64,000 bases of DNA, taken from Cyanobacteria bacterium P01_A01_bin.123 (lineage in GTDB: Bacteria > Cyanobacteriota > Cyanobacteriia > Phormidesmidales > Phormidesmidaceae). The DNA is taken from positions 74,403 to 138,402 of the forward strand of contig JBCBZT010000015.1 in NCBI GenBank assembly GCA_039815185.1, written 5' to 3'. The notes under the pieces were generated by a model, which searched no databases, had not been told where the DNA came from, and worked only from the letters and a program-made list of their open reading frames with translations. The translations under genes and the position numbers were made by a program. Within the stretch, counting starts at the first letter, position 1. Every line of letters begins with the position of its first letter. Below, piece by piece: positions 1 to 64,000 of this stretch.

Positions 1-2
1 TG

Positions 3-893
3 ACCGTATTTGCTGACGTCATGCACGGATCCGCAGCCAGTGGGGTAGAGCGGATTTTAGGTCTACCGATTCATGAACTGAATGGTGATGCTGATCCTCT
101 GTTTGGTGGTGGTGCACCGGAACCACTCCCCAAGTATCTGGGGGAGAGTCTAGCCACGATCAAAGCCTACGAACCCGAAACCCCTGGAGGGCAAATTGTG
201 GGTTTGGTGTTCGATGGCGACAGTGATCGGATTGCTGCCATTGATGGAGCAGGCAATTTCTTGAGTTCCCAAATTTTAATTCCCATTTTGATTGAGCACC
301 TTGCTGTTCGCCGGGGACTCAAAGGGGAAGTGATCAAAACCATTAGTGGCTCTAACTTAATGCCCGCAGTGGCCAAGCTTTTTGATCTATCTGTGTACGA
401 AACGCCTATTGGCTACAAGTACATTGCCGACCGTATGTTAGAGTCTCACGCGCTAATCGGCGGTGAAGAATCGGGCGGGGTAGGCTATGGTCACCATATT
501 CCAGAACGAGATGCGCTGCTGTCTGCGATGTATGTGCTAGAAGCCGTGGTTCTAGCCGGAGCAGACTTGAGCGATCTTTACAGCAAGCTGCAAACCGCTA
601 CCGGTTACTCCTCAGAGTACGACCGGATTGATTTGCCCCTAGCCAATATGGAGGTACGGGCCAAGCTACTGGCTCAACTTGAGCAAAATCGACCTCAAGC
701 AGTGGCAGGTAAAGCGGTGAAAGATTGCCTTGCCATTGATGGCTACAAGTTCACCCTCGAAGACGGCAGTTGGCTGCTAATTCGCTTTAGCGGCACGGAA
801 CCCGTTCTCAGACTGTACTCTGAAGCGCAGACTTTAGAAGAAGTACACAAGCATTTAGCTTGGGCAAAAGACTGGGCCAACGCCATTGGCTAA
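3..893 (+). CDS. Phosphoglucomutase/phosphomannomutase family protein, 5' truncated by window edge
   Basis: Motifs FDGDSDR (metal loop), GEESGG (sugar loop), IRFSGTEP; frame is open to the window start (TVFADVMHG). Confidence 0.92.
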   Translation, partial: TVFADVMHGSAASGVERILGLPIHELNGDADPLFGGGAPEPLPKYLGESLATIKAYEPETPGGQIVGLVFDGDSDRIAAIDGAGNFLSSQILIPILIEHLAVRRGLKGEVIKTISGSNLMPAVAKLFDLSVYETPIGYKYIADRMLESHALIGGEESGGVGYGHHIPERDALLSAMYVLEAVVLAGADLSDLYSKLQTATGYSSEYDRIDLPLANMEVRAKLLAQLEQNRPQAVAGKAVKDCLAIDGYKFTLEDGSWLLIRFSGTEPVLRLYSEAQTLEEVHKHLAWAKDWANAIG

Positions 894-950
894 CGCCAAA
901 GTGCCTTAGATAACCATCTCTTGGTTATGCCGTCGCTCTAATCAACGTCG

Positions 951-985
951 AGGCCACCCAGTTTATTGCTGCTGGGTGGCTTTTT
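951..985 (+). terminator. Intrinsic terminator after pgm/pmm
   Basis: AGGCCACCCAG..CTGGGTGGCTT stem followed by T tract. Confidence 0.75.
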
Positions 986-1004
986 GTCGTCGCGATCGCC
1001 AAAA

Positions 1005-1109
1005 TATAGCGCTGGCCAGATTGCTTAATGCACCGAGTACCGCTGGGATGCTCAGTACACAAGCAATCTGGTTCGCGGTAGCGCACAAAGCTTTGTGGCT
1101 ACCGCTATA
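1005..1109 (+). repeat. 105-bp dispersed structured repeat, copy A
   Basis: TATAGCG...CGCTATA ends, two internal hairpins; aligns with 9286-9390, 28591-28695 (reverse) and 43273-43325 (partial, reverse). Confidence 0.85.
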
Positions 1110-1629
1110 AATGTGACCAAAATCACCTGCGAGCCCTATCTCAATTACGTCAAACCCTGCTGAAATATCACGTCAGTGTCAAAATCTCCATCACCCCACA
1201 AAGCTGCTGTTTCGCCGATGATGAAACTAGTGGTAGCAAATTAATCGGCCTATTCCTCAGCAGCCACCATCACTATATTTCTGAATCGGAATAACCTATT
1301 GAGATTTGCCTTACCTGGGCTGCAATCACAGCATACTGAACAATTAACAAGAATTTTTACTTCGCCATTCGTAATTGCACGGAGACGCTGTGCAGCTGGA
1401 GTTAACCCGTGAAATGTTCAACCCATGTGGCTTTGAGCCGTATGGGTTGAATTCAAGCTGAGAAGGGCGCTGATGAAGTGCTGCTCCATGTCAGGATTTT
1501 CCGCATTGTCTTAGCTAACCTAGATCGCCCAACATAGTCTTGACAGCAACTTTTCATAAAAAGTTCCTACTTGTCACGCTCTCGCGTTCACCCTATTTAA
1601 CCGTTCGCCCCTTACCCTGAGAAATCGTT

Positions 1630-1821
1630 ATGCTGCATCGCCATCATCCCTGCTGCCGAAAACGTGTTGTCCGCAACAGTTTGCTTCTGTTCTTCCTTTG
1701 GATTACTGCGCTATGGACCCTTTACGACGTGCGGTACTCTAACATGGGCGGCACAGCCCAGTATCAAAAACTTCAGCGTTTAGCGTGGTACGGTGTGGTG
1801 CTGAAAGCAAATCAGCCCTAG
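1630..1821 (+). CDS. Possible small membrane protein (63 aa)
   Basis: ATG ORF in otherwise empty region with one hydrophobic stretch; no recognised family. Confidence 0.35.
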   Translation: MLHRHHPCCRKRVVRNSLLLFFLWITALWTLYDVRYSNMGGTAQYQKLQRLAWYGVVLKANQP

Positions 1822-1846
1822 TTCTAGGTCAATCCCGTTATTCCAA

Positions 1847-2782
1847 ATGCCTCGCGATCGCGTTTCAAAGCAGGCTAAACTGCCCAAGGAGCACCCTGCA
1901 GTTGAAACACCTATGGCTTCTGGTTTGACTCGCACTCAACAGCACGCTTGCTTTGGCGGCACTGTTGAGTATTACACCCATCCTTCTAACGAATGCAGCT
2001 GCGATATGCAGTTTGCCGTTTTTGTGCCACCCCAAGCTAGCCATGGGCCTGTGCCCGTGGTCTACTACCTGTCTGGATTGACCTGCACCGAAGAAAACTT
2101 TACGGCTAAAGCTGGAGCCCAGCGCACTGCCGCTGAACTTGGGTTGATGGTGGTCGCGCCCGATACCAGTCCGCGGGGTAAGGACGTACCCGACGACGCA
2201 GAGGCTTGGGACTTTGGCAAAGGGGCCGGATTTTATGTCGATGCCACCCAAGCGCCTTGGGATTCCAATTACCGCATGTACAGTTACATCACGGTAGAAC
2301 TGCCTGCTTTGATTCAGCAGCATTTTCCGGCTAGAGGCGATCGCCAGGGAATTTTTGGCCATTCCATGGGGGGGCATGGTGCCCTAGTTTGTGGCTTGCG
2401 CAACCCCGATAAATATCGCTCAATCTCAGCCTTTGCCCCGATTGCTGCTCCGATGCAGTGCCCTTGGGGCGAAAAAGCCTTTGAGGGATATCTCGGTAGC
2501 GATCGCGCCACTTGGTCAGCCTATGACGCTACTGAGCTCGTCAAACACCATGCCGATCCAACTCGCCCAATTTTGATCGACCAGGGCACTGCAGATAGCT
2601 TCCTAACTCAAAAGCAACTCCTCCCCGACGTGTTTGAAACCGCCTGCAAAGCCGCTGGACAACCCCTCACCCTCCGCATGCAGCCCGACTATGATCACGG
2701 CTACTACTTTATGGCTACCTTCATGGCCGATCACCTGCACCACCACTTTGCCGCTTTAAGCCAGTCAGTTGTCAGCCAATAA
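1847..2782 (+). CDS. fghA: S-formylglutathione hydrolase (esterase D family); alternative start 1913
   Basis: YLSGLTC, PDTSPRG, GAGFYVDAT, GHSMGG nucleophile elbow, YDHGYYF. Confidence 0.93.
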   Translation: MPRDRVSKQAKLPKEHPAVETPMASGLTRTQQHACFGGTVEYYTHPSNECSCDMQFAVFVPPQASHGPVPVVYYLSGLTCTEENFTAKAGAQRTAAELGLMVVAPDTSPRGKDVPDDAEAWDFGKGAGFYVDATQAPWDSNYRMYSYITVELPALIQQHFPARGDRQGIFGHSMGGHGALVCGLRNPDKYRSISAFAPIAAPMQCPWGEKAFEGYLGSDRATWSAYDATELVKHHADPTRPILIDQGTADSFLTQKQLLPDVFETACKAAGQPLTLRMQPDYDHGYYFMATFMADHLHHHFAALSQSVVSQ

Positions 2783-2836
2783 CCCCCTTGCTCCTGCTCC
2801 CCCCATCTTCCTAATCAATTTGCAACTCCATCCCAA

Positions 2837-3508
2837 CTATTTCCCCACCAGTTTGCCAGCCCCTGGCAACTCAGGGCGTAAATGCATCGGTAAGTGAATG
2901 CAGTCATTGAATACTTCTACAAAGGGGCCGTAGCTGGCCATTGAGATTACGGTGAGGCCAGCGACAGGCATGGCCAGGCGATCGCGGTAACGCCCTGTAT
3001 CCACACCCAACAGTGTGCAGAGCATAATCCGCAATGTCGCTTTGTGGGACACAATCAGGACATTACCGGTCGGGTAACGATTTTCAATTTCGTCTAGGAC
3101 TGCTGAACTGCGGTGGGCTACCCGCACCCCCTTTTCACCAGCTGTGGGTGCATTCCACCCCGGATCGGCTAGCCAGCGCATGTAGTCGTCGTGGAATCGT
3201 TGATCCACGGTCGCAGGGGATAACCCTTCCCATTGACCAAAATCCAGTTCTCTGAGTCCGTCACGCTTTTGGATGTCTAGTCCCGATGTTGAAGCCAGGG
3301 ATTCATAGAGGGGCTTGACCGTTGCGATCGCATGGCTAAGCGGGCTACAAAAAATTGCTGTCCAAGGCAATTGGTAATAGGCTTTGGCAAAGTGATCAGC
3401 CATTCCCTGTCCCCGAGTAGTCAGGGGCACCCCATCATGGCTGCAATAACAGCCTGTCCGGGAATATTCTGTTTCTCCGTTGCGCAACAGGTAAAGCTTT
3501 AAGCTCAT
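2837..3508 (-). CDS. Histidine phosphatase (phosphoglycerate mutase-like) family protein with degenerate active site
   Basis: RNGET instead of RHG, SPLSHA, RELDFGQWEG, IVSH; paralogue of adjacent gene. Confidence 0.85.
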   Translation of the reverse strand: MSLKLYLLRNGETEYSRTGCYCSHDGVPLTTRGQGMADHFAKAYYQLPWTAIFCSPLSHAIATVKPLYESLASTSGLDIQKRDGLRELDFGQWEGLSPATVDQRFHDDYMRWLADPGWNAPTAGEKGVRVAHRSSAVLDEIENRYPTGNVLIVSHKATLRIMLCTLLGVDTGRYRDRLAMPVAGLTVISMASYGPFVEVFNDCIHLPMHLRPELPGAGKLVGK

Positions 3509-3521
3509 GGTGATGACTCAC

Positions 3522-4166
3522 TCAAGTACTCGGTAAGGCTCGCAATCGTTCCCCCAAGTGTGATCGATCGGCAATCCGGTGAAATCGTGGCCCCCGAGAT
3601 GCCAACTCTACAATGCTGACGGCGGCAACGGGCATATCCATGCGATCGCGATAGCGCCCCACATCAATGCCCAGCAGCAAAGACAACATAATGCGGATAG
3701 TGGCCTTGTGGGACACAATCAACACGTTGCCATCGTCATAGGTTTGCTCGATGGTGTCGAGCACCTGCGACGCCCGTCGAGCAATATCCACCGCCCTTTC
3801 ACCCCCAGTTGGTGCAGACCAGGCCGGATCAGTCAGCCAGCTTAAATAATCATCGTGAAATTGGATATCTACGACATCCGGGGGTAACCCTTCCCACTGG
3901 CCATACATGACCTCGCGCAACCCTGCTTGCAGCTGCATGTCCAATCCCACTTGTTGACAAAAGGGGGTGGCCGTTTCAATCGCCCGTCGCAGCGGACTCA
4001 CATAGGCTGCTCGCCAAGGTAAATGGGCATAGGCATCCGCAAAAGCCTCTGACATTTGATGCCCCTCTACCGTTAAACCCGGATCATTTTCTGGGGTGCC
4101 GCAATAGCCCCCGGTCAAGCTGTAGGCCGTTTGACCATGGCGCAAAAAATAAAGAACGGCTCCCAT
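3522..4166 (-). CDS. Histidine phosphatase (phosphoglycerate mutase-like) family protein
   Basis: LRHGQT, SPLRRA, REVMYGQWEG, IVSH. Confidence 0.92.
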   Translation of the reverse strand: MGAVLYFLRHGQTAYSLTGGYCGTPENDPGLTVEGHQMSEAFADAYAHLPWRAAYVSPLRRAIETATPFCQQVGLDMQLQAGLREVMYGQWEGLPPDVVDIQFHDDYLSWLTDPAWSAPTGGERAVDIARRASQVLDTIEQTYDDGNVLIVSHKATIRIMLSLLLGIDVGRYRDRMDMPVAAVSIVELASRGPRFHRIADRSHLGERLRALPST

Positions 4167-4372
4167 CGTGCAGCAACCTGAAATATAGGCACACTGCCAA
4201 TCTACCCGATTAAACTGCGAAATGGGTTAAGGGTGAACCGATGAGGCGTTCATAATGCCTTGATTCGGGATTGGCGTGGCGTCTGCAACCCGTTCGATCG
4301 CAACCAAAACATTGCGGAATTTAACCATCTGTCTTTGTATATTTTAGTGACTCTGTTTTGGAGAGCTTGCTT

Positions 4373-4873
4373 GTGAAGATTGTTCTGCGTTCTAATCGTC
4401 TGGCGCTGTTTGTATTGTTTGGTATGACGGTTTTAATTGGCTTTGAGGCTGCTACGGCTGCCGCTGCCTTAGCCCAGGGGCAAGACACCCAAGCTTGCCC
4501 TTACGAATGGCAAGCGCTGCAACCCTATGCTGAGGTGATTACCCAAAATGATCCGTTGTCGCTACGAGAAACCCCTGGTGGACGTATCATCGGTGTCATC
4601 CCTAAAGGCTGGGCAGTGGTTACGCTGGCGCAGAGCTCAGACGGTCAATGGACGCGGGTGACCAATCAATATGGCTACATCGGTCGCTTCACGTTTGACG
4701 ACACTAACCTCGATAGCGCCTGGGTATCGACTCGCTATCTGCAAGATTTGGGTGAATTTTGCGAAAAGCCAATTTCGATGTTGCAGACATCATTGAGTGC
4801 TGCCAGCCAAGCTCAGCAATACGCGGTCAATGAAGATTGGCTACACTTGGGCGATCGCATTGCCCTCTCCTAG
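4373..4873 (+). CDS. Secreted protein with bacterial SH3-like domain
   Basis: Signal-like N-terminus, LSLRETPGG..IIG..W.RV..WVS..YL pattern; GTG start behind GGAG. Confidence 0.65.
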   Translation: MKIVLRSNRLALFVLFGMTVLIGFEAATAAAALAQGQDTQACPYEWQALQPYAEVITQNDPLSLRETPGGRIIGVIPKGWAVVTLAQSSDGQWTRVTNQYGYIGRFTFDDTNLDSAWVSTRYLQDLGEFCEKPISMLQTSLSAASQAQQYAVNEDWLHLGDRIALS

Positions 4874-4881
4874 CTGCAAGC

Positions 4882-5619
4882 TTAGAACAGCGATCGCAGA
4901 TACTCGCGGCGCATCCGCGCGATCGCGCTAATTGAGATGCCCTTGGGGCACACCGCTTCACATTCACCGTGGTTTGAACAGTCGCCAAATCCCTCAGTGG
5001 CCATTTGCTCAGTCATCGCGACAACCCGTCGTTTGCGTTCTGGTTCACCCTGGGGCAGCAGTGACAGATGGGCAATTTTCGCTGCCGTAAACAGTGAGGC
5101 TGATGCATTGGGGCAGGCCGCAACGCAAGCACCACAGCCAATACAGGTGGCATAGTCAAAGGCGAGATCGGCATCAGCTTTAGCCACAGGTAGTGCATTG
5201 GCCTCAGGGGCTGAGCCAGTTTTGATAGAGATGTAGCCTCCGGCAGTGATGATTCGATCGAAGGCAGCGCGATCGACCACAAGATCTTTAACCACAGGAA
5301 ACGCCGCTGCCCGCCAAGGTTCCACTAACAGCGTATCGCCGTCTTGAAACGCACGCAGGTATAACTGACAGGCCGACGTTTGTTGTTGAGGCCCGTGGGC
5401 TTGACCATTGATCATCATGCCGCAGGAGCCGCAGATGCCTTCACGACAGTCGTGGTCAAACTCAATTGGCTCTTCACCCTGGTGGATCAACTGCTCGTTC
5501 AGCACATCTAGCAGTTCTAAAAATGACATGTCAGGTTGGGCATTGGGCACCGTGTAGTGCGCAAACTGTCCGGGCTGATCTGCCCCTGGCTGCCGCCATA
5601 CCTTCAAGTGGAGTTTCAT
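4882..5619 (-). CDS. sdhB: Succinate dehydrogenase/fumarate reductase iron-sulfur subunit
   Basis: [21 protein letters not shown] and [10 protein letters not shown] Fe-S motifs. Confidence 0.93.
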
Positions 5620-5802
5620 CACAGGTGTTGTTGCCAATCCCAACCCATCATGGCTTAGCCTAACGCAAGGGGCTATTCTAATAGCCGGATTATAAGCATC
5701 CCTTTGGGTTGGTGTATCCGCTCGTCTGAGTCTGGATAGACTAAACTCTGATTACTGTTAACGTACAGCGATCGCATCAACTGCACCCTTCGTTACCCCT
5801 AT

Positions 5803-7143
5803 ATGTCTCCAGTTATTCCCCTCCAGTTTGTCAACGCCGAAGATCTCAAACAACAACCCGATACTGTACGCCTTTGGGCCAGCACTGCTGGCTTCAAGGC
5901 TGACCCCGGCAGCCACTGCCTGGTGCCTGATAGTCAAGGTGCAATCGCAACTGTATTAGTTGGCACTCCTGCCGCATTGGATACTTGGACGTTAGGGAAA
6001 CTAGCCCAAAGCTTGCCGCCCAATCGTTATACCTTAAGCGTAGATCTCGATGGCGAAACCGCTACCAAGTTGTGCCTCGGCTGGCAATTGGGGCAGTATC
6101 GATTCACTAAGTATAAAAATGGCTCAAGTGCGTTACCAGAATTGGTATTTCCGGCTGGGGTAGACGATGCTTACGTTCAAGCCTCAGTAACCGCTACTAC
6201 CCTTGTCCGCGATCTGATCAATACGCCCGTCAATGACATGGGGCCAGACCAGCTCGAAGCTGCTGCCCAAACCCTGGCCCAGCAGTACCAAGCCGCTATT
6301 CAGGTCACTGTGGACGAGGCACTCCTAGCCCAAAACTACCCGATGATTCACGCCGTAGGTCGCGCCAATGACCAACCCCCGCGCTTAATCGACCTGCTTT
6401 GGGGTGACCCCAATCACCCCAAAGTTACCCTAGTCGGCAAGGGGGTGTGCTTCGACACGGGCGGACTCAATATTAAGAACAGCAGCGGTATGAAGCTGAT
6501 GAAAAAAGATATGGGCGGAGCCGCTCAGGTCTTAGGCTTAGCCAGCTTAATCATGCAGATGCAGCTACCTGTACAGCTACGCGTGTTGATTCCCGCTGTA
6601 GAGAACAGCATTACGAATAATGCCATACGTCCCTCAGATATATTGCCGTCGCGTAAAGGCGTCACCATAGAAATTGGCAACACTGACGCCGAAGGCCGCT
6701 TGGTGTTAGCTGATGCCCTATGGGAAGCCGTGAGCGACCCCCCTGATCTGCTGATTGACTGTGCGACCCTGACAGGTGCTGCCCGTGTTGCCCTAGGCGC
6801 TGAACTCCCCGCCTTCTTCTGCAACCATGGGCCAACGGCTGAAGCCCTTAAAGCGGTTGGAGAGGCTTGCGACGATCCATTATGGCAACTGCCACTGCAC
6901 GCCCCTTATCGAGAAATGCTCTCAAGCAAAATCGCCGATCTCAATAATATTTCCAATACCTCCTACGGTGGCTCGATTACGGCAGCACTGTTCTTACAGG
7001 AATTTGTCAAACCAGACGTCCCCTGGATTCACATCGACTTCATGGCCTGGAACCTGCGTGCCCTGCCCGGACGTCCCGAAGGCGGTGATGCTATGGGTAT
7101 GCGGGCATTGTTTGCATTGATTCGAGATCAAGTAGTGGGTTAG
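5803..7143 (+). CDS. Leucyl aminopeptidase, M17 family
   Basis: VGKGVCFDTGG, MKKDMGG, NTDAEGRL, ATLTGA motifs. Confidence 0.95.
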   Translation: MSPVIPLQFVNAEDLKQQPDTVRLWASTAGFKADPGSHCLVPDSQGAIATVLVGTPAALDTWTLGKLAQSLPPNRYTLSVDLDGETATKLCLGWQLGQYRFTKYKNGSSALPELVFPAGVDDAYVQASVTATTLVRDLINTPVNDMGPDQLEAAAQTLAQQYQAAIQVTVDEALLAQNYPMIHAVGRANDQPPRLIDLLWGDPNHPKVTLVGKGVCFDTGGLNIKNSSGMKLMKKDMGGAAQVLGLASLIMQMQLPVQLRVLIPAVENSITNNAIRPSDILPSRKGVTIEIGNTDAEGRLVLADALWEAVSDPPDLLIDCATLTGAARVALGAELPAFFCNHGPTAEALKAVGEACDDPLWQLPLHAPYREMLSSKIADLNNISNTSYGGSITAALFLQEFVKPDVPWIHIDFMAWNLRALPGRPEGGDAMGMRALFALIRDQVVG

Positions 7144-9251
7144 GACTCCTGCCCAAACCACTTTTGGTAAATTTCGTCATACTGTTCGGTTTCAAAAAGT
7201 TTTAGCAGGCTGGCGTTAATTACTTCTCGATAGTCGCTATCTTGGGCCATGGCAATGCCGTAGCTAAGTTCTTTGTGAAACACAGGGCCAACGACTTTGA
7301 CTTTACCTTGACCGTCGTGGGCGGCATAGTGCTGAAGCACAGGGGCATCGTAGACTACAGCATCAAATTGGTTATCAATTAGCCCTTGAAACACTTCTTC
7401 TTGGGTCGCATAGTCGCGAAAAAACAGTCCGGGTTGGCGGGCTAAGTAGTCGGCAGCGGCGCTGTTGGCGATCGTGGCGATGCGTTTACCGGGTAAATCT
7501 CCTGGGCCGCGAATGTTGCCTTGGAGTTCTTGCACGGTGAAGGAGCTGGCAATGGTCGCCGTGAAGTAAGCGAGCACAAAATAACCAAAAAACATCCATA
7601 ACAATCCAAAAACGCGGCCCAATGCCCGTTGGGGTACCTTGTCGCCATAGCCCACGGTGGTTACGGTTACCGCAGCCCACCAAAAGGCTTCCCAAATACC
7701 GGATAGGTAACGGCTAGGAAACTGGGCATTGTGGCGATGTTCCGACAGCCATAAAATATGGGCCACCCCCAGCAAAATGAAGACTAAAATGCCGATCCCG
7801 TAATACAATCTGGGCGATCGCAGGACAGCAATCACCACACCAAAGACTTCGGTTAAGGCCGTATCACCCTGGCTAGAGACCAAAACCTGTAACCCCGACT
7901 CAAAGAACGCATGGGAAAAATCTAGGGATTCTTCTCCATAGGAGGTAATGCCAATCCCTGCCACGGCTAGGTCGGCGGCCCCCCGCTCGACGTCGTCGAG
8001 CATTTTGGCCAGGGAGTTAACCCCCACAAGCTCATAGGTGATGTTGAGATCGGCCGCGATCGCTTTCCAGAGGTCAATACTAAAACCGCTGTAATCTTGA
8101 CTTTGATAAGTGACAAAGGGCTCAAACTGCTTCGTCACAACCCTCAGGGTCTGACCTTCATAGGGGGAAGTTGTGGGTTCAGGGTCCGGAACTGCCGCAG
8201 ACGAGGGAGGGCTGGTCTCGGCAATTTCCTGAGCAATCGCCAACCAAGGATCAACGCGATCGCGGTTAGCCGCAATCCACTGACGGGCATGGTCGCGAAT
8301 ATCAGCTTTAGAATCTTCTCCTGAGAGCATTTTGGCGTTTTGGCTGGTGATCTCCGCTAGGGGAATTTCAATCTGTTCCAATAGCGCTCGCACTGCCGGG
8401 TTAGTCTGCAGGAAGGCACGATTAGCTACGGCTCGAATGTCGTTGGGCGGAAACCCCATGGCGCAGGGATCAGCCACACAACCCGGCACCCCTGGCACGA
8501 CCGTTTCACTCTCTAAAGATTTTTGAGCCACAGGCAGACTCGGAAAAGGCACCTCCAACCACACCACATCTTGCCCCGGCACCAGCTGACTAATAGTCCA
8601 GTTGGGTGTCCAGGAATAAAACAGCATGGATTCCCCCTGGCGATAGCGATCAATGGCGTTTTTTAGCATGGGGGTATAGTCGCCGTGGAGATGCTCAACC
8701 GTTTCGGTTAACCCGTAGGCGTCCAAATGCTGATCGATGATCTCGGCGCAGCTCCAGTCCTGGTTGCAGCCGATTAGATCTGCCTTGCGATCGCCGTCAC
8801 GGTCAAACTGCTTGGCAATATCGGGATCAGCCAAATCCTCTAAATTGCGGATGTTGAACTGATCTGCTGTGGTCTTGTCGATTAAGTATCCCTGGAGTGC
8901 TCCCCCAGGAACCTCAAACCCCACCACCTCGACCTGATCCGCAATGTCATCGCGGTTGAGAAAGCTGTTATGAGATGGAAACCAGCCGTTGGCCCACAGA
9001 TCGACCTCGCCTTCAGCAACAGCAGTGTAAAACGCTTCATTGTCTAAGGTGCGTGGTTCACTCACGCTGTAGCCCAACTCTTGCAGTAAGGCCCGAAAGA
9101 TCTCTGTTTGAAACCAGCCCGTATCCCAAGTGGGTCTGGCAATGTTGATCGGGGATGCTGCCTTTACCTCAGATACTGCTGATAGGCTCAATAGCCAAGC
9201 CAGAGCCAAGCCCAACAACACCCATCCCAAAGCTTTGAATCGAGATCCCAT
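7140..9251 (-). CDS. Fusion of ProX-like glycine betaine/proline-binding domain with GluR0-like ligand-gated K+ channel (S1-M1-P-M2-S2)
   Basis: Signal peptide; ProX-like GWFPSH, GCNQDWSC, YSWTPNW; Pro/Ser linker; FEPF..GFSIDLW S1; TTVGYGD filter between two TMs; VYDAPVL..YGIA S2. Confidence 0.88.
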   Translation of the reverse strand: MGSRFKALGWVLLGLALAWLLSLSAVSEVKAASPINIARPTWDTGWFQTEIFRALLQELGYSVSEPRTLDNEAFYTAVAEGEVDLWANGWFPSHNSFLNRDDIADQVEVVGFEVPGGALQGYLIDKTTADQFNIRNLEDLADPDIAKQFDRDGDRKADLIGCNQDWSCAEIIDQHLDAYGLTETVEHLHGDYTPMLKNAIDRYRQGESMLFYSWTPNWTISQLVPGQDVVWLEVPFPSLPVAQKSLESETVVPGVPGCVADPCAMGFPPNDIRAVANRAFLQTNPAVRALLEQIEIPLAEITSQNAKMLSGEDSKADIRDHARQWIAANRDRVDPWLAIAQEIAETSPPSSAAVPDPEPTTSPYEGQTLRVVTKQFEPFVTYQSQDYSGFSIDLWKAIAADLNITYELVGVNSLAKMLDDVERGAADLAVAGIGITSYGEESLDFSHAFFESGLQVLVSSQGDTALTEVFGVVIAVLRSPRLYYGIGILVFILLGVAHILWLSEHRHNAQFPSRYLSGIWEAFWWAAVTVTTVGYGDKVPQRALGRVFGLLWMFFGYFVLAYFTATIASSFTVQELQGNIRGPGDLPGKRIATIANSAAADYLARQPGLFFRDYATQEEVFQGLIDNQFDAVVYDAPVLQHYAAHDGQGKVKVVGPVFHKELSYGIAMAQDSDYREVINASLLKLFETEQYDEIYQKWFGQES

Positions 9252-9285
9252 GATCAACCACATCCGATTTAAAAACTTGAGTTTT

Positions 9286-9390
9286 CGTAGCGCTAACTAG
9301 ATTGCTGCATCCACCGAGGATCGCTAAAGGTCTTAGTCTACAAGCAATCTAGCTCGCAGTCGCGCACAAAGGTTGGTGGCGACTGCTATA
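9286..9390 (+). repeat. 105-bp dispersed structured repeat, copy B (diverged)
   Basis: Colinear with copy A; both stems kept by compensatory changes. Confidence 0.8.
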
Positions 9391-9436
9391 GCTTAAGGGA
9401 AAACGATAAATCTAGATGTCATCAAAACTATTTCAC

Positions 9437-9467
9437 AAAAAATAAACCCCCAGAGAAATCTGGGGGC
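9437..9467 (-). terminator. Intrinsic terminator for small gene at 9496-9651
   Basis: Minus strand CCCCCAGA-TTTC-TCTGGGGG followed by TTTATTTTTT. Confidence 0.75.
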
Positions 9468-9495
9468 AAAACACCAACCAAGTCTAGTTCAAAAC

Positions 9496-9651
9496 TCAAA
9501 TATCATTAGCATTAATCCATTCCGAAAGGGGCTCACCATCAAATGGCTGAACGCCAATATTGGGATATTCATCATCAATTGGGCTAAAAATTCGACCAAA
9601 GCCCTCTGAAAGGTATCGTGCGACGCCATCTAGCATTTCGGCAATTTTCAT
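9496..9651 (-). CDS. Small hypothetical protein (51 aa)
   Basis: GAGG RBS, own terminator; RIFSP.DDEYP.IGVQPF.G motif resembles a conserved cyanobacterial small-protein family (from memory). Confidence 0.75.
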   Translation of the reverse strand: MKIAEMLDGVARYLSEGFGRIFSPIDDEYPNIGVQPFDGEPLSEWINANDI

Positions 9652-10085
9652 AACAGTTACCTCTTCTAGGTTGATGGAAATCAAGCGCCAAAAGCTGTCA
9701 AAAGCGATGCAAGTTTCAGAATCTTCCACAATTGGAAATCTTACCTTTCGACATCCATTGACTTCACCTAAATCCTAAGGCAATTTATCTTCTATGTTGG
9801 CTATAGCTAATATTCTTCACAGCTTAGGGGTAGCCGCAGCCTTTTTTAATGAAGAAAGATTTATTAGTTTAAATGATTATCACAGCGTAACCACGCCATG
9901 CTTAACTCACGTTAATTCCAAAGTTATAGACGTAGTTTGAAGAGCCTATACTACAGAATAGATAACCCTACATCAATAAAGTTCCAGAGATTGTCATCAT
10001 GACTGATACAGTCTCTCCATTGGTGGTTTAGTCTGAGCTTGCCAAGCATAACCTTAGCTGTCATAAAAGGCGCTGGAGTTTTTCT

Positions 10086-10619
10086 ATGTTTAAAAAAATA
10101 TTGGTTGCTGTCGATGATTCCGAAATTACCCCCGATTTAGTCAGTCGCGCGATCGCATTAGCCAAAGCGACCCATGCCCATCTCAAATTTTTAACCGTAC
10201 TGTATCCGATCAGTGTCGGCTACCCAAACCCGATTGATCTGACTGTAGACGGTATACCCTCAACGGTCTCTACCGAAGCCTTTCAGCGCTACCTGGACAC
10301 CTGGAAGCAAGCTCAAGCTGAATCCTTAAATCGGCTAGTCAATTGGGTTAAACAAGCTGAGACCGCCGGGGTTGAAGCCAGTTATGAACAAGAATTGGGA
10401 GAGCCGAGTCGGCTCATCTGTGACATTGCCGCCTATTGGCAAGCTGATGTTATTTTGATCGGGCGACGGGGTCGGGTTGGCATTAGCGAATTGCTGCTGG
10501 GCAGCGTCAGCAACGCCGTCATGCACCATGCCTCCTGCTCTGTGTTGACTATCCAAGGACACACCAGCCGCTCATCTCCCTCGACAGTCACTGCCGAACA
10601 AACTGCAACTGTTGAGTGA
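10086..10619 (+). CDS. Universal stress protein (UspA family)
   Basis: KKILVAVD N-terminus, G.RG......LLGSVS..V.HHA.CSVL. Confidence 0.93.
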   Translation: MFKKILVAVDDSEITPDLVSRAIALAKATHAHLKFLTVLYPISVGYPNPIDLTVDGIPSTVSTEAFQRYLDTWKQAQAESLNRLVNWVKQAETAGVEASYEQELGEPSRLICDIAAYWQADVILIGRRGRVGISELLLGSVSNAVMHHASCSVLTIQGHTSRSSPSTVTAEQTATVE

Positions 10620-10695
10620 GTCATTGGGTAGGTTAGGCTGGTCGGGGTATGGTTAATCTTTCTGATTCTTTTATTTACTGGAAAGTGCGGGTTTC

Positions 10696-12009
10696 ATGCG
10701 GCTACTTTGCATCAGTCATGGTTATGCAGAAGACAGGGCTGCACTGAAAGTTTTGGAAGCGCTGCGCCATCTGCCCCAAGCCCCTGAGCTTTTTGCCCTG
10801 CCTCTGGTTGGCTCGGGACAGGGCTACCTCAATGCAGGCATACCCGTAATTGGCCCAGCCCAGGATCTAGAGCCGGCTCGCCGAACCTATGCGAAAGGGG
10901 ATGACCGTGGGCAAGCTCTGGGCCAGGGCTTCAGGAGTTTGCCAGGGCTTCTGGCTCAGTTTCAGGCCGTGAGGCAATGGGCTAAGACGGGACAAGGGAT
11001 TTTAGCGGTTGGCGGTTGGTTCCCATTAATGTTGGCTTGGGCCAGTGGTTTGCCCTACAGCGTTGTAGATACCACCAAATCAGACTATTGTTTTCGAGAT
11101 GAAGCCGGTAACTTATCTAAACGTCCTGGGGGCGCTAGGCTAGCGACCTGGGCCAAATCTGTTTACTTACCTTGGGAACGCTGGCTGCTGAGTCGGCCCC
11201 GTTGTCGGGGAGTTTTTGTCCGAGACGCGTTGACCGAAGCGGGGTTGAAGCGTTGGCCCATACCCGTGATGCATTTGGGGAACCCGGTCATGGATGGGTT
11301 GCAGCCCACCAGTAAAGGTTCGCTGGTGCCCATGGCCGCCTTGCCAGAAGAAAAGCAACTTTTGACCGGAGTCCTATTACCGGGGGAGCGATCGCCGGAG
11401 GTACAGCAAAACTGGAACCGCATTTTAGACGCCATTCAAGGGTTAATGCGGGGGAAAACCGAGCGGGTGCGACTGCTGGCGGCGATCGCCTCTGACCTCA
11501 ATTTAACCCCGTTTCGAGAAGCTTTATTGAAGCGGGGGTGGCACCTGCACCCTTCCAATCTGCCCATTCCTGACAGCACGGGCATGGTGATGGCAACGGT
11601 ACACCAAGTTGCCACCTACCCGACCTATACCTATGGCAAAGCTACCCTGGCGCTAGTGCAGAATGCTTTTCCAGACTGTTTGCACCAGGCCGACTTTGCG
11701 ATTTCCATGGCTAGCACTGCCACCGAGCAATTCGTGGGTTTAGGTAAACCTGCCATTACCCTAGTGGGAGATGGCCCCCTTTTTACCTTGCCCTTTGCCC
11801 AGGCCCAGGCGCGGTTATTGGGCCCCTCAGTCATTTTGGTGAAGCAACCTGAGGAAGTCGGGCCTGCCATGCGATCGCTGCTGCAAGACCCCGATCATCT
11901 ACAAATGATTAGCGACAACGGTAAGCGGCGGTTGGGGCCCCCCGGTGCCACCTACCGCATTGCCCAGGCCTTGATGGAAAAAATGGGCTGGGCTGAGGCG
12001 TTAACTTAA
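10696..12009 (+). CDS. Lipid-A-disaccharide synthase-related GT-B protein
   Basis: LCISHGYAED, LPLVG.G, GNPVMD, LLPG.R..E, ATEQFVGLGKP typical of this cyanobacterial family. Confidence 0.8.
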   Translation: MRLLCISHGYAEDRAALKVLEALRHLPQAPELFALPLVGSGQGYLNAGIPVIGPAQDLEPARRTYAKGDDRGQALGQGFRSLPGLLAQFQAVRQWAKTGQGILAVGGWFPLMLAWASGLPYSVVDTTKSDYCFRDEAGNLSKRPGGARLATWAKSVYLPWERWLLSRPRCRGVFVRDALTEAGLKRWPIPVMHLGNPVMDGLQPTSKGSLVPMAALPEEKQLLTGVLLPGERSPEVQQNWNRILDAIQGLMRGKTERVRLLAAIASDLNLTPFREALLKRGWHLHPSNLPIPDSTGMVMATVHQVATYPTYTYGKATLALVQNAFPDCLHQADFAISMASTATEQFVGLGKPAITLVGDGPLFTLPFAQAQARLLGPSVILVKQPEEVGPAMRSLLQDPDHLQMISDNGKRRLGPPGATYRIAQALMEKMGWAEALT

Positions 12010-12422
12010 AATCTTCTGCCAAAGCCAAAGGACGGATCGCCCATGGTGTCGTAGAAAGTCAAGCCCAAGGGTAAATTAACATCGCCGTTGTCGTCCACCA
12101 AATTATCAATCAACGCGTCTAACTCTGGAGACCCCAAGGCATCCAGAATGTCAGGCTCCGTATCTGCTTCCCCTCGGATTGAACGGTTAATCTGACTCGC
12201 AACTGTAGTGGTCAAAGTGGCATCGGTTTCAATTTCCATTTCCCGCATTTCTAGGGGATACAGCACTGCTGCTGAGTTGGATTGTGGCTGCGTCGAAGTT
12301 TGGGGTGTATCGGCCCAAGCCGGAACCGCTATCCCCACGACTATACCCATCGCTAGGGTAGAACAGGTTGCAGCTACAGACGCCGTGATTGGAAATGCCG
12401 TCGAGGGGAATGCAAAGTTCAT
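12006..12422 (-). CDS. Hypothetical secreted protein
   Basis: Signal-like N-terminus ending PAWA, acidic body, C-terminal Phe. Confidence 0.6.
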   Translation of the reverse strand: MNFAFPSTAFPITASVAATCSTLAMGIVVGIAVPAWADTPQTSTQPQSNSAAVLYPLEMREMEIETDATLTTTVASQINRSIRGEADTEPDILDALGSPELDALIDNLVDDNGDVNLPLGLTFYDTMGDPSFGFGRRF

Positions 12423-12892
12423 TAGGGTACTCCCTTACAGAATTGGCGTTAACACATGGATCTTTGATCGCGCGGGTAGTGCTGCCCGTTCACTCCTGTT
12501 TGGAAATCGAGTCAATGGATAATGAGACTCAATGGGTAAATGACTGTCTTATCTATTCGTACCCAGCTTCACCTAACACTCAACATTTCCTAGGCAAGTT
12601 GGCAAGAATCTTAATTGGCCTGGCAACATCCCAACATTCGCGTGGTCAGGCTTAAAACTTTATGTAAAACTTCAGGGCCTTATATCTCTGATGGCAAAAT
12701 TCAAGACTGAAAGCGGCATTTTATGCCCTTAGCTTAAGAAACATGGGGCTTAGCGAATATGCGATCGCTGCAAACGCATCAACTTGATTGTCCCTTGACT
12801 AAACGCTGACTTTCATCCCCCATAGGTATGCATTCCTGTCTAGGGGGCTTCAATATATATTGAGAAACCTCAACCCTGTGTCACGGTGGTTT

Positions 12893-12907
12893 ATAACTTT
12901 TAGTTAT
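12893..12907. promoter_or_regulatory. Candidate LysR-type (CbbR/RbcR-like) site upstream of rbcL
   Basis: ATAAC-N5-GTTAT inverted repeat fitting T-N11-A. Confidence 0.35.
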
Positions 12908-13172
12908 GAATATATACAGATCTTCCAAAACCAGACTTATTAGTTAGCTGATAGTATTCTTAGTGCAGAAGGTACTGCATAGAGCTGAAGTTTAAGTGGG
13001 GCGGCTATTATAGGTTTTGCCCTGTTTTAAGTTGCCTATTTAAGGCCTGTTTGTTTCGAACACCTACCCAGCGCTTACCTCAGGTTTCCAGCCACATTTG
13101 GCCTGTTGAATTCCTTGGGTTGAGGTGTGGAGGGTTCGTGCGTGGTTTTGTTGGATTCACAGGAAGGGAGAT

Positions 13173-14603
13173 ATGTCTTACTCGCAGACATCGACTCAGT
13201 CAAAGGCTGGATATAATGCCGGGGTTCAGGATTACAAACTGACCTACTACACTCCGGATTACACACCTAAAGATACGGATATTTTGGCCGCATTCCGGAT
13301 GACCCCACAGCCAGGGGTACCGCCAGAAGAGTGTGCAGCAGCAGTTGCAGCAGAATCCTCCACAGGTACTTGGACCACCGTATGGACTGACCTTTTAACC
13401 GATATGGATCGGTATAAGGGGCGTTGCTATGACATCGAGCCAGTGCCTGGCGAAGATAATCAATACATTTGCTACGTTGCCTATCCGTTGGATTTGTTTG
13501 AAGAAGGTTCAGTTACTAACTTATTAACCTCCTTAGTCGGCAACGTGTTTGGGTTTAAGGCCCTGCGCGCCCTGCGTCTAGAAGATTTGCGGATTCCGGT
13601 TGCTTACCTCAAGACGTTCCAGGGACCGCCCCACGGGATTCAAGTTGAGCGCGACAAGATCAACAAGTATGGCCGTCCCCTCCTGGGCTGCACCATTAAG
13701 CCCAAGTTGGGTCTGTCTGCTAAGAACTATGGCCGCGCGGTTTATGAGTGTCTGCGGGGCGGGTTGGACTTCACTAAGGATGACGAGAACATCAACTCCC
13801 AGCCTTTCCAGCGCTGGCGCGATCGCTTCTTGTTCGTTGCTGATGCCATCCATAAGTCTCAGGCAGAGACCGGCGAAATCAAAGGTCACTACTTAAACGT
13901 GACTGCTGCCACCTGCGACGAAATGATGAAGCGGGCCGAGTTTGCCAAGGAACTCGAAATGCCCATTGTCATGCATGACTTCTTGACTGCGGGTTTCACA
14001 GCGAACACCACCCTGTCTCACTGGTGCCGTGACAATGGTTTGCTGCTGCATATTCACCGTGCCATGCACGCAGTCATTGACCGTCAGAAGAACCACGGTA
14101 TTCACTTCCGCGTTTTGGCTAAGTGCTTGCGCATGTCTGGGGGTGACCACATTCACACCGGTACTGTGGTGGGTAAGCTTGAAGGTGACCGGGCTGGCAC
14201 CTTAGGTTTTGTTGACCTCCTTCGCGAAAACTACATTGAGCAAGACAAGTCTCGTGGGGTTTACTTCACCCAAGACTGGGCTTCGATGGGCGGCGTCATG
14301 GCTGTCGCTTCCGGTGGTATCCACGTCTGGCACATGCCTGCGTTGGTTGAAATCTTCGGCGATGACTCTGTTCTCCAATTTGGCGGTGGTACACTGGGTC
14401 ACCCTTGGGGGAATGCACCGGGTGCAACCGCTAACCGCGTAGCTTTGGAAGCCTGTGTTCAGGCCCGTAACGAAGGTCGCAACCTGGCCCGTGAAGGTGG
14501 CGATATTATTCGTGAAGCCTGCAAGTGGTCTCCTGAGTTGGCGGCAGCTTGCGAACTTTGGAAAGAAATCAAGTTCGAATTCGAGACTGTGGACACGATC
14601 TAA
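13173..14603 (+). CDS. rbcL: RuBisCO large subunit, form IB
   Basis: [23 protein letters not shown] 13173 behind GGGAG gives 476 aa. Confidence 0.99.
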
Positions 14604-14609
14604 TGCCCC

Positions 14610-14647
14610 TATTTGGGATGGCAGTCTTCAAATTGCCATCCCAAATA
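14610..14647 (+). other. Intercistronic stem-loop after rbcL
   Basis: TATTTGGGATGGCAGT / ATTGCCATCCCAAATA, no T tract. Confidence 0.7.
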
Positions 14648-14778
14648 CTGGAGCTCACATTGCTTTTGTGCTGAGGTAATCTCCATTTACCGAATGTTAT
14701 CGGCAGTGTGCCTACAGCTACAAATAAGCGGTTGATATTCGCTTTAATGTCGGTTAATCCCTCATTGGAGAGTAACCT

Positions 14779-15192
14779 ATGGATCTCAAGCGAATTGCTA
14801 AAGATACGGCAAAGGTGCTAACGAGCTACTTAACCTATCAAGCGGTTCGCACGGTCATGATGCAGCTCCGGGAAACCAATGTTCCATTATCCTATCGGCT
14901 CAACGAGTTTGCGACTCGCGATAAGTTACAGGATGGTGAAGTTTTCCTCGAAGACTTGTTTCAAGAGCAGCCGGAATTGGCATTACGGGTCATGACGGTA
15001 CGCCTTCATCTTGCGGAAGAAGTTGCAGAATTTCTCCCAGAGATGGTGACGACAGGGATTCAACAAGCCAATATGGAACACCAGAAAAAGCATTTAGAGC
15101 GAATTACCGGCATGTCTGTTCGGTCAACTGCAACGGAACCGTCGTCGGAACCCGATATCTCTAATCGAGAAGCGGACGATCCGTCGGATTGA
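14779..15192 (+). CDS. rbcX: RuBisCO assembly chaperone RbcX
   Basis: IAKDTAKVL.SYLTYQAV, position between rbcL and rbcS. Confidence 0.97.
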   Translation: MDLKRIAKDTAKVLTSYLTYQAVRTVMMQLRETNVPLSYRLNEFATRDKLQDGEVFLEDLFQEQPELALRVMTVRLHLAEEVAEFLPEMVTTGIQQANMEHQKKHLERITGMSVRSTATEPSSEPDISNREADDPSD

Positions 15193-15247
15193 CTCAACTT
15201 TCTCTAGAAAGTTTCTCACTGTAAACTGACATCTTGCGAACGAAATT

Positions 15248-15595
15248 ATGAAAACTCTGCCAAAAGAGCGTCGTTACGAAACGCTGTCCTATTTGCCCCC
15301 GTTAACTGACGCCCAAATCGAAAGACAAATTCAGTACATTCTTGCCCAGGGTTATTTCCCAGCAATTGAGTTCAACGAAACATCTGATCCTGAAGTTTAT
15401 TATTGGACGATGTGGAAATTGCCGTTGTTCAACGTTAAAAGCACTCGCGAAGTTTTGGACGAAGTTCAAGCTTGCCGCTCTGAGTATCCCAATTGTTTTA
15501 TTCGCGTTGTTGGGTTTGATAATGTTAAGCAGTGCCAAATCCTCAGTTTCATCGTGCACAAGCCTGGGTCTAGTAGCAGCGGTTATCGCTATTAA
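15248..15595 (+). CDS. rbcS: RuBisCO small subunit
   Basis: [29 protein letters not shown]. Confidence 0.99.
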
Positions 15596-15669
15596 ATCTT
15601 GTCAAAGTCAATGTGTGAGCAACTCACGCGAACGCTTTTGTTGAGCGGTTAGTACGAATGACTAGTGCT

Positions 15670-15698
15670 AAAGGGTGAACTTTGGTTCACCCTTTTTT
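15670..15698 (+). terminator. rbcLXS terminator
   Basis: AAAGGGTGAAC-TTTG-GTTCACCCTTT plus T tract. Confidence 0.85.
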
Positions 15699-15937
15699 AT
15701 GCGAGAGTTTCCTCTTGTAGTGTATTAATATATCTACCTGCTTTTTTAGAACCGTCATGACCTATAGTCGATAATCGCGACAGAGAACATCTCGGACGGG
15801 ATATCGCGCGGAGCAAACGAATATTAAGCAACAGGCCCATTGATCATGGTAACTACTTTGATATAAAAGGTATTGCTAAGAAAATAGCTTGTGAAATCAT
15901 TCAATATTAACCCGTTGCTACAAATGGATTGGTGGCT

Positions 15938-16714
15938 ATGGCGCGATCGCATGTTTTATTTTCTCTGCTGTTGTCGCCCTCATTTATGTTGATTGGGTGT
16001 CAACCCCCCGCGCTCGTCGCCATCACATCACGACCCTTAGGCATCTCCTTTGAGGCAGCATTGCTCAAGGTGCCTGACACCTTTTACCCCACCCCTTCTG
16101 CCGAAGACAAAGCTAGAGCAGCCGCTTTGCGTGCTGAGGGTATTGCGCTGCGTAATCAGGGCCAGCGTGAGGCGGCGATCGCCACCCTACAAGAATCGGT
16201 AACGCTTGACTCTGAAGCCCTGGATGGATACGTCATTTTAGGTTGGACTCAACATTTAGCCGCTCAGCGCGAGGCTGCCGCTGCTACCCTACTTAAAGCC
16301 CTGAATCGAGATGCCAATCACGTCCCGGCCTTGAATGCCCTAGGCATTGTTTACTTAGTCGATGGTCAGCTTGAGGCTGCGGTCGAAACCCACCAACAAG
16401 CCCAAACGCTCACCCCAGACAACGAAATCGCAGCCTACAATCTCAGCCTGGCCTACCAGCGCTTACAAACCCTCGACCAAGCCATTGAACAGGCCAATCG
16501 AGCTACCCAGCTGGAACCCAATAACCCTCATCCCTGGGTGGCTTTAGCGATCGCGTATTACAGCAACAACAACATCGACCAAGCCCGGCAAGCCTATGGT
16601 CAAGCCCTACGGTTAGATGGTCGCTATGGCGATCGCAGCTTTTTAAGCCATCTTGAACAAGCTGGATTTAGTCCAGAACAAATTGAACTGACTTATGAAG
16701 TTGCTGGACTGTAA
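15938..16714 (+). CDS. TPR-repeat protein, probable lipoprotein
   Basis: LIGC lipobox-like signal; repeated TPR helices (ALNALG, AYNLS, PWVALA). Confidence 0.85.
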   Translation: MARSHVLFSLLLSPSFMLIGCQPPALVAITSRPLGISFEAALLKVPDTFYPTPSAEDKARAAALRAEGIALRNQGQREAAIATLQESVTLDSEALDGYVILGWTQHLAAQREAAAATLLKALNRDANHVPALNALGIVYLVDGQLEAAVETHQQAQTLTPDNEIAAYNLSLAYQRLQTLDQAIEQANRATQLEPNNPHPWVALAIAYYSNNNIDQARQAYGQALRLDGRYGDRSFLSHLEQAGFSPEQIELTYEVAGL

Positions 16715-16842
16715 CCCTACTCCTCCTGATTCGACCTTTATTCCTTTATTTCCAAAAACTTTATCCTCTGACGCTCTCCCGAACTTAAGTTTTTTATCCT
16801 AGGAGGTAATAATTAAGTGGAAAGTGAAGTCTTCATATCTAT

Positions 16843-19800
16843 ATGCACCTTCGTTCTACGGCGCTCACTCCAGTCGAACTCAAGTTTTCAATTGTTCAGG
16901 ATCTCTTTGTAGTTTCGCCTGATACGTCGGTGATGACGGCGATCGCTGAAATGAGTCGCGTTCACCCAGGAGCATCAGACTGCCCCCCCGCTGAAACAGC
17001 AGATGGGCAACGGGAAGGCCTTCATCGAGAAACGCAGGCAAGCTGTGTAGTAGTAGCGACCAACGAGCAGTTCATGGGGCTGCTAACGGAGCGAGAGTTA
17101 CTCTGCTTAAGTGTCCAGCATTCGACTCTTGAGCACTTGTTACTCAGAGAGGTCGTTGTACCGCCAGCCGTCATTTTGCGTGAGTCTGACTTTACGACTG
17201 TCTCATCTGCCCTTGACTTGCTTGAGCAATATCCGATTCATCATTTACCCATTGTCAACGACCAGGGGCAGTTGGTGGGCGTGGTGACCTGTGCAAGCTT
17301 ACGCCAAACGGTACTGACTCACCAATTAAATCGATCGCAACATCACGAAGCTGTGATCGCCGAAGTGGCCCTGCGAATTCGGCAGCACGTTGGGTTAGAT
17401 ACCATTTCAACCGCCATCGTGCAGGAGGTGCAAAAGGTTCTAGGCGCAGATCGAGTCATTGTCTATCGATTCAACCCTGATATGAGCGGCACGATTGTTG
17501 CTGAAGCTATCGTGCCCCCATGGACACCTTGCCTAGATGTTCAGATCATTGACACCTGTTTTCAAGACAATCTGGGTGGGGCCTACCAACAGGGCCGAGT
17601 CTCGACCATCTCAGATATCTATGCTGCCAACCTGACAGACTGCCATTTGCAAATGCTGGCCCAGTTTCAGGTACGGGCCAACCTCGTGGTGCCGATTTTG
17701 TTGCCGGAGGCTGAGACCCAACCGCTTTGGGGCCTGTTGATTGTACATCAGTGCATTGGCCCCCGACAGTGGGCGGTGAGAGAGATTCGCCTGCTTCAAC
17801 AGCTATCGGTACAGTTGGCCATTGCCCTACAGCAGGCTGAACTCTATCAATCGCTGCAAACGCTCAATGCCTCCCTAGAGGAGAAAGTTGAGGCTCGCAC
17901 CCAAGCCCTGCATGCCCTAGCTAAACGGGAGCGAATACTGGCTGACACGGCAACCCGTATTCGCTCCTCACTCGAACTTCAGGTGATTATGGAGACGACG
18001 GTGCAGGAAATTCACTCCCTTCTCAAGTGCGATCGCGTCAACATTTGGCAATTTGAAGCTGACTGGCAGCTACGGGTGGTGGCTGAGTCCACCGACTCCA
18101 TAATGTCTCTGTTGGGTGAAAGGGTTCAAGATACCTGCCTGCAAGACTACAACGAAGTTTACCGTCAGGGGCGGGTCCGCGTTGTGCCAGATATCTACGC
18201 CACAGAAATGTCGGACTGTCACCGGGAGCTGCTAATCCGTCTCCAAACCCGGGCCAAAATTTTGGTGCCGCTTCTATGTGGGGATCAGCTGTGGGGGGTG
18301 CTGAATGTGAGTGAAAGTCAATCTGCCCGTGATTGGCAACCAGAAGAAATAGATCTACTAAAAGCGTTATCGGTGCAGCTCGCGATCGCGCTGCAACAAG
18401 CCACGATCCACCAGCAGTTACAGGAAGAACTGGAGATTCGACGGCAGACCGAAGCGCGTTTGCTAAAGAGCGAAGCCCACCATCGAGCTTTAGTCAGTGC
18501 GTTGCCTGACTTAATTATGCGTATGAACCGCGAAGGCATCTATCTGGAGTGCAGAGCCAATCCTAACTTTCAGGTCGTGGGCGATCGAGTGGAAATGATC
18601 GGAGCTCATGTATCAAACATTCTGCCGCCTGAAGCTGCGCAAAAACGCTTAGCGTCTATCCAGCTAGCGCTGCAAACTAATGCTGTCCAGATTTACGAAC
18701 ACGGCCTTTTAATTGATGGCAGAACCCAAACCGAAGAGATTCGGGTCATCCCCTACGACAAGGACGAAGTATTGCTGCTAGTGCGCGACATTAGCGATCG
18801 CAAGCGGGCTGAGCGCCAATTGCAAGATCTGATTGCGGGGACAGCCGCTACTACAGGCCAAAACTTCTTTCCGGCGTTAGTGAGTCACCTCGCAACAGCC
18901 CTAGAGGTTACCTATGTCTCAGTCACTCAACAGGTTGAGGGGCAACTCCAAACCTTAGCCGTTTGGGTCAACGGTGGCTTGCAGCCTGATTTTTCATACC
19001 AACTCGCAAAAACGCCCTGCGAACAGACCCTGCGAAACGGCAAGTTTTATTGCGAATCCTCGCTCCAGCAGCGCTTCCCTGAAAATACAGATTTGGTTGC
19101 GTTGGGGGCCGAGAGCTATTTGGGCATTGCCTTGTGCAATAACCAAGGCCAAGCTATTGGTAGCCTATGCATTCTTGATCAAAAACCGATTCAAGATCCA
19201 ACATGGGCAGAAGAAATTCTACGCGTATTTGCAGCCCGCGCTGCCGCTGAACTAGAACGCCAACGGGCCAGTATCCTACTAGAGCAGCTCAATCAAGATC
19301 TCGAAGCCAAAGTTGAAGCCCGCACGGTTGCCTTGCAGATTAGCGGAGCTCAGATGCGCGCCATGATCTCAGCCGTCCCCGACTTACTTTTGCGAGTCAG
19401 ACCCGATGGCACCTGTTTGGAATACCGTGCTTCCCATAGTCGGTTCGGTGACTTTCTGCCCATTGAGCGGTATATCTCAGAGGTTTTACCCCCCGCATTA
19501 TTGCAGCAGCAACTGGACAGGGTTAAGCAAGCGATCGCGACCGATACGCTGCAAGTCTATGAACATCAAGTTGAGATAGGGGGTTGCCTAGTTTACGAAG
19601 AGATTCGGATTAGCAAAATCAGCCCAGACGAAGCCTTGGTCATTGTGCGAGATATTACCGATCGCAAACAGGCTGAGACTGCCCTATCTGAATCTGAACA
19701 GTTCATTCAAACAGTGCTTAATACTATCCCCATCCCTGTATTTTGGAAAAACCGAAACTCCGTCTTTTTGGGCTGTAATCAGCAATTTGTCAGTGCTATG

Positions 19801-22062
19801 GGGGTGCAATCTGCAACTGAGCTGCTCGGTAAAACAGATTTTGACTTTCCAGCCACCCAAGCGAAAGCCAATGACTACCGGGCCGATGATCGGTGGGTGA
19901 TGGAAGCGGGCAATGCCAAATTTGGCATTCAAGAAACGCTAATGCGCTCCAACGGTGAACAGCGGTGGCTTGAAACTCACAAGGCCCCTTTACGAGACTG
20001 GACGGGCGACATTGTTGGGGTCGTTGGGATGTTTCAAGATATCACTGCCCGTAAAGAAGCCGAATCAGCCCTCCAAGCCAGTGAAAGCCGCTATCGAGCA
20101 ATTTTTGATCAGGTTGCCGTGGGCATTAACCAGGCTGATCCTTCAGGGCGATTTATCGCGGCCAATCAAGCCTTTTGTGACATGTTGGGCTACACCGAAG
20201 CAGAGCTCTTCCAATTGACCTACTGGAACCTCACCCATCCCGAGGATATCGAGAAGAACAAAGTCACATACGAGCAACTCCTTGCGGGACAAATTCCCTT
20301 TCGCTTATATGAAAAACGCTATCGCCACAAAAAAGGACATTACCTCTGGGTGGAAATTGCCATTTCTATCCTGCGCGATCTGGATGGTCGAATGCTTTCA
20401 GATGTTGCGGTAGTGGTGGACATCGATGATCGCAAGCAAGCCGAGCAAGCGCTAATTCAAGCCAAAGACGCGGCCGAAGCTGCTGCCCGCGCCAAAAGCA
20501 TCTTTTTGGCGACGATGAGCCATGAAATCCGTACGCCGATGAATGGCGTTATCGGCATGTTAAACCTCCTGAAGGGGACGAAATTGAACCCTTATCAGAA
20601 GATACAAGCCAACATTGCCCAATCTAGTGCTGAATCACTCCTGACCTTAATCAACGATATTCTTGATTTCTCTAAGGTTGATGCTGGCAAGCTGGATCTG
20701 GATATCTTGGAGTTTGATTTGTGTCAGCAAATGGGAGAGTTTGCTCAAGCTATGGCCTTAAAGGCTCAGGAAAAAGGCTTAGAACTTGTGATAGATCTGC
20801 GTGGCATTAAGCACGCTAGGGTCAAGGGTGATCCGATGCGTTTGCGACAAGTCTTCACTAACCTGGTTGGTAATGCCATCAAATTTACGGAGCAGGGGGA
20901 AATCGTTATTCGGTGTTGCCTCGAAGCAGAAGACGCGGCGCTGGTTTTGAAGGGATCAGTCAAAGATACTGGCATTGGCATTGCGCGGGATAAACTCGCG
21001 GATTTATTTACCCCCTTTTGCCAGGTCGATGCCAGCACAACCCGTAAGTATGGTGGCACGGGGTTAGGCCTGGCCATTACCCAAAAGCTTTGTACCTTGA
21101 TGGGGGGCACCATTCAGGTGCAAAGTGAACGAGGCAAGGGCAGCAATTTTGAATTTTCCCTCAAATTAGAGCCTGGTGAACCACCTCAACTGGGTTTGCC
21201 CCATAGAGATTTTCGCTCTCTAAAGGCGCTGATTGTCGATGACAATGCCACCAACCGGGCAATCTTAATCGGCCAGTTGATGAGCTGGGGGATGACTGTG
21301 GTCGCGGCATCAGACGGATACGATGCCTTAACCCTCTGCGAAACTCAAGTGAAGCGACAGGATGAAGCCTGCCAGCAACCCTTTGACATCATTTTGATAG
21401 ATGCAGATATGCCGGGAATGGATGGGGTCGAGTTAGCTCGATACCTCAACTGTGATCCGCGTTTTCAAGCCATCCCTCGAGTGATCATGACCCCGATGGG
21501 TGCCTATGGTGACGCCCGTCGATTTGCTGAACTTGGCTTCAGCGACTACTGCACAAAGCCCATCATTCCTTCAGACTTATTACAGATGCTGACGAGAGTC
21601 ATGCAGCCGGAGACAAGTGCTACAAGTCCCGAGACGTCTGAACAGGAAATGCCCAGTCTTCACAACTGGCCCGACCATGCTCGGTTGCTCGTGGTCGAAG
21701 ACAATCGGGTCAATCAGATGGTCATCAAGGGGTTGCTCAGAAAACTTAGATTGGAAGCTGATCTGGCCGTAAATGGGCTAGAAGCGCTCCGGATGCTCAA
21801 AGCGGCTTCCCATCATCACCCTTACACATTGGTGTTTATGGACTGCCTGATGCCAGACATGGATGGGTATGAGGCCAGTCGCCAAATTAGGGCTGCCGTA
21901 GCGGGTGACCATAATCAAGCAATTCCGATTGTTGCGATGACGGCCAATGCCATGATGGGCGACCGAGAAAAATGTTTGGCAGCGGGCATGAATGATTACT
22001 TATCCAAACCCATGGATCCAAGTACCCTCGTTGAAATTCTGGAAAGATGGTTAATGAAATAA
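16843..22062 (+). CDS. Hybrid sensor histidine kinase: CBS pair, two cyanobacteriochrome GAFs, PAS, GAF, 3 PAS, HisKA, HATPase, two receivers
   Basis: DTCF..CH and DTCL..CH GAFs, MSHEIRTPMN H box, NAIKFT, DTGIG, GGTGLGL, two D..MP.MDG receivers. Confidence 0.93.
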   Translation: MHLRSTALTPVELKFSIVQDLFVVSPDTSVMTAIAEMSRVHPGASDCPPAETADGQREGLHRETQASCVVVATNEQFMGLLTERELLCLSVQHSTLEHLLLREVVVPPAVILRESDFTTVSSALDLLEQYPIHHLPIVNDQGQLVGVVTCASLRQTVLTHQLNRSQHHEAVIAEVALRIRQHVGLDTISTAIVQEVQKVLGADRVIVYRFNPDMSGTIVAEAIVPPWTPCLDVQIIDTCFQDNLGGAYQQGRVSTISDIYAANLTDCHLQMLAQFQVRANLVVPILLPEAETQPLWGLLIVHQCIGPRQWAVREIRLLQQLSVQLAIALQQAELYQSLQTLNASLEEKVEARTQALHALAKRERILADTATRIRSSLELQVIMETTVQEIHSLLKCDRVNIWQFEADWQLRVVAESTDSIMSLLGERVQDTCLQDYNEVYRQGRVRVVPDIYATEMSDCHRELLIRLQTRAKILVPLLCGDQLWGVLNVSESQSARDWQPEEIDLLKALSVQLAIALQQATIHQQLQEELEIRRQTEARLLKSEAHHRALVSALPDLIMRMNREGIYLECRANPNFQVVGDRVEMIGAHVSNILPPEAAQKRLASIQLALQTNAVQIYEHGLLIDGRTQTEEIRVIPYDKDEVLLLVRDISDRKRAERQLQDLIAGTAATTGQNFFPALVSHLATALEVTYVSVTQQVEGQLQTLAVWVNGGLQPDFSYQLAKTPCEQTLRNGKFYCESSLQQRFPENTDLVALGAESYLGIALCNNQGQAIGSLCILDQKPIQDPTWAEEILRVFAARAAAELERQRASILLEQLNQDLEAKVEARTVALQISGAQMRAMISAVPDLLLRVRPDGTCLEYRASHSRFGDFLPIERYISEVLPPALLQQQLDRVKQAIATDTLQVYEHQVEIGGCLVYEEIRISKISPDEALVIVRDITDRKQAETALSESEQFIQTVLNTIPIPVFWKNRNSVFLGCNQQFVSAMGVQSATELLGKTDFDFPATQAKANDYRADDRWVMEAGNAKFGIQETLMRSNGEQRWLETHKAPLRDWTGDIVGVVGMFQDITARKEAESALQASESRYRAIFDQVAVGINQADPSGRFIAANQAFCDMLGYTEAELFQLTYWNLTHPEDIEKNKVTYEQLLAGQIPFRLYEKRYRHKKGHYLWVEIAISILRDLDGRMLSDVAVVVDIDDRKQAEQALIQAKDAAEAAARAKSIFLATMSHEIRTPMNGVIGMLNLLKGTKLNPYQKIQANIAQSSAESLLTLINDILDFSKVDAGKLDLDILEFDLCQQMGEFAQAMALKAQEKGLELVIDLRGIKHARVKGDPMRLRQVFTNLVGNAIKFTEQGEIVIRCCLEAEDAALVLKGSVKDTGIGIARDKLADLFTPFCQVDASTTRKYGGTGLGLAITQKLCTLMGGTIQVQSERGKGSNFEFSLKLEPGEPPQLGLPHRDFRSLKALIVDDNATNRAILIGQLMSWGMTVVAASDGYDALTLCETQVKRQDEACQQPFDIILIDADMPGMDGVELARYLNCDPRFQAIPRVIMTPMGAYGDARRFAELGFSDYCTKPIIPSDLLQMLTRVMQPETSATSPETSEQEMPSLHNWPDHARLLVVEDNRVNQMVIKGLLRKLRLEADLAVNGLEALRMLKAASHHHPYTLVFMDCLMPDMDGYEASRQIRAAVAGDHNQAIPIVAMTANAMMGDREKCLAAGMNDYLSKPMDPSTLVEILERWLMK

Positions 22063-22173
22063 GTCACTCGGGTTCCCCTTATGTTGAAGGCGGCCCACAC
22101 GTTAAGTTGACGAACTCGAAGACGCTGTCTTTGGGCTCAGTGGGGTCGAAGGCGATTGGATAAACAATTTCAC

Positions 22174-25100
22174 TTAAACCAAAGCGGGTTCGGGCATGGC
22201 GTTTTGCAATGCACCGAGCCAATCAATCAGACTCTCTAACTGCTTTTCAGGTTTGAGTACACCCAACCCCCGCACCGTCACTTTGCTAGGGGAATAGACA
22301 AAGCGGCTTTGCAAGTGGCCGGGGAGTTTTTCAGCTAGCAACTTCCAGGCAGGGCCTTCCATTGGGGTTTCTAGCACCACATGCTGTTTGCCTTCGGGTT
22401 TGATGCGGGAGAAGCCGATCTGCTTAGCAATTTGCTTGAGGACTAAAATCCGCACGAGTTGCTCGGTGGCATGGGGGATGGGGCCGTAGCGATCGCTCAA
22501 ATCGGCCACAATCTGCATCAACTCTCGCCGACTAGAGGCCGCTGCCATAGATCGGTAGGCGCTCATCTTTTGATCGAGATCAGGGACGTAATCGGTCGGA
22601 ATGAATGCCGTTAGGCTGAGATCGACCTGGGTATCGTCCACCTTCGGAATTTCTTGGCCGCGAATTTCCGCGATCGCTTCTTCCAGCATGTCCATATATA
22701 AATCAAAGCCAATGGCGTCCATTTGGCCAGACTGTTCAGCCCCCAGCAAATTGCCGACGCCGCGAATTTCCATATCCCGCATGGCCAGTTGATAACCCGA
22801 GCCGAGCTGAGCAAATTCTTGAATTGCCCGCAGCCGGGCTCTAGCTTTGTCGGTCAGCTGGCTTTGCCGGGGGTAAAACAGCCAGGCGTGGGCTTGAATT
22901 CCGGCTCGACCGACTCGACCCCGCAGTTGGTAAAGTTGGGACAGGCCAAAGCGATGGGCATCTTCAATCAAAATCGTGTTGACGCGGGGAATATCTAACC
23001 CCGACTCGATAATGGTGGTGCAGACTAAGATGTCGGCGTCGCCGTTGCTAAAAGTGAGCATGGTAGCTTCTAGCTCGCCTTCTTGCATTTGACCGTGGGC
23101 GATCGCCAGTCTTACCCCTGGCAGCATCTCTCGCAGACGGCCTGAAATTTCTTCGATGCCTTCTACCCGGGGCACGACATAAAAGATTTGCCCGCCCCGA
23201 TCCAGTTCTTGGCGAATAGCTGAGCGCACTGTTTCGGGGTTGTAAGGAGACAAGTGGGTTTTAATCGGACGACGAGATGGCGGTGGTGTGGTGATTAAGC
23301 TCATTTCCCGTACGCCGGACAACGCCATGTACAACGTCCGAGGAATCGGGGTGGCGCTGAGGGTCAGTACGTCCACCTGGGTTTTCAGCGCTTTGATTCT
23401 TTCTTTTTGATTGACGCCAAAGCGCTGTTCTTCGTCGACCACCAGCAACCCCAAGTCTTTGAACTTGACGGCCTTGCCGAGTAGCTGGTGGGTACCTACC
23501 ACGATATCTAACTCGCCAGTGGCTAAGCGCTGCAAAATGTCCTTCCGTTCATTGGCAGTGCGGAAGCGGTTTAATAACCCCACCTGAATGGGGTATGGGG
23601 CAAAGCGTTCTTTTAGGGTGTGGTAATGCTGCTGGGTTAAAATCGTAGTGGGGGCTAGCAAGGCGGTTTGCTTGCCCGCTGTAATTGCTTTGAAAATGGC
23701 GCGGATGGCCACTTCAGTTTTGCCAAAGCCCACATCACCGCACACCAGCCGATCCATTGGACGGTGGCTTTCCATATCCCGCTTGACATCTTGGGTGGCC
23801 TTGAGTTGATCGGGGGTGGGCTGGTAGGGAAAGGAGTCTTCCATTTCTTGTTGCCAGGGCATGTCCAGGGGAAAGGTGTGACCTTCCAACTGCGATCGCT
23901 GGGCGTAGAGTTTGAGCAGATCCACCGCCACTTTTTTGATCGCCTTGCGGACTTTCCCCTTGGTTTTTTCCCAAGCTTTGCCCGACATTTTGTTGAGTTC
24001 TGGCTTGCTGCCCGCGGCCACGCGGTAACGAGACAGGGAGCCGACTTGATCCGCCGCGACTCGCAGCAAGCCGTCGGCGTATTGAATCACCAGATATTCC
24101 CGCGTTTCGTTATTCAGCGTCAGGCTTTCGAGCTTTAGAAAGCGACCGATGCCGTGGTTGCGGTGCACCACATAATCCCCTGGCTGCATTTTGTTGGGGT
24201 CGACCTGTTTAGAGGTGGCCCGCCGTCGCTTGCGCACGTACCCCGGTGTCGCTAGGGAATGCTGGCCAAAGAATTCACGATCAGTGACCACCACCAGTCG
24301 GAAGGTGGGCAAAATGAACCCTTCGAGTTCTGCTAGCCCGGAATATTTCACCGCTACGGGGACCCGCTGCCCCTGGAGTTTGTCGATCGCGGGGTAATCG
24401 CGGGGATTGGGGACAAACTGGGCTGGGCAATCGTGTTCTTGCAGCAGGGCAACGGAGCGGGAGGGTTGGGCTGAGACTAACCAGGTCGAAAAGCTGCGAT
24501 CGCGCTCGGCCTTGATAATGTCAGCTAGCTTGCCAAACTGATGGGGAATGGTGGGAACGGGGCGACTGGCAAGATTCAGGCCAGTGTTTTCTTCGGCGAT
24601 TTCAGAGAGGAAAATTCGCTGGAAGCAGTCAATGTCGGTGAGGGCGTCTTCGAAGGGGTGGTGGAGTTGAGGGAGTAAAGCCGGATGGGATGATGAGGAA
24701 ATCGGGGAGGGGGTACTTTGCCAGAGATCCTGGACATGTTCAAACCAGCGATCGCTGTGGGCTTTGCACTGTTCGACTTCATCGACGGCTATTAGGGTGG
24801 TATCTGGCAGGTAGTCGAGCAGGGAGGCGGGGGTGGGGAAGGCATAGCCCAGGAAACGCTTAAGACCTTCAAGCGACTGGCCGTTGTCGAGGGCTTCTTG
24901 TTCCTCGTCGTTTAAAAGTTGACTCAGTAAGGCCTGATCGCGCAATTGATCGACGATGATTGGGTTGTAATGGGTGGCAGTGAGCACCAGTTGGTCGATG
25001 GGGTCGAGGGAGCGCTGGTTAGCAGGGTCGAATTCTCGCAGACGTTCGAGTTCGTCGCCAAACAGTTCTACCCGTACGGGGAGTTCTGCTGCCACGGGAT

Positions 25101-25701
25101 ACACGTCAATGATGTCACCCCGCTGGCTCCACTGGCCTTCAGTTTCCACCGTGGACACTTTTTCATAGCCCAAACGGGCCAATCTTTCAGACAGATGCTT
25201 GAGATTAAGCTCCATGCCCAGGGTGAGGGTAATGCAATAGCGCTGGAAGTGCTCGACGGGGGGTAAGTGGGGTTGTAAGGCGCGTTCCGTTGCAACCACC
25301 GCTAAGGTTTGTGCACCCTTGCCGTGACTGCCCTGGCGGTTCCCCTCTGAACCACTACCCAACCCTTTGACGAGATCAGCAAGCACCTGGAGCTGCCCCC
25401 AGATCATCTCCGACTCTTGATCAAACGGATCATAGGGGGATGATTCGGAGGTGGGATAAAAATACACTGTTCCCCAGCCCATGGCTTCGAGTTGGGTGGC
25501 CCAGCGTCCGGCTTCTTCGAGGGTGGCTGTGATCACAACCAGGGGCTTTTGTTGGGTCTGCGCTAGGGCAGAGGTGACCAAGCCTTTGGGTAACCGGGCT
25601 ACGCCGTTGAGGGTGAGATACTGCTGGGTTTCCAGCTTGGTGGTCAGCTCTTGAGCCAGGGGCAATCGTCCAAGGGCACGGATAACGGAAGAAAACGCCA
25701 T
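22174..25701 (-). CDS. mfd: Transcription-repair coupling factor
   Basis: UvrB-like N-terminus, [37 protein letters not shown] motif. Confidence 0.98.
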
Positions 25702-25945
25702 GGGAACTTAACAAAAATGCGATCGCAGAGAAGACAAAAACAACGAAATATCCCGTCCGTCAATTAATTGACCCACAACAATTCTGAGCCGTTAACTTGG
25801 ATGGGATGACATCAGGGTTCGTATTTTAATCATTGTAAAGGTGATACCCCACATCCGATTTGAAAACTTGGGTTCTAGCTTAGCGAAAACTGTGGATCTG
25901 GATGTGGCCAGGGTTTAGAAAGGCTTCAAGGGGATTGCTAAATCC

Positions 25946-25978
25946 AAAATTAAAGAGGCGCTGTTAAACAACACCTCT
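25946..25978 (-). terminator. Probable terminator downstream of 49-aa ORF
   Basis: Minus strand AGAGGTGTTG-TTTAA-CAGCGCCTCT then TTAATTTT. Confidence 0.55.
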
Positions 25979-26140
25979 GACATCCCTTGATTGATTCTGA
26001 CGAGTGGGTTCAGCCATGGGGGGAGGCTGGATAGTCTAGTTCAGGGTCAAAGCAGGTTTCCTCAGAACCTGACCTGACCTCGTAACCACGGAATTCCCTG
26101 AGATTCAGGTTTTGCTTAGCACTAAGGCTTTGTTGCTCAC

Positions 26141-26290
26141 CTAGGTTCCCGTTTGCTCTCGTCGTTGCAGTGCATCAAGCATTTGCTGGCGAACAGCCTT
26201 AGCCCAAAGACTAAACTCATTCGTCTCCCAACTAAAAACTGTCTTAGCTTGATTGGGCTGCCTTTGCTGACTCTGGTTATTCATCGTCAT
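26141..26290 (-). CDS. Small hypothetical protein (49 aa), below ORF-track cutoff
   Basis: MTMNNQSQQRQPNQAKTVFSWETNEFSLWAKAVRQQMLDALQRREQTGT; GAGG RBS; amphipathic helix. Confidence 0.6.
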   Translation of the reverse strand: MTMNNQSQQRQPNQAKTVFSWETNEFSLWAKAVRQQMLDALQRREQTGT

Positions 26291-26572
26291 AATTTTTCCC
26301 TCGAAGCTATAGTCCTAGCCTGACAAAAATCTAATCTATCCACTACTGCCTTTATGCATAGGTTTAGAAACAATCGGGTCTAGGCTTGGCTGTCTCTATC
26401 CATAGTTTGTGCGGCGTTTAGTTTGAGCCGAGAAAGCTAGATAGAAGCCTAGAAAAATCAGAATCCAGCATTCAGCAGAAAGCCATTCTGATGCCTGACG
26501 CCTGTGTGCTGCCTTGGGGATAATGACCCGCTTCAAGCCGATGCCCAAGTTTCGGCTTGGACTTGGTTTAAG

Positions 26573-27160
26573 ATGGCAAGTATGACAGGTGAACTCGATT
26601 ACTCTTTACCCCCAGCCATCCGCCGAATTTCCAGCGCCTTTCGTCGGGTTGGATGGATTAGCTTTTGGACCCAGGCCGTATTAGCGATTGTGTCCAGCTT
26701 GGTGCTGCTGTTTGCGGTAGCTAGCCTAAGTGTGCGTGCTGGTGGGCAAAATAATCCGGGTACGGGCGCTGGCTTAGTGTTTGCGGTAGCTGGGCTGGTG
26801 ACGTTATACATTGGCGCTTATTGGGCCTATCGCTACACTCGTTTGGGCAAACAGTTGCGGACGGGCAACCCAGACAGCCGCCCCAAGCCTAAAGATGCGG
26901 TACAAGCGCTGCGGGTGGGGTTAATGATTAGCCTTACGGGTATGCTGTTAACCTTGCTGGGGGGGCAGGCCATCATTGGCACGTTGTTGGCCAAGTCGTT
27001 ATCGACGCAAGGTACATTTTTGCTGGGTGCCGGTAATGTGACACAGTTTGTTCAGCCCCTCGATATTTTTATTGTGCAGGCCAACACGAATACAATTGCC
27101 GCCCATTTCGTGGCCATTGTGGCATCGCTTTGGCTCTCTCGTTCGGTGAATCGCCAGTAG
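26573..27160 (+). CDS. DUF3611-family membrane protein
   Basis: GWISFWTQ..L, GMLLTLLG.QAIIG.L.AK, PLDIFIVQANTN.I.AHF. Confidence 0.8.
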   Translation: MASMTGELDYSLPPAIRRISSAFRRVGWISFWTQAVLAIVSSLVLLFAVASLSVRAGGQNNPGTGAGLVFAVAGLVTLYIGAYWAYRYTRLGKQLRTGNPDSRPKPKDAVQALRVGLMISLTGMLLTLLGGQAIIGTLLAKSLSTQGTFLLGAGNVTQFVQPLDIFIVQANTNTIAAHFVAIVASLWLSRSVNRQ

Positions 27161-27299
27161 GGTAATGGGGTATGCCATGCCCCTAAAGTAAGCCTTGAAT
27201 CTACAACGGGGTTTACACTGCATTGAGCAAATCAGATAACCCTCGATTCTGTTAGACAATAGCGTCAAAAACTCGCTGATTACTAAATCAATTTTCACC

Positions 27300-28469
27300 A
27301 TGACTTCAACCCTTTCAAATGCCTCACCTGCTATCGACGACACCCACGGCATCAAACTGCAACCGCTGAATGTGCCTAACCGCTTGCTGCTGGGGCCGGG
27401 GCCATCCAATGCCCATCCAAAAGTGATTGCCGCCATGCATCACCAACCCGTGGGTCACCTTGACCCGGCTTACCTGCAGATGATGGATGAGGTGCAAGAA
27501 CTGCTGCGCTACACCTGGCAAACCAGCAATCCGCTGACCATTGCGGTAGCGGGTACGGGCACCGCAGCCATGGAGGCTACCCTAGCCAATGCGGTTGAAC
27601 CTGGGGATGTGGTGTTGGTTGGGGTAAAGGGCTACTTTGGTCATCGCCTAGTGGACATGGCTGCACGCTACGGTGCAGACGTGCGTACCCTAACGCAAAC
27701 CTGGGGCAATCCCTTTAGCCTGGAGGAACTGCGGACTGCGATGGAGACCCATCATCCTAAGATTTTGGCTTTGGTCCATGCAGAAACTTCCACTGGCGTT
27801 CGTCAACCCTTAGAGGGTGTCGGTGAGCTATGCCGTGAATTTGACTGTTTGCTAGTGCTTGATACCGTGACTAGCTTGGGTGGGGTGCCCGTCTTTTTAG
27901 ATCAGTGGGGCGTAGATTTAGCCTATAGCTGTAGTCAAAAAGGGTTGAGCTGTGCGCCGGGGATTTCCCCGTTTACCATGAGCCAGCGAGCGATGGAGAA
28001 GCTCAATAATCGCCCTAACCCTGTACCCAACTGGTATTTGGACATGAAGCTGTTGGCAAAATATTGGGGCCGCGATCGCGTCTATCACCACACGGCCCCG
28101 GTCAACCTCACCTATGCGCTACGCGAAGCGCTACGGCTGTTGGTGGAAGAGGGGCTAGCGGCTCGCTGGCAACGGCATCAGCAGAACGCCGAGAAACTCT
28201 GGAGCGGCCTAGAGGACTTGGGCCTCGCTTGCCACGTCGCCAAAGAATTTCGGCTGCCAACCTTAACCACGGTGCGGGTGCCTGAAGGTATCGACGCTAA
28301 AGCCTTTGGTCGCAAAATGCTGCAAGACCACAATATTGAAATTGGGGGTGGTCTGGGTGAACTGGGGGGTAAAGTTTGGCGGATTGGCTTAATGGGTCAT
28401 AACAGCAATCCCGAAAACGTAGACACCCTGCTAGAAGCGATGCAGCGCACCCTCTCGGCAATGAGGTAA
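27300..28469 (+). CDS. Alanine-glyoxylate/serine-pyruvate aminotransferase (class V PLP)
   Basis: LLLGPGPSN, HAETSTGV, DTVTSLGG, SCSQKGL, YHHTAP, WRIGLMG. Confidence 0.93.
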   Translation: MTSTLSNASPAIDDTHGIKLQPLNVPNRLLLGPGPSNAHPKVIAAMHHQPVGHLDPAYLQMMDEVQELLRYTWQTSNPLTIAVAGTGTAAMEATLANAVEPGDVVLVGVKGYFGHRLVDMAARYGADVRTLTQTWGNPFSLEELRTAMETHHPKILALVHAETSTGVRQPLEGVGELCREFDCLLVLDTVTSLGGVPVFLDQWGVDLAYSCSQKGLSCAPGISPFTMSQRAMEKLNNRPNPVPNWYLDMKLLAKYWGRDRVYHHTAPVNLTYALREALRLLVEEGLAARWQRHQQNAEKLWSGLEDLGLACHVAKEFRLPTLTTVRVPEGIDAKAFGRKMLQDHNIEIGGGLGELGGKVWRIGLMGHNSNPENVDTLLEAMQRTLSAMR

Positions 28470-28590
28470 ACAGCGTTTTGGGGCATTGAGTGACTTGCCC
28501 GTCGTCGAATAACTTCAGACCATAAGGAATTGTGAGGGGATATAGCAGTGCTATGTCCCCTTATGTTGTTTATGCAGGGAGTTGGCGTTG

Positions 28591-28695
28591 TGTAGCGGTG
28601 GCCACAAAGCTTTGGGCGCTACGGCGAGCCAGATTTCTTGTGGACTCAGCATCCTGACGATACTGGGTGCATTAAGCAATCTGGCCAGCGTTATA
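28591..28695 (-). repeat. 105-bp dispersed structured repeat, copy C
   Basis: Reverse complement of copy A with scattered substitutions. Confidence 0.85.
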
Positions 28696-28788
28696 AACCT
28701 GACTGCCCGGAGAAAGCAGGTTCATGTTTGTCTGACCCCTTTTCTCTGCCCACAAGCTACGGTTTTCCTTGATAATGACAAAGTGTAA

Positions 28789-29988
28789 ATGACAGGAACA
28801 GTCAGTATGGAGCTAGTGCTGAGTTGGGGAATTGCCCAGGGGTTATGGGCGATCGCGTCTATTGTGTTAGTCGAAATTGTGCGGGATGTGTATCATGTCA
28901 CCAGTCATTATTGGGCACCCTTAAAGGCGCTACACAACTGGCATCATAAGGCTTATAAACGCGACTTTACACCCGTCTCCCCGCAGCTCTATGCCAAGGC
29001 TCAGCTTTACAATGATGTGCCGGAATCGTTAGTGATGATGGCCTCAGTGGCTGCGATCGCGCTGTTGACACCCTATAGTGGCTTTTGGTTAGGATTTGCC
29101 TATGCGGCGGGGCATCTCATGACCGCGATCGCCCGCTCGCAGCGTTGGCTGTTGGTCAGCGATTTGACCCATGAACCGGGGGCTCTAACCCAACCTCCCA
29201 GCAACTGGCTTGTGAATCGCACTTACCACTGGCGACACCACTTCGATGAAACCACGGCTTACTATGGCGGTAGTCTGACGTTGATTGACAAAATTTTGGG
29301 TACTGCTGTTTCACTCAAAGGTAAAACGGTTGCCATTACTGGGGCTTCGGGCACCATGGGGCGATCGCTGATCGCTGCCCTAGCGAAACAAGGGGCTAAA
29401 CCCATTGCCCTGACCACTTCTGCTGCGGCTCAATTTGATCCGGCGGTGACGGTGATTCCCTGGCAACCGGGAAATGAGGCCGAACTCAAGGCAAAACTGA
29501 ATAGGGTTGATATTTTGGTGATTAACCACGGTATTAACGTGCATGGTGAGAGAACATCTGCGGCGATCGCGCGATCGCTTGAAGTCAATAGTCTCTCAGC
29601 ATTGCGTCTAATAGATATGTTCACAGAGACCGTCGAAACCTCGGCCCAAAAAGCAATTAAAGAAATTTGGGTCAATACCTCAGAAGCCGAAGTCAACCCT
29701 GCCTTTAGCCCCCTCTATGAAACATCTAAACGGCTATTGGGCGATTTGGTTACCTTACGCCGCCTAGACGCACCCTGTGTCATTCGCAAAGTGGTGTTGG
29801 GGCCCTTTAAGAGCAATCTCAACCCGGTTGGCGTGATGTCTGCGGATTGGGTCGCTTGGGCAGTCGTGGCCTTGGCCAAGCGCAATGTGCGCAATATTAT
29901 CGTGACGATCAACCCGCTGACCTATCTTTTCTTCCCCATTAAGGAGTTCAGCCAGTCTCTATATTTCCGACTATTTTCAAAGGCTTAA
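28789..29988 (+). CDS. Bifunctional sterol desaturase-like/short-chain dehydrogenase
   Basis: His boxes (HNWHH, HWRHH) fused to TGASGTMG Rossmann and YETSK. Confidence 0.88.
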   Translation: MTGTVSMELVLSWGIAQGLWAIASIVLVEIVRDVYHVTSHYWAPLKALHNWHHKAYKRDFTPVSPQLYAKAQLYNDVPESLVMMASVAAIALLTPYSGFWLGFAYAAGHLMTAIARSQRWLLVSDLTHEPGALTQPPSNWLVNRTYHWRHHFDETTAYYGGSLTLIDKILGTAVSLKGKTVAITGASGTMGRSLIAALAKQGAKPIALTTSAAAQFDPAVTVIPWQPGNEAELKAKLNRVDILVINHGINVHGERTSAAIARSLEVNSLSALRLIDMFTETVETSAQKAIKEIWVNTSEAEVNPAFSPLYETSKRLLGDLVTLRRLDAPCVIRKVVLGPFKSNLNPVGVMSADWVAWAVVALAKRNVRNIIVTINPLTYLFFPIKEFSQSLYFRLFSKA

Positions 29989-30016
29989 GACAGACAGGGG
30001 GCCGGGATCAAGAGAG

Positions 30017-30388
30017 ATGCCAATTATTGCCATCGAGCATGTTCAGCTAGCGATGCCACCGGGTTTAGAACAAATGGCACGAGAGTTTTATAGCGGGCTG
30101 TTGGGTGTTCCTGAAGTGCCAAAGCCGCCTGAACTGGCAAAGCGTGGTGGCGTCTGGTTTGAACGAGCGTCACTCAAAATTCATTTGGGGGTTGAGATCG
30201 ACTTTCGCCCAGCGCGTAAGGCCCACCCCGCATTTCTAGTCACGGATTTGAAGGGACTTGTTTCTCGCTTGAGAGCACATGGTGTAGATGTTATCGATGA
30301 CGATTTACTAGAAGGTTACTTTCGGGTGTACGTATCTGATCCCTTCGGCAATCGCATTGAACTGATGGAACCCCTTAGCGGGGGTTGA
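30017..30388 (+). CDS. VOC/glyoxalase family protein
   Basis: HVQLA, FY..LLG, HPAF, DPFGNRIEL. Confidence 0.9.
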   Translation: MPIIAIEHVQLAMPPGLEQMAREFYSGLLGVPEVPKPPELAKRGGVWFERASLKIHLGVEIDFRPARKAHPAFLVTDLKGLVSRLRAHGVDVIDDDLLEGYFRVYVSDPFGNRIELMEPLSGG

Positions 30389-30402
30389 TGCAACCATTCA
30401 TT

Positions 30403-30441
30403 TTGCAGGCCCCATTGCTGCTTAAGGAATGGGGCCTGCAA
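30403..30441. terminator. Hairpin between convergent genes
   Basis: TTGCAGGCCCCATT / AATGGGGCCTGCAA. Confidence 0.75.
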
Positions 30442-30478
30442 TCCAAAAATTACTTTAGGCAATGTGACGGGGTCAACC

Positions 30479-31384
30479 TTACAGTAATCCCTGCTCCTCT
30501 AGAAATTCGCGAGCCACTTCATCCGGTTCACGACCATTGCCAGCCACCTCCCAATTGAGGGTGCTCATGGTTTCATCGTCAAGGAGGACTGTGACGCTGT
30601 TCAGCACCTCAGCAATTTCAGGGTTAGCATCTAGCGTTTCCTGACGAATAAAGGGTGCAACTGGATAGGGAGGCCAGAATTTCTGGTCGTCTTCGAGCAC
30701 CAACAGGTCAAACGCGGCAATTTGGCCGTCGGTGCCATAGCCCGTGGTGACATCGATATCGCCAGTATCCAGACCGCTGTAAAGTAGACCGGGGTCTAGA
30801 GACTTAACCTCAGCAAAGTCAAAACCGCCATAGGTTTCTTTGAGCGCAGGTAACCCATCGCTACGGTCGGCAAATTCTAAGTCAGTGCCAAAAATTAGAC
30901 CACTGGCGTTTGCAGAAATATCACTAACGGTAGTTACCCCCAATTCATTGGCGCGATCTTTGGTCATCACCAGCGCATAAGTATTGTTGAAAGAGGTCGG
31001 ATCTAGCAAAACAACGCTGAACTGCTCGACATAGTCAGCTTTGACCTTGTCATACACATCCATCGTAGACATTGCCGGATCATAGGTTTGTTCTAGATGT
31101 ACCAGTAAGGCCGTGCCAGTATATTCAGGATACAGGTCGATTTCACCCGCAATTAGGGCTGCATGGTTTTCGCTAGTGCCGCCAAGGGCATTGTAATCAG
31201 CGTTGTAGCCCGCGTTGTCGAGCACCATTTCAAACATGTGGCCTAGCAGATACTGCTCGGTAAATTCTTTTGAGCCAATTTTGATCTCAGGACCATCTGA
31301 TGAGGAACCCCCGCTACAAGCAGATAGAGCCACCGTCAACAGAAGAGCTGTGCTGGTTAGAAGGGTTCGTCTTTGAAACTGCAT
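30479..31384 (-). CDS. Osmoprotectant ABC transporter substrate-binding lipoprotein (OpuCC/OsmX-like)
   Basis: LSAC lipobox, IGSKEFTEQ, YPEYTGT, NNTY, DD..FWPPY. Confidence 0.92.
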   Translation of the reverse strand: MQFQRRTLLTSTALLLTVALSACSGGSSSDGPEIKIGSKEFTEQYLLGHMFEMVLDNAGYNADYNALGGTSENHAALIAGEIDLYPEYTGTALLVHLEQTYDPAMSTMDVYDKVKADYVEQFSVVLLDPTSFNNTYALVMTKDRANELGVTTVSDISANASGLIFGTDLEFADRSDGLPALKETYGGFDFAEVKSLDPGLLYSGLDTGDIDVTTGYGTDGQIAAFDLLVLEDDQKFWPPYPVAPFIRQETLDANPEIAEVLNSVTVLLDDETMSTLNWEVAGNGREPDEVAREFLEEQGLL

Positions 31385-31439
31385 AATCGATGCCTCTTGA
31401 AAAATAGTTTATGGATAGGGAGGGGACAGGGATGGGGGA

Positions 31440-32534
31440 TTAAGGTGCCGCTGCTGTCCGCAATTTTGCAACATTTGCAGTAGCGCGGAAATGATAGTAA
31501 CTGATGATCAGTTCAATACCCGTAATCACTGCGATACTCAGAACTGCCCCAATTAACCAAACAAGGCCTAATGAAGGCGTTTGCTGAATCTTTGTGGTTA
31601 GCCCAAACACCAGCCAAACAAAAGCTGCCGCAGCTGTGCCAAAAGTGATCAGTGTAATCGGCCAAGCGTTGCCACTTTCCCCTCGACGGGGCCACAGCGT
31701 GGCTACTAAGCCCAGCACCAGAACTGGGAGCCCTATAGTCCGATACTCAGCGTGTAGTCCGGTGAGCACGACTGGGTCACTGCCAGCGACAGCCTGGGTT
31801 TCCCAGGGGAGGAGGACGCCAAATAACAGCGGCATTGCTGCTACAACGCATAGTAAGCCAATTAGGCCACCGGCCTTGCGCTGAGAGGTACCAATCTTTA
31901 AACCCTTGGGAGTCACCCAAGTCTCTAGCCGACCAAAGGCTTCTTCAAAGTAGAAAGCTAAGATTGTTGCTGGAATGGCCCCCAGCAGCATCACGTGGTC
32001 ACGGTTGAGCTGATGGCCTCGTAAAATCAAGTCGCCCAGCCCACCAGCCCCAATAAATCCGCCAAAGGTGGTGCTGGCGACAATGACCACGGCTGAGGTG
32101 CGAATGCCCGCCATAATCACCGCGATCGCGACTGGCAGCTCTACCTTAAATAAGACCTCAATGTCGCGCATGCCCATGCCTCGGGCCGCTTCTTTCATAT
32201 TGGCATCAACTTGCTCAATGCCGATCAGGGTGTTGATCAACACTGGCAGCGTGCCGATAAACGTCAGCGCCAAAATGGTGGGTGGGCGACCAATGCCTAG
32301 CAGCGGCAAGGCTAGCGCCAGCACCGCCAAAGTGGGAAACGTATTGCCAATTTTGCCCGCGTTGAGCAAAAACTTTCGCAACCAGCCTACCCGCGACCCC
32401 AGAATGCCAAATAAGACGCCCAGGGTCACCGCGATCGCCAGTGCTGTAAAGGTAATTTGCAAATGCTGACTTAGGGCAGTCGTAAAGTCTTGAGAGCGTT
32501 CGATGAAATACGCCCACATGTCTTGAAATAGCAT
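31440..32534 (-). CDS. Osmoprotectant ABC permease with C-terminal membrane extension
   Basis: EAARGMGM EAA loop, IGAGGLG; about 150 extra residues with more hydrophobic segments. Confidence 0.88.
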   Translation of the reverse strand: MLFQDMWAYFIERSQDFTTALSQHLQITFTALAIAVTLGVLFGILGSRVGWLRKFLLNAGKIGNTFPTLAVLALALPLLGIGRPPTILALTFIGTLPVLINTLIGIEQVDANMKEAARGMGMRDIEVLFKVELPVAIAVIMAGIRTSAVVIVASTTFGGFIGAGGLGDLILRGHQLNRDHVMLLGAIPATILAFYFEEAFGRLETWVTPKGLKIGTSQRKAGGLIGLLCVVAAMPLLFGVLLPWETQAVAGSDPVVLTGLHAEYRTIGLPVLVLGLVATLWPRRGESGNAWPITLITFGTAAAAFVWLVFGLTTKIQQTPSLGLVWLIGAVLSIAVITGIELIISYYHFRATANVAKLRTAAAP

Positions 32535-32580
32535 CCAACCCCCAATAGAAATTCCAGTCAAAATTGCGATAGATGAATGC

Positions 32581-33270
32581 CTACCCTTGGGTGGCACCCG
32601 GCAAAGACCGCTCAATCTTGCCAATGACAAAGTCAAAAAACACAGCTAGCAACGCTGCCCCGAGTGCCCCAGCCACCACTTTGTCGTTACGTCCGCCGCC
32701 TGCCGCAATCCCTTCAAAAATCAGCTTGCCAAGGCTGCTGGCCCCAAAATAAGAGGCCAGGGTGGCGAGACTGATGGTGGAGACCACGGCAATGCGAATA
32801 CCGGCAAAGATGACCGGCAGTGCTAATGGTAATTCCACTTGCAGCAAAATGCTCCGCTGGGTCATGCCCATCCCCCGCGCTGCTTCGATAATGGCCGGAT
32901 CAACGCCGTCGATGCCCACTGCCGTATTGCGAATGATTGCCAGTAGGGAATAAACGGTGAGGGCGATAACGGCTGGCGTAAAGCCAATCCCCACGATGGG
33001 AATCATCAACCCAAACATCGCCAAACTGGGTACGGTGTAGAGCATCCCTGCCAGCTTGATCACGGGGTCATAGAGCAGCCGCAGGCGGGTAATCAGCACC
33101 CCTAGCGGCAGGCTAATCAGCACTGAAAAAAACAGGGTCACAAACGTAATGAGCAGATGACCCCATAAAAATTCCAGCACCCGATCTGGGCGACCGACCC
33201 CTGGCAAATAGTACAGGACACCGTCCTTCAAGCTGATCAGGAATTCCCCTAGATTGGTAATAAAATCCAT
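32581..33270 (-). CDS. Osmoprotectant ABC permease
   Basis: EAARGMGM, VELPLALPVI; AGGAGG RBS. Confidence 0.92.
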   Translation of the reverse strand: MDFITNLGEFLISLKDGVLYYLPGVGRPDRVLEFLWGHLLITFVTLFFSVLISLPLGVLITRLRLLYDPVIKLAGMLYTVPSLAMFGLMIPIVGIGFTPAVIALTVYSLLAIIRNTAVGIDGVDPAIIEAARGMGMTQRSILLQVELPLALPVIFAGIRIAVVSTISLATLASYFGASSLGKLIFEGIAAGGGRNDKVVAGALGAALLAVFFDFVIGKIERSLPGATQG

Positions 33271-33280
33271 GCTGCTCCTC

Positions 33281-34408
33281 CTAGCGTCCCGTTGGCATCG
33301 GTTGGGTTTCAGCAATTAATGCCTGGGCATTTTCAACGGTGACCAGACCGAGCAATCGCTGGTGGGGATCAACCACAGGTAGGTAGCGAATGCCGTAGCT
33401 CAGCATCATGGAGAAAGCATCTTTCATAGTGGCTTCTGCTTCGGTGGTAGAAACCAGATGATGCAGCATTGCCTTAGCCTGCTTGCCAGGATGGGTTTGG
33501 GCCTCTTCGAGCCCCACATACCCAGCCAGTCGGTTGGTCTCGTCTGTAATGAACAGGCTATCGACATTATGCGATCGCATTTTGGCTGCCAAATCTGCCC
33601 CACTGTCATTGACGTTGCCCAACAGTGGCGCTTGCTGCATGACCTCACCCACGCGGACTAGGGTTAGCCGCTTGAGACCACGGTCTGCGCCAACAAAGTC
33701 GGCGACAAAGTCATCCGCAGGTCTGGACAGAATATTGGCTGGGGTATCGAGCTGGGCTAGCACTCCCCCAACCTGCAAAATGCAAACGAGCGTCCCCATT
33801 TTGAGCGCCTCGTCAATATCGTGGGTGACAAACATGATGGTCTTCTTGAGCTGTTTTTGCAGTCGCAAAAACTCATTTTGTAGGCGATCGCGCGTAATCG
33901 GATCAATCGCCCCAAAGGGTTCATCCATCAGCATGACGGGCGGATCTGCTGCCAATGCCCGTGCCACCCCGACCCGCTGCCGCTGCCCCCCGGATAGCTG
34001 CTTGGGATAGCGATCCCGAAACTGAGCCGGATCCAGCCCCACAATGTCTAGCAGCTCATCGGCCCGTCGATCAATTTTGGCTTTGTTCCAGCCGAGGAGT
34101 TTGGGTACCACGGCAATATTGTCGCGGATGGTGAAGTGAGGGAACAGGCCAATTTGCTGAATGACGTAACCGATACTGCGTCGGAGTTCGACCTGATTTT
34201 GCTTGAGCACATTGCGCCCGCCTACAAAAATCTCACCGCTGGTGGGCTCGATCAGGCGGTTGACCATTTTCATCGTGGTGGTCTTGCCACAACCAGACGG
34301 CCCAATCACCACGCAGGTCTCACCTTCCGGCACAGACATGGTTAAGTGGCTGACCGAAGGCTGGCTAGCCCCAGCGTAAACCTTAACCACATCATTAAAC
34401 TGAATCAT
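33281..34408 (-). CDS. Osmoprotectant ABC ATPase with CBS domains (OpuCA/OsmV-like)
   Basis: GPSGCGKT, LSGGQRQR, MDEPF, C-terminal CBS pair. Confidence 0.94.
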   Translation of the reverse strand: MIQFNDVVKVYAGASQPSVSHLTMSVPEGETCVVIGPSGCGKTTTMKMVNRLIEPTSGEIFVGGRNVLKQNQVELRRSIGYVIQQIGLFPHFTIRDNIAVVPKLLGWNKAKIDRRADELLDIVGLDPAQFRDRYPKQLSGGQRQRVGVARALAADPPVMLMDEPFGAIDPITRDRLQNEFLRLQKQLKKTIMFVTHDIDEALKMGTLVCILQVGGVLAQLDTPANILSRPADDFVADFVGADRGLKRLTLVRVGEVMQQAPLLGNVNDSGADLAAKMRSHNVDSLFITDETNRLAGYVGLEEAQTHPGKQAKAMLHHLVSTTEAEATMKDAFSMMLSYGIRYLPVVDPHQRLLGLVTVENAQALIAETQPMPTGR

Positions 34409-34593
34409 CGGGATCAAAATGAATTTCCTCTGTTAGCAACAGGGAGTAGGGCATGACGCTGATACAGCGTCAATGCTTCACAGGAAAACGGTATTTTTTT
34501 GTCCCAGGTTCTACTCCAAGGAATATTGTTTCCAACATTCCAGCAATTTATCGCTGTTTCCAGCATTCTTAGAGATTGGTTAACAACCCTCTG

Positions 34594-34609
34594 TGTAAAT
34601 TCTTTTACA
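34594..34609. promoter_or_regulatory. Candidate NtcA site
   Basis: TGTA-AATTCTTT-TACA within TGTGTA..TACACA palindrome. Confidence 0.4.
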
Positions 34610-34882
34610 CATTTCTCTCATGGTCTAACCTTGAACACTGAATGATAGGCATACAGCGACAACATCGACATAACAACCGTTAGTTTAACACTCAACCTCT
34701 GTAGCAACGGTTTCATGCAGACGATATACAGTTATTTTCGGGGTGTGAAGACATATTTGTAACCATCTGTATCAATACATTACAGCTATACTGATGAATT
34801 TCTATCACAATGACTACATTGTCAGAGGTTGATTGTTATTTTAGAGCGCTGCTTACTAAAACCCATAGGCTTAATAGGGTAC

Positions 34883-34910
34883 TTGACACTGATTGGAGAA
34901 TTGCTTTAAT
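34883..34910 (+). promoter_or_regulatory. Sigma70-like promoter of the thrS leader
   Basis: TTGACA-N16-TTTAAT with extended TGn, about 30 nt before leader ATG. Confidence 0.6.
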
Positions 34911-34941
34911 AGAAATGTGCCGGAGCAAATCTTTTCTGACT

Positions 34942-35004
34942 ATGAACACAGCAACTACCCTGACTACCACTACCCCCTCAACTATTTCCCTAGGAGGGTT
35001 GTAA
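34942..35004 (+). CDS. Thr-rich attenuator leader peptide 1 (MNTATTLTTTTPSTISLGGL)
   Basis: 8 Thr codons in 20; followed by a terminator whose 5' arm can pair with GGAGGG at the leader end. Confidence 0.8.
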   Translation: MNTATTLTTTTPSTISLGGL

Positions 35005-35037
35005 GGCGCTGTACTGAAATTTAGTCTTACTACTTTA

Positions 35038-35074
35038 ATTGCCCTCCAGATATTCTCTGGGGGGCAATGTTTTT
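35038..35074 (+). terminator. Attenuator terminator 1
   Basis: ATTGCCCTCCAGA-TATTC-TCTGGGGGGCAAT then GTTTTT. Confidence 0.85.
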
Positions 35075-35136
35075 CTAGCTTTTGTATTTAAGACAGGTTA
35101 ACCAGAATGCTTATTTTTCTGACAATGCCGTTTGCA

Positions 35137-35184
35137 ATGAACACGACTACCACTACCCCCTCGATCACGCCTGGAGGGACGTGA
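35137..35184 (+). CDS. Thr-rich attenuator leader peptide 2 (MNTTTTTPSITPGGT; in-frame upstream ATG at 35125)
   Basis: 5 consecutive plus 2 more Thr codons; homologous to leader 1. Confidence 0.8.
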   Translation: MNTTTTTPSITPGGT

Positions 35185-35212
35185 CGATTGATGGCGCCTG
35201 TCACGCATTTGT

Positions 35213-35241
35213 CCCTCCTGGCCTGGCTTGGAGGGTTTTTT
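35213..35241 (+). terminator. Attenuator terminator 2
   Basis: CCCTCC..GGAGGG followed by TTTTTT; 5' arm GTCCCTCC is the exact complement of GGAGGGAC in leader 2. Confidence 0.85.
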
Positions 35242-35392
35242 ATTGCCTTGAAAACTTAGCCACATTCAGATCTGTAACGCTCCTGAGCTAAAAGCTCAAG
35301 CGTTTTCCCGGGTTGGAACGCGGCGTTTTGCGCGCCAATTCAAGGTTGCAAATCAGATGGGGTTTATAACTCAAACCAAAGGAGCATTGACA

Positions 35393-36619
35393 ATGGCGGA
35401 TCACCGTGAACTTGCAAAAGATATGGATTTGTTTCATTTTGAGGCGCATAGTCCAGGCATGGTGTTTTGGCACCCACTGGGACTTCGGCTCTTTCGCAGC
35501 CTGGAAGACTTTATGAGACAGGTTTATCAAACCTATGGTTTTGAGGAAGTGCGATCGCCCATTGCCCTCAATCGATCACTATGGGAACGCTCCGGGCATT
35601 GGGAAAAATTTCGACAGGGAATGTTTGTCGTCGGCAGTGTAACCGCAGATGAAAATGATGCCTCAGACCTATCTGTTCTCAATCCCGACTATGCGTTGAA
35701 GCCCATGTCTTGTCCGGCCCATATTGCCATTTATCAGTCTCGCAAACGCAGCTATCGGGAAAATCCGATGCGATTAATGGAGTTTGGTATCTGCCATCGT
35801 AATGAATTGTCCGGCACATTATCGGGATGTATGCGGCTGCGGCAATTTGTCCAGGATGATGCCCATATTTTCTGTTGTGAATCTGATGTGCAGCAGGAAA
35901 TTAGCAGTTTTCTCAAGATGGTGCAGCAAGTTTATGCGGCCTTTGGTTATGAGCAATTTTCTCTGCAAATTTCCCTTAGACCAGAGCAGCGGCTTGGTGC
36001 CGATTCTCTTTGGGATAGCGCTGAATCGCTGTTAATCAAAGCCGTTGAATCTCTGGGGTACCGCTATCAATTAGCCGCCAACGAAGGGGCATTCTACGGG
36101 CCTAAGCTGGAAATTAGTTTGCAAGATCAGCTGGGGCGATCGTGGCAGTGTGGCACATTTCAAGTTGATTTCAACCTGCCTCAAATGTTTGAACTTGCTT
36201 TTGTGAATGAACTGGGGCAATTAGAGCGTCCCGTCATGTTGCACCAAGCTGTTCTGGGATCGCTGGAGCGCTGGATCGGCATTTTGTTAGAGCACCACGG
36301 CGGTATCCTTCCAGTGTGGATTGCTCCTGTACAGGTTGCGATCGCGTCGATTTCCAATAAATCAGCCGACTGGGCAGAAATAATTTTTGCTCGGCTTCAG
36401 CAGCTAGGGGTAAGGGTGGAGCTGCATAACCAAGATCGCACCATCAGTAAGAAAATTCGTGAACTGTCCAAATGCAGAATTCCCTTAATTGCGGTGGTCG
36501 GTGAGCAAGAAGCTAGAGATCAAAGGCTAAATCTTCGACGTTTAGGAACCTCAGAACAACAAGACATGAATCTAGCTGAGTTTGAGCAAAAGTTAGCCGT
36601 GCTCTCCAAACCCGCTTGA
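35393..36619 (+). CDS. thrS: Threonyl-tRNA synthetase, short form without N-terminal TGS/editing domains (408 aa)
   Basis: AAGGAG RBS; begins DHRELAKDMDLF; SGHW, KPMSCPAH, HRNE, QDDAHIF, GAFYGPK, WQCGT.QVDF, H.AVLGSLER, anticodon domain. Confidence 0.93.
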   Translation: MADHRELAKDMDLFHFEAHSPGMVFWHPLGLRLFRSLEDFMRQVYQTYGFEEVRSPIALNRSLWERSGHWEKFRQGMFVVGSVTADENDASDLSVLNPDYALKPMSCPAHIAIYQSRKRSYRENPMRLMEFGICHRNELSGTLSGCMRLRQFVQDDAHIFCCESDVQQEISSFLKMVQQVYAAFGYEQFSLQISLRPEQRLGADSLWDSAESLLIKAVESLGYRYQLAANEGAFYGPKLEISLQDQLGRSWQCGTFQVDFNLPQMFELAFVNELGQLERPVMLHQAVLGSLERWIGILLEHHGGILPVWIAPVQVAIASISNKSADWAEIIFARLQQLGVRVELHNQDRTISKKIRELSKCRIPLIAVVGEQEARDQRLNLRRLGTSEQQDMNLAEFEQKLAVLSKPA

Positions 36620-36825
36620 GTTTCTTTGCCCAGATGATGAACTTAAAGCGGGAAATCATTGCTAAATGAGAACTCAGAAGTCAGATCTAGTCTCATACTG
36701 ACTTCTAGGTTTTGACATCTAGATTCCTTTACTATCAGGCCTTGCTGGCTTAAATTAGACGCCGAAGGGAGTGATCTCTGGGGTTGGGCAACGCAGCTGA
36801 GTGAGCCAGACGTAAGGGAGGAGGC

Positions 36826-37428
36826 ATGGACGTCCGCATTTGTTTTATTGGGGATTCCTTTGTGAACGGGACAGGGGATCCGACCTATTTAGGCTGGACA
36901 GGGCGCGTGTGTGCTGAGGTGGCGCAACAGGGCCATGCGGTTACCGCTTACAACCTAGGTATCCGTCGAGAAACCAGCCTGCAAATTGAGCAGCGCTGGC
37001 CCCAAGAAGTGGTGTGTCGTTTACCCAATGACTGTCAGGGGCGCTTGGTATTTTCCTTTGGGGCAAACGATATGACTGTAGAACAGGGCAGTAATCGAGT
37101 CGATCTGGCAACATCGATTGCTGCCGCCCGACGCCTATTGCAGGCAGCATCCCGCCAGTATCCGGTGCTGATGGTGGGGCCACCTGCGATCGCCGTCAAT
37201 CCTGCCCATACGGATCGAATTACCCACCTTTCAGCTCAGTATGGAGACCTGTGCCACAGCTTAGGCGTTCCCTACTTAGAGACTTGTCGACTGACTGCCC
37301 AATCAGTTCTTTGGTCTGCAGAAGTGCAGGCCGGAGATGGCGCCCATCCCGGTGCTGGAGGATATGGCGAACTGGCAACCCTGGTGAGCAATTGGTCAGC
37401 TTGGCGCGACTGGTTTGATATCGATTAA
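36826..37428 (+). CDS. SGNH/GDSL hydrolase
   Basis: FIGDSF, NLG, FGAND, DGAHP. Confidence 0.9.
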   Translation: MDVRICFIGDSFVNGTGDPTYLGWTGRVCAEVAQQGHAVTAYNLGIRRETSLQIEQRWPQEVVCRLPNDCQGRLVFSFGANDMTVEQGSNRVDLATSIAAARRLLQAASRQYPVLMVGPPAIAVNPAHTDRITHLSAQYGDLCHSLGVPYLETCRLTAQSVLWSAEVQAGDGAHPGAGGYGELATLVSNWSAWRDWFDID

Positions 37429-37442
37429 CCCTTGGAAATGTC

Positions 37443-38192
37443 ATGTATCTGTCGTTGTTGACCATTTATCGAAATCGTCCCAACCATTTGCAAACGTTGT
37501 TGCGTTGGTGGGGTGGATTGCGGCCTGCTAATGGAGAGACGGCGTCAACGCAGCTCACGGATACTGAACTGATGGTAATCGAAGTCAATGAGAACCCCAC
37601 TCCAGGTTTAGCCGAATGGGTGGATCAAAAGCATGCCCGTTATATGCATTTGGCTTGCGGAGGCCCTTTGCATAAAACCCGGGGTTTAAATTTGGGGTTG
37701 CAATTATCCCAGGGACAATTCGTCGCACCGCTGGATGTGGACTTGCAACCCTGGCGGCAAACTTTAGGGGATCATTTGACCCTGGCGCGTAGTTCACCCC
37801 ATCTTCTAGTCACTGGGTATCGATTAATGCTGCCGATCGAAACTGCTGTACCTGAGGTGCGGTTAGAGCTGGTTGAACGGGCTGCGATCGCCCCTGAAGA
37901 CCAACCCACTGCCCTCCGCAAGCACCTATTGCAGGGTGAAAAATTTGGCGTTATGCCGTTTTTTGAACGCCAGCGCTTATTAGATATCGACGGTTGGGAT
38001 GAAGCCTTTGTCGGCTGGGGAGCTGAAGATCAAGATGTGATCGAGCGCTACTTGGGCGATGGTCGCCACCTGTGTCGTTGTCCCCACCTGGTGTATTTGC
38101 ACTGGCATCATCCGGTCGATGAGCAGTGGCAATCCGCTGCGATCGTTGAGGCGAATCGGCAACATTACTACACGAAGAGAACCAGCCCCTAA
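37443..38192 (+). CDS. Glycosyltransferase (GT2-like with galactosyltransferase C-terminal motif)
   Basis: NLG, DVD, GWDEAFVGWGAEDQD, HWHH. Confidence 0.85.
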   Translation: MYLSLLTIYRNRPNHLQTLLRWWGGLRPANGETASTQLTDTELMVIEVNENPTPGLAEWVDQKHARYMHLACGGPLHKTRGLNLGLQLSQGQFVAPLDVDLQPWRQTLGDHLTLARSSPHLLVTGYRLMLPIETAVPEVRLELVERAAIAPEDQPTALRKHLLQGEKFGVMPFFERQRLLDIDGWDEAFVGWGAEDQDVIERYLGDGRHLCRCPHLVYLHWHHPVDEQWQSAAIVEANRQHYYTKRTSP

Positions 38193-38968
38193 AATTGGCG
38201 ACGAGAAAACACAAATACTGTAATTGCTAATAGCAAAATCGTGTAGAGTACTGCATAGCCCGCATGCCCCACCATCTCTAGGGGAGAGGGCAACAGTTCC
38301 ATGCCGTAGATGGCTTCGTTGCGAAAGTTGAGCCGCTCTAGGTCAGGCAAAATCAAATACAGGCCGTTGGTGATGCGTTGCACCCCTGGATTTTCGCTCA
38401 ATTGCCCTAGGGCGACTAAATCTTGAGTCAGATGGCCCATCAAATAGACCGCAAAGGTCATCAGCGTTGCCAACAGTGAACTGGTAAACACCCCAAATAA
38501 AATGGCTACGGCGGTCAACAACACCATCTCAATAAATGTGAACAGCACCGCCAAAAGCACACTTGTTATGGGAAAAGGAATTTGATTGAAGGCCAACACC
38601 CCCAGCAAGATTGCGGTTAATGCCGTAATCAGCACGGCTAACACCAGCCCCAATCCCAAATGCTTGCCCACAATAAATTCGGTGCGGCTCACAGGTTTAG
38701 CAATCAGCACCAGCACCGTGCGTTTTTCGATTTCTTTATTAATCAATCCGGTGCCGACAAACACCGCCACCAGCAACCCAAACAGACTCACCCCGGCCAA
38801 GCCCAGATCGAGGGTAATTTTGTCCTCTGCCCCAGCAGACACTTCTGGCAACATCGCCGCTGCTGCAACCAGCAATACTGCAAAGACCAGCACTAGATAC
38901 AAAATGCGATCGCGAATCACCTCCAAAAAAACATTGCTCGCAATCACCCAAATTCTAGAGAGCTTCAT
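38189..38968 (-). CDS. fraE: ABC-2 type permease-like protein FraE
   Basis: EVIRDRILY, EIEKRT...IAKP.SR.EFIVGK; third gene of fraC-fraD cluster. Confidence 0.75.
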   Translation of the reverse strand: MKLSRIWVIASNVFLEVIRDRILYLVLVFAVLLVAAAAMLPEVSAGAEDKITLDLGLAGVSLFGLLVAVFVGTGLINKEIEKRTVLVLIAKPVSRTEFIVGKHLGLGLVLAVLITALTAILLGVLAFNQIPFPITSVLLAVLFTFIEMVLLTAVAILFGVFTSSLLATLMTFAVYLMGHLTQDLVALGQLSENPGVQRITNGLYLILPDLERLNFRNEAIYGMELLPSPLEMVGHAGYAVLYTILLLAITVFVFSRRQF

Positions 38969-39060
38969 AACACACGCTACCGATGACCCAGCCTTATCCC
39001 TAATACCTTACCCCTAACGAAATCCGATGTCTCCAACGGCATTATTCCTGCATCGTGGCC

Positions 39061-40245
39061 TTAAACCCTGGGTACGCCCCAGTGAGACTCGGTTTGCAAG
39101 GCACAATCCACGGCTCCAAAAACGGCAGTTGTGGGTTGTTGATCGGCTGCAGGGGGTTGCACTGCCCCATTCGGTACCTGGGGGGCTACGGTTTGCCGCC
39201 GGGGTTGCAGCCGACAAGATTTTTCTAGGAAGTAGCCATTAGATTCTGAGGTGGGTCCCGTCCATACAGCCCTCAAACGCAGATCATAGCCATCTCCAGC
39301 GGCCAAAGGAACGGCCTGGAGTCGCCAATAGTTTTGTTCTGCTGCGGCTTGAAGGGAGGCTTTAGCCTGTCGCTCTAGGGGAATCATTTGCTCGTTTAGA
39401 TTGAGCAACCAACGTTCGACCCGAGGCCAGGGTACGTCGTTGAGTTGATTACTGAGGGAGGCTTCGGCTGCTGTCAGCAGGGGCACCCCCTGGGAAAGAT
39501 GCACCTGATTGGTTGGGATTTCATAGACAAACTCGCTTTGCTCAAAACTATCGGCCATCAGACTAGGGTAGTCTCGCAACCAACGCTGGATGCGAAAGTG
39601 AAACTGCATCCAGCCGCTTAGCAACAGGCTAAACATAAACAGCAACACCAATTGCTGACGCACAGCAGGATTCGGACGTTTGAAAGTCATGTTCCAGTTG
39701 ACCACGTTAGGAATAATTGCGATCGCCGCCGCTGCCAATGGCCAAGCCACCAGGGCTGGAGCAAAGTCTGACTCGACGTTCCAGGGGCTAAATACAAACC
39801 AGCACAAAATGGCGCTACTGATCCAGGGGCTCAAGGGTAGACCAAACAGGTTGAGTTGATTTTCATGGCAACCCCAACCCACGCCAATGGTGAGAAAAAT
39901 CCAGCTCAAGGTGCTGAGTAAGTTAACGGTGATTGAGCTAGCCTCTACATAATTTGCTAAGAGCGAAGTCACCCAAGAAAATAGGCTGAGCAGCAGCACC
40001 GTTTTCCAAGAATAGTATTGTTCCGGCGACAAAAATATTAGTGCCCCCCAACCACCGCCAATGGTTGTCAGCAGCCAACTGACTGAAATCAATAGGTCAA
40101 AGCTGCTTTCGTCTATTTCGACGCCGAGACGCTGGGCCACAAACAACCCTACCCAGCCAAAGATACCCAACCAAAAGAAACTCTGCCAGCATAAAGGCCG
40201 GTGGGGTTTGAGACTTTGGCCAAACTGATTGAGGCTTTGCAACAT
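39061..40245 (-). CDS. fraD: Septal junction protein FraD (DUF5357-like)
   Basis: N-terminal TMs, W.QFHFRIQRWLRDYPSLMAD.F..S.FV, periplasmic domain with C-terminal Cys pair; follows fraC. Confidence 0.75.
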   Translation of the reverse strand: MLQSLNQFGQSLKPHRPLCWQSFFWLGIFGWVGLFVAQRLGVEIDESSFDLLISVSWLLTTIGGGWGALIFLSPEQYYSWKTVLLLSLFSWVTSLLANYVEASSITVNLLSTLSWIFLTIGVGWGCHENQLNLFGLPLSPWISSAILCWFVFSPWNVESDFAPALVAWPLAAAAIAIIPNVVNWNMTFKRPNPAVRQQLVLLFMFSLLLSGWMQFHFRIQRWLRDYPSLMADSFEQSEFVYEIPTNQVHLSQGVPLLTAAEASLSNQLNDVPWPRVERWLLNLNEQMIPLERQAKASLQAAAEQNYWRLQAVPLAAGDGYDLRLRAVWTGPTSESNGYFLEKSCRLQPRRQTVAPQVPNGAVQPPAADQQPTTAVFGAVDCALQTESHWGVPRV

Positions 40246-40310
40246 CAGGCTGAGTTAATCAAGGGTGAAGCAACTGAGATGCCCATCGAGTCGATAAGCG
40301 GGGGGCGGCC

Positions 40311-40871
40311 TTAAAACCTGACAATAGCCGCACGAATCAATAGCAAAATCAAAATAGCGCTGAAACTCAACGCGTTGGCTTGAAGGACAGCCATGGCTTG
40401 GCGGGAAGGGGCAGCGATCGCCAGGCCGCCCCGCCTCGCCCGATCGTATTTTTGCTGTCGCGTCAAGGTTTGTGAAGTTTGTTTGGGCTGCTGCGGTTGT
40501 TGAACCCCTAATAACCACTGCAACCCTTCTAACCCCTTCATCTTGATAAAAAATGTGATAAAAAATGCCAGAACAGCAGCCATCAACAGAAAAACAATAA
40601 TTCTGGTGTCCCACGTGTCGCCAAAAAAGCGATCAAACAGGACATAGCTGATCACCTGTTGCTTGAATGCATCCGACAACAGCGGTTCGATGCCCAGCAC
40701 CGCAAACCAGCCTAAACTTGCCGTAAATAAGTTAACTGTTGCCGCATATTCAATGCTGGTCTTAAATGGCTGCCGCAACCACTGCCGCAGTACCGCTGCT
40801 TCCAACGCGATCGCGACCAGCAAAAATAAACATTGAAACGCGATCGCCCTTAGGGGCAAAATAGGCTCCAT
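40311..40871 (-). CDS. fraC: Filament integrity protein FraC
   Basis: PLRAI.FQCLFLLVAIALEA, SIEYA...NL, AVL.ANA.SFSAI. Confidence 0.82.
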   Translation of the reverse strand: MEPILPLRAIAFQCLFLLVAIALEAAVLRQWLRQPFKTSIEYAATVNLFTASLGWFAVLGIEPLLSDAFKQQVISYVLFDRFFGDTWDTRIIVFLLMAAVLAFFITFFIKMKGLEGLQWLLGVQQPQQPKQTSQTLTRQQKYDRARRGGLAIAAPSRQAMAVLQANALSFSAILILLLIRAAIVRF

Positions 40872-40956
40872 ACCCTCACTAAACCACTGGTGTCAACGAG
40901 TAGCGCAAAAGAACTGTACAAGCGTATCTCGTCTGACCGATTTTGGGTCAGTTTTG

Positions 40957-41493
40957 TTAACGATTTTGTTGGTTTAACAGGACATCGAGTTGCCGTTGTT
41001 GATCGATTGATAGCGCAGTATAGAAGCTGTCAAAAGCTGGACGCACATCCCCAAACACCGTATTAGCAGCGACGGCTAACGCTTGATACTGAGCCAGCTT
41101 TTCGGGTGCGGTTGGCATTTGTTCTGAGGCAGTCAAGTCGGCACATAGCGGGTTGAAAGACTCATTAGCGCTGACGGTGAGCGTATCCTTCACTGTACTC
41201 AGCAAGGCATTCTGGTTGGCCTCAAGGTCAAGCCGCAGTTCTAAAAATCGGGCACCCGCCTCAATGTATTCGTCCCGACGGCAATTGCACAAAAAATCAA
41301 TGCCGCTGCGATCATTCCCCGATCTGTCCGTTTGCTTCAAACCCAGTTGATTGAGATCGACGTCTTGGAACCTTGACAAGCGCTCAGCCGAGGCACTGGC
41401 ATTTAGCGTTGGTTTTGCCACAACCCAACCCAGCATGGCCATTAACCCAGCATTAACCAGTAAAGAAAGTTTGAAAGTAAGGCTGCGCTTCAT
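40957..41493 (-). CDS. Exported helical protein, Spy/CpxP (LTXXQ)-like
   Basis: N-terminal TM, TAPEKL, FY.ALS.DQQ.QLD. Confidence 0.55.
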   Translation of the reverse strand: MKRSLTFKLSLLVNAGLMAMLGWVVAKPTLNASASAERLSRFQDVDLNQLGLKQTDRSGNDRSGIDFLCNCRRDEYIEAGARFLELRLDLEANQNALLSTVKDTLTVSANESFNPLCADLTASEQMPTAPEKLAQYQALAVAANTVFGDVRPAFDSFYTALSIDQQRQLDVLLNQQNR

Positions 41494-41693
41494 CCGACCA
41501 GTTGAGTAGAGATATCGTCTGGAACTTTAGTCTATGCCAGTTAAATTTTAGTTCCTGCGATCGATCGCGCCAGCCAGGCTTGGTACTGATCCTGAAAATC
41601 GTCGGCAGTTTTGCTTCCCAGGGGCTCATCTTCTACTAAACTGCACTCGTTATATTGTTGAGCGTTGGACAACCCACGGGTGGAAAAAAGCTT

Positions 41694-43277
41694 ATGACTG
41701 CTGCACTTTGGCAACGGTACCTGGACTGGCTGTACTACCACGAAGGACTCGGTTTCTACGTCGATATCAGTCGGATGCGGTTTGGCGATGAATTTGTCGG
41801 CCACATGGAGCCCCGCTTCCAAAAAGCTTTTGAAGACATGGAGGCGTTAGAAGCAGGCGCGATCGCTAACCCAGACGAAAACCGAATGGTAGGCCACTAT
41901 TGGCTGCGCGACGCTGACCTAGCGCCTAATCCAGCCCTAAAACAAGACATCGTTGAAACCCTAGTGCAAATTGAAGACTTTGCCAGTAAGGTTCGCACAG
42001 GCGTCATCCATCCTCCCAATCACGACAAATTCACCGATGTCCTTTCCATCGGTATTGGTGGGTCGGCCCTCGGCCCCCAGTTTGTCGCCCAAGCCCTCGG
42101 CCCCGACTTTCCACCGCTAGACGTCCACTTCATCGACAATACCGACCCTGAAGGCATCGATCGCACCTTGGCCAAGCTTGATGAGCGCCTCGCAAGTACC
42201 TTGGTAATTGTCATTTCCAAATCCGGCGGTACCCCCGAAACCCGGAACGGCATGATTGAAGTCAAAGACCGCTTTGCCAAGAAGGGTTTAGACTTTCCCA
42301 AACAAGCTGTCGCCACTACAGGGGTGGGTAGCAATCTGCAAAAGCTAGCCCTGAGTGAAGGCTGGATTGGCACCTTTCCCATGCACGACTGGGTGGGGGG
42401 ACGCACCTCAGAACTCTCAGCCGTCGGTCTATTGCCCGCCGCCCTACAAGGCATTGATATTCGCTCTATCTTGGGTGGTGCTAAAGAAATGGACGCCGCC
42501 ACCCGTGTCCATGATTTAAAGATGAATCCCGCTGCGCTGCTGGCCCTAGCCTGGTACCACGCGGGCAACGGTAAGGGGGAAAAAGACATGGTGGTATTGC
42601 CCTACAAAGACAGCCTGCTATTGTTTAGCCGCTACCTGCAACAACTGGTCATGGAGTCCTTGGGTAAGGAACGGGATCTCGATGGCAAGTTGGTGTATCA
42701 AGGCATTGCTGTTTACGGCAACAAAGGTTCCACCGATCAACACGCCTACGTGCAACAGTTGCGCGACGGGGTACCCAGCTTTTTCGTGACCTTCATTGAA
42801 GTCCTGGAAGACCGCACGGGCGAATCGGTTCAGGTTGAGCCAGGGGTTACCTCTGGCGACTATCTCTCGGGTCTGCTGCAAGGCACCCGCCAAGCGCTGT
42901 TTGACAACAACCGCGAATCAATCACGGTTACCATTCCCCAGGTGAATGCCCACATCATCGGGGCATTGATTGCCCTGTATGAACGGGCTGTAGGGCTGTA
43001 TGCATCGCTGGTAAATATCAACGCTTATCACCAACCAGGGGTCGAAGCCGGTAAAAAAGCAGCGGCTGGGGTGCTAAAAATTCAGCTACAGCTCATTCAA
43101 ACCCTACAACAGGCCGAGGCCCCCATGACCTTGTCTGCCCTGGCAGAGAAAATGGGTGCTATGGACGATGTCGAAACGATTTACAAAATCGTGCGCCACC
43201 TCCACGCTAATCAGCGGGGGTTGGCCATTAATGGTGATCCCGGAAATCCTTTAGAGTTGATGATCACGGTCTTATAG
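41694..43277 (+). CDS. pgi: Glucose-6-phosphate isomerase
   Basis: [45 protein letters not shown]. Confidence 0.97.
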
Positions 43278-43325
43278 CTGTAGCCACTTTGTGCGCTACG
43301 GCGAGCCAGATTGCTTGTGTGCTGA
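43273..43325 (-). repeat. Truncated copy D of the 105-bp repeat, overlapping the pgi stop
   Basis: TATAGCTGTAGCCAC..TTTGTGCGCTACGGCGAGCCAGATTGCTTGTGTGCTGA matches the first half of copy C. Confidence 0.8.
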
Positions 43326-43729
43326 GAGGTTGCTTTAAAAGTATCGATGGTTACTTGAGTCGCCCCCCTGCTCCTCAATTCTGGATAGGGCTGATTCTTT
43401 AGCCGAAAGATATGTCTGAGGGAAAGCTACTGTCAAAGGCGTTAAAGGTTCTTGAGGCCCCCAAACCCCGAAATTTGGGGGCTTTGAGTCTTGTTCCCTC
43501 CAGGCTTGGGGGGCTAGAGGGGCCTAGATAACCTTTGAATTCCTTGACAGAAAATGCTACTAGAATTTTCTTCTGTAAGAGAATCATCCCTACCAATTCT
43601 GGGGGGTCTGAATTTCGAAACCCCCCAGACTATAGCCTTCCAGGCATACCAGTAAGGGGGCTTAAAGCCCTCCGGGCACACATGAAAAGGAGGCAAATGC
43701 AGCACGTTTGGGACTTCTCAAACAACCTC
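43326..43729. mobile_element. MITE-like element with C/G-run palindromic repeats
   Basis: Imperfect TIRs GAGGTTGCTTTAAAAGT / ACTTCTCAAACAACCTC; several CCCCC..GGGGG hairpins inside; no transposase. Confidence 0.55.
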
Positions 43730-45497
43730 AAAATTTCCAGGGCCAATTTAATCCGTTTTCTGCTAGATGAGTAGCTGCATCGGCTTCTATTGGTTTTGAA
43801 AACAAGAAGCCTTGACCAAAATCACATTTCATTTGTTTTAGGCATGCCAAATGATATGCCTTCTCAATCCCTTCAGCAACAACATCAACGCCAAGACTGT
43901 GGGCTAGACTAATAATTGACTGTGTTATGTTCAAGCTCGTATTTTCATTAGATATATCTATATTAGAAACAAAAGATCGATCGATCTTCAGCGTATCAAT
44001 CGGAAATCGATTTAGATAGCTGAGTGAAGAGTATCCTGTGCCAAAGTCATCAATAACGAGGGGTACACCAATCTCCCTCAACTGATTGAAAATTTTAATT
44101 GTGTGCTGGCTATTTTGCATCGCAATACTTTCCGTGATTTCAAGCTTTAGCTCACCCGATTTGATGCCAAATTTTCGCAGTATTCTTTTGATGTTTTGGA
44201 TTAAATGAGTATCAGACAATTGTTTCGCAGACATATTGACGTTGACGTATAAAATAGGCTGAATATCAACGTTTTCTCTCCATAGGTCAATCTGTCGACA
44301 GGCTTCATGGATTGTCCATATACCAATTTTATAAATCAGATCTGTCTCCTCTGAGATCGGAATAAAAATATCAGGGCTAAGTAGGCCACGCTCTGGATGA
44401 TTCCATCGGATTAGCGCTTCAAAGCCAACGATACTCTTTTCTGCGAGTGATAAGATTGGCTGGTAATAGAGTTGGAGCTGTTGGTTCTCAATGGCTTTTC
44501 TCAGATCCCCATCCAGTTTTAGGAGGCTACTGGCCCGTTGATGCATCTTTTCATCGAAGACAACAAATCTTGCTTTGCCTGTTTTTTTGGCGTTATACAT
44601 TGCTGTATCTGCATCTCTAAGGATCTCCTCTACGGTGCGATACTGTAAATGGGTTGAGGCGATGCCAATGCTAATGCTGGGGTAAACTTCTTGATTTTCG
44701 AGCTGTAACGGCCTTGCAATATATTCTTGGAGACGTTTTGCGATTGCTTTAGCTTCCTCTAAATTATCGATGTCATCTAGTAATATCCCAAACTCATCGC
44801 CACCCAATCGGGCAACCATATCACCAGACCGTAGACAAGCTGTAAACCTGGCTGCTAAGTGAATTAAGAACTGGTCACCGGCTAGATGCCCCAAGCTGTC
44901 ATTAATCATCTTAAATCGATCAACATCAATAAAAAGGATTGAAAATTGGTGATCTTTTGAGATTTGTTCTTTGAATTCTAAAGATTTACGCACTCTGGCT
45001 AAGAAGGCACTTCTATTCGGCAGGCCGGTTAAATCATCTGATTGCGGTTTTTGAATTCTAGATCTAAGTGTTTTTTCCTCTATTTCGCTATCCAGTAGTC
45101 TCATTCCTTGTTTATCTTTGCCTGAAAAAAATAAAATAACGTTTCTGATAGAATCTTCGAATGCTTTGCTAGACGCCAGATCACCTTGATATTCTAGGAA
45201 AATAGCGTGGACATCTCGACAAAACGTGATCACATCATATTGATTGAGTTCATGCAAAAGCACTTTCTGGCCATTCACGATCAAGCCATTTGTACTGGTG
45301 CGTCCTTTAAAGTCGCCATCAATAATCCAAAACTTACTGTTTAGAAAATATACAGATGCATGACATCTTGAAATGCCTCTATTGGCCAAGAAGATATCAT
45401 CATGGGAGCGGCGCCCGATTGTGTAAATCTTCTTTGTCAGAACCTCTACAAAAATATTTTCTTCTTCTCTGAATAGTAAAAACCTTTTTGACTCCAT
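43728..45497 (-). CDS. FHA-GGDEF-EAL signalling protein
   Basis: IGR..ISR.HA..STNG FHA, RSGD I-site, GGDEF, EALIRW, DDFGTGYSS. Confidence 0.93.
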   Translation of the reverse strand: MESKRFLLFREEENIFVEVLTKKIYTIGRRSHDDIFLANRGISRCHASVYFLNSKFWIIDGDFKGRTSTNGLIVNGQKVLLHELNQYDVITFCRDVHAIFLEYQGDLASSKAFEDSIRNVILFFSGKDKQGMRLLDSEIEEKTLRSRIQKPQSDDLTGLPNRSAFLARVRKSLEFKEQISKDHQFSILFIDVDRFKMINDSLGHLAGDQFLIHLAARFTACLRSGDMVARLGGDEFGILLDDIDNLEEAKAIAKRLQEYIARPLQLENQEVYPSISIGIASTHLQYRTVEEILRDADTAMYNAKKTGKARFVVFDEKMHQRASSLLKLDGDLRKAIENQQLQLYYQPILSLAEKSIVGFEALIRWNHPERGLLSPDIFIPISEETDLIYKIGIWTIHEACRQIDLWRENVDIQPILYVNVNMSAKQLSDTHLIQNIKRILRKFGIKSGELKLEITESIAMQNSQHTIKIFNQLREIGVPLVIDDFGTGYSSLSYLNRFPIDTLKIDRSFVSNIDISNENTSLNITQSIISLAHSLGVDVVAEGIEKAYHLACLKQMKCDFGQGFLFSKPIEADAATHLAENGLNWPWKF

Positions 45498-45845
45498 TAC
45501 CTTCCTTTAAAGCCTTGCTTAGATCTTGACTTGATTCAAATAAGTTTTTCAATTAAAGTTTTTTATCCTCTGACCTCATTCAAATCTATGGTTTTCTAAC
45601 CTAAACGCTCAAGTCTTCAAATCAGAGGCAGTTTGTCGGTCGACTTTTTCATCTGTTGATGCGACTATTCTTCCCAGAGAAAGTGCATTCAGAACTGGAT
45701 AGATGGAATTCTCGATTGATTTTGATGGAAGTCTGGCTTTGTCCGGAAGCATCGAAGTCGGGAAGCATCGAAGCTAGATATTTTGTGGTGGGCGATCGCT
45801 GATATGACAGATCGACCCGTACTTAGGCATCCGTGACCCGTATCA

Positions 45846-46709
45846 CTAGTATTTCGGGCGTGTTGCCCATCGGGCCAAGAGGCTAGTGATGAATATCAAC
45901 AATACTAAGATAAGCGCGCCCACCCAGGCTAGTTCTTGTTGGGATTCAAAGGGGGCGATCGCGAAGTTATAAATCAGCACCGATAGGGTAGGGGTGGGGT
46001 CGAATAACCCGGTGGGAAAGAAGGATGAATTAAGGGCCGTAAACAGCAGCGGAGCAGTTTCGCCAGCAGCGCGTGCGATCGCCAGTAAAATGCCCGTTAC
46101 GATCCCCGGCAAAGCCGCCGGCAGAACCAACCGCAACGCTGTTTGAGTCGGGGATAAACCAATGCTAGCAGCGGCCCAGCGCAAATCTGGGGACACAAAC
46201 TGGAGCGCTGCATCGGTCGTTCTAACCATAATTGGCAGCATGAGTACTGCCAATGCCAATGCCCCAGCCACGGCTGAAAACCCCAGAATGCCAGTCACCA
46301 CCAAAAGACCATAGGCAAACACCCCGGCCATGATGGCGGGAACACCGCTGAGCACGTTGGTGGCAAATCGGATGCTGCGCTGGAGACCCGAGTGGGGGCA
46401 AAATTCTGCGATGTAAAGGCCTGCCAATACGCTAAGGGGAACCGCGATCGCCGTGGCCAGCCCCACAACTAGCAATGTCCCCAAGATGGCATTGCCAATG
46501 CCGCCCCCGGTCACCCCTGGTGCCGGGGGCAGCTGGGTCAACGCCGCCCAATCTAAACGCCGAAATCCGCGAATTGCCAGGTAACCCAGGATTGACCCCA
46601 GGGGTAGCAGGCTAATCAGCGTCAAGACCGCCACTAAGGCCGTCATCGCAGTGTTAAACCATCGGCGCGAGAATTGGAGGCGCATCGGATCGAAGTTTTC
46701 CCCCCTCAA
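45846..46709 (-). CDS. pstA: Phosphate ABC permease PstA
   Basis: GGIGNAILGT, ARAAGETAPL. Confidence 0.94.
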   Translation of the reverse strand: MRGENFDPMRLQFSRRWFNTAMTALVAVLTLISLLPLGSILGYLAIRGFRRLDWAALTQLPPAPGVTGGGIGNAILGTLLVVGLATAIAVPLSVLAGLYIAEFCPHSGLQRSIRFATNVLSGVPAIMAGVFAYGLLVVTGILGFSAVAGALALAVLMLPIMVRTTDAALQFVSPDLRWAAASIGLSPTQTALRLVLPAALPGIVTGILLAIARAAGETAPLLFTALNSSFFPTGLFDPTPTLSVLIYNFAIAPFESQQELAWVGALILVLLIFITSLLARWATRPKY

Positions 46710-47677
46710 TGGGACTGGAATGGGCGAGTTACCCGATAGACAATCCCCTCAGCTAAGGCGTTAACCAGCAGCGTAATGCCCAATAGTGCCAACGCGGCAT
46801 ACATCAACGCTGAAATTTGCATGCCTTTGGCAGCGGCAAATTGGTTAGCAAGGAGGGAGGCAATAGTGTTAGCGGGGGCCAATAGGGACGGGCTGATTTG
46901 GTTGACATTGCCGATGAGCATGGTGACGGCCATGGTTTCGCCCAGGGCGCGACCCAGGGCTAACATGATGCCACCCGCAATGCCCGGTGAAGCCGCAGGT
47001 AAGAACACTCGGGCGATCGCATCCCAACGGGTTGCACCCAATGCCATGGCCGCAAAGCGGAGGTCGATGGGCAAGGCCATTAAGGAATCTCGAGCGATCG
47101 CGGTGATGATCGGCAGCACCATGATCGCCAGCACTAGGACTGCAGGCAACAGCCCTAGCCCCAAAGGCGGGGTGCTAAACAGCGGTACCCAACCCCACTG
47201 TTGATATAGCCAACGGGTCAGCGGTTGCAGCAGCGGCACCAAAACGACAATACCCCACAGGCCATACACCACGCTGGGGATAGCGGCTAACAGTTCGACC
47301 AAAATTCCCAGCACTGACCGAATCTGAGACGGCAGTAGATCTTCGCTCAGAAAAATCGCAGTGCCCACGCCTAAGGGGACAGCGATGAATAACGCTAGCA
47401 CTGAGCTGATCACCGTACCCCAGATTAGGGCTAAGGCCCCGTAGGTTTCTCTCCCTTCAACGGCGTTCCAAGTGGTAGCCGTAAAAAATGCCAGCCCATA
47501 GGTGCGGATGGCAGGTAGGGCAGCGTAGGTAATCATCCCGGCGATCGCCAGCAATAGAATCAGGATAAACAACGCTGCGATCGCGGTCAGTTGAACAATC
47601 CCCCATTCCACGCTTTTTTCCCATGCAGATCGGGCTTTAGAGGGAGGCGATGCAGGTGGGGGGGCTAGGATGGTCAT
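46706..47677 (-). CDS. pstC: Phosphate ABC permease PstC
   Basis: ELLAAIPSVVYGLWG, GRALGETMAV. Confidence 0.95.
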   Translation of the reverse strand: MTILAPPPASPPSKARSAWEKSVEWGIVQLTAIAALFILILLLAIAGMITYAALPAIRTYGLAFFTATTWNAVEGRETYGALALIWGTVISSVLALFIAVPLGVGTAIFLSEDLLPSQIRSVLGILVELLAAIPSVVYGLWGIVVLVPLLQPLTRWLYQQWGWVPLFSTPPLGLGLLPAVLVLAIMVLPIITAIARDSLMALPIDLRFAAMALGATRWDAIARVFLPAASPGIAGGIMLALGRALGETMAVTMLIGNVNQISPSLLAPANTIASLLANQFAAAKGMQISALMYAALALLGITLLVNALAEGIVYRVTRPFQSH

Positions 47678-47722
47678 AACGGTGGGGTGTAAACCATATT
47701 CGATGGGAGAATTTGGGTTTTA

Positions 47723-47910
47723 GAGGCCGCTTTAAAAGTGGTTGGCTGTGCCATTAAGCACTGCATGATCCCCCCTTACCCCCTTAAGCCCTCTGGGCAG
47801 GCGACGCCAAGAAAAAAGGGGGGAACAGCCTCTTAGTCCCCCTTTTTAAGGGGAATTTAGGGGGATCGCAAGCGTTTTGCCACCAAAATCAAGACCTTTA
47901 AGGCATCCTC
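47723..47910. mobile_element. 188-bp MITE-like element between pstS and pstC
   Basis: TIRs GAGGCCGCTTTAAAAGT / ACCTTTAAGGCATCCTC; internal GATCCCCC..GGGGGATC and CCCCTTTTTAAGGGG palindromes. Confidence 0.6.
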
Positions 47911-47974
47911 CTAGCTCAGGGAGCCAAGGATAGCCAAAACTTAAAGATGCGATCGCCCCTTATTTTGCCATCCT

Positions 47975-49063
47975 TTAGGTCTGAATCTTCTCAATGGCGG
48001 CCATCACCTGTTGGGCGACAGTTTCCGGCAGCGGCACATAGCCTAATTCCGCACTCACTTTTTGCCCCTCAGTGAGGCACCACTGTAATACTGAACGAAT
48101 AGTCTCTGCCTTGGTGGCGTCCTCATAGGTTTGATAGACCAAAATCCAGCTATACGTGGCAATCGGGTATGACTCGGCCCCTTCTGGATCCGGGGCAAAG
48201 GCCCGCAGGTTTTCCGGAAACACTACCGTACTCAATGCTTTGGCCGCAGACTCTACCCCTGGCAACACATATTGCCCTGCTTGGTTTTCCAGTGCTGCCA
48301 TCGTCATATTCAGCTGTTGGGCATAGGCATATTCCACATAGCCGATGGCCCCCTCTGCCTGCTGAATTTGGGCACTCACCCCGGCGTTAGCCTTAACCGC
48401 AACCCCGGTGGGCCACGGCACACTCAGGCCAGAACCGATATCACTCTCCCAAGCGGGACTGATGGCGCTGAGGTGGCTCGTTACCGCCGCTGTGGTGCCG
48501 CTGCCGTCGGCACGGTGCACCAAAATAATCGGCAAATCCGGCAGCGTCAGATCAGGGTTAGCCTCAGCAATCTTGGGATCAGTCCAGGTGGTAATTGCGC
48601 CGGAGAAAATCTCAGGATAGACGCTACGGGGCAGCTTTAAGCCGCTTTCGATGCCCGGTAAGTTGTAGGCGATCGCTACGCTGCCCGCCGTGATGGGCAG
48701 CAGAATCACACCCTGACTCACCTGGGTGATCTCGTCATCGGTCATGGCGATGTCGCTGGCCCCAAAGTCGATGGTTCCGGCGATCATCTGCTGGATGCCC
48801 ACCTCACTGCCCGTCGGCTGATAGTTGATTTGAACGTTGGAATGGATTTGGTTGTATTCCTCAAACCAACGCTGGTAGATGAAGAAGGGAAAAGATGCCC
48901 CGGTGCCGTTGAGCAAGATTGGAGCTGTGCTGGTCTCGGCGGACGTGGTTTGCGGGTCGGTTGATTCTGACGTTGGGGACTGCGGTTGGCAGGCGATGAT
49001 CCCCAGGGCGATCGCCAGGGCAATTCCCAAAAATCTGCTAAAGAAGCCGCGTCGGTTAAGCAT
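47975..49063 (-). CDS. pstS: Phosphate-binding lipoprotein PstS
   Basis: GTGASFP, DFGASD, HRADGSGTT, GYVE, YPIATYSW; IIAC lipobox. Confidence 0.95.
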   Translation of the reverse strand: MLNRRGFFSRFLGIALAIALGIIACQPQSPTSESTDPQTTSAETSTAPILLNGTGASFPFFIYQRWFEEYNQIHSNVQINYQPTGSEVGIQQMIAGTIDFGASDIAMTDDEITQVSQGVILLPITAGSVAIAYNLPGIESGLKLPRSVYPEIFSGAITTWTDPKIAEANPDLTLPDLPIILVHRADGSGTTAAVTSHLSAISPAWESDIGSGLSVPWPTGVAVKANAGVSAQIQQAEGAIGYVEYAYAQQLNMTMAALENQAGQYVLPGVESAAKALSTVVFPENLRAFAPDPEGAESYPIATYSWILVYQTYEDATKAETIRSVLQWCLTEGQKVSAELGYVPLPETVAQQVMAAIEKIQT

Positions 49064-49117
49064 CGTGGAGAGTTTGACTGGATTTGAGCGAGTTAAATAA
49101 GGGTTTAGGCGCGATCG

Positions 49118-50338
49118 CTAAGGGGCACATTTTTCTACACCTAGCCGTTGTTCACAGATTGCTTTTTCTGACGGATCTAAGTCCTCCCAGGCGATGTCGC
49201 GCCGCACCACCATGCCGTTGTGACCCACCAAAAATCTCGGCAACTGCTCATTTTCAATCAACTGCAACGTCTGCATGTCGTAGGTGGTATAGGTGGTCAA
49301 CTCGGGCGTATCGAAGTTGATATCTACCAGGGTTAAGGCTTTCCACGGGGGCAAGCTGCTGTCAATTAACGGCCTTGGCCCCGATCCCAAAATGCCCGTG
49401 TGCAGAAGCTGTAAGTCTCCCCGATGGGCCGGATAGTAGGCATGGTGATGGCCGCTAATATACGTATGCACGTCATACTTTTCCAGCATGGCTCGCAACT
49501 GGTCAGGATTCGCCATTACCTCCGCCGGATCGTTGCGGCCGACCGCCACGGCATATAGCGGGAGATGCCCCAAGAGCACACGCATTTTCGCCTGCTGAGC
49601 CGCTTCACTGGCTAGCGCTTGCTCGATCCAGGCTAGTTTTTCGGCGGGAATTTTATCGGATGACCCATCCCAAGCTAAAAAGAAAATGTCTTCATGCTCA
49701 AAGGTGTAATAGAAGGGGAATTCATAGCGATCGACAAATTGAACACCAGGGTCGTGATCTGGGTTGTCCCAATAAGCTTTAGTGATGTCTCGTTCCGTTT
49801 GAAAGAGAAACTGTCCGTTTAGCCCCAATGCACCCGAGGCATCATGGTTGCCCACTGTAAATCCATAGGGCAACTCCATTTCCCGTAGGCGGGATGCGAC
49901 ATGCTGGTCGAAGCCGTCCCACATTTCTTGCATGCGTTGTTCGGTTAGGGTCAGGTCTTGTCCGGCCACCATATCCCCGCTACACACCACCATGTCGGGC
50001 TGCCAAAACGGGATTAAGGTCATGGCTTTGTCAATCTCTGGGTCGTAGTCGATGGAACCATAGGGGCCATTGAGATCGCTAATTACCATCAAGCGCACAT
50101 CGCCGTGGGGCGGTTCGTATAGGCCATCAGCGCCTAAGCTATCGATGATGGCTTGGGTTTCTGGGGGGAGCGGTGTAGGGGCTGGGGTTTCTTCCTGGAC
50201 GGCCGATGGCTCAGGGTCTATTTGCACTTGATCTGGGTTCGATTCAGGCACTGGGGATTGAGGTGCTTGCTGGGAGCAGGACAGACTAAAGCTGAGGATG
50301 AGTCCAGCCAGGAAGAGTAAAACGCGTCGCCAACCCAT
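49118..50338 (-). CDS. Metallophosphoesterase lipoprotein
   Basis: SDLN, GDMV, GNHD, GH.P, SGHHH; SLSC lipobox. Confidence 0.9.
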   Translation of the reverse strand: MGWRRVLLFLAGLILSFSLSCSQQAPQSPVPESNPDQVQIDPEPSAVQEETPAPTPLPPETQAIIDSLGADGLYEPPHGDVRLMVISDLNGPYGSIDYDPEIDKAMTLIPFWQPDMVVCSGDMVAGQDLTLTEQRMQEMWDGFDQHVASRLREMELPYGFTVGNHDASGALGLNGQFLFQTERDITKAYWDNPDHDPGVQFVDRYEFPFYYTFEHEDIFFLAWDGSSDKIPAEKLAWIEQALASEAAQQAKMRVLLGHLPLYAVAVGRNDPAEVMANPDQLRAMLEKYDVHTYISGHHHAYYPAHRGDLQLLHTGILGSGPRPLIDSSLPPWKALTLVDINFDTPELTTYTTYDMQTLQLIENEQLPRFLVGHNGMVVRRDIAWEDLDPSEKAICEQRLGVEKCAP

Positions 50339-50479
50339 AGCTCAGGTGCTCCAGGAAAACTACACAGATAACCATAGTGGATACTGCGCGATTTGTAGTG
50401 CAGTGCCCAGTGAAAATTCTTGACCCAGCCTGGATGATCAATCGTGGCGATCGCCTTTAGCCGGGGTTATGTTAAAGCA

Positions 50480-51265
50480 ATGATCGATAAAAACAAAGAA
50501 ATTTATACCACCGCCAGCGTTGTGTGGCACTATAAGCAACTCAGTCGGCTACAACCTGCTGAAAAGACAATTCTTGCGCGCTTCCAAGACCGATTGCCAA
50601 CTATGAAAATGTTAGATATTGGCATTGGAGGAGGGCGCACAACGCAACACTTCGCGCCACTGGCTGCAGAATATACGGGTATAGATTACTCTACTGAGAT
50701 GATTGCAGCGTGTCAGCAGAGGTTTTTACACGCTCGTCAGTGTATGTCCCTAGAAGTTGGTGATGCCAGAAATCTGAGTCAGTTTTCAGATGATGCCTTT
50801 GATTTTATTTTGTTCAGCTTTAATGGGATTGACTCCGTTTCCCATACTGATCGATTACAAGTTTTTCAAGAGATACAGCGAATCGGTAAACCTGGCAGTT
50901 ACTTTTTCTTTTCTAGCCATAATCTCCAAGGCATTGCTAGAGAGTTTGAGTATAAGCGGCAAATCAGTCTGAATCCGCTCAAAACCTATGCCAATCTTGT
51001 CATGTCAACACTGCTGAAGCTATTTAACGCGTCGATCACCCGCGATCAGCTTAGAACGGCTGATTATCTGATTCTCAAAGACGAAGCCCATAACTTTCGT
51101 CTCCAGACCTACTATATTCGACCCAAAGCGCAGATTAAACAATTAGCACCTCACTTCAATGATATTGAAATTTATTCGTGGAAGCGTGGCCTGAGAATCT
51201 TAGACCCCTGTGAGCTATCTGCCAATTCTGAAATGTGGCTTTATTATCTTTGTGTAATTGATTAA
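50480..51265 (+). CDS. Class I SAM-dependent methyltransferase
   Basis: LDIGIGGGR, GIDYS..M, GDAR, FDFI. Confidence 0.9.
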   Translation: MIDKNKEIYTTASVVWHYKQLSRLQPAEKTILARFQDRLPTMKMLDIGIGGGRTTQHFAPLAAEYTGIDYSTEMIAACQQRFLHARQCMSLEVGDARNLSQFSDDAFDFILFSFNGIDSVSHTDRLQVFQEIQRIGKPGSYFFFSSHNLQGIAREFEYKRQISLNPLKTYANLVMSTLLKLFNASITRDQLRTADYLILKDEAHNFRLQTYYIRPKAQIKQLAPHFNDIEIYSWKRGLRILDPCELSANSEMWLYYLCVID

Positions 51266-51289
51266 GGGACAATCCCTCACCCCACCAGC

Positions 51290-51331
51290 CTGCCTGACTT
51301 GGGCTGCCTGACTTGGCCTGCCTGGCTTGGG
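51290..51331. repeat. Three tandem 14-nt repeats
   Basis: CTGCCTGACTTGG(G/C) x3 between convergent genes. Confidence 0.75.
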
Positions 51332-51335
51332 AGAA

Positions 51336-51554
51336 TTAGCCTTGCAACTGTTGAAAAGCGAGCTGAATTGTAGCCTTGGCATAGCGATCATGATTGTCTT
51401 CAGCTTTATTGCGCTCATATTGCAGGGCCATTGTCGCCACTCCCGCCCAGATCAAGGTAATCCCTCCCCAGAGGGCAAGATCCTTTAAGGTTAGCTGCGA
51501 TAGCGATCGCAAGACTCTTTTGGGGATAGACCGCTTTTTTCTTCGATAGCTCAT
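51336..51554 (-). CDS. Small single-TM hypothetical protein
   Basis: Basic N-terminus MSYRRKKR, one TM, short C-terminal helix. Confidence 0.55.
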   Translation of the reverse strand: MSYRRKKRSIPKRVLRSLSQLTLKDLALWGGITLIWAGVATMALQYERNKAEDNHDRYAKATIQLAFQQLQG

Positions 51555-51707
51555 TGTGAATAGTGATGTCTCATAAGGGGCTTTGTGACTCATTTTGCGT
51601 ACCGAGCCATAGTCCCTCGGGACACCTGGGGCATCATTCACAGAACACTTATAGAACTGGGTGCTTCATGAAGGCGTTACAGATTGCCAAAAAGCTGCTC
51701 AACCATT

Positions 51708-51793
51708 AAATAACCCCGGCATTGTTGCCGGGGCGGTTTAGATAGAAGGATTATAGAGTTTTAAGTTTAAGGAGATGATGTTTCGCATCTGTT
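51708..51793 (-). ncRNA. Candidate small RNA
   Basis: TAGATT -10 box, 5' hairpin GATG-CGAAA-CATC, unpaired CU-rich ATCTCCTT stretch, CCCCGGCA/TGCCGGGG terminator. Confidence 0.45.
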
Positions 51794-52107
51794 GTTATTA
51801 ATCTACGGGATAGCTCGTAAATCCGGAATAAATCATCCATAAAGTTTGTGATAAGTCCCGAAAATACCTCATTGTTGTAGATCACTGAGTCCTTGGCCTA
51901 AGGGATGGGAAAAGCATTGCAGCCGTTTATCTAACCTTTCACGATGGGAAAATAGGTGACGTTTGTCACCTGCTAACTGTAAGCACATGTGGCTAACATA
52001 AGTTTTGGCAGGAACTTCAAGCCTTTAGGGATCCGCCAAACGCCACTGTCGAAGCTAACCCGGCCTGTCATTCGTTGTGTCTTTATAGATCGTTAGCATC
52101 TACTGCT

Positions 52108-53301
52108 ATGCAGCTTTTCCGGCGATGTCCCATCCGTTTTTCTTTGCGTATCCTGCATGTGTTGGCATGGGGTGTCTTGAGTTTATCAGCCGCTTGTTCG
52201 AGCTTTTCGAGGGCTCAGGGTGAGTCCACGCCTACCTCAGAAGCAACGATGCCAGTATCGACGGTGGTCGCTCTGGGTCGCCTTGCCCCAGAAGGCGAAG
52301 TCATCAAGCTCTCGGTGCCCAATGCAGCAGATAGCCGCGTCAACCAGATTTTGGTAGCAGAGGGAGATTACGTAGAAGCGGGCCAGGTGATTGCTGTATT
52401 GCAGGGGTTTGAGCGTCGGCAGCGGGATTTGGATGAAGCCCGGAAAACGGTTGAATTTTTCCAAGCCAAGCTCGATCAACTCAAGGCCGGGAGCGGCGGA
52501 GATGCGGAGGTCGCTGCCCAGGAAGCGACTGTTGCTCGTCTTCAGGCCCAGTTAAGGACTGAACAGCTAGAGCGGGAAGCGGCGATCGCCAGTGCAGAGG
52601 CCGAACTCCGACAGGCTCAACAAACCCACAGCCGCAATCTGGGCTTGTCAGAGGCTGGGGTGATTGCTCAGCAAGATCTAGATATTTCTCTGCAAACCCT
52701 GGAGACAGCCCAAGCGACTTTGGCTCAACGGCAAGCTCAACTGGCGAATACGGTGCAAACCGTTGAACAACAAATTGCCCAAGAGCGCAATAATCTGGTG
52801 CGGCTACGGGAGGTTCGCCCAGTCGATTTGCGGGTTGCCCAAGCTGAGCTAGATCGGGCGCAGATTGCGGTGGAACAACGCCGGGCAGATCTAGAAGATA
52901 CCCAGGTAAGGGTGCCGATTGCGGGACAAATTTTGCGCCTTAACACCCGCGTCGGAGAACAGGTCAATACTCAGGAGGGCATTGTCGAACTGGGTCGTAC
53001 TGAGCAAATGTATGCGATCGCAGAGGTGTATGAAACCGATATTACCCATGTGCGCGTGGGGCAAACGGCGACCATCACCAGCGAGTATGGTGGCTTTCAG
53101 GATGACGTCCGCGGCACGGTGGATCATGTCGGCTTACAGATTGGCAACCGTCAGCTCTCTGGCGGCTCCTCAGACCCCACCCAAGACGAGAACACCCGCG
53201 TTGTCGAAGTCAAAATCCGCATTACCCCTGAGGATAGCCAAAAGGTCACTAGCCTGACCAATATGCAAGTGCGCGTTGCGATTGATGTGTCTTCTCCATA
53301 G
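52108..53301 (+). CDS. devB: DevB-family (HlyD) membrane fusion protein
   Basis: VALGRLAPEGEVI, V.EGD.V.AGQ, coiled coil, AEVYETDI, RVVEVKI. Confidence 0.88.
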   Translation: MQLFRRCPIRFSLRILHVLAWGVLSLSAACSSFSRAQGESTPTSEATMPVSTVVALGRLAPEGEVIKLSVPNAADSRVNQILVAEGDYVEAGQVIAVLQGFERRQRDLDEARKTVEFFQAKLDQLKAGSGGDAEVAAQEATVARLQAQLRTEQLEREAAIASAEAELRQAQQTHSRNLGLSEAGVIAQQDLDISLQTLETAQATLAQRQAQLANTVQTVEQQIAQERNNLVRLREVRPVDLRVAQAELDRAQIAVEQRRADLEDTQVRVPIAGQILRLNTRVGEQVNTQEGIVELGRTEQMYAIAEVYETDITHVRVGQTATITSEYGGFQDDVRGTVDHVGLQIGNRQLSGGSSDPTQDENTRVVEVKIRITPEDSQKVTSLTNMQVRVAIDVSSP

Positions 53302-53304
53302 CCG

Positions 53305-54531
53305 ATGAAACTCCCGTTGCTTCAGCCCCTACTCGATCGCTTCCGTTACAACCGTCCCTTGGGATGGGCGCAACTGTCCCACCAAAAGACCCGCTTAATT
53401 GTGGCGCTGACCGGGGTGGCGTTTTCCAACATTCTCATCTTTACCCAGTTAGGCTTGCGGGCGCTGCTGTTTGAAGGCATTACCCTACTCCCAGAAGCCC
53501 TCGATGGTGACCTATTCATGATGTCGGCCTTCGCTCCGACCATTGACTTCGGTTCTTTCCCTCGGGTGTATCTCTATCAAGCTGATGCGGTTGAGGGCAT
53601 TGCTTTGGCCAGCCCAATTTATTTGAGTTCTGCCAATTGGGTCAATCCCCTAGACCTCGAAGCAACGGACGAACCGCAACCGGGGAGCGGTTTCAATTTA
53701 TTTGCCAATCGAGTCAAGATTGTGGCCTTCAACCCAGCCCAGCCCGTGATGGCTATTCCAGAGATTAACCAACAACTCAGCCGCCTAAATGAACCTGATG
53801 CCGTGCTCTACGATCGCCTTTCTCAAGACAAGTTAGGCCCCGTTGCGGATCTGCTTGACCAACGGGGTGAAGTGCTGAGCGTCATGAACAACCGGCGCGT
53901 CCGGGTGGTGGGGCTGTTTAACTTAGGCAGTACGTTATTTGACAATGCCCATATTGTCATGAGTGACTGGAACTATGCCCGTCGTAACGGGTTAGCCAGC
54001 CTAGATAACGTCAGCGTTGCCAGTTTGCGTTTGGAACCCGGTGCCGATATTGAAGCCGTGCGATCGCGCCTACAAGCTCAGCTCCCTGAAGATCTGAAAG
54101 TCCTGACCAAAACAGAATTAGTCACCCTTGAGCAAAATTTCCAAGAGTCCTTTCCTAACGGCAAAGTGCTCAACTTTGGGGCAGCCATGGGTTTCGTCGT
54201 TGGCGTGGTGATTGTCTACCAGGTCCTCTACACCGACGTCAGCGAGCACTTGCCTGAATACGCCACCCTCAAAGCCATGGGCTATTCCGACACAGCACTG
54301 CTCGGGGTGGTACTGCAAGAGGCTCTGATTCTGGCTGTCTTAGGCTTTATCCCCGGCTACTTTGCCTCCTACGGCGTTTATGGTTTACTCACTTGGCTGA
54401 CCCGCATCCCCCTAACTATGAAAGCCCACGTTGTGCTCCAGGTGTTTCTCCTGACCCTAGTGATGTGTATTCTCTCCAGTGCGATCGCGATGAATAAGTT
54501 ACGGTCAGCAGACCCAGCCGACGTTTTCTAA
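53305..54531 (+). CDS. devC: DevC-family ABC permease
   Basis: PLGWAQL, YQVLYTDV.EHL.EYATLKAMGY, ADPADVF. Confidence 0.92.
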   Translation: MKLPLLQPLLDRFRYNRPLGWAQLSHQKTRLIVALTGVAFSNILIFTQLGLRALLFEGITLLPEALDGDLFMMSAFAPTIDFGSFPRVYLYQADAVEGIALASPIYLSSANWVNPLDLEATDEPQPGSGFNLFANRVKIVAFNPAQPVMAIPEINQQLSRLNEPDAVLYDRLSQDKLGPVADLLDQRGEVLSVMNNRRVRVVGLFNLGSTLFDNAHIVMSDWNYARRNGLASLDNVSVASLRLEPGADIEAVRSRLQAQLPEDLKVLTKTELVTLEQNFQESFPNGKVLNFGAAMGFVVGVVIVYQVLYTDVSEHLPEYATLKAMGYSDTALLGVVLQEALILAVLGFIPGYFASYGVYGLLTWLTRIPLTMKAHVVLQVFLLTLVMCILSSAIAMNKLRSADPADVF

Positions 54532-54548
54532 TCTCTCCTGATCTCGCC

Positions 54549-55232
54549 ATGCCCTCCATCGTCTCCATCCGCAACCTGATCCATAGCTTTGGCAAAGGCG
54601 CATTGCAGCGACAAGTGCTGCATGATGTGAGTCTAGATCTGTATCCCGGTGAGGTGGTGATTCTGGAAGGGCCATCGGGGGGTGGCAAGACGACCCTACT
54701 CACGTTGATTGGGGCGCTGCGTTCTGTGCAAACGGGCAGTCTGAAGATTCTAGAGCAAGAGCTAAACGGCGCATCTAAAAGTCGACAAATCCAAATCCGT
54801 AACCAGATTGGCTTTATTTTTCAGGCCCATAATTTGCTGGCTTGTTTAAAGGCTTGGGAAAATGTCAGCACCTCGCTCAAGCTCCATCGCCAGATCTCAG
54901 CTCGCGACTATCGCAGACGCGCCGTAGAAATTTTGAACTCGGTTGGCTTGGCAGACCAGGTGGACAAGTATCCCGAAAACTTATCGGGTGGGCAAAAGCA
55001 ACGGGTGGCGATCGCCCGCGCATTAGTCAGCTATCCAAAACTGGTCCTTGCTGATGAACCCACCTCTTCTCTCGATAGCAAAACCGGACGTGATGTGGTT
55101 GAAATTATGCAGAGTCTCGCGCGTGAAGAGGGGTGTACCGTACTGCTCGTGACCCACGACAACCGTATTCTAGACATCGCCGATCGCATCCTCCATATGG
55201 AAGATGGTCGATTAACCGAAGTCGCACCTTAA
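54549..55232 (+). CDS. devA: DevA-family ABC ATPase
   Basis: GPSGGGKTTLLTLIGALRS, LSGGQKQR, VTHDNRI. Confidence 0.92.
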   Translation: MPSIVSIRNLIHSFGKGALQRQVLHDVSLDLYPGEVVILEGPSGGGKTTLLTLIGALRSVQTGSLKILEQELNGASKSRQIQIRNQIGFIFQAHNLLACLKAWENVSTSLKLHRQISARDYRRRAVEILNSVGLADQVDKYPENLSGGQKQRVAIARALVSYPKLVLADEPTSSLDSKTGRDVVEIMQSLAREEGCTVLLVTHDNRILDIADRILHMEDGRLTEVAP

Positions 55233-55433
55233 CTGTCGTTCAATAAAATGCCAACCAAGATTTGTATTAGCTCCCCTAAATCATCAGGAATGGCATCAAT
55301 TTTCACGCCAAATCATATGTCGAATTGCAACATTTCTGTCAAAAACGACACTAGTATTAAGTCGAGATAGGCTTGAATGGGCAAAGCTAGTTAATCTGAT
55401 CTGACAAACTGATCTGACAAAGGACTTAACCCA

Positions 55434-55784
55434 GTGACCAGTCAAAGGACTACCTCAAAGCAGTATCCCCTATTGCTAACCACCCTGGAGGGTGTACCCG
55501 GCAAAACGATTGTTGAACACTACGGCCTAGTACAGGGCAGCACAGTGCGGGCTAAAAACGTCGGGCGAGACATTGCCGCTGGCTTTAAGAACCTGGTAGG
55601 GGGCGAACTCAAAGGCTATACCGAACTCCTGCAAGAAGCTCGACAAGAAGCTATGGATCGGATGGCACGGCAGGCAATTCAATTGGGGGCCAATGCCGTC
55701 GTCAATATTCGTTTTGCCACCTCTTCTGTAGCGCAGGGCGCAGCCGAGCTATTTGCCTATGGGACAGCGGTCAAAGTGCAGTAA
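55434..55784 (+). CDS. YbjQ/UPF0145 family protein
   Basis: GLV.G.TVRAK..GRD..AG.KN.VGGEL.GY, GANAV, AYGTAV. Confidence 0.92.
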   Translation: MTSQRTTSKQYPLLLTTLEGVPGKTIVEHYGLVQGSTVRAKNVGRDIAAGFKNLVGGELKGYTELLQEARQEAMDRMARQAIQLGANAVVNIRFATSSVAQGAAELFAYGTAVKVQ

Positions 55785-55795
55785 GGGAGCTACTC

Positions 55796-56257
55796 ATGTT
55801 TGAACTTTTGTTTATCCTGGCGCTATTGATTCTTGGTTTTGTCGTCGGGGGTGCCATTGAACGTCGCCACTACACTGAGATCCGCCAGCGTGAAAAGTTG
55901 ACCCTGCACTTGCCCATGATGAATTTGGGGTGCCACCAACCCCTGCCTGAGGCCCAAGCCTCAGAAATGTTTGTGGGTAGCGTGGTGGTCTCCACAGACT
56001 ATTTCAAAACCTTTATTGCTGGACTCGGAAATCTGGTGGGGGGCAATCTGGTTACCTACGAAAGTCTGATTGACCGGGGCCGCCGAGAAGCAATTTTGCG
56101 GATGAAGGAACAAGCGATCGCCTGGGGTGCGACTCAACTGATCAACGTGCGATTTGAAACGGCTAATATCGGCGGACAATCGTCTAGCAATGGGCTGGTT
56201 GCCATTGAGGTCATGGCCTACGGCACGGCTATTCGCGAGTCGGCAAATTCACAATGA
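55796..56257 (+). CDS. YbjQ-like protein with N-terminal TM
   Basis: VGSVVVSTDYFK, DRGRREAILRMK, AYGTA. Confidence 0.85.
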   Translation: MFELLFILALLILGFVVGGAIERRHYTEIRQREKLTLHLPMMNLGCHQPLPEAQASEMFVGSVVVSTDYFKTFIAGLGNLVGGNLVTYESLIDRGRREAILRMKEQAIAWGATQLINVRFETANIGGQSSSNGLVAIEVMAYGTAIRESANSQ

Positions 56258-57204
56258 AATATGTCCCCAAAGCGATTGTTGAAGAAGTCAATGTCACCCC
56301 TACCAATCATCTGGTTGAACTCGGGCGACTGTTGGGAATGGTGGTGGGGATAAGCATCGTAATTTACATTGCCTTGGGGTTCACTGCAGATTGGTTAGTG
56401 ACGCGCCTCAGCCCTGAGTTAGAGCAGCAGATTGGTCAAGCCTTGATCCCGACAACCGCTCTAACCAGCGTCAACAGCGACCCGCGCCTTGCCTATGTTG
56501 AAGATTTGCTCAACCAGCTCAAAGCCCAAGATCCTAGTCTGGTCGACTATCCATCGTTGCCCACACAGCTTTTTGAAACGCCCATCCCCAACGCGGGTAT
56601 CGTCCCAGGCGGGACAGTTTTGGTCAGCCAGGGATTGCTGAATACGGTTGCAACCGAAAATGAGCTGGCCTTTGTCTTGGCCCATGAACTTGGCCATTTC
56701 CAAGCTCGCGATGCGCTAAAGCGCTTGGGACGGAGTTTAGTCTTTGTCACGCTGGCCTCTGTGTTGGGGTTGGGCAACAGTGGTGGTCCCGAGTTAGTTG
56801 GGTTGGCGGGCAATTTAACGGAGCTGCGCTACAGTCGTGGCCAAGAACGGGACGCTGATATCTACGCCATAAATTTGATGGTCGAACGCTATGGCCACGG
56901 CGGCTATAGCCTAGATTTTTTTCGCAACATCCAGGAACTAGAAGCAGACTTGCCCCTGGGACAAGGGCCGGAAGTGTTCTCTACCCATCCCCTGACGCCC
57001 AAGCGCATTGCAGACCTGGAAGCATATAGTCAAGCCCAGGGCTGGTCTCTAGAAGGGCCTTCCACCCCTCTACCGGAAACGTTTACGGGGGATCTGAGTG
57101 GGGTTGACCTAGAAATGCAGCAGGCGATCGCGGGGCATGAGGGTTACCAAATGATTTCCACAAGCTGCCATTGCGCTAACACATTGCGTGGAGGCATGTC
57201 GTAA
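56254..57204 (+). CDS. M48 family metallopeptidase
   Basis: NA...PGG, VLAHELGH, YSR.QERDAD, STHP. Confidence 0.92.
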   Translation: MKYVPKAIVEEVNVTPTNHLVELGRLLGMVVGISIVIYIALGFTADWLVTRLSPELEQQIGQALIPTTALTSVNSDPRLAYVEDLLNQLKAQDPSLVDYPSLPTQLFETPIPNAGIVPGGTVLVSQGLLNTVATENELAFVLAHELGHFQARDALKRLGRSLVFVTLASVLGLGNSGGPELVGLAGNLTELRYSRGQERDADIYAINLMVERYGHGGYSLDFFRNIQELEADLPLGQGPEVFSTHPLTPKRIADLEAYSQAQGWSLEGPSTPLPETFTGDLSGVDLEMQQAIAGHEGYQMISTSCHCANTLRGGMS

Positions 57205-57905
57205 TAGAACGGATCCGAGGGGCGTTTATCAAAGCGATAGCGTACCTGATCAGAGCCACGGGCAAAACAGATCAGCGATCCGGTCCACCCTTCTTCACCC
57301 ATGAAGCAATCGTCTAAGGAGAGTTGGGGACTAAACTCAGCAAAAGGTGTGCCTACATTAGACCCCAAACTGTTCTGAACACGAGAACTTTCGACGGTGA
57401 CTGTTATGAACTCGTTGATGGTCAGGAGTTTTTCATAACCGTCGTAAACCTCAAGGATTTCGTAGGGTTCACCTTCAGCTAAGGCTGTCGCTTGAGTCAC
57501 TGTATAGTTGGGTAACAACGCTTGGATTGATTCCTGATCAAATGGTGTTGTGGCGGTAATCGGCCCGACAGCATCGAGGCCAAGCACAAAGTCGGTTTGG
57601 GGTGCTGGTAGCGGCACAATTGCTTCAGTAACATGGGCAGTGCGGCTTCCCCGGTTAAAGAGACAGAGCTGGGCTGGGGCCACCCCTCTAGAATCTTGCA
57701 GCAGTAGGGCGTCGTAGCCAATGTCATCTCCAAATCGAATGATCTCACCCGCAACTTCGGGAGTGGCTAAAGAACTAATGGCTAAACAGCTTTCAATAAC
57801 TTCCTGGTTGTGCTCGGCCCAGGCTTCAGGGTTGGAGGCTGTGGCAGGGACAGTCAGCAGCGTGCTGCTGGTAAGAATCATGAATAGTCGAGTCAGTTGC
57901 CCCAT
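57144..57905 (-). CDS. Secreted hypothetical protein, C-terminal part DUF1131-like
   Basis: GAGG RBS, signal peptide, VGPITATTPF, Cys pairs, ends QWQLVEIIW. Confidence 0.55.
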   Translation of the reverse strand: MGQLTRLFMILTSSTLLTVPATASNPEAWAEHNQEVIESCLAISSLATPEVAGEIIRFGDDIGYDALLLQDSRGVAPAQLCLFNRGSRTAHVTEAIVPLPAPQTDFVLGLDAVGPITATTPFDQESIQALLPNYTVTQATALAEGEPYEILEVYDGYEKLLTINEFITVTVESSRVQNSLGSNVGTPFAEFSPQLSLDDCFMGEEGWTGSLICFARGSDQVRYRFDKRPSDPFYYDMPPRNVLAQWQLVEIIW

Positions 57906-58038
57906 AGTTTGAACCTCGCAACGAAAAAATAGCGGTTGAAAATCCTTCATACATTGGATCTTCAACCGCTGAGATTTGATTTCAGATGCGATCGCACAAT
58001 TCATAAGAAACGCGATCGCACCCTTCCATAAAAATGGC

Positions 58039-58707
58039 TTACGCACTCTGGCTTTGCTTGAGCTTGCGAGTGGAACCCGCTCCCAAAGCAGCAATGCCTA
58101 AAAGCGCGATCGCGGTGCCCGGTTCGGGAACATCTGCTGCAACTGAGGTCACTGGATTGTTGATGGTGCCGTTATCGGTATCTGCAATGAACTTCATTGT
58201 GCCAGTAAACCCAGCATCCCAGCTCATTGAAAGCGTACCCCAGAGATCGCCAGTAGAGATATCAATCGGATTAGAATAGTCCCATGCATCTGGGCCAGTT
58301 CCAGAAGTTACCTCAAACGCCCACCCCCCAGCAGAACCAGGCGTACTAATCCCATTGCCATCATCAAAAACCGTGTTTCCAGGAACTGCGTCAATCGTCA
58401 ACGAGGAAATCCCAAGGGAATTGTTGGCGTTGAATGTCCACGAATTACCAAACGTTGTTGAGTTCGAAAATGTCAAACCCCAGTCCGTTCCGAAGGCACC
58501 GCCCGTGTTCGTGCCCGTTGTGCCCCAGATTGCTTCCTGGGATGTGCCATTGAGAAACTCGACTAAGATTCGCATCCCATCCATATCGTCTCCGCCAGTG
58601 GTATAGCCATTCAGAACGGTCTGAGCCTGAACGGGGGCGGCAAGGGCAACTGCGCCTGCTGCGGCGATTGCAATCGAACAGCTTTTGATGAAAGTTGACT
58701 GATTCAT
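58039..58707 (-). CDS. PEP-CTERM sorting domain protein
   Basis: Signal peptide, G/T/S/D-rich body, VPEP + TM + basic tail. Confidence 0.92.
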   Translation of the reverse strand: MNQSTFIKSCSIAIAAAGAVALAAPVQAQTVLNGYTTGGDDMDGMRILVEFLNGTSQEAIWGTTGTNTGGAFGTDWGLTFSNSTTFGNSWTFNANNSLGISSLTIDAVPGNTVFDDGNGISTPGSAGGWAFEVTSGTGPDAWDYSNPIDISTGDLWGTLSMSWDAGFTGTMKFIADTDNGTINNPVTSVAADVPEPGTAIALLGIAALGAGSTRKLKQSQSA

Positions 58708-59392
58708 GACTGTGGTGCTCCAAGTTAATATTTTTTGTGGGGAAAATGAGGGATTCTGTGTCGGATGAGATGCAGATTTCCGCTTTTGATAGATGCTTTT
58801 CTTGAATGCCGCTGAGTAAACTTCTAGCGGTCACATATGTCTTGATTTTGTATTCCCTAGTAGCGCATGAGAATATCTCTGGAACGATTTTTCCCGACTC
58901 GTCATAGAGGAGCCTTTTGTCTTTAGAAGAGCTTGAAACTCGTCGTGAAAATCAAATCTGCAAGGGCAAAAATTCAGTAAAAAATCGTAGAGAAAATACT
59001 ATCAAAAACCTATCGAGGCCAGGCATCAGTAAAAACCAGCAGATTGTAGCTGCTGCTAGCAATGGGCAAAAAATAGAGATAAGTAGAAGTCAGTAGAGTA
59101 GGCTTGTTCTGATTGGAAATGTTGAGTAACCAAAATTCAGCGGCATAGCTCGATCAGTGCTTGCCCTATCTAGAATTTAGGGGAAGTACACTAATTTAAG
59201 CGTCAAAAATCTTGAAAAATCTCTCGTTAATTTTACTGATAGTAATGTTGCCGACAGCATAATCTCACTGTTTCTGAACAATCGATTTGTATTTATATCA
59301 GCGTCTATATTAAACCTCATTTGTATCCAGTCTATGGCTTTTCCTTCAGCTAACCCTTTGCGGTTTTAAATCAAGTGGGGTTGGTTTATTAG

Positions 59393-59854
59393 ATGACTTC
59401 AGTCATTACTAAAACAGGCTCAGCAGGGTGATCCAGACGCGATCGCAGCCCTGATGAATCGTAACGTGGGCCATCAAAAGGCCCACGTTTGCATTCGTTG
59501 CCAGAATGCACAGTACAAAATAAGGGCAGTGCGATACCCGTTTGGGTGATTCCAACCGGATGGACGATTGGCTTGTTGTTATTGATTGTGTTGGGGGTTC
59601 GAGCAGTCAGTGGGACTGAAGTTCTATCCAGTCATACCGAAGCAATTTCCCCGGGTGTTTTGGTAACCGATATTACCCAAGCTAGGCAGCCAGAAACAGC
59701 CTCAACGGTTAGAGTCGCTTGTGTACATTATGCCTATGAGATTGAGGAAGCAGACGGTTGGCCTTCTGAATTTGCGGGTCAAACAGTGGCTTGGCATAAT
59801 CCAAAATTTATTTTAGCTTCCAGTGCGGAAAAGCATTCATGGTGCTGTATCTAA
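59393..59854 (+). pseudogene. Probable frameshifted gene remnant
   Basis: LLKQAQQGDPDAIAALMNR segment is out of frame with both its ATG and the downstream TM-containing frame. Confidence 0.45.
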
Positions 59855-59923
59855 TCCTGGTCTGCATGATGCATCGCACTGCTAACCGGGTGCCCTCATC
59901 TGTATCTTTTACGCGCTTTAGTT

Positions 59924-60532
59924 ATGCTGCCCCTAGCCACCAGTTTGCAGGTCTTGCTATTTACCCACATGGTTCTAGTGCTCCGCTATGGCATTTCTCT
60001 GCGGGGTAATGGCTTAGAAATTCTGCTGCTCATTGCCACGATTGTGCTTAGCATTCAGGCGTTATTTAAGGTCTCGTTTAAGCGATCGCCCCGGTGGCTC
60101 AAAGGCTTATACATCGCTAACTGTATTGGGTTGCTTCCCCTTTGGCTGACCGCCACCATCATGGGGTTTTGTATTCATGGAACTCCGATAGTCGGCACAT
60201 TCGATGCCCCCAGCGGTACCCGCATCACCTTAAAACAACATATCGGGTTGTTGGGCTGCTCTGTTCGCCCTTATATCATTCAGGGTGTGGTCGAGCGTCG
60301 TATCTACCATGAAGACAACTATGTTTTTTGCGCCCTCGCCTTTACCGAATCAAAACCGATAGAAGTCGTGCGCTGGAGTCCTAATGAAACTCAACTCATT
60401 TTGACTATCGACCAGGAAGATTACACCTTTGAGGTCGCACCTGAAACGGCACCCTCAAATTTGCGACTAGAGCAACCCCGCTCGGCAACGCAACCGACTC
60501 GTCAGCTTCTATACCCACATAAATCAGTTTAG
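59924..60532 (+). CDS. Hypothetical membrane protein
   Basis: Three hydrophobic segments and a soluble C-terminus. Confidence 0.55.
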   Translation: MLPLATSLQVLLFTHMVLVLRYGISLRGNGLEILLLIATIVLSIQALFKVSFKRSPRWLKGLYIANCIGLLPLWLTATIMGFCIHGTPIVGTFDAPSGTRITLKQHIGLLGCSVRPYIIQGVVERRIYHEDNYVFCALAFTESKPIEVVRWSPNETQLILTIDQEDYTFEVAPETAPSNLRLEQPRSATQPTRQLLYPHKSV

Positions 60533-61308
60533 CGGTGTGCCTTACTAACTTGTTGACGTGGTGCCTTGCTAACTTGCTGGAGGAATGCAAGCCAAATAAA
60601 TGGTGGGATAGTGGTCCAGTAACGTTTCCACAACCGCTTTGGCTCCTGAATTAATCTGTAAAACCACTCTAAGCCACTGTCTCGAATCCATTTTGGCGCA
60701 TGCTTTTTGAGCCCTGCATAGACCGGAAATACGCCACCGACGCCCACCATCACAGATTGAATTTTGCCGTGATGATCAGCCATCCAGCGCTCCTGCTTTG
60801 GGCAGCCCAGGGAAATGAATGTCAGCCCAGCACCGCTACGATTGACACGTTCAATCAAGGCTGCATCTTCAGTTGTGGTTAAGGGACGAAACGGCAAAGA
60901 CTCTGCCCCAGCCAATTTCAGGTTGGGGAACTCCTCTTGCAATCGTGCCTGCATGTCAGCAAGCACATCTTCGGTTGAGCCCAGAAGGTAAATACTAATG
61001 TTGTCATCAGTGGCTTGGCGACACAGCGACACGAAAATATCCATGCCTGCGACCCTATCTTGATGAGCTGCTCCTTGCAAACGCATTATCCAGACGAGTG
61101 GCATTCCATCTGGCGTCACTAGATCAGCGTGTTCTAAAACTGAGCGTAAATCACTATGCCAATGCGACTCCATCATCATGTGAACGTTAGCCACACAAAC
61201 AACCCGACTCAAGCCGTGCTTGGCCCAATCCACCATGACCCTCATTTGGTTTTCGAATGGAAGGGCTGTCACTGGGGTACCCGTTACCTCAATTGTAGGA
61301 AGTCGCAT
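60529..61308 (-). CDS. WecB/TagA/CpsF family glycosyltransferase
   Basis: VTPDGMP, RVAG.D, SLGCPKQE, GVGG, GLEWFYRL.QEP.RLW.RY. Confidence 0.95.
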   Translation of the reverse strand: MRLPTIEVTGTPVTALPFENQMRVMVDWAKHGLSRVVCVANVHMMMESHWHSDLRSVLEHADLVTPDGMPLVWIMRLQGAAHQDRVAGMDIFVSLCRQATDDNISIYLLGSTEDVLADMQARLQEEFPNLKLAGAESLPFRPLTTTEDAALIERVNRSGAGLTFISLGCPKQERWMADHHGKIQSVMVGVGGVFPVYAGLKKHAPKWIRDSGLEWFYRLIQEPKRLWKRYWTTIPPFIWLAFLQQVSKAPRQQVSKAHR

Positions 61309-62557
61309 AGGTGTAACTCTCTATACAAAATGTTTTCTATTCCTATTTCCAATGCCGTCGAATTTCTCGAACGACTTACAAAGGTTAAAGTTAATACTTG
61401 CAGGGATTAAGGCTAATCAATAGCAACATACTTGTCACAACATGAGGATAAAATTGACGACAAACATACATAGATTAGAACTCAAGTACTATAACCACCG
61501 TATCATAGTTTTAAGTAGATATACCAATATAAAAACTGCAACCAACTTTCTTTCGCTGATTAAAGCAGTATGCCAACTATCTTAGAAAGCAGGGGACTGC
61601 AACTTCACGGGAAATTTATAATCACCTTACAGAGCACAGATAGTTTTCTAGGAAAGGTGTCTGGCACTCGCCTCAGGTATGTGTGCGTTTTGATATGCGG
61701 GCTCGTATACAGATGAGGAACTCAATATTTGCCTGATGGCAACCCATGCGCCAGATGTCCGAGCTGGCTTTTCATGCAACCCATCGCATATTACGGGCAA
61801 CACTTACCATTTTCTACACCTCCTTGTAGATATTGACACAACCTTCATGCGTAACCAATTACTGCAAAAATGAGATTTTGCTCCTCAATAGGATCTCCTG
61901 AAACCCTTGCAGCTTATGGATCTTCTAAATAATGGTTTAGGAGGTCTAGCCTCAGCAACTTTCAATAAGGGTCATAGATAGGAGTTGATCATGAGCAATG
62001 GCCAGCCCAACAAAACGAATGCTGAGCGTGATTGAAAACTCCTGTCATTAAAGGTTTTTGGGAATTTTGATGCTCGACGGCCAAGGCTTGTGACAGTTGC
62101 TAACCACTTTTCTAAGGATCCCTGCGACTCCGTCTATTTACTTAAAGCATTGGTGAACTTTAGCTTGAAGGACTGCCCGTCACTAACCATAATCACTTAG
62201 ATATACGGTAAGCGCAGGCACATGAACGCCTACTGATAGTGGGTTGTCAGCTCATTGCGGCTTTTTCTAATGAGATCAGGGTTAGCGCATGCTTATGCAG
62301 TTGATAAGTTTCTTCATCGCCAATCGTCTACTTGATTTTTGAATTGAAGGTGTTTCTTATGAGGTTTGTTCACGCCTAAGGCTCTCTAAGAAGTAAGCTT
62401 CTACCTGGAAGTGAAGCGCCTTAGTTAGATATCAAAATCCAAGCTTAATGATGATTTACTGCGCCAAACTTTATTGGATGCACTGGTTCGTGTGTCCGAT
62501 TTTTTTGATTGAGCGATCCCTAGTTCTTTGCAGGTATTTTCTTTGAGAGTTGCTGAT

Positions 62558-64000
62558 ATGAAAGCTATCAATCATCTAGATTTAAAACAGCTTGTTAACG
62601 ACACCCAGGTCGCATCGAAAATATCTAATGAAATCCAGCAATTGTGGGATAGCTGCTCTTGTGATGTAGCCAACCTAGTCTTCATTGACGCCGATGTGGA
62701 AGACAAGGAGGTTTTGCTGCATGGGCTCCTTCCAAGCTATCAAGCTGTCATCCTCTCTGCTGATCAGGATGGTGTTGAGCAAATCACTTATGTGCTATCT
62801 GAATTTAAGGACGTTGAAAGCATTCATATTGTTTCTCATGGTAGCCCGGGAACCTTATTTTTAGGCTCAACCCAACTCGATCTTGGCGTAATTAGTCGAT
62901 ATCAAGATCAGTTGAAAGGTTGGTCAGACGCTTTATCGGCTAACGCGAAAGTTCTTCTGTATGGATGTCGGGTTGCAGAGGGATCAATTGGCTCAGCATT
63001 TGTTCAGCGATTGCATGAGGTGCTTGGGGCCGCGATCGCAGCCTCCACTACTCCTATAGGACATCCGAATAAAGCTGGCAACTGGCAACTTGATGCACAG
63101 ATGGGTGTCGTCAAGTTCTCTCCTGCTTTCAAACTTGAAGCGATGCAAAACTTTCCTGGAACCTTGCAGAATTTAGACTTATCGACTGGCGATATAAATC
63201 ATCCATTTGGGGATGGGGCTGAAAGTGCAGGTTCGGCATCTTCTGCAGCCTCTCTACTCGATTCCTCAGAATCAGGTCCAAATCTCCTGTTTGTCGATGC
63301 TGCCGTTGATGACTACCAGAGTTTGCTCGATTCTGTCACTGAAGAGACTGAAGTTTTTATTTTGAATGAACAATTAGATGGGATTACTCAAATCTCATCT
63401 ATTTTGGCTAACTATTCCAATGTTTCTAGTCTTCAGATAGTTTCTCATGGAGCATCTGGCTCTTTGCAGCTGGGTTCTAGCACTGTTAGCTCAGGCAACT
63501 TAGGTGAGTATCAAGATGAGCTAACGGGTTGGTCTCAATTTCTAAATAGTGAAGCTGATATCTTGCTTTATGGTTGCGATGTTGCCCAAGGTGAGATAGG
63601 TCAAGGTTTTGTAGCGCAATTGAGCATCTTAACTGGTGCCGATATTGCAGCTTCCAACGATTTAACCGGATCTACTACCCTTGGTGGTGACTGGGATTTA
63701 GAAGTTGTCATGGGGGTAATTGAAACTGAGACCAGCTTTAGCCAACAGGGCTTGGATGAGTACGTAGGTCTCCTGGAGACATTAGTCGTAACCAATCAGG
63801 CAGACGATAGCATATCTCTCTATGCCACCAATGGTCTGGGTGGTTTTGAACCGCCTACCACCTTTAGCGTAGGTGGAACCAGCCCCACGACCGTGGTACT
63901 GGGTGACATCAATGGTGATGGCCTGGAAGACGCGGTTACCACCGATGAAGGCTCCAACTCCATCTCGCTTCTGATTAACGATGGGGCTGGCGGCTTCCTA
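62558..64000 (+). CDS. Large surface protein: two DUF4347 domains then FG-GAP-like repeats; runs off window end
   Basis: Read by eye, open to the end: LVFIDADV..HIVSHGSPG..LLYGC, LFVDAAV..IVSHGASG..LLYGC..GGDWDLE, then GDINGDGLED. Confidence 0.88.
   Translation, partial: MKAINHLDLKQLVNDTQVASKISNEIQQLWDSCSCDVANLVFIDADVEDKEVLLHGLLPSYQAVILSADQDGVEQITYVLSEFKDVESIHIVSHGSPGTLFLGSTQLDLGVISRYQDQLKGWSDALSANAKVLLYGCRVAEGSIGSAFVQRLHEVLGAAIAASTTPIGHPNKAGNWQLDAQMGVVKFSPAFKLEAMQNFPGTLQNLDLSTGDINHPFGDGAESAGSASSAASLLDSSESGPNLLFVDAAVDDYQSLLDSVTEETEVFILNEQLDGITQISSILANYSNVSSLQIVSHGASGSLQLGSSTVSSGNLGEYQDELTGWSQFLNSEADILLYGCDVAQGEIGQGFVAQLSILTGADIAASNDLTGSTTLGGDWDLEVVMGVIETETSFSQQGLDEYVGLLETLVVTNQADDSISLYATNGLGGFEPPTTFSVGGTSPTTVVLGDINGDGLEDAVTTDEGSNSISLLINDGAGGFL

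Follow-up and report, generated by a model that had tools for sequence, protein, structure and literature searches.

Predicted tandem threonine-responsive attenuators ahead of a short, editing-less threonyl-tRNA synthetase gene in cyanobacteria

The window analyzed in this study, a stretch of cyanobacterial DNA of 64,000 nucleotides, carries a short gene for a threonyl-tRNA synthetase (ThrRS), thrS, preceded by a putative promoter and by two homologous units, each of which combines a Thr-rich leader ORF with a predicted intrinsic terminator. The features of the locus are collected in Table 1. The leader region is present as a single copy in the 8.1-Mb genome.

Table 1. Features of the short thrS locus; positions are counted from the first letter of the window.
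Feature	Positions	Strand	Basis and details
Putative sigma-70-type promoter	34883..34910	+	-35 TTGACA; degenerate, possibly TG-extended -10 at about 34905-34912
Leader ORF 1, MNTATTLTTTTPSTISLGGL and stop, 8 Thr codons	34942..35004	+	Sequence; equivalent ORF in 33/33 loci with upstream DNA
GGAGGG, 5' strand of antiterminator 1 (Gly-Gly codons of leader 1)	34993..34998	+	Pairs with CCCUCC in 29/29 aligned sequences
Inner helix of the antiterminator fold	35001..35030	+	GUAAGGC 35001-35007 (across the stop codon) with GUCUUAC 35024-35030
Intrinsic terminator 1 (predicted)	35038..35074	+	13-bp stem 35038-35068; CCCUCC 35042-35047; U5 35070-35074
Leader ORF 2, ...MNTTTTTPSITPGGT and stop, 7 Thr from 35137	35107..35184	+	Sequence; complete unit 2 in 29/33 loci
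Unit-2 1:2-type helix, CACGCC with GG and CGUG	35166..35183	+	RNAalifold consensus; 96% paired, without two-sided change
GGAGGG, 5' strand of antiterminator 2	35173..35178	+	98.6% paired with CCCUCC over 24 sequences; invariant
Intrinsic terminator 2 (predicted)	35213..35241	+	CCCUCC 35213-35218 / GGAGGG 35230-35235; U6 35236-35241
Spacer, 151 nt	35242..35392	+	Contains a dispersed genomic repeat; AGGAG ribosome-binding site 35380-35384
Short thrS, 408-aa ThrRS, 6 Thr	35393..36619	+	Pfam PF00587 and PF03129 only (catalytic and anticodon-binding domains)

On the forward strand, TTGACA occupies positions 34883-34888 and TTTAAT positions 34905-34910, an arrangement that a preceding sequence-only reading of this DNA had described as a TTGACA-N16-TTTAAT promoter. 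The letters of that description are correct and TTGACA is retained in 31 of 33 homologous loci (the L006 copy at the very edge of the region inspected), but the -10 element is degenerate: its hexamer lacks the conserved A, and a consensus promoter scan of the window gave no call there. The distance from TTGACA to the start of leader 1 is 59 nt in the window and in 16 other loci, and the hexamer is disrupted in both of the A. marina copies that were read. At the downstream end of the leader region, the spacer between terminator 2 and thrS measures 151 nt in the window vs. about 40 nt in most homologues, and the repeat that it contains has 15 further BLAST matches in the same genome.

Leader ORF 1 agrees in both coordinates and sequence with the earlier description, including its 8 Thr codons; its 3' end reads GGA GGG TTG TAA, and inspection of the start regions revealed no clear Shine-Dalgarno sequence for it. 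For leader ORF 2, whose 3' end reads GGA GGG ACG TGA with the stop codon at 35182-35184, the previously described sequence, stop, and count of seven Thr codons hold, but the start at 35137 is uncertain. In-frame ATGs at 35107, 35125, and 35137 are candidate starts, and the element TTTTCTGAC(T/A)ATG, which is shared by the two units, favors the ATG at 35125 over that at 35137; among homologues, AAGGA often precedes an upstream ATG of this leader. A further element, GACTACCACTACCCCCTC, is identical in both units of the window as had been noted, but the homologues do not conserve it. The resemblance between units 1 and 2 exceeds that of shuffled sequences (median 34 vs. 16). Concerted evolution as a general explanation for this resemblance was considered but not supported, the unit 2 of a locus itself ranking first in only 2 of 28 loci.

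The comparison was based on 33 short-thrS loci with upstream DNA, 30 of them retrieved by protein alone and three by leader pattern. A search of metagenomes with the leader DNA pattern returned seven loci, comprising four true loci (L130, L131, L132, and L135) and three chance matches (L129, L133, and L134). Several entries were dropped before counting: L128, whose contig ends ahead of the leader; L132, a near copy of L158; L156 and L157, which represent the same places as L145 and L139; L024, an ambiguous truncated full-length type; and the plasmid match H2.

The Thr-rich leaders expected upstream of short thrS homologues were found, with unit 1 present in all 33 loci (30 of the 30 selected by protein) and a complete unit 2 in 29 (26 of the 30 selected by protein); these counts are not independent, because the loci form one clade with many close kin, and the detection of units required Thr-rich frames, the choice of loci itself being by protein. 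In L140 and L141, the second Thr-rich ORF is kept and its GGAGGG and hairpin are lost. The device is specific to the short gene: within 700 nt upstream of full-length thrS genes, a Thr-rich small ORF occurred in only 2 of 99 control loci, and neither ORF had the GG-x-stop end. A chance test within the 8.1-Mb genome gave 140 stops of Thr-rich small ORFs, five of which were followed by a terminator-like hairpin; when the ORF end was also required to show 6 nt of complementarity to the 5' arm of the hairpin, two of the 140 were left, and these were exactly units 1 and 2.

Codon composition distinguishes two parts of the leaders. Within the stretch of 12 codons preceding GGA, 216 of the 396 unit-1 codons encode Thr and the corresponding count for unit 2 is 205 of 348, compared with a Thr background of 5.9% in long ORFs, and the Thr runs of the homologues draw on all four Thr codons (ACC, ACT, ACA, and ACG). 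The two Gly codons are GGA in 61 of 62 units and GGG in 62 of 62 units, with a genomic Gly codon usage of 14% for GGA and 26% for GGG. Since Thr varies synonymously and GGA-GGG is fixed, the Thr run is constrained as codons and GGAGGG as RNA, the latter as expected if it has to pair with CCCUCC. Apart from Thr and Gly-Gly, the leader peptides of homologues differ in both length and sequence. Leaders read in His or Pro frames were rejected, as the third-position variation fits Thr and the shifted frames give mixed Pro/Leu or His/Tyr.

Folding of the two units returned a terminator hairpin with a U-tract in each, in agreement with the sequence-only reading. The 13-bp hairpin of unit 1 (35038-35068) folds at -22.8 kcal/mol (z -6.4; 0 of 200 shuffles as stable), and in its alignment 92% of cells are paired, with two-sided change in 7 of 13 pairs and 0 of 500 shuffles as high, a covariation figure that is inflated by relatedness among the sequences according to the tool's own warning. 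The CCCUCC/GGAGGG hairpin of unit 2, with its run of six U, folds at -14.1 kcal/mol (z -2.05; 9 of 200 shuffles as stable) and is 97% paired over 24 sequences, with two-sided change in one pair; a simple terminator scan of the window missed it. The alignments contained 29 of the 33 unit-1 sequences and 24 of the 29 unit-2 sequences, following exclusion of near-duplicates and of the unit 2 of L139, in which no hairpin was found.

The alternative pairing proposed earlier, in which GGAGGG at the end of the leader joins CCCUCC in the 5' arm of the terminator to form an antiterminator, is invariant at its core in both alignments, and because the cores are invariant they show zero covariation in the 29- and 24-sequence alignments. 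The inner helix of the antiterminator fold is paired in 88% of cells over 6 pairs, with one-sided changes only. The pairing of a leader CCCTC with GGAGGG (1:2 helix), which had also been proposed, did not survive as a conserved feature: in unit 1 it is only 59% paired and has no covariation, and unit 2 conserves a different register. The helix that is conserved there, involving CACGCC, is a candidate pause or anti-antiterminator hairpin. Comparison of fold stabilities in the window (terminator 1 at -22.8 vs. the antiterminator fold at -18.4 kcal/mol) indicates that the terminator is the more stable of the two, so that read-through would need kinetic pre-emption.

The effect of ribosome position was modeled with co-transcriptional snapshots, in which each transcript was folded up to the emergence of the 5' arm of the terminator with the ribosome footprint masked (33 unit-1 and 29 unit-2 sequences). 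The modeled antiterminator has a median probability of about 1 with the A-site at least 4-5 codons before GGA, and a probability of 0 with the A-site anywhere from 2 codons before GGA through the stop. Within this model, the permissive stall zone holds most of the long Thr runs, and single late Thr codons fall outside it. In the version of the model without a ribosome, the antiterminator probability is 0.91 for unit 1 and 0.75 for unit 2 in the window (medians of 0.48 and 1.0, respectively). As the antiterminator often forms without a ribosome, shut-off is predicted to depend on prompt translation of the leader, and an untranslated leader may lead to read-through.

The 408-aa product of the short gene scores 455.4 bits against TIGR00418 (equivalog cut-off 383.65 bits) and is co-linear from residue 1 with the E. 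coli 242-642 construct that was used in crystal structures. Its Zn ligands C107, H158, and H284 and its motif-2 R136 align to E. coli C334, H385, H511, and R363. A Pfam scan detected neither an N-terminal TGS nor an editing domain in it, and the 120 listed relatives (325-455 aa) likewise carry no TGS or editing Pfam domain, making this a set of short forms. The short proteins are depleted in Thr, with a median content of 1.46% (114 proteins); over the same domains, the figure is 4.08% for 32 full-length ThrRS of cyanobacteria and 3.79% for 77 full-length ThrRS from elsewhere. The window protein has 6 Thr residues vs. 16-18 in its paralogues. Five of the six conserved Thr columns of ThrRS are replaced in the short proteins, but other conserved columns are also often lost, namely Asn (0 of 3), Tyr (3 of 9), and Lys (4 of 10), so the Thr column count alone is a weak indicator. 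Within a clade, the loss of Thr counts as a single event; on other branches, short ThrRS with 0-1 Thr also occur.

The same genome holds three more thrS genes, all full-length, one of which is T1-like and two T2-like (87.5% DNA identity), in an assembly with 6% contamination. A separate scan of genome contigs returned full-length ThrRS only, and these became controls. At least one further, weaker ThrRS match was found besides the short gene in 7 of 7 carrier genomes, and the short gene therefore looks accessory. Its close relatives (62-99% identity) come from Acaryochloris, Moorena, Nodosilinea, Pleurocapsa, Gloeocapsopsis, Scytonema, Calothrix, Nostoc, and others, and its occurrence is patchy: 14 of 172 genomes in the family and 5 of 401 genomes in another order. 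At the class level, 14 short forms were seen among 400 genomes, the six weaker matches there being full length. Three copies are located on A. marina plasmids, and the two plasmids retrieved are typed as conjugative. Because the flanking genes differ from locus to locus, the promoter, leaders, and thrS appear to travel together as a cassette. In a quick tree of 59 rows, the short ThrRS form their own clade (SH-aLRT 99), apart from both T1 and T2; the deeper placement of the clade in this tree is unsure, with long branches among the non-cyanobacterial short ThrRS, so no donor is claimed. Looking up protein clusters gave no name for any of the nearest short relatives.

Combined, the conservation of the units, the terminator covariation, the invariant antiterminator core, the modeled ribosome geometry, and the Thr-poor enzyme argue for the earlier proposal of two Thr-sensing leader-peptide attenuators in series before a short thrS. 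The cassette is most probably a self-contained, mobile one in which a promoter and two ribosome-mediated attenuators, reading the supply of Thr-tRNA(Thr), would switch on an accessory, Thr-depleted backup ThrRS without an editing domain when Thr-tRNA is scarce. In the mechanism that we infer, ample Thr-tRNA would let the ribosome translating a leader reach its stop and cover GGAGGG, the CCCUCC hairpin would form, and RNA polymerase would halt at the U-tract; polymerase leaking past terminator 1 would then meet unit 2. Scarcity of Thr-tRNA could arise from Thr starvation or from a housekeeping ThrRS disabled by zinc loss or by an inhibitor. The ribosome would then stall within the Thr run, 4-5 or more codons ahead of GGA, and GGAGGG would capture the emerging CCCUCC, giving read-through of both units into thrS. 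The role of unit 2 would mainly be to lower the basal expression of an error-prone enzyme. An enzyme that is itself poor in Thr fits a Thr-tRNA signal. Additionally, no Rho match over the cut-off was found in five of five genomes, and Rho is reported absent from Cyanobacteriota (PMC12360218); with no Rho, intrinsic termination would be the available route.

The way in which the two units work together is less straightforward than had been supposed. The sequence-only reading treated them as independent units whose read-through probabilities multiply, which is plausible for the basal leak, but for induction the equilibrium model shows the arms of the two units cross-pairing. With ribosome 1 stalled in the window, the leader-1 GGAGGG takes the 5' arm of terminator 2 with a probability of 0.99 regardless of ribosome 2, even when the latter is at its stop. 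A similar behavior was modeled for L126 and L127, which have one leader followed by two adjacent hairpins: upon a stall, the freed 3' arm of terminator 1 takes arm 2 with probabilities of 0.84 and 1.00, respectively, vs. 0.05 and 0.45 once the ribosome has reached the stop. Since the G-rich arms and both CCCUCC arms are interchangeable and cross-pair, the units may act as a relay, so that a stall in leader 1 would also disarm terminator 2 and the output would be OR-like or single-input. That the units are a relay of this kind and not independent gates is possible, if doubtful: the capture of arm 2 in the window bridges roughly 220 nt and comes from an equilibrium calculation, 29 of 33 loci preserve both the Thr run and the GGAGGG of leader 2, and L008 and L009 keep leader 2 despite hundreds of bases between the units, which argues for sensing of its own.

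A second alternative concerns the trigger. If zinc starvation were the trigger, the leaders would serve as an indirect zinc sensor by way of an inactive housekeeping ThrRS, a reading that is compatible with tandem Thr attenuation and differs from it only in selective purpose; it appears unlikely. In Anabaena, T1 loses its activity when zinc is low, and in the thrS2 mutant the level of charged tRNA(Thr) then falls (PMC4787780). Some of the loci themselves also point toward zinc, as the A. marina plasmid copy sits among cobW, cysS, folE, and Zur-like boxes, L159 is flanked by cobW and folE, and L160 by znuA; in the enzyme, the family-fixed changes N106S and R285Q adjoin two of the Zn ligands. 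Scanning of 28 loci for Zur-like boxes placed such boxes within the examined region of seven loci, mainly in a marine subclade, but 21 loci, including the window, had no box nearby and none of the 28 had one at the thrS promoter. Direct Zur control of this promoter was not found, and the lack of a promoter box in the 28 loci, together with the separate clade, places the short enzyme outside ThrRS-T2 of the Zur regulon. Further, most neighborhoods are unrelated to zinc, the genome already possesses T2-like genes (one with Zur-like boxes upstream), the Zn ligands are kept by the short enzyme, and any shortage of Thr-tRNA would explain the Thr depletion.

In Streptomyces, an auxiliary TrpRS is under attenuator control, which provides a parallel for reading the cassette as an inducible resistance gene against ThrRS inhibitors of the borrelidin or obafluorin type. 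Such a role is improbable for the locus studied here, even though the patchy occurrence and the conjugative plasmids described above would suit it. The position of E. coli Gly463 reads FYSPK or FYAPK in 22 of 120 relatives vs. Gly in 109 of 109 full-length controls, and a Ser/Ala change at this position confers resistance to both obafluorin and borrelidin (PMC11252418). However, Gly is kept by the window protein (FYGPK), which thus does not carry the Ser/Ala of ObaO-type inhibitor-resistant enzymes, and by most relatives (92 of 114), and no producer cluster was found among the scanned neighbors.

Translational control or no switch at all, with constitutive terminators or small peptides and GGAGGG as an internal Shine-Dalgarno-like site, is very improbable: GGAGG in the leaders matches the anti-Shine-Dalgarno sequence, and the RNA reads on a relative's copy (L130) are few, with no 3' ends called among 49 records, but the start codon after GGAGGG is not conserved, the thrS ribosome-binding site lies outside terminator 2 (the thrS start codon is 29-189 nt past the terminator-2 stem end in the homologous loci), the leader peptides vary save for Thr and Gly-Gly, and two constitutive terminators would silence a conserved, intact gene. 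The reads in question come from three runs of one sample (6, 16, and 27 records) and are mostly sense; they are deeper on the leader than on the coding sequence in X14 and X16 and not in X15, and some of these few records span the promoter position. They speak neither for nor against termination. According to a 2016 paper (PMC4833913), reliable data on attenuation are lacking for cyanobacteria. This statement speaks for the absence of a switch, and at the same time the tandem Thr attenuators would offer against that background a conserved example on which ribosome-mediated transcription attenuation could be tested precisely in this group.

Building on tandem attenuation, a more speculative and distinctly unlikely extension would be a mobile 'threonine-famine' module, in which a cross-pairing attenuator relay would lead to an editing-less, low-Thr ThrRS that, upon a collapse of Thr-tRNA through starvation, zinc loss, or ThrRS inhibitors, keeps ribosomes moving, partly via Ser on tRNA(Thr), and a double lock would silence this mistranslator otherwise. 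If true, this would represent the first ribosome-coupled attenuation in cyanobacteria as well as a regulated adaptive-mistranslation device.

The attenuation mechanism itself is textbook, and the variant lies in the tandem arrangement, the ThrRS target, and the cyanobacterial host. The leaders thrL and pheM of E. coli are classical ribosome-mediated attenuators, and the architecture for which they had been named as models is recovered here in silico, with a cognate-codon leader, an intrinsic terminator, and a mutually exclusive antiterminator gated by ribosome position. Lopatovskaya et al., who in 2010 compared attenuation among the genes for aminoacyl-tRNA synthetases, reportedly predicted it for thrS in some bacteria, and single-unit thrS attenuators may already be in print. 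Full-text searches, with most subscription journals and supplements outside their scope, found no description of a tandem Thr leader device. An Rfam scan of positions 33000-37500 gave seven matches at E<=10, which is chance level (best anti-hemB, 22.6 bits vs. a cut-off of 49.5), and neither a T-box nor Thr_leader (RF00506, cut-off 55 bits) was among them; Thr_leader also had no match in the genome G000 and none over the cut-off in 101 cyanobacterial genomes.

As described in PMC3641672, E. coli trpL-type attenuators share with the present units a short leader ORF, clustered cognate codons, a G-rich leader end that pairs with the 5' arm of the terminator, and an intrinsic terminator with a U-tract. 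In contrast to the classical attenuators, two units here stand in series, the target is a synthetase paralogue, the host is a cyanobacterium, and the 1:2 helix of unit 1 is weak or absent. The Salmonella mgtCBR leader with mgtM and mgtP (same source) likewise has two leader ORFs in one leader with alternative stem-loops for each, but these respond to different signals (ATP and Pro-tRNA) and have no intrinsic terminators, whereas both thrS leaders are rich in Thr and each has an intrinsic terminator of its own. A predicted synthetase leader-peptide attenuator with cognate codons, uORFC-8-2 before cysS in Rhodobacterales, is presented in PMC8632094; it is a single unit with Cys codons in alphaproteobacteria, unlike the tandem Thr device of cyanobacteria.

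The closest functional analogue concerns the same enzyme. Bacillus thrZ encodes a second ThrRS behind two to three adjacent T-boxes (PMC2494555), so that there, too, sensors of tRNA(Thr) charging stand in tandem before a spare ThrRS. These T-boxes bind uncharged tRNA directly, whereas the cyanobacterial device would sense charging through the translating ribosome and precedes an enzyme without the N-terminal region; the same source lists no T-boxes in 13 cyanobacteria. The same-signal tandem leader-peptide design would converge on the tandem T-boxes of thrZ. The claim that no doubled version is known stands insofar as the literature searches gave no same-signal tandem leader-peptide case, but tandem T-boxes (thrZ) and tandem leader ORFs with two signals (mgtCBR) are known. 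Among cyanobacterial enzymes, the editing-impaired ThrRS-T2 of Anabaena (PMC4787780) is comparable as an accessory, error-prone ThrRS beside an essential T1, and differs in being full length and Zur-controlled, whereas the short ThrRS forms its own clade, is devoid of the N-terminal domains, and occurs alongside T2-like genes in this genome. The short enzyme would represent a third type of ThrRS in cyanobacteria, one without editing, poor in Thr, and carried on plasmids in Acaryochloris.

The proposed switch would work only if the first ribosome keeps pace with RNA polymerase, so the leaders would provide a ready-made reporter of transcription-translation coupling for the phylum. The question of coupling has been raised by the uncoupled transcription of B. 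subtilis, as reviewed in PMC7858274. The 4296 gene ends of the genome studied here include 93 terminator-like sites, of which 10 are no more than 12 nt away from a stop codon, a rough count made without a control genome; so few terminators close to stop codons fit coupled translation.

The interval between terminator 2 and thrS (35242-35392) carries an insertion specific to the window, and this insertion holds a dispersed repeat that BLAST matched at 15 more places in the genome. Insertions also occur at four further thrS loci (L008, L009, L136 and L142), where they lie between or after the attenuator units and leave the units themselves unbroken.

Variant leaders were found at several short-thrS loci. 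At L126 and L127, a single leader is followed by two adjoining hairpins approximately 130 to 30 nt upstream of thrS, and modelling points to a domino in which one ribosome stall would disarm both terminators. At L140 and L141 (approximately 220 to 40 nt upstream), the second Thr-rich ORF is retained, whereas decay has affected both the GGAGGG at its end and its terminator. In the Acaryochloris marina plasmid copies (L152:5580-5650 and L153), the -35 TTGACA has been replaced while the -10 element and the two units remain intact. The copy on pREB2 lies within a cobW/cysS/folE cluster with Zur-like boxes.

A single in-frame stop was detected inside the short thrS match of G023 (TGA), G332 (TAG) and G435 (TAG), with the loci listed as L009 and L136, L143 and L172; the short thrS of G332 and of G435 appears to be a broken gene whose leader is intact. 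At the protein level, Ser or Ala occupies the E. coli Gly463 position in 22 of 120 short cyanobacterial ThrRS (subset P0073-P0120), a position tied to obafluorin and borrelidin resistance (PMC11252418). Threonine residues number zero in P0224 and P0270 and one in P0191, short ThrRS representatives of other branches.

The source assembly carries four thrS genes, namely T1, the short form and two T2-like copies with 87.5% DNA identity to each other, one of which may derive from the assembly's 6% contamination. The neighboring transporter operon, of osmoprotectant type by appearance, showed no linkage to thrS in other genomes. Elsewhere in the assembly, approximately 14 tRNA matches cluster within 2 kb (G000:C96:89970-91836), resembling a cyanobacterial tRNA gene array.

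Coordinates of the transporter operon and the T2-like thrS copies
Feature	Position	Strand	Remark
Divergent ABC transporter operon	window 30479-34417	-	ATPase with CBS domain, two permeases, binding protein
T2-like full-length thrS, copy 1 (L002)	G000:C40:3-1805		
T2-like full-length thrS, copy 2 (L003)	G000:C24:11628-12794 region		Zur-like boxes upstream
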